A stretch of DNA of 42,581 nucleotides from Trueperaceae bacterium (GCA_035703635.1 DASSXV010000043.1:1-42581); one strand, 5' to 3'; positions 1 through 42,581 are shown, numbered from the stretch's first letter. A program made the numbers and translations. Notes: generated by a model not told the origin, from the letters alone.

Positions 1-287
1 GCATCAACGAACGCCGCCACCCCACCAGCAGCCTGCGCCTCAGCCACCACATGCAAAGCCAAAGTCGTCTTACCCCCAGACTCAGGCCCATACACCTCAA
101 CAACCCGCCCCCGCGGCAACCCACCAACCCCCAACGCCACATCAACACTCAAAGAACCAGTAGAAATAACCCCAGACCCCAACACCCCAACCGGCTCAGC
201 CCCCAACCGCATGATCGCCCCACGACCAAACTGCCGCTCAATCTGCGACAAAGCCGCATCCAAGGCCTTCTTGCGCTGGTCTTCCAT
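1..287 (-). CDS. recA: Recombinase RecA, N-terminal part, truncated by the window edge (absent from the ORF track)
   Basis: Manual translation [29 protein letters not shown]...[61 protein letters not shown] upstream of the ATG at 287; lies downstream of cinA. Confidence 0.98.
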
Positions 288-397
288 GATTCCGCCATCC
301 TCCATCCGAATAGGGGACGACCTGTGACAGGTCTACCCCGGTGGTCGCCGTGCTGCGAGCGGCATGCCCGGCATCGCTGCCGCGCCGCGAGCACTGC

Positions 398-1828
398 TTA
401 GCGCAACGCCGACCGGAGGAGGTGCAGACTGGTGAACGCGGTTCTCTCGCGTTGCCACGGCCCGCCGAGTGGCGGCAGGTCGAGGGTTCTCACTGAGGTA
501 CCAGACTCACTAGCTATAGCGATGAATACCTGTGTTCGCAGGCGCTCTTCCTCAACCGGTTTGGCGCCGACGGCGGTGGGCGCAGCCGAGCCGTGCCCCC
601 CTTGGGGAGGCAGGCTCACTGCAGCTCCGCCGTCTTCCTTGGCGCTTCGTTCGTCAAAATTCAAGTATTGCGAGGCGACCAACGCTGGGGTGCATGGCCC
701 AAAGTTGGCGATGCCAAGGTCCGCCTTGAAGAACGCCCGGACCGCGGCCGCCAATGCCACTACTACTTCGACTGCCCCGGAAGGCAGTTTCTGCAGAAGT
801 CGCATGTCAACCCCAAGCGCTCTCATGGTTTCCACGTCGCATGCTATCACGCTACCGCTTACCGCTCCGGACGGTCGTATTGGCGGTTTGGCGCTGCCGA
901 GGAGCGATTTGGGTCTCGCTAGTTGATCGACACCGTCGTCAGCTCCGACGAGGTAACCCGTGAGCACGCCGCCGGTGCTGCCCTCGAACACGGCGAGCCG
1001 CTTGCCGCGCGAGCGCAAGCCTGCGAGCACGAGGCTGGGGAGGTCGTCGCCGTTGTTGCCCCACACGGCGTCGCCCAGGAGGGCCGCCACCTGCGCGACG
1101 GTCGGCTTGGCCAGCGCCGCCGCCTGCTCGGCGTCACTGGCTTTGGCGGCGACGCGTACGTGCACGCCGTCGACCTTGGCGTAAGTCGCGACGCTCGGGT
1201 TGCCCTGGTCAGTGAGCGCCCCTAGCGTCTCAGCCACGCTTGACTCTCCAACCCCGATCGTCTTGAACGTGTGGACGAACAGCTTGCTCGTCGGTAACGG
1301 CAGGCGGGGGAGAGCCTCGTTCTGCCACATGCGATCGAGTTCCCGCGGCGGCCCAGGCAGGGTGACGATGAAGCGCTCCACGCCATCCAAACTTAGGCGC
1401 ACCAGCCACCCAGGCGCCGTACCGACCGGGTTGGGCAGCACCTCGGACGACGGGATGACGTTCGCCTGGCGCAAGTTCGACTCTGGCATGGTTCGGCCAT
1501 TGTTCGCGAAGCGTGTGCGGAGCCAGTCCTCGAGCTCAGGGTCGACGCGCTGCTCCTCGCCAAGGACTTCGGCAACGGCGTCGCGCGTGAGGTCGTCGTC
1601 CGTCGGGCCTAATCCGCCCGTAAGTACGATGAGGTCGCTCCGTTGCAGAGCTGCACGCAGCGCGTGCGTTATGCGCGCCTTGTTGTCGCCGACCCGTGAT
1701 GACCAGTAGACGTCGACACCGACGGCGGCCAGGTCCGCTGCTATGCGGGCGCTGTTCGTGTCGACGATCTCTCCTAGGAGGAGCTCGGTGCCAACGGTGA
1801 TGATCTCGGCGTTGCGGATAGCGGGCAT
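398..1828 (-). CDS. cinA: CinA family competence/damage-inducible protein (MoCF-like domain plus degenerate PncC domain)
   Basis: AEIITVGTELLLGEIVDTNS, GGLGPTDDDLTR, NPVGTAPG and LPGPPREL motifs; adjacent to recA; start placed at ATG 1828, 5 nt after TGgTAAGTT (ORF track starts at 1843). Confidence 0.93.
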   Translation of the reverse strand: MPAIRNAEIITVGTELLLGEIVDTNSARIAADLAAVGVDVYWSSRVGDNKARITHALRAALQRSDLIVLTGGLGPTDDDLTRDAVAEVLGEEQRVDPELEDWLRTRFANNGRTMPESNLRQANVIPSSEVLPNPVGTAPGWLVRLSLDGVERFIVTLPGPPRELDRMWQNEALPRLPLPTSKLFVHTFKTIGVGESSVAETLGALTDQGNPSVATYAKVDGVHVRVAAKASDAEQAAALAKPTVAQVAALLGDAVWGNNGDDLPSLVLAGLRSRGKRLAVFEGSTGGVLTGYLVGADDGVDQLARPKSLLGSAKPPIRPSGAVSGSVIACDVETMRALGVDMRLLQKLPSGAVEVVVALAAAVRAFFKADLGIANFGPCTPALVASQYLNFDERSAKEDGGAAVSLPPQGGHGSAAPTAVGAKPVEEERLRTQVFIAIASESGTSVRTLDLPPLGGPWQRERTAFTSLHLLRSALR

Positions 1829-1865
1829 GACGGAACTTACCATCGCGCTGCGCAGGCGCCGCTTG

Positions 1866-1894
1866 GTGACAGTTACCCACGCTTGTAGTAACCT
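1866..1894 (+). promoter_or_regulatory. Sigma70-type promoter for the candidate sRNA
   Basis: GTGACA (1866-1871), 17-nt spacer, TAACCT (1889-1894). Confidence 0.55.
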
Positions 1895-1900
1895 GAACGT

Positions 1901-1992
1901 GGTTCCTCCCCCTAGGAACCAAGGTGAGGGCTCAGGCCCTCCACCATCTCCTCTCTTTGACCCTGCGATCCCCCACGCAGGGTCAGATTTTT
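1901..1992 (+). ncRNA. Candidate small RNA with three hairpins, C-rich loops and an intrinsic terminator
   Basis: Stems GGTTCCT/AGGAACC, GGTGAGGGC/GCCCTCCACC and TGACCCTGCG/CGCAGGGTCA followed by TTTTT; promoter directly upstream. Confidence 0.6.
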
Positions 1993-2125
1993 ATGCCGGG
2001 CGCTCTAGGCGATGCTTGCACGTGCGAACGTCTCACGTCCCATGGCCTTGGACTGGTGCCTACAGGCACTAGGCTCCACGCCAAGCCTGCAGGGAGCGGC
2101 TCATTTCTCGGTGCTAGCATGCAGC

Positions 2126-3646
2126 ATGTCAACGCCCAGAACCACCGCAACATCGTCCAGGACGGTAAACGACCGTCTTTCAGAAGAACTGCCCACTACC
2201 TTGGCTGGTCTGCGCGGCACGCGTTGGGAGCGCCTGGCGGGCCGCAGCGTGCGAGACGAACTACGCGCCAACCTCGTCACCGCGCTGCAGCGCCATGACC
2301 CCCTCTTCGAGGGCGTCCTCGGCTACCGAGACACCGTCGTGCCGGCAGTCGTCAACGCGTTACTCAGCCGCCACAACTTCATCCTGCTCGGCCTCCGTGG
2401 CCAGGCGAAAACGCGCATCTTGCGCCAACTGGTAACGCTGCTGGACCCCGCCGTGCCGTACATCGCAGGCACGGAACTGCGTGACGACCCGTTCGCCCCA
2501 CTCTCGTTAGAGGGCAAGGAACTCCTAGCCCAGCATGGAGACGACACGCCCATCGCGTGGCTCAGCCGTGATCACCGTTACGTCGAGAAGCTGGCGACGC
2601 CAGACACCACCGTGGCCGATATCGTCGGTGACATCGACCCGATCAAGGCAGCTAGGCTAGGCACGCGGCTGGGTGACGAGCGTGCCGTCCACTTCGGGCT
2701 GCTCCCGCGCGCCAACCGCGGCGTCTTCGCTATAAACGAACTCCCTGACCTCGCAGGCAAAGTGCAAGTCGCGCTCTTCAACGTCATGCAAGAAGGTGAC
2801 GTGCAGATCAAGGGCTACCCAATGCGCCTCCCGCTCGACGTGCTCCTCGTGTTCAGCGCCAACCCGGAGGACTACACGGCGCGCGGCAAGATCATCACGC
2901 CACTCAAGGACCGCATCGGCAGTGAAGTACGCACCCACTACCCCGCAACGGTCGAGGACGGCATGGCCATCACCAGTCAAGAAGCGTGGACCGACCGCGA
3001 GGAAGGCGTGGTCGTGCCGAGCTTCGTCGCGGAGGCCGTCGAGGAAGTGGCGTTCCAGGCTCGCATAGACCCGCGCGTTGACAAGCACTCTGGGGTGTCG
3101 CAACGCCTGCCGATCAGCCTCCTAGAGAACGTCGTCAGCTCAGCTGAGCAACGCTCCCTGACAGTCGGGGGGCCAGGCATGGCGCGCATCTCCGACCTCT
3201 ACGGTGCCCTGCCCGCCGTCACGGGCAAGATCGAACTCGAGTACGAAGGCGAACTGAAGGGCTCGGAGGCCGTCGCGCGCGAGATCGTTAGGCGCGCCAT
3301 CGGGCAGGTGTACGCCCGGCGCTCAGGCGGCCTCGACCCGGCTACCGTGGTCGAACACTTCGAGGAAGGCAACAACCTGCGCCTGCCAGGGCATCTCGCA
3401 AGCGGCGCTTGGCAACCACAGCTAGCTTCCGTTCCCGGCCTGCTCGAGCTAGCACGCGAGGTGACCGCAGGCGAGCCGCAGGCAGCGGGCGCCGGTGCGG
3501 ACGACGCGAGCCGGGAACTCGAGCTTGTCGCCGCTGAGTTCGTGCTCGAGGGCCTCCACGCCCGCAAGCTCATCGGGCGCAGCGAGGAACTCGGGTACTC
3601 CGCCTCGGAAGGCGGAGAGTCCAACCACAGGGTCAAGTGGAACTGA
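2126..3646 (+). CDS. ChlI/MoxR-like AAA+ ATPase (magnesium chelatase-like family)
   Basis: Variant Walker A GLRGQAKT, Walker [37 protein letters not shown]; start at ATG 2126 after TGcTAGCAT. Confidence 0.85.
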
Positions 3647-3737
3647 CGCGCAACGCGCGGCGCCCGGCGCCCGGCAGGCGTATGGCCGAAGCAAGCTCCG
3701 CTGCGTCGACGCGCCGCATGTACGGCAGGGGTGAACT

Positions 3738-4991
3738 ATGGCAGTGATCCGTTACTCCAAGTACGAAGGCGGCCTAGACGACCTAGACATGGCTGATCTC
3801 ATGCGCATGTTGCAAGACAGCCTCCTGCAATCGGGGTTCGAACGCAACCCGTACGACCCTGACCCTGACCACCAACAGAGCCTGCAGGACCTTTGCGACG
3901 CTATCGCGCAAGCGCTGATAGACAACGACCTAGTTAGCGAGGAAGTCATCAAGGCGGCGTTAGAGGCTGGCGATTGGATGAAGAGCGAACTCGGCGAGGC
4001 AGCCAAGGAGCTAGCGCGCCGCCTCGAACAAGAAGGCTACCTGCGCGCAACGCAACCGGGCGACCAAGAGCAAGAGTTCGGCGACGGCCACGGCGGCGGC
4101 GCAGCGCCCGACAGCGACCCGGGTCGTGCGACCTTCGAGTTGACTGACAAGGCCATCGACTTCCTCGGTTACCGCACTCTTAGGGACGTGCTTGGCGGCG
4201 CGGGCAGGTCGAGCGTTGGCGCCCACGACACGCGCTTCTCGACGACGGGCATCGAGACGGTAGGTGCAAGCAAGGAGTACGAGTTCGGCGACACCCTCAC
4301 GCTCGACGTCCCTGCCACCCTCACGCATGCCGCGGCCCGCGCCCAAGTGAGCGGCCACCTCGACCTGCGCGAGGGCGACCTCATGGTTCAGGAGTCCGAG
4401 TACCACTCATCCGCCGCCACCGTCGTCATGCTCGACTGCAGTCACTCCATGATCCTGTACGGCGAGGACCGCTTCACGCCAGCCAAGCAGGTGGCGCTGG
4501 CGCTCGCTCACCTCATCCGCACGCAGTACAAGGGAGACACCGTCAAGTTCGTCCTCTTCCATAACGGCGCTGAAGAGATCCCGCTCGAACGGCTAGCTCG
4601 GGCACAAGTCGGTCCGTACCACACGAACACGGCGCAGGGCCTGCGTCTAGCGCAACGGCTGCTGATGCAGCAGAACAAGGAGATGAAGCAGATCGTGATG
4701 ATCACCGACGGTAAGCCGTCTGCCATCACGCTGCCGGACGGGCGCCTGTACCGCAACGCCTACGGCCTCGACCCGCTCGTGCTTGGAGCCACGTTGCGCG
4801 AGGTCAACGCCTGCAGGCGCCACGGGATTCAAGTGAACACCTTCATGCTTGCCCGCGATCCGGAACTCGTGGCCTTCGTGCAACGCGTAAGCGCGATGAC
4901 GCAAGGGAAGGCGTACTTCACGACCCCGCACACCATAGGGCGGTACGTGCTCCTCGACTACCAATCGAAGCGCACCAAGCTCGTCAACTGA
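3738..4991 (+). CDS. von Willebrand factor A domain protein, partner of the AAA+ ATPase
   Basis: MIDAS motif DCSHSM, TNT and ITDGKPSA. Confidence 0.88.
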
Positions 4992-5111
4992 CCTGCCCGC
5001 GCGATTAACCAGTCATGAAGCGCGCCAAACGCAACTCAGGCGCGTGCGTGGCCTACTGGAACTAGTCCGCCATGAGCGGCGGTCAACCACTGACCATCAG
5101 GGAGGCTAAAC

Positions 5112-5876
5112 ATGCAGCGCACCACGAGCCGCGAGCGGAACACCTGGCGGGCCGCAACAGGCGGCCTGCGTTCACTACTAGTAGTCGTCGGAGTCGCAGC
5201 AGCCATGACGATCGGAAGCGCGGTGGCCCAAAACGCAGGCGATGTCGCCGCGGGCGGCATAACAGTGAGCGGAACGGGCGTGGCGTACGGCGAGCCAGAC
5301 CAGGCCGTACTCAACGTGGGGGTGTCCGTACCGAACGAGGCTGTCAGAACCGCGCTAGAAGACGCAGACGCACGCATGAGCGCAGTGCGTGCGGCACTTG
5401 TGGCAGGCGGCGTTGCCGAGCTAGATATCCGCACGGCCAGCTTCAACGTGTGGCGCCAGGACATCTATGACGACAAGGGCAACCCCCAAGGCGAGCGCTA
5501 CCACGTAGAACACCAGTTCGAGGTCGTGGTGCGCAACGTGGCGAGCGTAGGCGAACTCCTGGCGGCCTCCGTCGAAGCAGGGGCGAACAGCGTTGGCGGC
5601 ATAACCTACACCATCGCCAACCCAGACGAGCTGATGGCGACCGCGCGCGCAGCGGCGATGCACGACGCCATGGCGCGTGCGGAACAACTCGCCGGCCTAG
5701 CCGGCGTGAAGCTCACGGCGCCAACCTCGATCGTCGAAGCGAGCAGTGGGGGCCAGGCTCCGCAGTACGACGTGCGTTTCAGCATGGCCGCAGACAACTC
5801 GAGCCCGGTGTCTGGTGGTCAGTTGGCGGTGCAGGTAAGCGTGTCGGTCACGTACGCGATAGCCGCGGAGGAGTAG
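5112..5876 (+). CDS. SIMPL (DUF541/YggE-like) exported protein
   Basis: Signal peptide; ITVSGTGVAYGEPDQAVLNVGV; AMHDAMARAEQLA; GGAGG RBS. Confidence 0.9.
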   Translation: MQRTTSRERNTWRAATGGLRSLLVVVGVAAAMTIGSAVAQNAGDVAAGGITVSGTGVAYGEPDQAVLNVGVSVPNEAVRTALEDADARMSAVRAALVAGGVAELDIRTASFNVWRQDIYDDKGNPQGERYHVEHQFEVVVRNVASVGELLAASVEAGANSVGGITYTIANPDELMATARAAAMHDAMARAEQLAGLAGVKLTAPTSIVEASSGGQAPQYDVRFSMAADNSSPVSGGQLAVQVSVSVTYAIAAEE

Positions 5877-5903
5877 GCGAGGAAGCGCGAACAGCGCGAA
5901 GCG

Positions 5904-6764
5904 CTATTCGAACGACCGCGACAACCTATCGAGAGCCTGAATGGCCGGCCCGTAGTTCGGGTCGGCCGTGCGGGCAGCGCGGTAGTTGACTTCGGCGCGA
6001 TCAACTTCCCCCAACTGCTCGTAAGCCTCACCTAACCGGTAGTACGCCTCGACGTACGCAGGACTGCCTGGCCGTGCCTCGCCAGGGTCCGTCGCCTCGA
6101 ACACGTCGATGGCGGCGTTGAACGCGGCGATCGCCTCCGGCAACTTGCCAGTGAACACTAGTAGGCGTCCCTTGTCGACGAAGGGCCACAACTCCTTGCG
6201 ACCGCGTTCCGTGGTGGCCGCCGCCTCGAAGGCAGTGATGGCCTCAGGGTAACGGCCAGCCTGCCACGCGACGCGGCCCCAATCCATGGCGAACTCGTAG
6301 TCGCGGCCGCGCAAGAAGGCATTCTGTAGGGCCCTGAGCGCCCCGACGGGGTCGCCGTTGGCGGCCCGCAACAGGCCCTGGAGGTTCACGACGCCCGGAT
6401 CGGAATCGCCGTCGATGGCGATGACCTTGTCGAGCTCGGAGGCTGCGCCAGCCAGGTCGCCCGTCAGGTAGAGGGCGCGGGCATACAGGAAATGTGCCCT
6501 GCCGCTCTCCGGGTAACGCGCCACCAGGTCGGGCCCGTTGAGGCGCGCGGCGGAGTTGTAGTAACCCTGATCGAGGAGGGCCTGCATCTGCGCGAACTCG
6601 GTCGCCTGCGCAGCCGCCAGCGGCACGCCAAGCAGCAGTCCGGCAAGCGCGGCGCGAGCAAGCGCACGCCTCAACCGGCTCCCGCGTGGCGAGCGACGGG
6701 GTGCGATCACTCTGTCCGTCTGGCGCACGGCGTCAGGGTAACTCATGCCTTGGTGAGAACTCAT
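5904..6764 (-). CDS. Exported tetratricopeptide repeat protein (start uncertain)
   Basis: TPR-like helical repeats (AYYRLGEAYEQLGEVDRAEVNYRAA); signal-like stretch ending AAAQA; ATGA overlap with csaB. Confidence 0.8.
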   Translation of the reverse strand: MSSHQGMSYPDAVRQTDRVIAPRRSPRGSRLRRALARAALAGLLLGVPLAAAQATEFAQMQALLDQGYYNSAARLNGPDLVARYPESGRAHFLYARALYLTGDLAGAASELDKVIAIDGDSDPGVVNLQGLLRAANGDPVGALRALQNAFLRGRDYEFAMDWGRVAWQAGRYPEAITAFEAAATTERGRKELWPFVDKGRLLVFTGKLPEAIAAFNAAIDVFEATDPGEARPGSPAYVEAYYRLGEAYEQLGEVDRAEVNYRAARTADPNYGPAIQALDRLSRSFE

Positions 6765-7780
6765 CCGTGCCGCGGACGCCGCGGCCGAGCTTCACGAAGG
6801 TTGCCTGCTAGCCAATCGATGCCCTCATCTGCCAAACGGGCGAGGTGCGCGACAGCGTACCCGGCGACGGGTGGGGCCGCGCGCACGAGGTTCAGCAGGG
6901 CGCGCTCGTCAACCGGACGCTGGAACGATGGCGCTGCCGCCTGGGCGAGGAAGCCGCGCACTTTCGGGTCGTAAGACAGGCCTGCGAAGCCGATCTCGAG
7001 GCGCGCCGCCAAGATGCAGCCGTGCAGCCGCACGGAGACGACGTACCGGGCCCCAGCGAGCGCGCGCAGGGCGGCGGCTGGGGTGCTAGCGTCGCGGACC
7101 TCGAGGCCGGGCGCGAGGCGGGCGAGGCGCTCGACGGCGCCAGCGTCCTGCACGGGGTGAAACGCTGCCGCAGCCAACGGCACGTCCTCCTCTGCCAAGC
7201 GCACGGCCAAGGCCTCGAGGGCGGAGTTGAGAACGTCCTGGTCGCCGCGCGGCACCAGTACGACGGGACCAGCTGGATCGGCGGGTGGGAGGTCGGTTGG
7301 CGTGGGGAGTAGCAGTGCCGGGTCTGCGACCATCACGCAACTCAGTCCGAGCTCGTTGGCGATGGTTACCGACTCGGCGTCGCGCACGGCCAGAGGCACG
7401 TCTTTCAATGTCCGCGCCACGCGCTCCTTGCCTGCGCTGCTCAGTGGGCCGAGCGACTGGCCGTAAACGACCACCCGCTTACCCATGCGCAAAGCCAGTT
7501 GCATGGTCGTAAGGTAGTAGGCGAGGCTCCTCGCGCTCGTCACGTCCTGTAACAGCCCACCGCCGCCGGAGATCAACGCCCGCGTGCTCAGCAGTGCCGG
7601 GATGAGTCCCGTGACGCGGTCGAACGCCGTCACGTCGTGTAGCGCACGCGTGGCGGGCGGGTCGGCGGACAGTACCACTGGGGTGAAGCCGCGCGTTCGC
7701 AGTCCAGTTATCAAGCCGGACAGGAGGGCCTCGTCACCGACGTTGCCTGCCCCGTAATAGCCGCTGATGAGCACCTTCAT
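6761..7780 (-). CDS. csaB: Polysaccharide pyruvyl transferase CsaB
   Basis: ISGYYGAGNVGDEALL, SGGGGLLQDVTSARSLAYY, VRDAES, RLHG, SYDPKV. Confidence 0.93.
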   Translation of the reverse strand: MKVLISGYYGAGNVGDEALLSGLITGLRTRGFTPVVLSADPPATRALHDVTAFDRVTGLIPALLSTRALISGGGGLLQDVTSARSLAYYLTTMQLALRMGKRVVVYGQSLGPLSSAGKERVARTLKDVPLAVRDAESVTIANELGLSCVMVADPALLLPTPTDLPPADPAGPVVLVPRGDQDVLNSALEALAVRLAEEDVPLAAAAFHPVQDAGAVERLARLAPGLEVRDASTPAAALRALAGARYVVSVRLHGCILAARLEIGFAGLSYDPKVRGFLAQAAAPSFQRPVDERALLNLVRAAPPVAGYAVAHLARLADEGIDWLAGNLREARPRRPRHG

Positions 7781-7782
7781 GG

Positions 7783-9657
7783 TTAGGTTCCTGGCGCCTC
7801 TGTCGGCTCGTCCGTTGCCTCAGCGAGCCAGCGCCCCAATACCCTCGTCGCCAGGGCGGCCAGTGGGGCGACGACGGCGCCGATCACGAGCCCGACGAGG
7901 AGGGCGACCCCGGTGCGTTCAAGCGAGATGAGCAGGGGCGTGTGGTAGTGGCTGAACGAGTTGAGGATGCTCGCTTGCGCCACCACGCCACCAGTGAGAA
8001 GCAGTCCACGCAGCCACGCTGGCCAGCCCGGCACTGCCAAGGCGATCAACGCGAGGGGGTGGCCGAGCAGCTCCTTGAAGCGCGGCCGAGCCACGAACTC
8101 CCCGAGCAGGGAGCGCAACGTGAGCTCGAACTGGCTGACGCCGATCACCGGGTCGTTGCCGCGCCGCAGCACGACGACTGCTACCGCCGCAAGCGCTAGC
8201 AGCCCAAGGGCAACATGCCCGAACGTTATGCGGGTGCCCAACATGCGCTTGACCCACACGGCCGGTCGATGCTGGCGCAGGAGGTAGGCGGCGAGGAAGA
8301 GGGCGGGAGGCACGACCAACGTCAGGCCGACACCCGAGAACGGCCTGATGGCGAGCAGCGTCTCGCGCTCACTGCCAACTGCGGCGAGTAGCAGCGCCCC
8401 GGCGAGGCTGACGGCCGTCGCGCCAAAGATGGCGGGCAGGCGTTCCTTGAAGGTCAGGTACCCGAGGGTGGGGAAGACGAGGGCGGCGAGCAGAGCCACC
8501 GCGTCCCACGACGGCCCCGCGAAGAAGAGCGCCGCCAACACGACGAGCGCGAGCGCAGCGGCCCCCCACGGCGCTGGGAAGCGCCTGGCGAGGAGGAGCA
8601 CGCCCGCTGCCACGCCGAGTGCAGCCAGGGCGCGTAACCACGCCTGCGTGACGTAGCTGGTGCCGAGCTCCGAGAGCGGCCCGACGACGTAGCCTTGCGC
8701 CGCCAATGAACGGGTCAAGCCAGCGACGAGCTTCTCCGTGTTCTCGATGGGGTCGCCCAACTCGACCGTCGTGTACGGCCGCAGGTAGAGCAGGCGCACG
8801 TTGCGCTCCTCCACCGCCAGCAGGTACTTGTCGATGAGGTCGGCGGGGCGTAGGCGCCTGTCGACGTAATCCTGGTTGAAACTGAGGAGCCTGACGGTCG
8901 GCACCTTGCCTGACAAGTCGGCCATGCCGTTCTGCGGCGTGCCTTCGATGACGGCCGTGTAGTAGCCAGCCGACGCTTCTTCGACGTCATCCAACCCGAA
9001 CGGCCAGCCAGCGACCTGGGTGCCTGCGTGAACGAGGTAAGTCGCCTCGTCCGGGAAGTCGCTGCCAGCGCCGACCAGTGAGTATGGCGCGTTGCGCGGG
9101 CGGTACGCGATGTCGAAGCCGGCGTTCTTCCAGAGCCGCAGTTGCGCCGTGTCCGGGCCGGCGGGCATTACCGTCTTGACGTCGCCTGGCCACAAGTACC
9201 AGGTGCGACCGTCGAGCTCGAACGAGCGCGCCTGAGGGACGTTCTTCGCGATGAGGTCGTCGAGCGCTCCTGGGAGGAGCGCAGTTACCAGCGTGGCGTT
9301 CGAAGGTATCGGCGGGGCGGGCTCGCCGCTAGCGAGGAGTTGCGCCTTCAGCTCGGAACCGAGCAGCGTGGCGGCGTAACCCTTCGCGGCCAGGGTCTCG
9401 ATGGTGTCCTCGTACAGCGCTACGCCCGTGAGGCCGCTCGCCTTGTAACGCAGCCCCAGCTCGAGGCTGGTTAGCCCAACGAGATCGCCTTGGGTCCCGA
9501 GCGCTTGCTCGTCCATGACGATGGCGACTTGCTCCTTGCTGCTCTCGGCCGCGACGCGCCGCACGGCGAGGACCGCGGCGGGCACGAGCGCCAACACGAC
9601 GACCAGCCACAAGATGCGGTCGATACGCGCGGTCTTGGCTGCGCCGCGGTAACTCAC
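7783..9657 (-). CDS. DUF5693 family membrane protein
   Basis: N-terminal TM, large soluble domain with ERNVRLLYLRP, C-terminal multi-TM region with RPRFKELLGHP and NSFSHYHTP; next to csaB. Confidence 0.85.
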   Translation of the reverse strand: MSYRGAAKTARIDRILWLVVVLALVPAAVLAVRRVAAESSKEQVAIVMDEQALGTQGDLVGLTSLELGLRYKASGLTGVALYEDTIETLAAKGYAATLLGSELKAQLLASGEPAPPIPSNATLVTALLPGALDDLIAKNVPQARSFELDGRTWYLWPGDVKTVMPAGPDTAQLRLWKNAGFDIAYRPRNAPYSLVGAGSDFPDEATYLVHAGTQVAGWPFGLDDVEEASAGYYTAVIEGTPQNGMADLSGKVPTVRLLSFNQDYVDRRLRPADLIDKYLLAVEERNVRLLYLRPYTTVELGDPIENTEKLVAGLTRSLAAQGYVVGPLSELGTSYVTQAWLRALAALGVAAGVLLLARRFPAPWGAAALALVVLAALFFAGPSWDAVALLAALVFPTLGYLTFKERLPAIFGATAVSLAGALLLAAVGSERETLLAIRPFSGVGLTLVVPPALFLAAYLLRQHRPAVWVKRMLGTRITFGHVALGLLALAAVAVVVLRRGNDPVIGVSQFELTLRSLLGEFVARPRFKELLGHPLALIALAVPGWPAWLRGLLLTGGVVAQASILNSFSHYHTPLLISLERTGVALLVGLVIGAVVAPLAALATRVLGRWLAEATDEPTEAPGT

Positions 9658-10295
9658 GCCCTGCCCCTGCCGCTACGCCGCAAGTACGCGTCTACGTGGT
9701 CGACGAGGACTTCAAGGGCTACGCGGTTCTTGCCGCCCTCAGGCAGCACTAGGTCCGCATACTGCTTGGTCGGCTCGATGAAGAGGTCGTGCATCGGCTT
9801 GACCGTCCTGCGGTACTGCGCGATCACGGCCTGGGCGCTGCGGCCACGCTCCTCGACGTCACGCTCGAGGCGCCTGATGAAGCGCTCGTCAGGCGGCGCG
9901 TCGACGAAGACCTTGAGTTGCATGCGCTCGCGCAAGTGCTGATCGTGCAGTACGAGGATGCCTTCCACGATGATCACCGGCTTCGGTTCGAGGTACAGGG
10001 TGTTCGGGGAGCGGTCGTGAACGGTGAAGTCGTAGACGGGCCGCTCGACGGACTCCCCGCTAACGAGCCTGTCGACGTGGTCGACGAGTAACTCGGAGTC
10101 GAAGGCGCTCGGCTCGTCGTAGTTCGTTAGCACGCGCGCCTCGAAGGGCAAGTCACCCTGCGCGCGGTAGTAGGCGTCTTGCGGCAGCAGGAGCGCGTTC
10201 TCACTACCCGCCTCGGCCAATAGCGCCTTGGCGACGGTCGTCTTGCCCGAACCGGTGCCGCCAGCCAGACCGATGACGAGCGAACGTTCGCTCAC
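9654..10295 (-). CDS. udk: Uridine kinase
   Basis: IGLAGGTGSGKTT, QDAYY, NYDEPSAFD, IIVEGIL, RRLERDVEERGR, FIEPTKQYAD. Confidence 0.96.
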   Translation of the reverse strand: MSERSLVIGLAGGTGSGKTTVAKALLAEAGSENALLLPQDAYYRAQGDLPFEARVLTNYDEPSAFDSELLVDHVDRLVSGESVERPVYDFTVHDRSPNTLYLEPKPVIIVEGILVLHDQHLRERMQLKVFVDAPPDERFIRRLERDVEERGRSAQAVIAQYRRTVKPMHDLFIEPTKQYADLVLPEGGKNRVALEVLVDHVDAYLRRSGRGRA

Positions 10296-11962
10296 GAGGC
10301 CCGTGCGTCTGCGCTGGTTTCCGGCCGCGACCCAGACGCGCGCTGCACGGCGGCCCTGATGAAGCCCGTGAAAGGCGGGCTTGGCCTCATGAGGCGGGAC
10401 TTGAACTCGGGGTGCGACTGCAGGCCAAGGAAGAACGGGTGCCCAGGGAGCTCGACGGATTCGACCAACCCGCGACCGCGGCCAGCCATGCCCGGAGTCA
10501 CGCCGCCGATGACGAGGCCAGCGCTAACGAGGCGCTCGACGTAATCGGGGTTGACCTCGTAACGGTGCCGGTGACGCTCGTGAACGATAGGTAGCGTGGC
10601 GCCGCCCTCCGCGTACAGCTGCCCGACCAAGCTGCCGGGCGTTACTTCCATCGGCCAACTACCGAGGCGCATGGTCCCGCCCATGTCGGCCACCTCGAGC
10701 TGTTCGGGCATGAGGTCGATCACGGCGCTCGGCGTGTACTGGTCGAACTCGGTCGAGTTCGCGCCACGTAGTTCCGCGACGTGACGGGCGAACTCGATGA
10801 CTGCCACCTGCATGCCAAGGCAGATGCCGAGGTAAGGCACGCGGCCCTCGCGCGCTACCTGAGCGGCCCGCACCTTGCCTTCGATGCCGCGTACGCCGAA
10901 GCCGCCTGGCACCAGGATGCCGTCGAAGCTCGTCAAGTGCTCGACGTCCCCCTCCACCAGGTCCTCAGCGTTGACCCAGTGGATGTCCACGGCGGCGTGG
11001 TTAGCGATGCCCGCGTGCTTGAGGGCCTCCATGAGGCTGAGGTAGGCGTCCGGCATGGCGACGTACTTGCCGACCACGGCGATGTTCACGCGCTTCTGCG
11101 GTTGCCGAAGCACGCGCACGGCCTCGAGCCAAGCCCTCAGCTCGGGGGTGACGCGCTCGAGGCGCAGCATCTCTTCGACGAAACGCCCAACGCCTTGCTG
11201 CTCGAGCATGTCGGGGACGGCGTAAACGAAGTCCGCGTCGTAGGCGTTGAAAACGGCGTCGTGAGCGACGTTGGAGAAGAGCGCGATCTTGCGCCGCCCA
11301 GACTCGGGAACGGCCTGCTGCGACCTAAGCACGAGCGCGTCCGGTTGAATGCCGACGCCCCTAAGCGTGGCAACCGAGTGTTGCGTCGGCTTGGTCTTGT
11401 GTTCCTCGCTCGTGCCGAGATAGGGGACGAGAGTGACGTGGATGTACAGGGTGTTGTGCCTGCCCTGCTCGAAGCGGATCTGGCGGATGGCTTCGAGGAA
11501 CGGGAGCGACTCGATGTCGCCGACCGTACCCCCGACCTCGACGAGCACGATCTCGGCCTCCGCCGCGTCTCCGGCCTCGAAGATGCGGCGCTTGATCTCG
11601 TCGGTGACGTGCGGGATGACCTGCACGGTCTGCGACAGGTAAGCGCCCCTGCGCTCCTTCTCGATGACGCTCAAGTAGACCTGGCCGGTCGTGACGTTGT
11701 TGCCGCGCCCAAGGTCTACGTCGAGGAAGCGTTCGTACGTTCCGATATCAAGGTCGGTTTCTGCGCCGTCGTCCGTAACGAAGACCTCACCGTGCTCGTA
11801 TGGCCGCATGGTGCCTGCGTCCACGTTCACGTACGGGTCGATCTTCACTGCCGTTACGCGGTAACCGCGCGCGCGCAGGAGTGCGCCGATGCTCGAGGTC
11901 GTTATGCCTTTCCCGAGACTTGAAACCACCCCACCGGTGACGAAAATGTACTTGCGGTCCAT
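10292..11962 (-). CDS. pyrG: CTP synthase
   Basis: KYIFVTGGVVSSLGKG, HGEVFVTDDGAETDLD, GICLGMQ, ERHRHRYEVN, QSHPEF. Confidence 0.99.
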   Translation of the reverse strand: MDRKYIFVTGGVVSSLGKGITTSSIGALLRARGYRVTAVKIDPYVNVDAGTMRPYEHGEVFVTDDGAETDLDIGTYERFLDVDLGRGNNVTTGQVYLSVIEKERRGAYLSQTVQVIPHVTDEIKRRIFEAGDAAEAEIVLVEVGGTVGDIESLPFLEAIRQIRFEQGRHNTLYIHVTLVPYLGTSEEHKTKPTQHSVATLRGVGIQPDALVLRSQQAVPESGRRKIALFSNVAHDAVFNAYDADFVYAVPDMLEQQGVGRFVEEMLRLERVTPELRAWLEAVRVLRQPQKRVNIAVVGKYVAMPDAYLSLMEALKHAGIANHAAVDIHWVNAEDLVEGDVEHLTSFDGILVPGGFGVRGIEGKVRAAQVAREGRVPYLGICLGMQVAVIEFARHVAELRGANSTEFDQYTPSAVIDLMPEQLEVADMGGTMRLGSWPMEVTPGSLVGQLYAEGGATLPIVHERHRHRYEVNPDYVERLVSAGLVIGGVTPGMAGRGRGLVESVELPGHPFFLGLQSHPEFKSRLMRPSPPFTGFIRAAVQRASGSRPETSADARAS

Positions 11963-12144
11963 GGTTCACCTACCCGGGACTCAATGCTAGCACCCGCGCC
12001 ACCAACGCCAAGCGTGGGCGCTTTCTCGGCCTCTCTGGGAGCGGTAGCGCAGCGCGTGCGTGGTACAGTCACGCCCTGCCTACGACGAGAGCGTAGGGGT
12101 TGGCGCACGTGTCGGGGGCGGCGCCGAGGAGGCTGGCACTGCGA

Positions 12145-12825
12145 GTGGACCACGACACTGACGAGGCGGACGCGCTACAGCCAAGCGGGCTGGCGACCAA
12201 GCGGCGAGGGATCCTGTTCGTCATGACCGGCGCCTCCGGCGTTGGCAAGGACACCATCCGTAGCGCGGCTGCGCCGTTCCTCGCCGAGATGGTCTACTCG
12301 ATCTCCGCCACCACCCGCGGTCAGCGGCCGGGCGAGCAGCACGGCGTCCAGTACTACTTCATAGGTCGCGAGCAGTTCGAGCAGATGATCGCGGGCCAGG
12401 CGCTGCTCGAGTACGCAGACTACGTCGGCGATTACTACGGCACGCCGGTCGCGCCCGTCAAGGAAGCGTTGGCGCGTGGGCAGGACGTGCTCCTCGAGCT
12501 GGAACTAGTTGGTGCGCGCCAGGTGAAGAAGCGCATGCCGGAAGCCGTCATGCTCTTCATCGCACCCCCATCGCTCGAAGAGCTGGAGCGGCGCTTGCGC
12601 GGGCGCGGCACCGATAGCGAAGAGAAGATGCAGAAGCGCCTCGCGCGGGCTAGGGAAGAGATCCGCGCGTTGCGCGAGTTCGACTACTTGATCGTCAACG
12701 ACGAGGTCGGACGCGCCGTCACTGAACTCGAGTCGATAATCCGCGCCGAACGCGCGCGCGCCAAGCTAGTCACGGACGCACAGCTGGCCGAGTTCCTGCG
12801 CGGCGGGCACGACGGCAAGGACTGA
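12145..12825 (+). CDS. gmk: Guanylate kinase (start uncertain; GTG 12145 follows AGGAGG)
   Basis: GASGVGKDT, SISATTRGQRPGEQHGVQYYF, YYGTP, LERRLRGRGTD. Confidence 0.96.
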   Translation: MDHDTDEADALQPSGLATKRRGILFVMTGASGVGKDTIRSAAAPFLAEMVYSISATTRGQRPGEQHGVQYYFIGREQFEQMIAGQALLEYADYVGDYYGTPVAPVKEALARGQDVLLELELVGARQVKKRMPEAVMLFIAPPSLEELERRLRGRGTDSEEKMQKRLARAREEIRALREFDYLIVNDEVGRAVTELESIIRAERARAKLVTDAQLAEFLRGGHDGKD

Positions 12826-12946
12826 AACGCGTCGCCCTACTGCGCAGTTCACACGCACTTGGGGTAACATGTAAGGTCGATTGGGCGCTAGCGCCTATTT
12901 ACCTAGTTGTTGCGGGGCCACGCGCGCCCCTTTTTCGGAGGAGCAC

Positions 12947-13252
12947 ATGGCTCAAGAAGGCTACGACAAACTGATCTCACTTACTGACTCGCGTTACCGC
13001 TTGTCCATGGTGGTGGCGCTTCGCGCCGCGCAGCTCAAGATGGGTATCCCAACCGTGCTCGAGCCAGGCGTGCTGCCTAGCCTTGAGAACAGCGTTACCG
13101 TCGCCATGAAGGAGTTCGAGGCCGATGCGGGCTTGGCGTGGGGCGATGACCTCCCGACTAACGATGAACTCAAGCGCCTTGTCGAGGTGCGTAAGCCTGA
13201 ACCAGTGAACCCGTTGGTGGGCACGCCGTTCGACGAAGACGACGACGACTGA
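12947..13252 (+). CDS. rpoZ: RNA polymerase omega subunit
   Basis: MAQEGYDKLISLTDSRYRLSMVVALRAAQL; gmk-rpoZ synteny; GGAGGAG RBS before ATG 12947. Confidence 0.93.
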   Translation: MAQEGYDKLISLTDSRYRLSMVVALRAAQLKMGIPTVLEPGVLPSLENSVTVAMKEFEADAGLAWGDDLPTNDELKRLVEVRKPEPVNPLVGTPFDEDDDD

Positions 13253-13289
13253 AGCAGAAGTAGCACGACCACACGAGGTTTGTTGGCAC

Positions 13290-13323
13290 CGGGCCGTCCG
13301 CGTATGGGCGGCCCCGCTTCGTT
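13290..13323 (+). terminator. Probable terminator after rpoZ
   Basis: GGGCCGTCC/GGGCGGCCC stem followed by a weak T tract. Confidence 0.45.
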
Positions 13324-13357
13324 CTGAATAACTTCCCGGATGCTAGGCTGAATATGC

Positions 13358-13816
13358 ATGGCGAGCAAGGAACACCGTCAACGACTGATAGTCGACCTGG
13401 TGGAGAGCGAGTTCATCTCCACCCAAGCTGAGATAGCCGAGCGCTTAGCCAGCAGCGGCATCAACGTCACGCAGGCAACCATCAGCCGCGACGTTAGCGA
13501 GTTGAGGCTCGTGCGGGTGCCATCCGGCCGCGGCAGGCACCGCTACAGCGCCACCCCGATGGTCATGCAGGACGACATCGAGCGCGAGTTGCGCGACCGC
13601 TTCCGCCTCTTCGTTCGCCACCTCGATAGGGGTGAGAACATCATCGTCGTAACGACAGACGAAGGGCACGCGTCAGGGGTGGCGTTCGTGATCGACAAGC
13701 TCGAGCGCGACGAGATCGTCGGCACCCTCGCGGGCCAGAATGCCATCCTAGTCGTCACCCGAACGACGGCGGTGGCCGAGACCATCCAGGAAGAGTTCGA
13801 GCGCCTCCTAGAGTGA
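13358..13816 (+). CDS. argR: Arginine repressor
   Basis: TQAEIAERL, VTQATISRDVSEL, IVGTLAG; 152 aa. Confidence 0.95.
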   Translation: MASKEHRQRLIVDLVESEFISTQAEIAERLASSGINVTQATISRDVSELRLVRVPSGRGRHRYSATPMVMQDDIERELRDRFRLFVRHLDRGENIIVVTTDEGHASGVAFVIDKLERDEIVGTLAGQNAILVVTRTTAVAETIQEEFERLLE

Positions 13817-13871
13817 AAGTGCATGGAGCGGCTCATAAACCCGTGCTAGCCTGAACCACTCTGGAGGAAAC

Positions 13872-16223
13872 ATGCACCGTCCAGCTCGACGTTTCTTGCT
13901 ATTGATCCTAGCCGCCTTCACGGCAATTATCGCGCCGGTCGGCGTGGTCAGCGCGGCCTCGCTGGCCGTCCACCCGTTCGCAAGTGATGACCCGCTACTC
14001 GGTATGGCCGTCGCGGATGAACTCGCCGCGTCGTTCGAGGGCGTTGACGTGCTCCTCGGACCAGACGTGACGGCAGGAGCCATCCCGCCGCTCATGGTGC
14101 CGGGCGGCTTCATCGGCATCACCCGTGTGGTGGGCGAGGATCCGATGCACGGTCCAGCTGGCGCGCAACTCTTACGGGGCGCGCTCGGCGTCGACGTGGC
14201 TGCCACCGGCAGCGTGCTCGTGTTGGACGCGAGCTACCGCCTCGACCTGGTAGTAGCTGGCCCAGAAGGCGTCGTCAGCGCCTCACTGCAGGCGCCGCAT
14301 GGGCGGCGCGACCAGCTCGTCGCGCAAGCCGCGCGCGTCGTTGCGCGCGCGCTGAACGGCCCGACACCGGCGCCGCCGTCAGCACCGGCTCTAGACGGGG
14401 CGTACGCCAACTACGTGACCGCCCTCGTCTATGCGGGCGACGGCTTCGTCTCGGACGCCGCTTCGTTGCTTGCCAGCGTCGCCGCCACTGAGTTGCCCGT
14501 ACGCGCCCACAGCCTGCTCGAGGACCTCGACGCGGCCATAGCCCCCGCCTCCGCTGCCCCGGTCGCCTCCGCCTCGCGCCAGTTGCGCCGCGCACTACTC
14601 GGGCTGGGGGTCGAGTCGTTCGACGAGGACACCGGCTTCGCGGCGTTCCAAGCGGTTACAGCCGGCGCGCAACTCCCGCTCGCGGGCGCATGGGCCGCCG
14701 TATTAGCCGCCAGCGTCGGCGACTACGCTGCCGCAACGGCGAGCCTGGAGGCCGCCAACGCTAGCGGCAGCTACCCATACGGAGAGGCCCTCGCCGCCGC
14801 ACTAGCTTGGGCGCAGGGAGACGAGGCGGCGGCGGTCGCCGCCATCGACGACGTGATCGCCAGTCCGGCCAGTGGCAGGGCGGCCGCGCTCCTAGGCGCG
14901 TCGATCGTCGCCCAGATCAGAGCCGACCCACAACGCGAAACGGCGGCGCTCAACGCCCTCAGCCGCGTCGCTCCTCACCTCGTCTACTCCTTCGAGCGGC
15001 TCTCTTACTTGGCCTTCGACCGCGACGACCCCCTAGCTGCAGCCGAGGCGCTCATCCCGGCCGTCCAGTTGGAACCGGAGTCGGACCTCTACTGGACGAA
15101 CCTCGGGTGGTCTTACTACCTGCTCGGTTTCCTCGACAAGAGCGAAGAAGCCTCGCAGCGCGCAGTCGAACTCGATGGCAACCAGTACATCGCCCTCTAC
15201 AACCTCGGCCTCGTCGGCAGTGTACAGGGGCGCCTGGCGGACGCCGTTAAGGCGTACGACCGCGCGATCAAACTCGACCCCGCGGTTGACGACGAGGCTA
15301 TCGCTGACCTCGAGTCCGCGCTTGAGCTCTATCCGTCCGCCGTTGGGGTCAATTACTCCCTCGCGTACCTTTATGACGCCGAAGGTAGGCGCGACGATGC
15401 GCGGGCACGCTACAGGCGCTTCGTCAGGCTCGCCACCGCGGCGGGTGAGTACCCTGAGTTCGTCGCCTTGGCGGCCGACCGCTTGGTGGTCCTCGACGCG
15501 CCACCGCCACCCCTAGAACTCAGCGGGGGCGTGACGCCCAAGCTTGGCGTTCGGGGCCCTGACGCCTCACCGTTCCACCCGGGCGACCGCGTCTTCCCGG
15601 CTTTCGAAGTCAGCACCCCAGGCGACCAATTGCCTGCGCGGCTCAACGTGACCATCACCATCACTGGCGCCAGCGAGGAGAGCGTAGCTACCGGCGGAGG
15701 AGAAGTGGTCGTGCCGACGGGCGCGGTTGGCTTCGTGGTCGATACTTTGGCCCTCGACCTGCCGCTTGACCTCGCGGCTGGCGCATACGACCTCAACGTC
15801 GAGGTCAGCGCGCTGGATGGCAGCCGCACGGCTGGCAGCGCCACCTTGGAGGTCGACGGCGCCCCTGAAGTGCTCCGCCAGCTATTCAGCCGCGGCGTCG
15901 TGATGACGGCGCTCGAGTCGGGCGCGCCACTCTACGGCGCTAAGGACCTAGCTGATCCGCAGGCCTTCGTAGCCGCACTTGTCGACGAACTGCGCTCCGG
16001 GGCCGCGGCGGCGGACCAGGCGTTGCCAACGGTTGATTCTGGCCGCTTCGCTGGGCAGACGGGGCGAGAACTCTTCGAGTCAAGCACCGATGCCGACGTT
16101 ATCGACTACCTGGCTTACGTCATCGCGGGCGGCGTTAGCGACTTCCGCTTCGTCTTCGTCGACGGCTACGCCTCCTGGGCGCTTGACGGCGCACCAACGG
16201 CACCAGAAGGAGCGGCCGAATGA
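13872..16223 (+). CDS. Large exported TPR-containing protein
   Basis: Signal peptide; TPRs (YWTNLGWSYYLLG, ALYNLGLVGSVQG); beta-rich C-terminal region; GGAGG RBS. Confidence 0.8.
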   Translation: MHRPARRFLLLILAAFTAIIAPVGVVSAASLAVHPFASDDPLLGMAVADELAASFEGVDVLLGPDVTAGAIPPLMVPGGFIGITRVVGEDPMHGPAGAQLLRGALGVDVAATGSVLVLDASYRLDLVVAGPEGVVSASLQAPHGRRDQLVAQAARVVARALNGPTPAPPSAPALDGAYANYVTALVYAGDGFVSDAASLLASVAATELPVRAHSLLEDLDAAIAPASAAPVASASRQLRRALLGLGVESFDEDTGFAAFQAVTAGAQLPLAGAWAAVLAASVGDYAAATASLEAANASGSYPYGEALAAALAWAQGDEAAAVAAIDDVIASPASGRAAALLGASIVAQIRADPQRETAALNALSRVAPHLVYSFERLSYLAFDRDDPLAAAEALIPAVQLEPESDLYWTNLGWSYYLLGFLDKSEEASQRAVELDGNQYIALYNLGLVGSVQGRLADAVKAYDRAIKLDPAVDDEAIADLESALELYPSAVGVNYSLAYLYDAEGRRDDARARYRRFVRLATAAGEYPEFVALAADRLVVLDAPPPPLELSGGVTPKLGVRGPDASPFHPGDRVFPAFEVSTPGDQLPARLNVTITITGASEESVATGGGEVVVPTGAVGFVVDTLALDLPLDLAAGAYDLNVEVSALDGSRTAGSATLEVDGAPEVLRQLFSRGVVMTALESGAPLYGAKDLADPQAFVAALVDELRSGAAAADQALPTVDSGRFAGQTGRELFESSTDADVIDYLAYVIAGGVSDFRFVFVDGYASWALDGAPTAPEGAAE

Positions 16224-16260
16224 CCGCGCGTGCCCTGCAGAACGGGCACCCGCAGCGGAA

Positions 16261-17601
16261 TTAACCGCCGCCGAAGAGGCGGCTGAAGATCCTGAAGCCG
16301 GCCGCGTAGGTGGCGGTGGCGGAGCCGAGGGTGGTGAGGATGAAAACCAGCAGCACGCGCGCCGCGCGGTTGCGCCACCACCCACGGACCGTCGTCACGT
16401 CGTTCCGCAGGGCCTGAAAGTCGCCTACGCTTGGGCGCCTAAGCCACAGTTCCGTGCCCGCGGCGACGAAACCGACGCCGATCAGCGGGTTGAGCGCAGT
16501 GAACGGTGACGCCACCGCTGCCACCAGCACCGTGAGCGGGTGCGCAAGCGCGACGATGGCGCCGACGGCGCTCAACAGCATGTGGAAGAGGGTCCAGTCC
16601 GTCAACAGCGTGAGGCCAACCTCGGGGCTGCGCACGAAGCCGTAAACGAAGGTCGCCACGATGATGGCGACAACGAGCCACGGCAGCGCCTTCGTCACTT
16701 TGCTCGGCGGCGGCACGGCCTCTAGGCGCGCGCTCGCGCTCGCTGCGCCCTCGCCCGGCGCGCTCAGGCCAGCGAACACGCCCTTGAGGTGACCTGCGCC
16801 CATCACGACGAGCACCTCGCGATGCCCTGGTCCTTGCTGCAGGAGCTTGGCGACCATGTACTCGTCGCGCTCCGCGATGAGCGGCACGTAGATGCGCTCG
16901 CTCTTCGCGGAGAACTCGGTGAACGTCGACTCGAGGAGGTCGCCTCCCTTGAGCGCTTCGATGTCCTCCTCGGTGATCTTCTCGTTGCTGAACGCGGACG
17001 CCACCAGCCCAGCGAAGAGCGTGATGCGCTGCCACCACGGCACGTTCGCGTACACGCGGCGCAGCGTGACCCCGATATCGCGATCGATCAGGAGGAGCGG
17101 CAGTTTGGCGGCCGTTGCGCCGGCGATGGCGGCGCGCATCTCCGCGCCAGGCTCGACGCCGAACTGTTCAGCCATGCGTTGTTGAAAGGCTGACAGGGCG
17201 AGGTTGACGGCCAACATGCCGGCCTTGCCCTGGCGCAGGACCTTGAGGAGGTCCATCTGCGAGTAGGCATCAGGGTTGAGCAGCGCCCGGTAGCGGCCTG
17301 CGTCCAGCTCGATGGCTACGGCGTCAAAGTACCCACTCTCGACGAGGGCCGCGACGGTCTCGGCGCTCGTCTTGGACACGTGCGCCGTGCCGAGCAAGGT
17401 GTAGCGCACGCCAGCGTGCTCGACGACCTCGAGAGGCTGGTCGCCAGCCAAGGCGCGAAGGTCGGCGACCGAAACTGGCGTCGGCGTCACCTCGTCCGCC
17501 TGTCGCGCTGGGCCTGCAGTGGTTAGGTTCGCAGTGTGCGCGGCACCCGCGGCGTCCGCTGCATCGGCGGCGTCAGGTGCCGCGTTGGTCTCATCGGTCA
17601 T
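16261..17601 (-). CDS. TraB/GumN (pheromone shutdown-related) membrane protein
   Basis: LLGTAHVS, AVAIELDAGRY, PGAEM, LIDRDIGVTLRR, LIAERDEYM, VMGAGHLKG; C-terminal TM segments. Confidence 0.92.
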   Translation of the reverse strand: MTDETNAAPDAADAADAAGAAHTANLTTAGPARQADEVTPTPVSVADLRALAGDQPLEVVEHAGVRYTLLGTAHVSKTSAETVAALVESGYFDAVAIELDAGRYRALLNPDAYSQMDLLKVLRQGKAGMLAVNLALSAFQQRMAEQFGVEPGAEMRAAIAGATAAKLPLLLIDRDIGVTLRRVYANVPWWQRITLFAGLVASAFSNEKITEEDIEALKGGDLLESTFTEFSAKSERIYVPLIAERDEYMVAKLLQQGPGHREVLVVMGAGHLKGVFAGLSAPGEGAASASARLEAVPPPSKVTKALPWLVVAIIVATFVYGFVRSPEVGLTLLTDWTLFHMLLSAVGAIVALAHPLTVLVAAVASPFTALNPLIGVGFVAAGTELWLRRPSVGDFQALRNDVTTVRGWWRNRAARVLLVFILTTLGSATATYAAGFRIFSRLFGGG

Positions 17602-17685
17602 GTTGAGGAGTTTACCCTCATGCGCCTAGAGCGCCTGTCTGCGCCGCCCGCTGCAGGCGACGCACCGCACAACTACAATCAAGTC

Positions 17686-17733
17686 ATGCAACCTACCCTC
17701 GGCCACGCAGGCGCACCGTCGGCCATTCAGTGA
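17686..17733 (+). CDS. Candidate leaderless 15-aa leader peptide MQPTLGHAGAPSAIQ
   Basis: TACAAT at 17674-17679, ATG 6 nt later, stop overlaps the kinase start (GTGATG). Confidence 0.35.
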   Translation: MQPTLGHAGAPSAIQ

Positions 17734-19580
17734 TGAACAAGGCCCTCAACCTACTCTTTCAACGGGTGCCAGACGAGAGCTTGTCGCAACAAGTACGCCT
17801 AGCGCGCTTGTGGTTGCCACTCACCATCGTCGGCGTCGTGATCGTCAACCAGTTGGTCGTCATACCGCGGGGTGGACCGCAGTTCCAGTTCTGGGCCCCG
17901 CTCCTCTTCTACGGCATCCTCGGTCCGTTGGCCACTTACGTGACCCTCAACTGGATCGCGACCGAAGCGAAATTGCACGAGAAGGCGCAAGCCGACCTGG
18001 CGCGCCTCTACGACGAGCTGCGCTCAAGTCACGAGCTGCTTGGTGCTATCCAGGACGTGACGCTGCGCTACGCTGCTGCGCCCGACCTCGAGGGCACCAT
18101 CGCCGTCGCGGCGCGCGGGGTAGCCAAGGTGACGGGGGCGGTTGCCGTTGGCCTCGTCGTTGGTCCGGCGGAGTTCGGGGCGTCGAACGGCGTTGGCTTG
18201 ACGCCCGCGCTCGCGGCCGAGACGCAAGAGCGCGATCGCAAGCTGCGCGCAGATGGCGCGGCGACCGCCGCAAGCGGTCACCTCGGCGAGTACCTGAGCC
18301 CAACGGGTGAGCGGCTCGCCGTCCTCAGCGCCCTCCTCACTTGGGGCGGCAAGGTGGAGGGCTCGCTCCACGCCTATTACCACGGGCAACCAGGCGAGGG
18401 CAGCCGCGAGGCGTTCAACATCCTCGCGTCGCAGTTCTCCGCGGTAGCCGATGCCACGAACCTGCGCATGCGTGACCTGCTCACCCTCATCGAAGTCGAC
18501 AGGCGCTTGCGGGCCGAGGGCAACCTCGAGCGCTTGCTTGACGCGGTTCTCAATGAGATGAAGACGCGCGTGGCAGCCACCGCTGGCGGCGTCTTCCTCC
18601 TCGACGAGGAGGCGCGGCTGCAACTGCGAGCTAGCACCGGCATCTCGCGGGTGGTGTCGCCGCCGCTCTGGAAGGTGGGCGAGGGCATCGTCGGCCGCGT
18701 CGCCCAGGCGCGTGAGCCGAGCGTCATCGAGGGCATAGGCGACGAGGAGCGCCAGGCCGCTGGCCCGCTCCTCAAAACCGCCGGTAGCGCCGTCCTGCTC
18801 CCACTAACGACCGATGACCGGCTCCTAGGCGTGATCGTGCTCTCGCACCCAGAAGTCGCCCACTTCGACCGCAGCGCCATCCCGTTCCTTGGGCTGCTTG
18901 CCTCGCAAGCCAGCTTGGCCGTCAGGAACGCCACCGCCTACCTGCAGTCGGAGGAGCTCGCGATCGTCGAGGAACGCACCCGTATCGCCCGTGAGATCCA
19001 CGACGGCGTCGCGCAACTCCTCGCGTTCACGCTCCTGAAACTCGACTTGGCTGACAGGCTGATGAACAAGGACCTCGATAAGGCCAAACTCGCCTTGGAG
19101 CAGGCGCGCTCGACGGTGAGGGAGACCATCAAGGAGCTGAGGCGCTCCATCTTCGCGCTGAGGCCCGTCGACCTCGAGCGTTACGGCTTCGTAGAAACCG
19201 TGCGCCGCTACCTAGTCGATTTCGGGCAGCAGAACGACATCCGCACTCAAGGCGTCGTCGACGACCTGCCTGACCTGTCGGTCAAGCAAGAGGCCATCCT
19301 CTTCCGCATCTTCCAGGAAGCCATGCACAACGTCGCCAAGCATGCCAAGGCCACGTCGGTGACCGTCCACCTCGGCACGGCGGCGGACGGCATGGCCTTC
19401 GTTACGGTCTCGGACGACGGTCACGGCTTCGACCCCCAGGCCGTCTCCGACCGCGTCACCTCGGCTGGCGGCCTCGGCTTGAGGCAGATGCGCGAGCGCG
19501 TCGAGGCGCGCGGCGGCAGGCTGGAAGTCATCTCTGGCGCAAGCGGAGGCACCACCATCTCGGCGGCCATCCCCGCCTGA
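17730..19580 (+). CDS. Membrane GAF-domain sensor histidine kinase (HisKA_3/NarX-like)
   Basis: Two TM segments, GAF regions, ERTRIAREIHDGVAQ H-box, FRIFQEAMHNVAKHA N-box, DDGHGFD, GLGLRQMRER. Confidence 0.93.
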   Translation: MMNKALNLLFQRVPDESLSQQVRLARLWLPLTIVGVVIVNQLVVIPRGGPQFQFWAPLLFYGILGPLATYVTLNWIATEAKLHEKAQADLARLYDELRSSHELLGAIQDVTLRYAAAPDLEGTIAVAARGVAKVTGAVAVGLVVGPAEFGASNGVGLTPALAAETQERDRKLRADGAATAASGHLGEYLSPTGERLAVLSALLTWGGKVEGSLHAYYHGQPGEGSREAFNILASQFSAVADATNLRMRDLLTLIEVDRRLRAEGNLERLLDAVLNEMKTRVAATAGGVFLLDEEARLQLRASTGISRVVSPPLWKVGEGIVGRVAQAREPSVIEGIGDEERQAAGPLLKTAGSAVLLPLTTDDRLLGVIVLSHPEVAHFDRSAIPFLGLLASQASLAVRNATAYLQSEELAIVEERTRIAREIHDGVAQLLAFTLLKLDLADRLMNKDLDKAKLALEQARSTVRETIKELRRSIFALRPVDLERYGFVETVRRYLVDFGQQNDIRTQGVVDDLPDLSVKQEAILFRIFQEAMHNVAKHAKATSVTVHLGTAADGMAFVTVSDDGHGFDPQAVSDRVTSAGGLGLRQMRERVEARGGRLEVISGASGGTTISAAIPA

Positions 19581-19613
19581 GCAAGCGCACCAGCCTAGCT
19601 AGCCGATACGAGG

Positions 19614-19642
19614 GCGGCGCCGGGAGCAACTCCCGGCGCCGC
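19614..19642. terminator. Hairpin between convergent kinase and rpmE genes
   Basis: Perfect 13-bp stem GCGGCGCCGGGAG-caa-CTCCCGGCGCCGC. Confidence 0.75.
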
Positions 19643-19661
19643 TAATTACCAGCCGCTAAGG

Positions 19662-19877
19662 TTACTTGGCGCGGCGGTAAGAATCGCCGAAGCGCTTCTG
19701 GAACTTCTCGACGCGGCCTTCGGTGTCAATGAAGCGCTGCTCGCCCGTGTAGAACGGGTGGTTGCCCGACCACACGTCTACGTGCAACTCAGGCTTGGTG
19801 CTGTACGTTTCCATGACGACTTCGCCGTCGCAGATGACCTTGCAGGCCACCATCTTCGGGTGAATGTTCTTCTTCAT
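19662..19877 (-). CDS. rpmE: 50S ribosomal protein L31, zinc-free type
   Basis: MKKNIHPK, DVWSGNHPFYTGEQRFIDTEGRVEKFQKRFG; GGAGG RBS. Confidence 0.97.
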   Translation of the reverse strand: MKKNIHPKMVACKVICDGEVVMETYSTKPELHVDVWSGNHPFYTGEQRFIDTEGRVEKFQKRFGDSYRRAK

Positions 19878-19943
19878 CGCGTTCCTCCACGGGTGGTTGC
19901 CCGACCCTAACCGAGCGATATTAGCATGGCAGTGGCGGTAAAG

Positions 19944-20375
19944 CTAACCCTGGTCTTTGCCCTGCGCCTTGACGAGTTGGCGCTTCACCCGCCCGACGAT
20001 CGCGCCCATGCCGCGCAGGCGCAAAGGCGAGATCAGCTCGGCCAGGCCCATGTCCTGGTAGAAGTCCTCCGGCACGGCCACGACCTCCGCGGCCGTGGCG
20101 CCAGCCAGTCCGGCGCTGATCACCGACGCGAAACCGCGCGTAGTTGGCGCCTCGGGTGGCGCGTCGAAGTAGAGCTCGACAACCCCAGTTGGGGAGAGGC
20201 CTGCCTTCAGGAAGAGGGGCGTCTGGCACTCATGTACGCGCTCGAGGTCCGTAGCCATGCCTGCCGGTAGTGGCGGGAGGCGGTTGGCGTACTCGAGCAG
20301 CAACGCCAGGCGCAGGGAGGGCGGCGCCTCCTTGAACTCGTCGACGATGGTTTGCAAGCCTGCTGGGATGCTCAC
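19944..20375 (-). CDS. sufE: SufE family cysteine desulfurase partner
   Basis: LLLEYANRLPPLP, VHECQTPLF, APTTRGFAS, ISPLRLRGM; GTG 20375 is 6 nt after TGcTAACCT. Confidence 0.9.
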   Translation of the reverse strand: MSIPAGLQTIVDEFKEAPPSLRLALLLEYANRLPPLPAGMATDLERVHECQTPLFLKAGLSPTGVVELYFDAPPEAPTTRGFASVISAGLAGATAAEVVAVPEDFYQDMGLAELISPLRLRGMGAIVGRVKRQLVKAQGKDQG

Positions 20376-20498
20376 CAGCACAGGTTAGCAGGGTGCGGCG
20401 CCAGCCCGCGTCTGTTGCCGCTAGCGGCGCTGGTGAGCACGTGCGGCCGGCTCCCGCGCCGTGGCCGTCAGTGGGCGCGGTGTATCCTGGCGACGCTG

Positions 20499-21806
20499 AT
20501 GGTACGCCTACCCCCGACTATTGCTATTGGTCCGCAGGGCGCCGCTCGAGGCGCCCTGCGCGTTCCCGGCTCCAAGAGCCTGACGAACCGTGCCCTCATC
20601 ACCGCCGCGCTTGCAGAAGGCGAGACGCTGTTGCGGGGCGCGCTCGTGGCTGAGGACTCCGAGGTCATGCTCCGCGCCCTCGGCGCGTTAGGCGTGAGAG
20701 TGGAGGCCGTCGGCAGCGAACTGCGGGTTCACGGCGCAGCTGGCCCGGCGCCAGCGCACGCCGCCGACCTAGACCTGCGCCTCTCCGGCACTAGCTTGCG
20801 CTTCCTCGTCGCCATGGTGGCGTTGGGGCGCGGGCGCTTCCGGCTAGACGGCAACGAGCGCATGCGCGAACGCCCCATCCAAGAGTCGCTCGACGCCCTC
20901 AACGCGCTAGGCGCGAACGCCGTTAGCGAGCAAGCGAACGGCTGTCCACCGGTCGTGGTGGAGGCCCATGGCCTCAAAGGCGGCGAGCTGGTCGTGAGGG
21001 GCGACCGCAGTTCGCAGTTCCTCTCAGGGCTGCTGTTGTCCGCCCCGTACGCCCGTGGGCCCGTGACGTTGAAGGTCACGGGGGAACTGCTCTCCAAACC
21101 GTTCATCGACATGACGATCGACATGATGCGCGACTTCGGCGTTAACGTCCTGCGCGACGGTTACCGCTCCTTCAGCGTCGTGCCAACCAAGTACGGGGCC
21201 CGCGATTATCAGGTGGAGGGCGACGCCATGGCCGCAGGCTACTTCTGGGCGGCGGCGGCCGTAACAGGCGGTCAGGTGACGATCTCCAACCTTGGCCGCA
21301 ACACGCGTCAAGGCGACGCGCGCTTAGCGAGCGTGCTCGAAGAGATGGGCTGCGAAGTCGCTTGGGGCGATGACCAAGTGAGCGTGAGGGGGCCGCGCGG
21401 CGGCCGCCTGCGCGGCGGGCAGAGCTTCGACCTCAATGACATGCCAGATCAAGCGCAGACGCTGGCGGTCGTCGCCCTCTTCGCGGACGCGCCCGTGCGC
21501 ATCTTCGACGTCGGCAACATGCGCATCAAGGAGACGGATCGGTTAGCCGCGATGACGGCAGAGTTGACTCGCCTCGGCGCGCTCGTAGAGGAGGGCGACT
21601 CCGAGTTGACGGTGCACCCTCTCACCACGCCACCTGAAGCGCCGGTAGCGCTGGAGACGTATGGCGATCACCGCATGGCCATGGCGTTGGCGGTGGCTGG
21701 CGCCCGCATACCGAACGTCGTCATCCGCGACCCGGGCTGCGTGGCGAAGACCTACCCGCGCTTCTTCGATGACTACCTCGCTTACCTCTCGGGGGCCCTC
21801 GGATGA
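20499..21806 (+). CDS. aroA: 3-phosphoshikimate 1-carboxyvinyltransferase (EPSP synthase)
   Basis: VPGSKSLTNRAL, SSQFLSGLL, RIKETDRL, TYGDHRMAM, CVAKTYPRFF. Confidence 0.97.
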   Translation: MVRLPPTIAIGPQGAARGALRVPGSKSLTNRALITAALAEGETLLRGALVAEDSEVMLRALGALGVRVEAVGSELRVHGAAGPAPAHAADLDLRLSGTSLRFLVAMVALGRGRFRLDGNERMRERPIQESLDALNALGANAVSEQANGCPPVVVEAHGLKGGELVVRGDRSSQFLSGLLLSAPYARGPVTLKVTGELLSKPFIDMTIDMMRDFGVNVLRDGYRSFSVVPTKYGARDYQVEGDAMAAGYFWAAAAVTGGQVTISNLGRNTRQGDARLASVLEEMGCEVAWGDDQVSVRGPRGGRLRGGQSFDLNDMPDQAQTLAVVALFADAPVRIFDVGNMRIKETDRLAAMTAELTRLGALVEEGDSELTVHPLTTPPEAPVALETYGDHRMAMALAVAGARIPNVVIRDPGCVAKTYPRFFDDYLAYLSGALG

Positions 21807-22507
21807 GCGAGTACTCACCCCGCGACGACCTGACGGCGCCGGCGGAGCCAAGCCAACGTACGGTCATAACCATCGACGGCCCGGCTGCGAGCGGCAAGTC
21901 GAGCGTCGCGCGGCTCCTGGCCCAACGCCTCGGCGTGGCATACGTGTCGAGCGGGCTGCTCTACCGCGCGGCCACCCTCATGGCGCTGCGCCAACGAGTG
22001 CCGGTACAGGACGAGGGAGCGCTGCTCGACCTCCTTAAGCGGCAGGACGTGCGACTGCACCCTGAGGCGAGCAGGAACAGCGTGACCATCGACTGGGTCG
22101 ACGTCACAGACGACCTGCACACCGATGCGGTCGACGCAAGCGTCTCCGTCGTCGCCAAGCATCCGCGCGTGCGCGCTTGGGTCAACGACCGCCTGCGCGA
22201 GATGGGCGGCTCCTTCGTCATCGACGGCCGCGACATGGGCACGAACGTGTTCCCAGACGCCAGCGCGAAGTTCTACCTGACCGCCGACGCAGGCGTGCGC
22301 GCACGTCGCCGCGCAGGCGAACGCGGCGCCGACCTCGAGCTGATAACGAGTGAACTAGTGAGGCGCGACGAGCGCGACCAAGTGCAACTTGCGCCCGCAG
22401 CGGACGCCATCACCATCGACACCGGCCCACTAACCCTCGCTGAAGTAGTCGAGCAGGTCCTCACGGCCGTACTACGCGTGCTGCCCTCCAAAGTGGTCAG
22501 CCCGTGA
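21803..22507 (+). CDS. cmk: Cytidylate kinase
   Basis: ITIDGPAASGKSSVA, SGLLYRA, IDGRDMGTNVFPDA; aroA-cmk synteny. Confidence 0.96.
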   Translation: MSEYSPRDDLTAPAEPSQRTVITIDGPAASGKSSVARLLAQRLGVAYVSSGLLYRAATLMALRQRVPVQDEGALLDLLKRQDVRLHPEASRNSVTIDWVDVTDDLHTDAVDASVSVVAKHPRVRAWVNDRLREMGGSFVIDGRDMGTNVFPDASAKFYLTADAGVRARRRAGERGADLELITSELVRRDERDQVQLAPAADAITIDTGPLTLAEVVEQVLTAVLRVLPSKVVSP

Positions 22508-23391
22508 CGGGCGCCGCCCACTTCACGCTACCCGTACGGGAGTTGGGTCTCGTCGTCATCGCGAGCACGAGCCACAAACCGGAGGCGCACCCGCTAGCGC
22601 GTGAGCTCGGTGAACTGCTTGGGCGCGGCGGTGCCACCGTTGAGTTCGACCTCGACGGGTCCGGCATCTTGGAACAGCGCGCGCTAGACGCCGACCTGGC
22701 CATTTCTGTCGGCGGGGACGGTACCCTGCTCTCCGCGGCGCGCCGACTAGCAGGGCTTCGCGTACCCCTCATGGGCGTCAACCTAGGCAAGCTTGGGTTC
22801 CTCGCGGAGTTCGGCGCTGACGAAGCGCTGGAGTACGCCAGGTCGGGCGAAGCACCTAACTGGCCACTGCGCGAGAAGATGATGTTGCGCGTGAGGATCG
22901 CGGGTCGCCCAGGCGAGCGCCATGCACTGAACGACGTCATGCTCTCGCAAGGGGTCATGACGCGCCTCGTGCGCGTGCGCATGCGCGTCGACGGGGCGTA
23001 CGCGACCGAGTACCGCGCCGACGGCCTCGTGGTATCGACTCCCGTCGGCTCGACCGCCTACTCGCTCTCGCTCGGAGGGCCGATCATAGACCACGACCTG
23101 CGCGCCCTCGTAGTAACGCCCGTTGCTCCCCACAGTCTGACCAACAGGCCGATTGTGCTGCCAGGCGCAGCCGAGATCGGTCTCGAGATACTCAGCCGCT
23201 CCGACGAGATCGCCATGGTCATCGACGGGCAGGAACGAGTCGACCTCGAGGTCGGCGACACCATCCTCCTCACCGCTGCCGCGCACGGCCTGCAACTCGT
23301 CACTAGCGGCAAGCGAACCGCCTTCGACGTGCTGCGCCACAAGCTGGCGTGGGGTGAGGGCCCGCTACCACCGCTCCCACACGAGGCATGA
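22504..23391 (+). CDS. nadK: NAD(+) kinase
   Basis: GGDGTLL, GVNLGKLGFL, ALND, ADGLVVSTPVGSTAYSLSLGGPI. Confidence 0.95.
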   Translation: MTGAAHFTLPVRELGLVVIASTSHKPEAHPLARELGELLGRGGATVEFDLDGSGILEQRALDADLAISVGGDGTLLSAARRLAGLRVPLMGVNLGKLGFLAEFGADEALEYARSGEAPNWPLREKMMLRVRIAGRPGERHALNDVMLSQGVMTRLVRVRMRVDGAYATEYRADGLVVSTPVGSTAYSLSLGGPIIDHDLRALVVTPVAPHSLTNRPIVLPGAAEIGLEILSRSDEIAMVIDGQERVDLEVGDTILLTAAAHGLQLVTSGKRTAFDVLRHKLAWGEGPLPPLPHEA

Positions 23392-24578
23392 CCACCAAGC
23401 GAACCCTCCTGGTCGTAGCCAACGGGCACGGCGAGGACGTGGTGGCTGGTCGCGTCATCGCCGCACTACTGGCACTACGGCCGGAGCAGCGTGTCGAGGC
23501 CATCCCGATCGTTGGCGAGGGCGGCGCGCTCGCTGCCGCCGGTGCCACCCTCGTCGGGCCGCGGCGCGCGCTGCCGTCTGGCGGAGTAACCATGCACGCT
23601 TGGCGTCACTTGCGCGCCGACGTGCGCGCTGGCCTAATCGGACTAAGCGTCAGGCAGGCAACGTGGCTCGCGCGCGCGAAGCCGGACGCCGTCCTGGTCG
23701 TCGGCGACTTCTACGCTGAACTGCTCGCCAGCCTCACGCGCGCGCCGCGCCGCTTGCTGCAGACCCTGGTATCCGTCCACCATGAGCACCCTGGCGGTGG
23801 CAGGGCGGGCCGCTACTTCATGGATGGCTTCCGCGCGCCGGAACTCATGCTCATGCGCCGCTTCGACAAGGTGTACGCCCGCGACAGCGCAACGGCAGAC
23901 AAGCTGCGCGCTTTAGGCGTCCCGCGCGCGACGTCGCTTGGTAACCCGATGATGGACGGCCTGGCTGGCGAACCGTTGGCGGGGGCGCCACAGTCGTTCG
24001 TTGGCCCACGAGTTGCCATGCTGCCAGGCAGCCGCGCGTACTCCGTGCGCAGCGTACTCGTCATGATCGCCGCCCTCGAGCGCCTACCAGGCGCGCTCGG
24101 GATGGTGTCGTGGACGTTAGGGCCGCCGCCCGCGCCGCCGCCGGGTTGGGAGAGCGACGTCGTGGACACTGCAGGCGTAGTAGCTGCGTGGCGCCTTGGG
24201 GCCACGCGCCTCTGGTGGATCGTCGACCGCTTCGCGAGCGTCTTGCGCACGGCGGACGTCGCCGTAGGCACCGCGGGTACCGCGAACGAACAGGCGGTTG
24301 GCCTTGGCGTGCCCCTCGTCGTCTTCCCACTCCCGCCGGATTACTCGGAAGCGTTCGTCGCCAACCAAGCGAGGCTCCTCGGCGGCGGCGTTACGATCTG
24401 CGCTCCGCGGCCCGAGGCGCTGGCCGCGGCGCTCAACGCCACCTGGCGCGACCGCACTGCGCGCGAGCGCGCCATGCAAGCTGGGGCGGAGCGCATGGGC
24501 GCGCCCGGCGCGAGCCGCGCGCTGGCAGGCGAACTCGTCGAGTGGCTGGAAGGCCCCCTCGTACGGACTGGCGAGTGA
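23388..24578 (+). CDS. Lipid-A-disaccharide synthase-related GT-B protein (TIGR03492-like)
   Basis: ANGHGEDVVA, PIVGEG, ARDSATA, LGNPMMDGL, LPGSR, AGTANEQAVGLGVP. Confidence 0.82.
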   Translation: MTTKRTLLVVANGHGEDVVAGRVIAALLALRPEQRVEAIPIVGEGGALAAAGATLVGPRRALPSGGVTMHAWRHLRADVRAGLIGLSVRQATWLARAKPDAVLVVGDFYAELLASLTRAPRRLLQTLVSVHHEHPGGGRAGRYFMDGFRAPELMLMRRFDKVYARDSATADKLRALGVPRATSLGNPMMDGLAGEPLAGAPQSFVGPRVAMLPGSRAYSVRSVLVMIAALERLPGALGMVSWTLGPPPAPPPGWESDVVDTAGVVAAWRLGATRLWWIVDRFASVLRTADVAVGTAGTANEQAVGLGVPLVVFPLPPDYSEAFVANQARLLGGGVTICAPRPEALAAALNATWRDRTARERAMQAGAERMGAPGASRALAGELVEWLEGPLVRTGE

Positions 24579-25652
24579 TCAGCTGGTGACGCTGACGGCG
24601 GCGCCGCGCACGGTGGTGGCGACGGTCTCGCCGAGGAGCTCAGCTAAGCGCGAGAGGCAGCGGTAGTACTTCTTGGCGTAGGCACCGTCGCGGTAACTCA
24701 CGTCGAAGACGTCCTGCAGCGGCCCGACGCCGCTGGCGCGCAACACCACCTGGCGGTCGTACGCCTTGTCGATGAAGTGGACGAAGCGCAGCGCGTCGTT
24801 CTGCGAGACGAGTGGCGCTACCCCGTGCAAGTAGATGCTCCCGACCTGCGCGAGCACCCCACCGACCCGCGTCGGGTGAATGGAGCGCAGCACCCTCATC
24901 AGGTCGTCGAAGGTGAGGGAGAGTCGCGGGCTGGGCGCTAGCTCATTCTGCTCGAGCGCCACCAACTCCTCCTCAGACAACCATGCGCCCTGACGCGTGC
25001 GCTGTCTGAAGTCCGGGCCACCAACCGGAACGACTTGAAATGAGGCGGCAAGCGACTGGATCTCCCGCCGGAAGTCATCCGCGTTGAAGCGCCCGTGACC
25101 TTGCGCTGCTGGCGGGGTGTTCGAGGTGGTCACCACTGCGGTTCCACCTGCGAAACGCGCAGCTAGGAAGGTCTTGACTATGAGGGTGTTGCCCGGATCG
25201 TCGAGCTCGAACTCGTCGATGCACAAGAGCTCGGTAGCGCCGAACTCGGCGTGCGCACCAGGCATGCCAAGGACGCCGATGAGGTACACGAGCTCTTGGA
25301 AGCTGAGGTAGCGCTTCGAAGCCGTGTCCGCCGCCGCGTAAGTGGCGGCGAGCAAGTGGGTCTTCCCGACTCCGAAGCCACCGTCGAGGTAGAGGCCGGC
25401 CGGCGCTGGCGCGGCCGCCTGTTGCCAAGGCCACTTGACGGACGGCAGGCGCTTGTTGGCGGCGGCCGCGCGGTGACGCCATGGGCGCCCCAGCACGAAC
25501 TCGCGCAGTTGGTCTCGCGCGTCCGCCTGGGTTGGGTGTTGCGGTTCGTAGGTCTCGAAGGCGACGTCCGCGAAGCGCTTCGGCGGCCTCAGGTCCTGTG
25601 GTGACGGTGGGGGAGGGGGCCTCAAGTCCGCCACCGACAGCAGCTTGGTCAC
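24579..25652 (-). CDS. zapE: AFG1/ZapE family ATPase
   Basis: GLYLDGGFGVGKTHLLA, LLCIDEFELDDPGNT, TSNTPP, ALRFVHFIDKAYD, RCLSRL; start moved to GTG 25652 because the ORF-track extension runs antisense through the riboswitch. Confidence 0.9.
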   Translation of the reverse strand: MTKLLSVADLRPPPPPSPQDLRPPKRFADVAFETYEPQHPTQADARDQLREFVLGRPWRHRAAAANKRLPSVKWPWQQAAAPAPAGLYLDGGFGVGKTHLLAATYAAADTASKRYLSFQELVYLIGVLGMPGAHAEFGATELLCIDEFELDDPGNTLIVKTFLAARFAGGTAVVTTSNTPPAAQGHGRFNADDFRREIQSLAASFQVVPVGGPDFRQRTRQGAWLSEEELVALEQNELAPSPRLSLTFDDLMRVLRSIHPTRVGGVLAQVGSIYLHGVAPLVSQNDALRFVHFIDKAYDRQVVLRASGVGPLQDVFDVSYRDGAYAKKYYRCLSRLAELLGETVATTVRGAAVSVTS

Positions 25653-25673
25653 GGACGGGAGCCTACCATCTCG

Positions 25674-25702
25674 TTGACACCCGCTCGGGCTCGCCGTAGA
25701 GT
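25674..25702 (+). promoter_or_regulatory. Sigma70 promoter of the btu operon
   Basis: TTGACA (25674-25679), 17 nt, TAGAGT (25697-25702). Confidence 0.75.
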
Positions 25703-25708
25703 GCCCTT

Positions 25709-25842
25709 GGTCGCCCTCTCGGGGAAGCCGGTGTGATCCCGGCGCTGTCCCGCAACGGTAAGCCGAACCGCTAACGGCGGTAAGGACGAGTCCGAACACC
25801 GACTGGCGAACTTCACTGCACCCCTTGCGTGGACGAGGGAGG
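25709..25842 (+). ncRNA. Cobalamin riboswitch (compact form)
   Basis: GGGAA-gccGGTG...CCGGCGCTGTCCCGCAACGGTAA core and AGTCCGAACACC B12-box-like segment, upstream of btuFCD. Confidence 0.9.
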
Positions 25843-25931
25843 TAGGGCCGCCAGTTAGCTGGCGTCGCCACGACCTCGAACCCCCGGTTAGCAACCGGCA
25901 CCCTCAAACCCGCAGGCCGAAGGAGAGCTCC

Positions 25932-26816
25932 ATGTTCCGACGCCTGACCCTTCTCGCCGTAACCCTGCTCTTGCTTGGAAGCGGCGCCTTCGCCACCACG
26001 TACCCCGTGACGGTCGTCGATGACCTGGGGCGCGACGTGACGTTAACGGCCGCGCCGCAGCGCGTGATCAGCATGCTCCCAAGCCACACGGAGAGCGTCT
26101 GCGCGATCGAAGCCTGCGACTTGCTCATCGGCGTGGACCGCCACAGCAACTACCCCGCGCAGGTGACTGGCCTGCCGCAGCTCGGCGACGCCTTCGCGCC
26201 CGACCTCGAGGCCGTCCTGGCCCTCGACCCTGACTTCGTGCTCGTAGACGAGTACAGCGGCCTGCAGGCGCCACTGACCGACCTTGGCATCACCGTGTTC
26301 GCCGGGTCGCCGCAAACCATCGACGAGACGACGGCGTTCCTCTTGCTGCTTGGCACCATGCTCGACCGCGAGACCGAGGCGGCCGTGCTCGTCGGGCAGC
26401 TCGAGGGCGAGATCAAAGGCGTCGCCGCCGTGCTGACCGGCGTGACCGGCCCGCGTGTGTTCGTCGAACTGGATCCGACTCCGTACTCGATCGGTCCCAG
26501 CTCTTACATCGGTGAGTTAGTCGCCGCGGCCGGCGGTGTCAACATCGTCACGGAGGCGATGGGCGAGTTCCCGCAGGTCGACCCTGAGTACGTCGTGCTC
26601 CAAGACCCGCAAGTGATCGTGCTAACCGACGCCCCCTTCGGCGTAACCGCTGACTCGGTAGCGGCTAGGCCCGGTTGGAGCGCCATTGAGGCGGTGGTCG
26701 ATGGCCGCGTTTACGAGCTCGATACGGCCGCGGCGGACATCATCAGCCGCTCTGGCCCGCGCATGGGTGAGGCCGTGAGACTACTCGCGGCGCTCTTCCA
26801 CCCTGGACTCTTCTGA
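25932..26816 (+). CDS. btuF: Cobalamin ABC transporter substrate-binding protein
   Basis: YPVTVVDDLGRDV, PQRVISMLPSHTE, LIGVDRHSNYP, RPGWSAIEAVVDGRVY, SRSGPR; riboswitch upstream. Confidence 0.88.
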   Translation: MFRRLTLLAVTLLLLGSGAFATTYPVTVVDDLGRDVTLTAAPQRVISMLPSHTESVCAIEACDLLIGVDRHSNYPAQVTGLPQLGDAFAPDLEAVLALDPDFVLVDEYSGLQAPLTDLGITVFAGSPQTIDETTAFLLLLGTMLDRETEAAVLVGQLEGEIKGVAAVLTGVTGPRVFVELDPTPYSIGPSSYIGELVAAAGGVNIVTEAMGEFPQVDPEYVVLQDPQVIVLTDAPFGVTADSVAARPGWSAIEAVVDGRVYELDTAAADIISRSGPRMGEAVRLLAALFHPGLF

Positions 26817-26835
26817 AGGCTAGCCGGGGACAGCA

Positions 26836-27888
26836 GTGGAGCGACGAGTAGGTCACGCACTCGAGCCGGGCCGCCGCGCCAGGCCGCGCATGGCGTTGGT
26901 GTTGCTCCTCTCCGCGCTGGTGCTAGTTGCTGCCCTGGTGCTCGCCGTTAGCCTCGGAAGCGTGAGGGTCGCGCCGGCCGAGATCGTGGCTGCGGCGCTC
27001 AAAGGGATCAACGGCGATGAACTGCTGCCGCTCGACCGGGTCGTATGGCAGTTGAGGTTCCCGCGTGTGCTGCTTGCGGCGTTGGTTGGCGCTGGTCTGG
27101 CGTTGGCAGGCACGATGTTCCAGGGGGTGTTCCGCAACCCGCTCGCAGAGCCGTACCTCATCGGTACGGCGAGCGGTGCAGGCTTCGGTGCCGTGCTTGT
27201 CATGACGCTCGGCGCTACTGTCCCGCTCCTCGCCCGCGTCGGCGCCCCGCTCGTAGCGTTCGCCTTCGCCCTGCTCACCGTTGCCACCGTGCTGTTCCTC
27301 GCGCGCTCAGGCGGCGCTGTCCCGACCGTGCGCTTGATCCTCGCTGGCGTGGTCGTCGGCTCGCTCTTCACGGCCGCCACCTCGTTCCTGCTCGTGGCTG
27401 CCCGCGAGCAGGCAGCCGGCATGCTGGCATGGCTGCTTGGCGGCTTCGGTTTCTCGACCTGGAGTCAGGTGCGCGTCATAGCGCTGTTCACCCTGCCGGC
27501 TTTGGCGTTGGCGGGCGCGTTCGCGCGCGCCCTCGACCTACTTCAGCTCGGGGAGGAGGGCGCGGCGCTCCTCGGCCTCAGCGTCGAACGCGTGAAGCTC
27601 TTACTCCTCGGCGTAGCAACGCTCGTGACGGCCGCTGCCGTCAGCGTCGCGGGCATCATCGGGTTCGTGGGGCTGATCGTGCCGCACGCCGCGCGCATCG
27701 CACTAGGGCGTCCCCACGGACGGCTGCTTCCTACGGCGGCCATCTGGGGCGCCACGTTCATGATCCTGGCAGACCTGCTCGCGCGCCAAGTGATAGCGCC
27801 AGTCGAGGTGCCGGTCGGTATCGTGACCGCGCTCGTCGGTGGGCCGTTCTTCCTGTGGCTCCTCAAGAAGCGGAGCGCGGCAGGATGA
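26836..27888 (+). CDS. btuC: Cobalamin ABC transporter permease (FecCD family)
   Basis: LRFPRVLLAALVG, FRNPLAEPYLIG, GIIGFVGLIVPH, EVPVGIVTALVGGPFFLWLL. Confidence 0.88.
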   Translation: MERRVGHALEPGRRARPRMALVLLLSALVLVAALVLAVSLGSVRVAPAEIVAAALKGINGDELLPLDRVVWQLRFPRVLLAALVGAGLALAGTMFQGVFRNPLAEPYLIGTASGAGFGAVLVMTLGATVPLLARVGAPLVAFAFALLTVATVLFLARSGGAVPTVRLILAGVVVGSLFTAATSFLLVAAREQAAGMLAWLLGGFGFSTWSQVRVIALFTLPALALAGAFARALDLLQLGEEGAALLGLSVERVKLLLLGVATLVTAAAVSVAGIIGFVGLIVPHAARIALGRPHGRLLPTAAIWGATFMILADLLARQVIAPVEVPVGIVTALVGGPFFLWLLKKRSAAG

Positions 27889-28661
27889 TGAGCGGACTCG
27901 TCATCTCAGACGTAACGGTGACGTTCGGCGCGGGAGCCGCGCGCGCCCTCGACGGCGTGAGCCTCGCGGTGAGACCGGGAGAAGTCGTCGGGATCGTCGG
28001 ACCGAACGGGGCAGGCAAGAGCACGGTGCTGCGCGTTCTCACACGGTTGATCGCGCCCAGTTCCGGCGTGGTGACGTTGGCCGGGCAGCCGCTCGCGAGT
28101 TACTCGCGGCTCGGGCTAGCCCGCGAGGTCGCCCTCGTCGAGCAGTCGCCCGAAGTGCCCGTAGGTTTCTTGGCGCGCGAAGTCGTAGCCATGGGGCGCG
28201 CGCCGCACTTGGGGCTGTTCGGTAGCTACCGCAAGCTTGATGACGAGGTAGTCGAGCGCGCCATGGCGGTCACGTCTACGAGCGAGTTCGCTGCTCGGCG
28301 GGTCGAAACGCTCTCCGGCGGTGAACTCCAGCGTGTCGTCTTCGCGCGCGCCGTTGCCCAAGAGCCGAGCTACCTGCTACTAGACGAACCGACCAGCCAC
28401 CTGGACTTGCGTTACCAGGTCGAAGTCATGCGTCATGCCCGCGCGCAGGCGGCGTCCGGCACCGGGGTGCTGCTCGTGGTGCACGACCTCAACCTGGCTG
28501 CCAGGAGCTGCGATCGCCTCGTGCTGTTGGAGGCTGGCAAGATCGTGGCGCTTGGCGCCCCTGACGAGGTTCTCGTGAGCTCAACGCTGGAGCGCGTGTT
28601 CAACACGCCGGTGACCGTGCTCCGTGATGGGCGGTTCCCCGTGATCGTCCCGCGCTTCTAG
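27885..28661 (+). CDS. btuD: Cobalamin ABC transporter ATP-binding protein
   Basis: GPNGAGKST, LSGGELQRV, LLLDEPTSHLD, HDLNLAA; start overlaps the btuC stop (ATGATG). Confidence 0.88.
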   Translation: MMSGLVISDVTVTFGAGAARALDGVSLAVRPGEVVGIVGPNGAGKSTVLRVLTRLIAPSSGVVTLAGQPLASYSRLGLAREVALVEQSPEVPVGFLAREVVAMGRAPHLGLFGSYRKLDDEVVERAMAVTSTSEFAARRVETLSGGELQRVVFARAVAQEPSYLLLDEPTSHLDLRYQVEVMRHARAQAASGTGVLLVVHDLNLAARSCDRLVLLEAGKIVALGAPDEVLVSSTLERVFNTPVTVLRDGRFPVIVPRF

Positions 28662-28675
28662 CGCGCTAGGCGCGG

Positions 28676-29821
28676 TCAGAACACGCTAGGTGGGTCGAAG
28701 ATGCGCCTGACTTTGATCGCCAGCTCGTAGTAGTCGACCACCGCCTGCGTGGCCGCGCGCCAACCGAACTGCTCCATGTCGGCGCGCGCCCTGGCGCCGA
28801 GCCGTCGCCGCCTCGCAGGATCGTGGAGGAGCTCGCGGAGTTTCTCGGTGAGGTCACCCAAGTCGCCTGGCGTGAAGAGCAGGCCGTTCTCACCGTCGTT
28901 GATGACGTCTGGTATGCCGCCGGCGCGCGCGCCGACGGAAGGTACTCCGGACGCCATGGCCTCCATGGCGACGAAGCCGAGCGTCTCGGTGTCTGATGGG
29001 AACGCGAAGACGTCGGAACTCGCGTAGGCAGCAGCTAACTCGAGGCCGGACATGTAGCCGGTGAAGACGGTGTTGGTGCCCTTGAAGCGGCGCTTGAGGT
29101 CGGCTTCGGCTGGGCCAGAGCCGACCAGCGCCAGTCGCGCACCTGGAATCTGCGTGACGGGCGCGTAAAGCCAATCGAGGCGCTTCTCGAACGAGAGCCT
29201 GCCAACGTACGTCATGAGGGGCGCTTCTGGGTGGCCGCCCGTCAGGAGGGAGCGCATGGCCTGCGTGCGCCGCTCCGGGCGGAAGAGGTCGGTGTCTACC
29301 GCCTTGGGCCAGAGTCGCACGCGGCGTATGCCGAGAGCGCGCGCCGACTTCACCATCGGCACGCTGGTGCAGAGGTTCACGTGCGCCTGGTTGTGCACGT
29401 CGCGCAGGAAGCGCCGTGAGGGCTCCTGTAAAAGCGGCAGCTTGAGGTGAAGCGCGTACTGCGTGATGTCGGTGTGGTAGCTCGCCAGGAGGGGCAAGTT
29501 GCGTTGCTTCGCCAAGGCCGTGCCCCACAGTCCGAGCACGACGGGGTTGACAACGTGCACGACGTCCGGCTGAAAGCGGTCCAGTTCGCGTCCGAGCCGC
29601 GGCCGTGGCAAGCCAAGGAAGAGTTCCGGATACCACGGCCTGAAGGGCAACGCAGGGACCCGCACCACGCGGTGCCCTGCGTATGAAGGTGGCGGGTCGT
29701 GGGGCGCGAAGATGAGCACCTCATGCCCGAGCACCGCCAACTGTTCGAGGGTGCGCGTTATGCGCGTCACCACCCCGTCTACCTTCGGCAGGAAGACCTC
29801 GGTGAAGAGCGCGATCTTCAT
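28676..29821 (-). CDS. sqdX: GT4 glycosyltransferase, sulfoquinovosyldiacylglycerol synthase-like
   Basis: MKIALFTEVFLPKVDGVVTR, HVVNPVVLG, ASYHT, HNQAHVNLCTS, FPSDTETLG match my recollection of cyanobacterial SqdX; directly follows sqdB. Confidence 0.85.
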   Translation of the reverse strand: MKIALFTEVFLPKVDGVVTRITRTLEQLAVLGHEVLIFAPHDPPPSYAGHRVVRVPALPFRPWYPELFLGLPRPRLGRELDRFQPDVVHVVNPVVLGLWGTALAKQRNLPLLASYHTDITQYALHLKLPLLQEPSRRFLRDVHNQAHVNLCTSVPMVKSARALGIRRVRLWPKAVDTDLFRPERRTQAMRSLLTGGHPEAPLMTYVGRLSFEKRLDWLYAPVTQIPGARLALVGSGPAEADLKRRFKGTNTVFTGYMSGLELAAAYASSDVFAFPSDTETLGFVAMEAMASGVPSVGARAGGIPDVINDGENGLLFTPGDLGDLTEKLRELLHDPARRRRLGARARADMEQFGWRAATQAVVDYYELAIKVRRIFDPPSVF

Positions 29822-29837
29822 GCCGCGACCGTGTGGA

Positions 29838-31055
29838 TCAGGCTTTGCCGACCGCTTCTGTGGCCGCTAGTGCCGGGTCGCCTGGGCGGTTCTCGCGCGT
29901 CCAGGTGCTGGTAGCCGGGATCTTGCTGGGGTCGGCGCGGTCGGCGTACTTGCGGGCCACGTCCGTCACTTCCGTTAGCAGGCCCGCTTCCAGCGTCGTC
30001 GGCTGCAGTCCGAGGTCGAGGAACAGGTCGTTGCGCACGAACAGGTCGTTCTCAGCGTCCTCACGGCGCGGGTTGGGCGTGAACGCGACCTGGCAGCCGG
30101 TTAGCTCGGAGATCATGTTCGCGAGGTCGCGTACCCGGTGCGTTTCGGTCATCTGGTTGAGGATCTTCACGCGTTCGCCGCGCGCCGGTGGGTTCTCGAG
30201 GGCCAGCTGTACGCACTTGACCGTGTCGGTGATGTGGATGAACGCGCGTGTTTGCCCGCCTGTGCCGTGCACTGTGAGTGGGTAGCCGACGGCCGCCTGC
30301 ATGAGGAAGCGGTTCAGCACCGTTCCGTAATCGCCGTCGTAATCGAAGCGGTTGATGAGGCGCTCGTCGAGGTTCGTCTCTGGCGTGTTCGTGCCCCACA
30401 CGATGCCCTGGTGTAGATCCGTGATCCGCAGGCGGTCGTTCTTGGCGTAGTAAGCGAAGAGGATCTGGTCGAGGGACTTGGTCATGTGATAGATGCTGCC
30501 CGGGTTGGTCGGGTAGAGGACTTCCTGGCTGACCTTGCGCCCATCGTCCGTCGTGATCTCGATGGCCAAGTAACCCTCAGGGATCTTCATGCCAGCCGTG
30601 CCGTAGCCGTAGACGCCCATGGTGCCAAGGTGGGCGAGGTGGATGTCCTGGCCGCTCTCGACGACCGCCGCGAGCAAGTTGTTGGTGGCGTTGACGTTGT
30701 TGTCGACCGTGTAGCGCTTGTTGCGGCTGCTCTTCATCGAGTACGGCGCGGCGCGCTGCTCGGCGAAGTGCACGACGGCGTTCGGGCGCTCACGCTCGAG
30801 CAGGGCGAGTAGCCCAGCGTAGTCTTGCGCGACGTCGAGGTTGACGAAGTCGATGACCTTGCCTGTCAGTTCCCGCCACGCCTTGAGGCGGACGCCCATC
30901 GGCTGGATGGGGGTGAGGCTGCCTGCCTCGAGTTCGTTGTCGATGTCGCGCCGGGAGAGGTTGTCGACTATGACCACTTCGTGCCCGAGGTTGCTCAAGT
31001 GTAGACTGGTCGGCCAACCGCAGAAGCCGTCTCCGCCGAGGATAAGCACCTTCAT
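29838..31055 (-). CDS. sqdB: UDP-sulfoquinovose synthase
   Basis: GGDGFCGWPTSLHLS, HFAEQRAAPYSM, HLGTMGVYG, YHMTK, TDLHQGIVWG, RFDYDGDYGTVLNRF. Confidence 0.95.
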   Translation of the reverse strand: MKVLILGGDGFCGWPTSLHLSNLGHEVVIVDNLSRRDIDNELEAGSLTPIQPMGVRLKAWRELTGKVIDFVNLDVAQDYAGLLALLERERPNAVVHFAEQRAAPYSMKSSRNKRYTVDNNVNATNNLLAAVVESGQDIHLAHLGTMGVYGYGTAGMKIPEGYLAIEITTDDGRKVSQEVLYPTNPGSIYHMTKSLDQILFAYYAKNDRLRITDLHQGIVWGTNTPETNLDERLINRFDYDGDYGTVLNRFLMQAAVGYPLTVHGTGGQTRAFIHITDTVKCVQLALENPPARGERVKILNQMTETHRVRDLANMISELTGCQVAFTPNPRREDAENDLFVRNDLFLDLGLQPTTLEAGLLTEVTDVARKYADRADPSKIPATSTWTRENRPGDPALAATEAVGKA

Positions 31056-31167
31056 AATTCGCCTCCGAAGAGCGCACCCGGCAGCCAGGGCCGCTGGGCA
31101 CGCGAGTGCGCCCAGTCTAGCACCGGTCGCGCGTTGGTTCCGCCGTCACCCGCCCTACGGGGCGGCT

Positions 31168-32382
31168 CTACGGGCGAATGACGCCCTCTTTGGCGCGGCG
31201 CTTCAGTTCGCGTAGGCGCCGCTGGAACAGCCGCGTGCGGTACGCCTCCGCTCCGGCATGCCACGCGCTTGGTTTCAAGAACGAGCCGATGACGGCGGCG
31301 GCGATGAACGGCGGGTGCATGAGAGACCACCACAGGGTGCTGAGGCCCCATAGGTCGCGCCGGTCCCAGTGGCGCGTGCCGATGCCCATCCCGACGAACT
31401 CGATGGCCGCCTTCGCGAGCCACAAGCCAAGCACCCAAGGTGTCAGTCCAGGCAGGACGAAACACAGCAGGGCGGTAAGCGTGAGGAGGACGCTCTGCAG
31501 CCCAAGCACCGCGATGCCCGCCAGGAAGCCAGGGTGGTAGTGGAGCACGTGGTGGTAGCGGCTCACCCAGCGCCGACGTTGCCTTACGAGGTCGGGCGCC
31601 GTTGCCACCCCGCTAGTGACCACGCGACACTCGGGGGCGTCTGCGAACACGACGCGCGCCCCAGGCAAGCGACCGAGTTTTTGGGTGAGGAGGTCCTCGT
31701 CGCCGCTAGGCGCCCTACCCGCCGCACCGAAGCCGCCAACGGCCTCGAACGCGGACCTGCGGTACGCGAGGTTGTTGGCGCTGCTCGCGTACTTGAGGCC
31801 GAAACGCGTGAGGCTGCGAGACACGAGCATGAGCGTGAACCAATCGATGGACTCGAAGCGCTGGAGTAGCGAACGAGCGGCGCCGCGCCTGCTGGTGCTC
31901 ACGTAACCAGCGACCATGACGACGTCGTCGACGAAGTGAGCGGCCATGCCGGCCACCCAGGAGGGGTCGTGAGTGCAGTCGGCGTCCGTCGCCAATATCA
32001 GCTCACCCGTGGTCGCCTTGATGCCGTGGTCCACGGCGTTCACTTTCGGCGCTAGGCGCCTGCTCGGCTGGGTGATGGCCACGAGCCGAAAGCGCGGGTC
32101 GCTGGCGACGAAACTCTCGACGAGCGCCCGCGTGCCGTCCGTTGAGCGGTCGTCGATCACCACGAACTCGATGGGCCCCGCGTAGTTCTGAGCGGCTAGT
32201 GAGGCGAGGGTGCGCGGCAACGTGCGCTCCTCGTTGTGTGCTGGCAGGATCACGCTGACTGCAGGCGTAGCGCCGGTGCGCTTGAGTTCGCTGCGCCGTA
32301 GGGCACCGACGATGACCATGACCATCAGCCACAGGTACGGCAGCTCGGCGAGGTAGAGCGCGATGATGATGGCCGTCTGCAC
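31168..32382 (-). CDS. Membrane GT2 family glycosyltransferase
   Basis: VSVILPAHNEE, IDDRSTDGT, TDADC, GDEDLL, QRRRW; N- and C-terminal TM segments. Confidence 0.9.
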   Translation of the reverse strand: MQTAIIIALYLAELPYLWLMVMVIVGALRRSELKRTGATPAVSVILPAHNEERTLPRTLASLAAQNYAGPIEFVVIDDRSTDGTRALVESFVASDPRFRLVAITQPSRRLAPKVNAVDHGIKATTGELILATDADCTHDPSWVAGMAAHFVDDVVMVAGYVSTSRRGAARSLLQRFESIDWFTLMLVSRSLTRFGLKYASSANNLAYRRSAFEAVGGFGAAGRAPSGDEDLLTQKLGRLPGARVVFADAPECRVVTSGVATAPDLVRQRRRWVSRYHHVLHYHPGFLAGIAVLGLQSVLLTLTALLCFVLPGLTPWVLGLWLAKAAIEFVGMGIGTRHWDRRDLWGLSTLWWSLMHPPFIAAAVIGSFLKPSAWHAGAEAYRTRLFQRRLRELKRRAKEGVIRP

Positions 32383-32534
32383 TGCCTAACCCTCCTCCAA
32401 GAGTCGAGGCCAATGCTAACACCGGCCGTGAGCGGCCCGAGCCCCGCGACGGCCTAACAGCACGGCGGCGACCACGGCGCCCACTTCCCCTGGCGGCGAC
32501 GGGCGTCGCGGGAACGCGGGGTTAGGCTACGGCG

Positions 32535-34862
32535 GTGCCAAAGCCCGCCGACCAGAGCTTCCACGCCTTCCTCACACAACTGGATTCTTACGAGGGTCAA
32601 GTGGCGGCGTACCAGTTCATGCCGCCGCGCAAGGGGGAGGTCGAGGCCGACTACCGCGGGCCTTTCGCTGAACTCCTCGAGCGGGTAGGCATCAGGCCGT
32701 ATGCCCACCAGGCGCGCGCCTTCGAAGCCGTGGGGCACGGCCGCGACGTAGTGGTAGCCACCGCCACCGCCTCCGGCAAGTCTTTGACGTTCCAGGTGCC
32801 AGTGTTGGCCGCTCTCGCGCGGGGGCGCACGAGCCTACTGCTTTACCCCACGAAGGCCTTGGCGGCGGATCAACTCCTCAAGCTCCGCGGCCTCGCGACG
32901 ACCGCCATAGGTGGCGACAGGGCGAGCGCCATCGACCTGTATGACGGCGATACCGCCGCTGAACGCCGTGCCGGCGTGCGCGCCGCTGCTGGCGTGCTAC
33001 TTACCAACCCGGACATGCTGCACTACGGCATCTTGCCGCACCACACGGTCTGGGCCGGGTTCCTTGGCGCGCTCGACTACATCGTGCTTGACGAACTGCA
33101 CGCCTACCGTGGCGTGCACGGGTCGCATGTTGCCAACGTCGTGCGGCGCCTACTGCGCATGGCTGAGCGCTACGGCGCCGAGCCGCGAGTAATCGCGGCG
33201 TCAGCGACCATCGGTAACCCGGGCGTCCACGCCGAGCGCCTCGCGGGTCGACCGTTCGAACTCGTCGACGAGGACTGGGCGCCGAGCGGAGCCCGCGAGT
33301 TCGTCATGTGGCGACCTGCCGCCGTCGGAGGGGTGCACGCTCAACCGGAGGAGCTTGCCGGCGGCGCGCGCAGACGCTCGGCGAACTCAGAGGCGGCCTC
33401 CCTAGCGGCGGAGTTCGTCAGGCAGGACATCAAGAGCATCTTCTTCTGCAACTCGCGCAAGGGCGCCGAGTTGGTGAGGCGCTACGCTGCCGGCTTGCTC
33501 GGACCGGCGCTCGAGGGGCGCATCGAGAGCTACCGCGCTGGCTACACGCCAGAAGCGCGGCGTTCGCTGGAGGACTCGTTCCGCTCCGGCGCCATCACCG
33601 TGCTAACGAGCACTAGCGCCCTCGAACTCGGCGTCGACATCGGTGGGGTAGACGCGGTCGTGCTCGTCGGTTATCCAGGCTCCAAGATGGCCATGTGGCA
33701 GCGCTCTGGCCGTGCCGGGCGAGCCGGCGGTCGCGCTCTAACGCTGCTGATTCCCGGCGCCGATCCGCTTGACGAGTACTACTTTACGCACCCAGATGCG
33801 CTCATCGACGGGCCAGTAGAGGACGCCGTTGCCGACCCGTTCAACGACGTGCTGCATCCGCGCCACGTGGTGTGCGCTGCCGCGGAGGCGCCGCTCTCGC
33901 CGCAGGAACGACTGATCGCACCGTGGTTGGACCTAGCAGCGGTCGAGGGCTTGGTGCAACTGCGTAACGGCACGTACGCCAGCCAACGGCGCTACCCGCA
34001 CCGGCGCGTAGAACTAAGGGGCGGCAGTGGCAAGCGCATCCGCTTGAAGGACGGCAACGGCCGCTCGCTCGGCGTAACGGACCTAGCGACCGCTCTGCGA
34101 GAGCTCCACCCTGGCGCGGTCCACCTGCACAGGGGTGAGCAGTACCTCGTCGTCGAGCTCGACTTGGTGGCGGGCGTCGCCCGCCTCCTACCGCACATCG
34201 AGGACTACTACACGCAGCCGCGCTCGGAGACGGACATCGAGATTCTCGGGCCGCTGCCACCGCGAGCAGCCCAAGCTGGCGAGGTGGTGGCGCCGCCCCC
34301 CGGCGTCAACATCGCGCGGGTGCGGGTGACGCATAACGTGACAGGGTTCGTGAGGAAGCGCTTCTTCAGCGAGTCGATCCTCGACGAGCGGCCACTCGAC
34401 CTACCTGAGGTGGCGTACGACACGCAGGCTCTCTGGTTCGAACTGACTGACCTGCCTGGCGCGCCGGGCTCGGCCGAGTTGCCGGCGGCGATGCACGCGC
34501 TCGAGCACACCTTGATCGGCCTCCTGCCCGCGTTCGTGCTCTGCGAGCGCGCCGACGTCGGGGGCGTGTCCTACCCGAGCTACCCAGGCTCTCTGCGGCC
34601 GACGGTGTTCATCTACGACGGGCATCCAGGCGGTGTCGGCTACGCCCGGGCGGGCGCTTCGCTCTTCGAGAGTTGGCTGGCTGCCGCGCTGCAACTCCTC
34701 CAGGCGTGCCCGTGCAAGGGCGGTTGCCCGCGCTGCGTGTTGTCACCGAAGTGCGGTAACGGCAATCAGTTCCTCGACAAGGCGGGTGCTGCCCAACTGG
34801 CCAAGGCGCTGCAGGCCGCCCTGGCTGCCGCCAAACCTTACGCTGCGACCGTAAGCGCCTAG
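32535..34862 (+). CDS. DEAD/DEAH box helicase with DUF1998 zinc domain (MrfA/Hrq1/SftH-like)
   Basis: TATASGKSL, YPTKALAADQ, TNPDMLH, DELHAYRG, TSALELGVDIG, QRSGRAGR, IYDGHPGGVG, CPCKGGCPRCVLSPKC. Confidence 0.93.
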   Translation: MPKPADQSFHAFLTQLDSYEGQVAAYQFMPPRKGEVEADYRGPFAELLERVGIRPYAHQARAFEAVGHGRDVVVATATASGKSLTFQVPVLAALARGRTSLLLYPTKALAADQLLKLRGLATTAIGGDRASAIDLYDGDTAAERRAGVRAAAGVLLTNPDMLHYGILPHHTVWAGFLGALDYIVLDELHAYRGVHGSHVANVVRRLLRMAERYGAEPRVIAASATIGNPGVHAERLAGRPFELVDEDWAPSGAREFVMWRPAAVGGVHAQPEELAGGARRRSANSEAASLAAEFVRQDIKSIFFCNSRKGAELVRRYAAGLLGPALEGRIESYRAGYTPEARRSLEDSFRSGAITVLTSTSALELGVDIGGVDAVVLVGYPGSKMAMWQRSGRAGRAGGRALTLLIPGADPLDEYYFTHPDALIDGPVEDAVADPFNDVLHPRHVVCAAAEAPLSPQERLIAPWLDLAAVEGLVQLRNGTYASQRRYPHRRVELRGGSGKRIRLKDGNGRSLGVTDLATALRELHPGAVHLHRGEQYLVVELDLVAGVARLLPHIEDYYTQPRSETDIEILGPLPPRAAQAGEVVAPPPGVNIARVRVTHNVTGFVRKRFFSESILDERPLDLPEVAYDTQALWFELTDLPGAPGSAELPAAMHALEHTLIGLLPAFVLCERADVGGVSYPSYPGSLRPTVFIYDGHPGGVGYARAGASLFESWLAAALQLLQACPCKGGCPRCVLSPKCGNGNQFLDKAGAAQLAKALQAALAAAKPYAATVSA

Positions 34863-34912
34863 ATGGGTGCAAGCGCGCGGTACGTCGCGCGCGGATGCTA
34901 GACTCCCAGGTC

Positions 34913-35782
34913 GTGCGTGTAGGTTTCGTTACGCAACTCAACTGGCGCCGCTACGGGCACTTCTGGCTGGAACTCGTGCGCGCCGCGGGGCTCGAGCCCG
35001 TGTTCGCCGACCCGGCGCTGGTGAGAGAGCACTACCTTGGCACTGAGCTTGACGGCGTGCCGACGCTCGCCTTCCGCCTGGCGGCGGCCCAGGCACTGGC
35101 GCTTGGTGACGCTGGTGTCGGGTCGATCGTCGTACCTGAACTAGTGCGCGAGAGTGACGTTACTCGCGGGGCTGGACAAGATCAGTGGATCATGGACTTC
35201 GCGGCCAGCCTGCGCGCGGCCGTGCCTGGCCTCCGCCCATTGCGCTCGGTGCCTAGCTCGTTCGGCCCGGACCTAGAGTCGCGTGCCGTCGAGTTCCTGC
35301 AGGCGCTCAACCACGAACTCCCACTAGTGCGGCGCGCGCTTGACCGTGCCCGGCCGCACGCGCGGCCGCTGCGTCACGACTCACCCAACTTGACGGTGCT
35401 GCCTGGCGAGAGCCGCACGATCGCCGTGCTTGGCCAGCCGTGGCTCGTGACGGACGCCCTTGTTGCGCTTGCGACGCAGCCTGGAGAGCACCTGGTTGGG
35501 CAGCACCGACTGAACCCTGACGAGATCCTGGCGGAGGGCGTGCGCGCCTCAGGGCGTTTGGTCGACAGTGACGCGGAAGTGCTCGGAGCCGCGCGCCTGC
35601 TCGGCCGCCGTGCTGCGGTCGCGTCCCTGCGTCTCGTGGTGGACGGCGACTCCGGTTCTGACGCCTGGTTGGCGAAGCGCGTGCAACAGGGCGCCCACAA
35701 GCCCCTCGAGGTCGTAACGCTCCAGGAGTTGCTCGGCGACCGCGACCCCGTCGACGCGCTCCTCGCAGCCCGGCTAGACTGA
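34913..35782 (+). CDS. Hypothetical protein, possibly distantly related to acyl-CoA dehydratase activase-associated DUF2229 domains
   Basis: Long ORF with genome-typical codon use; GTG start after TGcTAGACT; MRVGFVTQLNWRRYGHFW and IAVLGQPWLV segments. Confidence 0.6.
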   Translation: MRVGFVTQLNWRRYGHFWLELVRAAGLEPVFADPALVREHYLGTELDGVPTLAFRLAAAQALALGDAGVGSIVVPELVRESDVTRGAGQDQWIMDFAASLRAAVPGLRPLRSVPSSFGPDLESRAVEFLQALNHELPLVRRALDRARPHARPLRHDSPNLTVLPGESRTIAVLGQPWLVTDALVALATQPGEHLVGQHRLNPDEILAEGVRASGRLVDSDAEVLGAARLLGRRAAVASLRLVVDGDSGSDAWLAKRVQQGAHKPLEVVTLQELLGDRDPVDALLAARLD

Positions 35783-35786
35783 CAGC

Positions 35787-36104
35787 GTGCACATAGTGCT
35801 GATGCTGGTGGCGTTGGCCATGGTCGTGGTCAATGCGTTCGGGGCTTGGTCGGTAAGTCGCCGCAAACCGGCGGTATCGCAGCTGTTCCTTGGCGCGTCC
35901 ATGGTGCTGGTCGTTGCGATGGTGGCTTATGGGTTCCGCGACGAGGTCGCCTGGTGGTTTCTGCTAGCCGGCGCCGTCCTCAGCTTCCTCGCCTCCTTCC
36001 TGAACGCGCGTCTTGTCATCGGCAAGGTCGTGTGGCAGTACCACCTGGTGCGCGCGGCGGTGCTCGTCGCCGTGTTGGTCGCCGCACGCCTGTTGCTTGG
36101 CTAG
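35787..36104 (+). CDS. Small four-TM membrane protein of unknown function
   Basis: Four hydrophobic segments; TAGACT 6 nt before the GTG. Confidence 0.75.
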   Translation: MHIVLMLVALAMVVVNAFGAWSVSRRKPAVSQLFLGASMVLVVAMVAYGFRDEVAWWFLLAGAVLSFLASFLNARLVIGKVVWQYHLVRAAVLVAVLVAARLLLG

Positions 36105-36216
36105 CCGCAGGCTCCGCTCTTAGGCGGTAACTGGGAGAAGTTGCACGCCCAAGCGCAACGCGCGGGCGATATCATCCGCTATCACTTACACATCAACGAA
36201 GTAGTAGGAGGTAGCC

Positions 36217-36807
36217 GTGAACCGTTATCGCTTTCTTGTCGTTGGCCTCATGGCCGGAGCATTGTCACTTGCCGGATGGGCAGCCGCGTTCACCTGGGGA
36301 GAGTTCGCGTTCCCGCCGGGAGACCACACCTACGTGTTCGAGATCGCAGCCGACTCGCTGGACGCCGGCTCCCTCGTGCGCATCGAGTACGGCTACAAGC
36401 AGGTCGGTGACAGCTACGACACGACTTCGGTGGTGACTGTCACCGGTACTGGAGTTAGCCAAGACGGCCTGTTGGACGGCATGTTCGGCGGTGGCGCTGG
36501 AGCGTTCCTGATGTTCGGGCCGTACTTGGCGTTCTACGGTCCGGCGGCGTTCGTGCTGCCGTTCGTGCTCGGCGACCAGGAGATAGCCGTGCGCAGCGAG
36601 CCGATAGTTGCGGAGGGCATCGCGACGGTTCGCATGGACAGGGCGGAGTCGTACGCCGGTTTCGAGTGCGTTGTCGTCACCATCGAGTTCGACGACGACC
36701 CTGACCTGATGGAGATCGGCCTAGCGGATGGACTGCCCGTGCCGTGCTTCAGCCGCTTCGGCTCCGAAGGTGACCGCACGACGCTGAGGCTCCTCGAGGC
36801 GCGCTAG
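36217..36807 (+). CDS. Exported hypothetical protein
   Basis: AGGAGGT RBS; signal peptide ending WAAA; TATCAT upstream. Confidence 0.75.
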   Translation: MNRYRFLVVGLMAGALSLAGWAAAFTWGEFAFPPGDHTYVFEIAADSLDAGSLVRIEYGYKQVGDSYDTTSVVTVTGTGVSQDGLLDGMFGGGAGAFLMFGPYLAFYGPAAFVLPFVLGDQEIAVRSEPIVAEGIATVRMDRAESYAGFECVVVTIEFDDDPDLMEIGLADGLPVPCFSRFGSEGDRTTLRLLEAR

Positions 36808-36829
36808 CAGCGCTCCACCGCGCGCCTTG

Positions 36830-36871
36830 ATGCGGAAGCGGACACCCTGTGGCGGTGCCCGCTTCCGCGTA
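36830..36871. terminator. Hairpin between convergent genes
   Basis: ATGCGGAAGCGGACACC ... GGTGCCCGCTTCCGCGT inverted repeat with one mismatch. Confidence 0.7.
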
Positions 36872-36886
36872 TGTCGAGTTTGAGAG

Positions 36887-38077
36887 CTAGAAGGCGTTGA
36901 TGCCGGTGATCTCGCGGCCCAAGACGAGGGTGTGAACGGTGTCCGTCCCCTCGTAAGTCGCGACCGTCTCCAGGTTGAGCATGTGCCTGATGGCCGCATA
37001 CTCGGTCGTTATGCCGTTGCCGCCGAGCATGTCGCGCGCTGAGCGGGCCACGTTGAGGGCGCTACGGCAGTTGTCGCGCTTAGCGAGAGAGATGCGGGCA
37101 GGGTGATCCTTACCCTCCCCCTTGAGGCGCCCGAGCTGGTAGGCGAGCAGGTCGGCCTTCGTTATTTCGGAGAGCATGTCGGCCAAGCGTGACTGAACGA
37201 TCTGCTTAGCTGCGAGCGGCTCGCCGAACGCGGGACGGTCTGCAACGTAGGCGCGGGCCTCGTCGAAGCACGCCTGCGCGGCGCCAACGACTCCGAAGGC
37301 GATCCCGAAGCGCGCTTGGTTGAGGCACGAGAGGGGGCCCTTCAGGCCGCTCACTTGTAGCTGGTTGATGGCCGGGACGGTCACCTGGTCGAGATAGAGC
37401 TCGCTGGTGACGGACGCCCTCATCGAGGCTTTGGTCTTGATGTCGACGGCCTGGAAGCCGGGCCTCGTGGTCTCGACGACGAAGCCGAGGATCTTGCCAG
37501 AGTCCTCGTCCTTGGCCCAGACGATCGCAACGTCCGCGCGCGAACCACTCGTGATCCAGCGCTTCACGCCAGTGATGACCCACTCGTCGCCGACCTTGCG
37601 GCAGCGCGTGAGCATGGCGCCCGGGTCAGAGCCGGCGTCCGGCTCGGTCAAGCCGAAGCAGCCGACGGCCTCACCGCTAGCTAGCAGTGGCAGCCAGTGG
37701 TCCTTGATGGCGTCCTGCGCGTATGCGGCGATCGGGTACATGACGAGGCTGGACTGCACGCTCACGAAGGAGCGCATGCCGGAGTCGACGTACTCGATCT
37801 CGCGGCACACGAGGCCGTAAGCCAAGTAGGAGGCGCCAGCGCCGCCGTAACGCTCTGGTAACGTCACGCCGAGCGCCCCGAGGTCGCCAAAACGCCGCGC
37901 GAGGTCTTTAGGGAAGACACCGTCCTGCCACCATTCACCCACGTGAGGCAGTAACTCGGAGCGCACGTACTCACGCACGCTTCCTTGGATCATGCGTTCC
38001 TCTGGGGTGTGCAGTGAGGCGATGTCGTAGAAATCGGTCAGCGCTGGAGCGCTGAGGGTGGCAACCGGGGTCGTCAT
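36887..38077 (-). CDS. Acyl-CoA dehydrogenase, glutaryl-CoA dehydrogenase-like
   Basis: VDSGMRSFVSVQSSLVMYPI, GCFGLTEPDAGSDP, GPLSCLNQARFGI, RHMLNLETVATYEGTDTVHTL. Confidence 0.92.
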   Translation of the reverse strand: MTTPVATLSAPALTDFYDIASLHTPEERMIQGSVREYVRSELLPHVGEWWQDGVFPKDLARRFGDLGALGVTLPERYGGAGASYLAYGLVCREIEYVDSGMRSFVSVQSSLVMYPIAAYAQDAIKDHWLPLLASGEAVGCFGLTEPDAGSDPGAMLTRCRKVGDEWVITGVKRWITSGSRADVAIVWAKDEDSGKILGFVVETTRPGFQAVDIKTKASMRASVTSELYLDQVTVPAINQLQVSGLKGPLSCLNQARFGIAFGVVGAAQACFDEARAYVADRPAFGEPLAAKQIVQSRLADMLSEITKADLLAYQLGRLKGEGKDHPARISLAKRDNCRSALNVARSARDMLGGNGITTEYAAIRHMLNLETVATYEGTDTVHTLVLGREITGINAF

Positions 38078-38108
38078 CGACCGCCTCCTTGTGGGGTTGG
38101 GTTGTCGA

Positions 38109-38351
38109 TCAACCGTCCCCGAAGAGCTTCTTCATGGCGTCCTCCTTGGAGGTCCGCTTGGCGGGGAAGTAGTGGTCCCCGTCGAGCGTGATCTTACCGG
38201 CGCCCTGCAGTGAAACCAAGGCGGCCTCTAGCGTGTCTACCGCGAGCTCCTCGAAGTGGCGCTCGTCGATATGCCGTTGAACGTTGCGGAGGGTCACTCC
38301 CTTGGAGGAGCCGACCTCGACCGCCTCGAGTACCCACGCTTCTACGGTCAT
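38109..38351 (-). CDS. Small hypothetical protein, possibly winged-helix fold
   Basis: 80-aa ORF; TAAACT 6 nt before the ATG; helix-helix-helix-beta-hairpin pattern. Confidence 0.7.
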   Translation of the reverse strand: MTVEAWVLEAVEVGSSKGVTLRNVQRHIDERHFEELAVDTLEAALVSLQGAGKITLDGDHYFPAKRTSKEDAMKKLFGDG

Positions 38352-38436
38352 GCCTAGAGTTTACGCCTCCCGATACTACCTGGAAGTCCCGTGTTGGCGC
38401 CTGACGGTGTACCGCTGGGATTGATTAAGGCGCTGC

Positions 38437-39438
38437 TCAACGCGCAAGCGCGCCGGTGCCCAAGCGCTCCGGTCCGGCGCGGAACGCTTCTTCCTCGCCA
38501 CCGGATAGCTCTGACCACGTGACTTCGCCGTCCATGCTCATGACGTTGACGGGGCAGGCCGGCACGCAGGCGTCGCAGCCAACGCACAGGTCCGGCGTGA
38601 GCATCAGCGCACCTTGCGGTCCGCTTAGGTCGCGCCGTAGCGCGCCGGTAGGGCAAGCGCGAGTGCAAGCGGGGCAGAGGATGCAACCGTCCGCCACCCG
38701 CGGCAAGCGCCATGGGACGAGGGCGGTCGGCTCGGGTTCGGCCGCCGCGATTACGCGGTAGCGGCGCCCCGCCTCTGGTGGAGCTGGCACCTCTCTTTCG
38801 GAGGCTGCTTCCCCAGGTAGCCAAGCCTCGAGGGGCGCGACGGCGTCAGCTACGCCGTGCATGGCGCGGCGGACCCCGCTGCCAAGGAGCGATCGCCTGC
38901 TCACGTGCTCGTGAGCGACGGGGGCGTCTAGACGCGCGACTTCCTGCACGTTGACTAGGAGTTGACGGCCATGCTGCGCCAGCAATGCGTTGGCGTCCGC
39001 GCTTGACCGCGCCACTACGGCGGGCACGTCCGCGCCGCCTACCGTGCAACCCGCACACACCCCGCGCGCTAGGGTCACGGCGTCGGCGCTACCAGCCAAC
39101 CGCACGATGTCGGGGCCAGATAGTTGCGCTAGGCAGCGCACGCTCGGTGCATCGCCAGCGACCTTGCTGCAGCGCAGCGCGGGCCCAGGCTGTAACCGTG
39201 GAGGGTCGGCGAGGGCCTCGCTCGGGCAGGCGCGGATGCACAAGCCGCACCCCGTGCAGTCGACGGCGTCGAGCTCGACCGCGTCCGTGATACGGACGGC
39301 GTCGTGCGGGCAGGCATCGAAGCACGCGCTGCAGGCGTCCCGGCCGCTGCGGACGACCAAGCAGCGGTCGGCGACGTAGTCGGGCTTCACCTCTACGGCG
39401 CGGAAGATCATCGAGAAGAGGTCGTCTAGCCCCGCCAC
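38437..39438 (-). CDS. Polyferredoxin-like 4Fe-4S binding protein
   Basis: CSACFDACP, CTGCGLCIRACP, CILCPACTRACP, CVGCDACVPACP plus extra Cys residues. Confidence 0.9.
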   Translation of the reverse strand: MAGLDDLFSMIFRAVEVKPDYVADRCLVVRSGRDACSACFDACPHDAVRITDAVELDAVDCTGCGLCIRACPSEALADPPRLQPGPALRCSKVAGDAPSVRCLAQLSGPDIVRLAGSADAVTLARGVCAGCTVGGADVPAVVARSSADANALLAQHGRQLLVNVQEVARLDAPVAHEHVSRRSLLGSGVRRAMHGVADAVAPLEAWLPGEAASEREVPAPPEAGRRYRVIAAAEPEPTALVPWRLPRVADGCILCPACTRACPTGALRRDLSGPQGALMLTPDLCVGCDACVPACPVNVMSMDGEVTWSELSGGEEEAFRAGPERLGTGALAR

Positions 39439-39450
39439 CTCGCTGCCCTT

Positions 39451-40551
39451 CTAGAACCCGTACAGTTCTACGCGCTTCTCGCTGAGCTTCGTGTGGTAGC
39501 CCGTGTCGTTCAAGTAGTTGTCGAAGCCAGCGAAGTCCAGCTGTTGCTTCTGATCCGACAGCGCGACGGCCGGGTTCGGGTGCACCTCGACCATGATGCC
39601 GTCTGCCCCAACGGCCAGTCCGGCCTTCGTTAGGGCGACGAGTAGGTCGCGCCTGCCGCCAGAGTGCGTGACGTCCACGAGGACGGGCAGGTGGCTCTCG
39701 AGCTTCGCCAGCGCCACGGCCGACACGTCGAGGGTGTTGCGGGTGTACTGCTCGAAGGTCCTTATTCCGCGCTCGCACAGGATGACGTTCTCGTTGCCCT
39801 CATGCAGCAAGTACTCGGCTGCCATCAGCCACTCTTCGATGGTGGCCGCAAGGCCGCGCTTGAGGAGAACTGGTTTGCGGCTGCGGCCGACGGCGCGTAG
39901 CAGCGTGAAGTTCTGCATGTTGCGCGCGCCGATCTGCAGCAGGTCGACGTACTCCTCGAACAGCGGGAGGTCGCTTGCGGTCATGATCTCGCTGACGAAC
40001 GCCAAGTCGTGCCTATCGCAGACTGCGCGTCCGAGAGCGAGCCCCTCCTCGCCGAGGCCTTGGAACGAGTACGGGTCGGTGCGCGGCTTGTACGCGCCGC
40101 CGCGGAAGAGCTGCACGCCGCGCGCCGCTACCTGCGCGGCCACGGCCTCGACCTGCTCGCGCGACTCGATGGCGCATGGGCCAGCCACGAGCACCGGAGC
40201 GTGCTTCGAACCGATCGGCACGCCTCGAACTTCGACGACGGTGTCTGCTTGGTGCGTGGCGCGCGAGGTCAGGTAGGCGCGCTTCTCTTGCTTCTGGCTC
40301 TGCTGCATGCTCGCCTGGAAGATCTGCTTGAAGAGGCTCTTCACGGTGGCGGCGTCGAAAGGCCCCTGGTTGGCGTCAACGAGTGCGTCGAGCATGGCCT
40401 GTTCACGCACGGGGTCGTACTGCGAGCTGCCATTCGCCGTTTGCAGCGCGCCGATCTCGGCCGCAACGTTCGCGCGAGTGGAGAGCAGGTCGAGGATCTG
40501 GAGGTTTAGGTCATCAATACGAACGCGTAGGCTCTGGATCTTCTCTTGCAT
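39451..40551 (-). CDS. Bifunctional chorismate mutase / 3-deoxy-7-phosphoheptulonate (DAHP) synthase, type I-beta
   Basis: N-terminal AroQ domain (LRVRIDDLNLQILDLL, YDPVREQAML); AGPCAIES, RGGAYKPRT, QIGARNMQNF, LCERGIRTFE. Confidence 0.95.
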   Translation of the reverse strand: MQEKIQSLRVRIDDLNLQILDLLSTRANVAAEIGALQTANGSSQYDPVREQAMLDALVDANQGPFDAATVKSLFKQIFQASMQQSQKQEKRAYLTSRATHQADTVVEVRGVPIGSKHAPVLVAGPCAIESREQVEAVAAQVAARGVQLFRGGAYKPRTDPYSFQGLGEEGLALGRAVCDRHDLAFVSEIMTASDLPLFEEYVDLLQIGARNMQNFTLLRAVGRSRKPVLLKRGLAATIEEWLMAAEYLLHEGNENVILCERGIRTFEQYTRNTLDVSAVALAKLESHLPVLVDVTHSGGRRDLLVALTKAGLAVGADGIMVEVHPNPAVALSDQKQQLDFAGFDNYLNDTGYHTKLSEKRVELYGF

Positions 40552-41248
40552 GCAGCATCCTACGCTGAGAGATACGCACCACGAGTATGGTCAGCTCGTA
40601 AAGCACGACGAGTGGCACGGCCACTAGCGCGAGGTTGAAAGGGTCCCCGGTCGGGGTGATTACGGCGGCGGCGGCCACGCCCCCGATGATCGCCCAGCGG
40701 CGCGTGCGCACGAGCGGCTCGGCACGCAAGATGCCGAGGCGCGCTAGGAGGTAACCCATCACGGGCATCTCGAACATCAACCCGAACATGGCCATGAGCA
40801 TGAGCAGGGTAGAGATGTACTGCCCGATCGAGAGTAGGCCCTGTGCTTCTCCGCCCAAGAACGACAAGAGGATGGGGATCGAGAAGGGCAGCACGACGTA
40901 GTACGCGAAAGCCACGCCGCACGCGAACGCCAATGCCGCGAAGAAGATGAACGGCACGGCGTAGCGGCGCTCGTCGGCGAAGAGGCCGGGCGCCACGAAT
41001 CCCCAGACTTGGCCGAGGATGATGGGTGATGCGAGGACCAGGCCGAAGAACGACGCGATCTGCATCGAGACCGTGAACGGTTCGAGCACCGCGAAGTAGT
41101 TGAGGGTCATGCTCGCTGGCAGCGGGGCCTTCAGCCACTCGAGCACCTCGAAGCGAAAGGCGAACGCCACGCCCGACCCGACGACCCAACCGATCAGAGC
41201 GATGAAGAGGCGCTTGCGCAACTCCTCGAAGTGCTCGATCAGCGTCAT
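40514..41248 (-). CDS. tatC: Twin-arginine translocase subunit TatC
   Basis: MTLIEHFEELRKRL, WGFVAPGL, FEMPV, AAVITPTGDP. Confidence 0.96.
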   Translation of the reverse strand: MTLIEHFEELRKRLFIALIGWVVGSGVAFAFRFEVLEWLKAPLPASMTLNYFAVLEPFTVSMQIASFFGLVLASPIILGQVWGFVAPGLFADERRYAVPFIFFAALAFACGVAFAYYVVLPFSIPILLSFLGGEAQGLLSIGQYISTLLMLMAMFGLMFEMPVMGYLLARLGILRAEPLVRTRRWAIIGGVAAAAVITPTGDPFNLALVAVPLVVLYELTILVVRISQRRMLHAREDPEPTRSY

Positions 41249-41298
41249 GTCGGCCCTGCGGTCGTCACTGGCGTGCTGTGCTTAAAAGCTGTCCGGGC

Positions 41299-41586
41299 TC
41301 AGGCCTGGCCGGAGCCTTGGTTACTCACCTTGGCAGCCGGAGCCTCTGGCGCGGGAACGGTGGCTGTAACGGGCGCGGCTGCGGCGACAGGCGCTGCCTT
41401 GGCCTGATCATCCGCGGTCTCGTCATCGAAGTCCTTCTTCATGTCGCGAACGCCTTTACGGAACTCGCGCACGGACTGGCCAAGCCCCTTCGCCATCTCT
41501 GGGAGCCTCTTCGGCCCGAAGATGAGCAGCACTAAAGCGAGGATGATAAGCAGTTCCGGGATACCGATCGGTCCGATTCTTCCCAT
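41299..41586 (-). CDS. tatA: Twin-arginine translocase subunit TatA
   Basis: GIPELLIILALVLLIFGPKRLPEMAKGLGQSVREFRKG; GGAGG before ATG 41586. Confidence 0.95.
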   Translation of the reverse strand: MGRIGPIGIPELLIILALVLLIFGPKRLPEMAKGLGQSVREFRKGVRDMKKDFDDETADDQAKAAPVAAAAPVTATVPAPEAPAAKVSNQGSGQA

Positions 41587-41739
41587 GGTGGTGCCTCCAA
41601 ACAGCGTCATGCTAGCAACTGCCGGGGCCAGGCGGGTGTGATGCTGGACGCGGAGCGCTGTAGCCGCGCCATTTCGGACGCTGATCGAGGGCGCCCTCGT
41701 GCCGGCCCTGAGGCGCGTGAGGCCCGTCCTGGACGTCGG

Positions 41740-41768
41740 TTGACAGGTTATGCGGCGCGTGCTAGCTT
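41740..41768 (+). promoter_or_regulatory. Promoter of the tRNA-tuf operon
   Basis: TTGACA, 17 nt, extended -10 TGcTAGCTT. Confidence 0.8.
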
Positions 41769-41793
41769 ACCTACTCGGGTTCGCGGCCAGGCT

Positions 41794-41869
<76 letters not shown>

Positions 41870-41917
41870 GTCACGAGAGGAGCAAGTCACTGCCGGTGGA
41901 GTAACGATGCGAGGCGC

Positions 41918-42002
41918 GGGTAGGTGCCCGAGTGGTTAAAGGGGACGGACTGTAAATCCGTTGGCTTAGCCTACGCTGGTTCAAATCCAGCCCTGCCCAC
42001 CA
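41918..42002 (+). tRNA. tRNA-Tyr(GTA)
   Basis: Anticodon loop CTGTAAA, long variable arm, encoded CCA. Confidence 0.97.
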
Positions 42003-42102
42003 GCCGCATCGATCGCGAGAGCGATCACCGGTAGTCTGCCGCGGAGCGCGAGCTCCTAGGCAAAGCACTGGCGAACCGGTTCCCGTGATCGGTTCCCGGT
42101 AC

Positions 42103-42178
<76 letters not shown>

Positions 42179-42246
42179 GAGCAGTCGGTGCGCCTAGCGG
42201 CGCCGCGGCTGTTGCCGAAGCAAGTGCAGTGTTTAGGCTGCGGTCG

Positions 42247-42321
<75 letters not shown>

Positions 42322-42441
42322 AAACTAGTTGGCAGGCCGGCGAGAGTCGCGAGCGTCTTCAGGCGCCCTGCGGCTCCTTCCGGCTGCCACTGCAAGTAGC
42401 ATGTGCGGATCCTCCAAGAATGGTGGACCACGAAAGGGTAG

Positions 42442-42581
<140 letters not shown>

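Follow-up and report, generated by a model that had tools for sequence, protein, structure and literature searches.

The closest described systems are GRINS, defined by Nivina et al. (2021) as duplicated regions that exceed 500 bp in length, 80% in identity and 0.15 in both mean absolute GC skew and mean absolute TA skew. As described there, the two skews are correlated and strongest at third codon positions, glycine and valine are enriched, and the elements are associated with gene conversion. GRINS have been reported in many phyla, many of them in genes for 'replication, recombination and repair' (Nivina et al. 2021). Their mechanism is unknown, and the authors propose that skew promotes conversion (Nivina et al. 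2021). The second system is the concerted evolution of duplicated tuf genes. In Deinococcus-Thermus such duplicates are listed as concertedly evolving (PMC6053082), and in a model of Salmonella tufA/tufB conversion initiates anywhere and is bounded by the gene (Paulsson et al. 2017, PMC5485169).

We analysed a stretch of 42,581 nt (the window), which is the whole of contig C36 of the Trueperaceae assembly G000. The features of the window are collected in Table 1. An earlier note on this DNA, based on reading by eye, had described recA as written almost completely in G/T-ending codons, with every Leu as TTG, an ordinary start, intact RecA motifs and C-rich neighbouring genes. A script count bears this description out. 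The third base of recA codons 9 to 95 is G in 50, T in 35, C in two (ATC25 and TTC93) and A in none, which gives 85 of 87 codons ending in G or T, and Leu is TTG in 9 of 9 cases. Codons 2-8 are the ordinary GAA GAC CAG CGC AAG AAG GCC. The Walker A motif GPESGGKTT is present, and the Pfam RecA match is given in Table 1. All 32 crude genes within the window are C-rich (third base G 0.28-0.42, T 0.05-0.15, C 0.40-0.54), and the frame enclosing cinA (401-1990) has third bases of G 0.33, T 0.10, C 0.42 and A 0.15. The note named neither the published term GRINS nor the skew of tuf at the other end of the window, where we found that 45 of 45 codons end in G or T.

Table 1. Features of the window (positions counted from its first base).
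Feature	Position	Strand	Basis
recA, truncated by contig start	ATG at 287, running off base 1	-	open-frame reading
recA codons 9-95, skewed tract, G/T-ending	1..263	-	third-base count; Pfam RecA E = 2.8e-35
Stretch common to both recA copies (C36, C56)	1..269	-	alignment, 268/269 identical
recA codons 1-8, ordinary codon usage	264..287	-	codon reading; copy-specific from 270 upwards
cinA-like gene, directly upstream of recA, unskewed	398..1843	-	Pfam MoCF_biosynth, CinA_KH, CinA
tRNA-Thr, Tyr, Gly, Thr genes, upstream of tuf, unskewed leader	41794..42321	+	ARAGORN
tuf (EF-Tu) start, truncated by contig end, second skewed repeat tract	42445..42581	+	Pfam GTP_EFTU

A per-gene count of third-position G+T, which had been suggested as a check, places recA far outside the rest of the genome. 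Among 2065 crude genes of G000 the mean was 0.427 (sd 0.048, maximum 0.60), in a gene set that required GC3 > 0.72 and thus excluded skewed genes by design. Windows of 87 codons sampled from the same genes (n=67,245) held on average 36.5 G/T-ending codons (sd 6.1) and at most 64. Chance is excluded as the source of 85 G/T-ending codons in 87. Back-translation with fixed codons was also considered as an artefact and ruled out, since Gly, Ala, Val and others use two codons each. An unfiltered six-frame scan of G000 for stretches with at least 90% G/T-ending codons returned 32 merged hits. The real proteins among these were two recA and three tuf fragments, the former both N-terminal, the latter coding for the EF-Tu C-terminus in two cases and for its N-terminus in one; the other 27 were, by eye, off-frame translations rich in Arg, Pro and Ala. 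The 12 most A+C-rich of the 115,337 150-nt windows in G000 all lie in C36:1-276 or in C56:1-276, the end of a second contig.

The window edge is a contig end, as had been suspected, and the break at recA is caused by a repeat: C36 and C56 end in an identical 141-mer and agree over the stretch given in Table 1. The 5' end of C56 carries the same 269 nt as C36, followed by its own N-terminus and its own upstream gene. The window recA begins MEDQRK and the C56 recA begins MDKERV, and both types are found again in the related genome G003. The gene upstream is cinA for the window recA and a transketolase-fold 2-oxoacid dehydrogenase E1-beta gene for the C56 recA. Many further contig pairs share terminal 141-mers in the same way, and we read these as probable branch ends of a k=141 assembly graph. 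The remainder of recA is not in the G000 bin. Two other contigs, C29 (1-129) and C86 (1-129), start with one identical 141-mer that codes for the EF-Tu C-terminus in G/T-ending codons. In these fragments C-ending codons return from 12 codons before the stop, and rpsJ, directly downstream of tuf on C29, also has C-ending codons. At each end of the window lies a collapsed repeat, recA at one and tuf at the other, and both are skewed. The Thr-Tyr-Gly-Thr tRNA cluster upstream of the window tuf is a tufB-like arrangement; in E. coli the tufB operon likewise has a tRNA cluster before tuf.

Two further features of these contigs were observed. The sole mismatch between the visible recA copies, at position 142 (codon 49), is GAT (Asp, also in G003) versus GTT (Val), a non-synonymous A-to-T difference on the coding strand in the same direction as the skew. 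G000 has 4 sites of a palindrome, CCTTA-N5-TAAGG, most of them in the longer form TACCTTA-N5-TAAGGTA, versus ~0.8 expected from base frequencies (C56 351-365, locus L002; C2:35102; C11:15535; C44:8204). The C56 site, which precedes the second recA copy by ~65 nt, is kept in G003, and the palindrome may be the operator of a damage or stress regulon.

Contigs from public sequencing runs were compared with window 1-1500. The runs were X13 and X14 (2016-17, probably one data set filed twice), X9, and X15, which is an RNA library. In X13/X14 contigs match window 1-239 without any differing letter and the junction region is also covered, while in X9 one contig bridges window 176-1291. X15 gave one contig up to the junction of the window copy and another whose loose end reads C56-type sequence; these RNA-library contigs at both paralog junctions are no proof of transcription. 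The earlier note had proposed read depth as a check for extra copies, and this came out divided. We found a doubling in X13/X14, where the contig on 1-239 stands at 192.6 and the contig on 241-1389 at 99.4, and no doubling in X9, where the shared contig stands at 10.1 and the unique flank at 8.8. Since these are contig depths and not read depths, the X13/X14 ratio is only suggestive of two recA copies.

The proposed duplication of recA is established by the related genomes. G003 is a single-contig genome of the same genus, of which the scan covered 2,519,400 of 2,919,400 bases (86%), namely those up to 2.4 Mb and from 2.8 Mb on. It has two full recA genes and two tuf genes. The recA copies (589,578-590,559 and 836,406-835,425) are inverted, lie 245 kb apart and are 100% identical over 982 bp; the tuf copies (877,756-878,976 and 1,074,714-1,075,934) are 99.9% identical over 1221 bp. 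G031, a Trueperaceae MAG outside the sampled genus whose RecA is 80% identical, carries recA twice, at 99% identity along 984 bp, and extra contig-end fragments of recA occur in G013, G015, G008 and G001. Self-comparison of the scanned 86% of G003 returned, besides recA and tuf, three IS-like families and some diverged pairs, and no long stretch of real protein in the same 86% other than recA and tuf reached 90% G/T-ending codons. The distance from the minus-strand recA to the plus-strand tuf in G003 is 42 kb, in agreement with the window. Both recA contexts of G000 are found again in G003, with the cinA context beside the minus-strand recA.

Gene conversion between the copies, which had also been suggested, is likewise confirmed. 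The G003 recA paralogs are 100% identical, whereas orthologues between species of the genus are 83-93% identical, and the paralogs therefore evolve in concert. The tuf pairs consist of two copies in differing contexts with identity confined to the gene, as in concerted paralogs of the tufA/tufB type. These repeats have an effect on assemblies, which short-read data break exactly at recA and tuf. Among 18 genomes of the genus (G000-G017), 6 have a full or nearly full recA, 4 have N-terminal contig-end stubs only, and 8, genomes with completeness ratings of 97% and 100% among them, gave no RecA-family match above the cut-off. Since the recA repeat drops out of short-read MAGs, the apparent absence of recA is an assembly effect and not biology.

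We then set these repeats against the definition of GRINS. Skew was measured in 150-nt windows at 30-nt steps, and paralogs were compared genome-wide, as opposed to within one PKS cluster in the GRINS definition. The recA and tuf repeats of G003 and the recA repeat of G031 all exceed the limits of length and identity; in the window's own assembly just 269 nt of repeat (268 identical) are visible and the remainder is unassembled. Mean absolute GC/TA skews are 0.51/0.25 for recA and 0.49/0.32 for tuf in G003 and 0.57/0.58 for window 1-269, and the background 1-kb tracts of G003 have median absolute skews of 0.079/0.128. Both thresholds are passed by 69 of 4798 G003 tracts, of which the top four are the tuf and recA copies. 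GC and TA skew are correlated, with r = 0.48 in recA and 0.30 in tuf. The recA and tuf tracts belong to GRINS, a known but unexplained class, and it is notable that recA itself, together with tuf, is affected.

Milder or opposite skews were seen elsewhere. In G003 an IS21-like transposase frame (C1:2,398,564-2,400,000, in L180) has third bases of G 0.56, T 0.13 and C 0.27 and adjoins a 686-bp repeat of 93.6% identity, a mild skew in a mobile element. Skewed transposases are also reported in the GRINS paper. Single-copy stretches of opposite sign occur in G003 at C1:1-6000 and ~421,000-428,000 (L061, L082) and in G000 at C40 ~9,000-14,000. They hold long minus-strand genes (1127 and 871 aa, nuclease/helicase-like by eye) with third-position C of 0.65-0.69 and a mean GC skew of 0.3-0.4 on the plus strand; in the skew scan they ranked directly behind recA and tuf, and none of them is a repeat.

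The limits of the skew follow those of the homology between paralogs. Skew sets in 2-3 codons after the start of paralog identity and ends before identity does, by 8 codons in G000 tuf and by 23 codons in G003 recA. The gene ends are unskewed (recA codons 1-8, the last 23-45 codons of recA and the last 12 of tuf), the 3' limit in recA varies between species, and the flanks within the same transcription units (cinA, the tRNA genes and leader, rpsJ) are unskewed as well. In the Salmonella tuf model conversion starts anywhere within the gene, and therefore most events would fall in its centre, which matches a skew nested inside the identity tract. Block profiles show the tract to be saturated without a gradient. 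It had been asked whether the skew flips to C/A in the 3' half of the gene. We found no flip: the coding strand is G/T-rich along ~300 codons of recA, after which ordinary C-rich usage returns, and along ~390 codons of tuf, with a single polarity in each element.

The coding strand is G/T-rich in 4 of 4 gene copies, whatever the direction of replication. In G003 dnaA lies at 2.79 Mb and the cumulative GC skew has its maximum near 1.3 Mb, and therefore a single replichore holds all four loci, and its leading strand is the plus strand. Replication meets the minus-strand recA head-on, and yet this gene is G/T-rich on its coding strand, which rules out a replication-strand skew. Homology sets the extent of the skew and the coding strand sets its sign. 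Transcription alone and replication alone are both excluded as its cause.

Conversion has no need of skew, because 23 codons of G003 recA and the tuf pairs of genera g3 and g4 are identical yet unskewed. This suggests that conversion most likely came first and that skew accumulated later. Conversion is also insufficient, because the tuf copies of G020 (g4) and G027 (g3) are 100% identical yet C-rich; in g7 the copies are 100% identical and partly skewed. A lineage-specific factor is needed besides conversion. In G006, of the same genus as the window, the two tuf 5' ends differ at 38 of 397 nt and are C-rich, as are the 126 nt common to both copies, and the recA fragment is only weakly skewed. 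G006 points to a lineage-level factor behind the skew. Duplication as such was rejected as a cause, with three IS-like families (98-100% identity) and diverged paralog pairs free of G+T skew. None of these families and pairs passed both GRINS thresholds with correlated positive skews, several passed one, and skew is absent from recently transposed identical IS copies.

Comparison with orthologues, another suggested check, showed the skew in 7 of 7 recA sequences (third bases G/T/C/A, for example, 228/104/17/2 of 351), which came from 6 genomes of the genus in which recA is duplicated. It was found in 0 of 13 single-copy recA genes from seven other genera, whose third bases are ordinary (for example 141/11/168/22). 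The association of duplication with skew in recA rests on one, or at most few, evolutionary events. For tuf the corresponding counts in three species of this genus are 232/163/10/0, 242/158/5/0 and 214/177/12/2 of 405. By genus, tuf skew is strong in g1, partial in g7 (261/57/84/3) and g5 (260/75/64/7), and none in g3, g4, g6 and g8, where third bases are ordinary. The relatives can be ordered by degree, with no skew at one extreme, saturated G/T skew at the other and G-only skew between them. Within the tract of G031, 5 of 5 synonymous differences between the recA copies oppose C to T or G.

The earlier note had attributed the skew to C-to-T and A-to-G changes. This description is too narrow, for C at four-fold sites is replaced mostly by G, a transversion. 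At four-fold sites of tuf the G:C ratio is 93:304 in ordinary genes, 324:22 in partly skewed ones and 394:2 in this genus. The T:C ratio at NNY and Ile codons moves from 1:188 through 74:106 to 245:14, and the G:A ratio at Lys, Glu and Gln from 97:32 through 127:2 to 153:0. In the partly skewed lineages C remains at 22 of 405 four-fold sites versus 106 of 183 NNY and Ile codons. In pooled codon tables Leu has shifted from CTG/CTC to TTG in 76 of 80 cases, and the choice between G and T inside four-fold families follows the usual preferences, with GGT and CGT favoured. The pattern is a loss of C relative to G and T and of A relative to G. Deamination at equilibrium, biased heteroduplex repair or selection could each give such equilibrium ratios. 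Overall, the earlier interpretation is borne out for duplication and gene conversion but not for its specific mutational mechanism.

The shift extends beyond third positions. At position 1 of recA codons G is 0.50 versus 0.39-0.46, T 0.14-0.18 versus 0.07-0.13 and C 0.14-0.16 versus 0.15-0.27. Positions 1 and 2 have both moved towards G and T, with changes such as Ile to Val and Lys to Arg, and in the examples compared variable loops have turned Gly/Val-rich. Runs of GGG are enriched 2-2.5 times. A load of G-quadruplexes is not supported, as the recA tract (913 nt) has a single canonical motif and the tuf tract (1185 nt) has none; in the background, 177 of ~2400 1-kb windows hold at least one such motif.

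We favour, with a probability of roughly 70%, the reading that a GRINS-type repeat is present, of which the tract is the visible 5' end and in which two recA genes have their central ~1 kb held identical by ectopic RecA-type conversion and skewed in recombination intermediates. The two tuf genes would be kept identical by the same ectopic conversion. Each time two copies form recombination intermediates a strand-asymmetric bias would act and replace amino bases (C, A) of the coding strand by keto bases (G, T), and most non-synonymous outcomes would be removed by purifying selection on the protein. Because variants are either erased or copied to the partner, a small bias per event would act like strong directional selection and override codon preference. 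The build-up would be slow, with conversion first and skew later. The bias may come from deamination, in D-loops or resected tails, of C and A on whichever strand is exposed as single-stranded DNA. It may also come from unequal recognition of heteroduplex mismatches, in which G-T, G-G and T-T are seen and A-C, C-C and A-A are not. We consider these two sources about equally likely. The polarity on the coding strand probably reflects a filter, in that highly expressed or essential genes would tolerate NNG and NNT but not NNA codons.

Among the rival explanations, an artefact of assembly, consensus or binning, or a recent import from a donor with G/T-ending codon usage genome-wide, is hardly credible. 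The tract does lie at a contig end of a metagenome-type assembly and the remainder of recA is absent from the bin. However, independent runs (X13/X14, X9, X15) read the same letters and the junction at 269 is bridged, and the same skew occurs in a single-contig genome and 5 further genomes of the genus, with species-level divergence. As for import, the nearest RecA outside the genus is from another Trueperaceae (80% identity) with two copies and intermediate skew, and outside Trueperaceae no recA exceeds 0.63 G/T (62 of 80 kept loci scorable by the motif filter). Recoding by a DGR-like or retro-element is unlikely on the sequences compared, because both copies are identical and the changes mostly synonymous. 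Transcription-associated mutation alone, with the non-transcribed strand deaminated or left unrepaired and the duplication incidental, would place the skew on the non-template strand, where it is. C-to-T with A-to-G is moreover the classical signature of single-strand deamination, known from the vertebrate mitochondrial heavy strand and, for transcription-associated C-to-T, from E. coli. Against this explanation, co-transcribed flanks (cinA, the tRNA genes, the 5' and 3' gene ends) are unskewed and rpsJ directly after tuf has C-ending codons. No single-copy gene reaches the threshold in two genomes (G000 and 86% of G003), and the boundaries match paralog homology within 2-24 codons. We regard it as very unlikely.

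Selection on the G/T-rich coding strand itself, with gene conversion merely spreading favoured variants, is an unlikely alternative. Possible benefits are an A/C template strand that, in a lineage exposed to radiation or desiccation, suffers fewer lesions able to block transcription (oxidised G, T-containing photoproducts), an mRNA poor in C that escapes ribonuclease or folds usefully, or a GC skew that favours regulatory R-loops or G-quadruplexes. Consistent with selection, polarity is on the coding strand in all four copies, both genes are needed under stress or at high expression, the preference for GGT and CGT shows selection inside the restricted alphabet, and GGG runs are enriched. Yet the skew stops within the transcription unit and the coding sequence, where one lesion or cleavage site would defeat the benefit, and its 3' boundary varies between species. 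The C-rich single-copy recA of sister families, the unskewed tuf pairs of three genera and the ribosomal protein genes beside tuf also argue against it, as does the near absence of canonical G-quadruplex motifs from the two tracts.

Returning to a bias that acts in recombination intermediates, one specific form of it is tentative and rather improbable. GRINS, including the recA and tuf tracts, may be the footprint of biased conversion that arises from a blind spot in mismatch surveillance, a 'keto drive'. Keto mismatches would be processed or rejected, notably by NucS/EndoMS and less sharply by MutS, and amino-base mismatches would go unseen. Given a preferred sense of the strand that enters the heteroduplex, G/T alleles would then beat C/A alleles in every exchange. 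This would yield correlated GC and TA skews, C-to-G besides C-to-T, confinement to converted tracts and slow build-up, and, if true, recA would be rewritten by the activity of its own product. NucS/EndoMS is described as preferring G-T, G-G and T-T, hardly touching A-C and restraining homeologous recombination (PMC8228993). NucS is present in G000 and 14 of 17 other genomes of the same genus. By genus, strong hits were found in 14/17 genomes of g1, 1/1 of g7, 3/3 of g3 and 1/3 of g6; g5 gave weak partial hits alone (2/2), and there were no hits in g4 (0/2), g8 (0/1) and g2 (0/1). Across these 8 genera the presence of NucS does not track skew, as g3 has NucS and is unskewed and g5 is partly skewed with weak hits. 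A link between GRINS and NucS was not found among the literature matches listed.

The locus places constraints on any mechanism: bounds set by homology, polarity set by the coding strand, conversion before skew, and conversion alone being insufficient. Here GRINS affect two pairs of essential housekeeping genes that are unlinked and belong to a small genome, which makes for a cleaner natural system than the giant genes of polyketide synthases. Thermus-like relatives have intermediate tuf skew, and the bias could be measured directly in a harmless and genetically tractable organism. A strong preference for G in the tuf gene of Thermus thermophilus was reportedly noted in the 1980s.

Several known systems share parts of this pattern. 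In the vertebrate mitochondrial heavy strand and in resection-linked mutation clusters T and G increase on one strand at the expense of C and A. Gradients of single-strand exposure depend on replication or on a break site, and no sequence within their reach is spared, whereas the recA and tuf tracts are bounded by paralog homology and saturated without a gradient. The concerted evolution of tufA and tufB likewise involves two dispersed copies of an essential gene that are near-identical in the coding region with differing flanks. However, in the passages of those papers considered here it is described without nucleotide skew (the word 'skew' occurs 0 times in PMC6053082) and recA is not named. 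Skewed recA or tuf is not described among the literature matches listed, and recA, tuf and Deinococcus-Thermus each occur 0 times in the main text of the GRINS paper, whose supplements may list such genes. Already in print, as far as these sources go, are GRINS as a class and the concerted evolution of tuf in Deinococcus-Thermus, the latter with no mention of skew. What appears to be new here, on the sequences compared, is the evidence that conversion preceded skew, the single polarity, and the location in dispersed essential genes.

The differences from GRINS as described by Nivina et al. (2021) are of four kinds. GRINS were described in modular polyketide synthase genes and elsewhere mainly in transposases, whereas here recA and tuf are affected. 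Polyketide synthase GRINS have G+T-rich and C+A-rich segments on one strand, whereas here both gene families have one and the same polarity over the whole tract in each of the species examined. The copies in GRINS are neighbouring modules, whereas the recA copies are dispersed (245 kb apart and inverted in G003). Finally, the authors propose that skew promotes conversion, whereas here conversion occurs without skew. In what is reported of them, GRINS and the recA and tuf tracts are nonetheless alike: both are long repeats (over 500 bp) kept similar by conversion, with intense and positively correlated skews that peak at third codon positions and an amino-acid usage moved towards Gly and Val, and both encode functional proteins.
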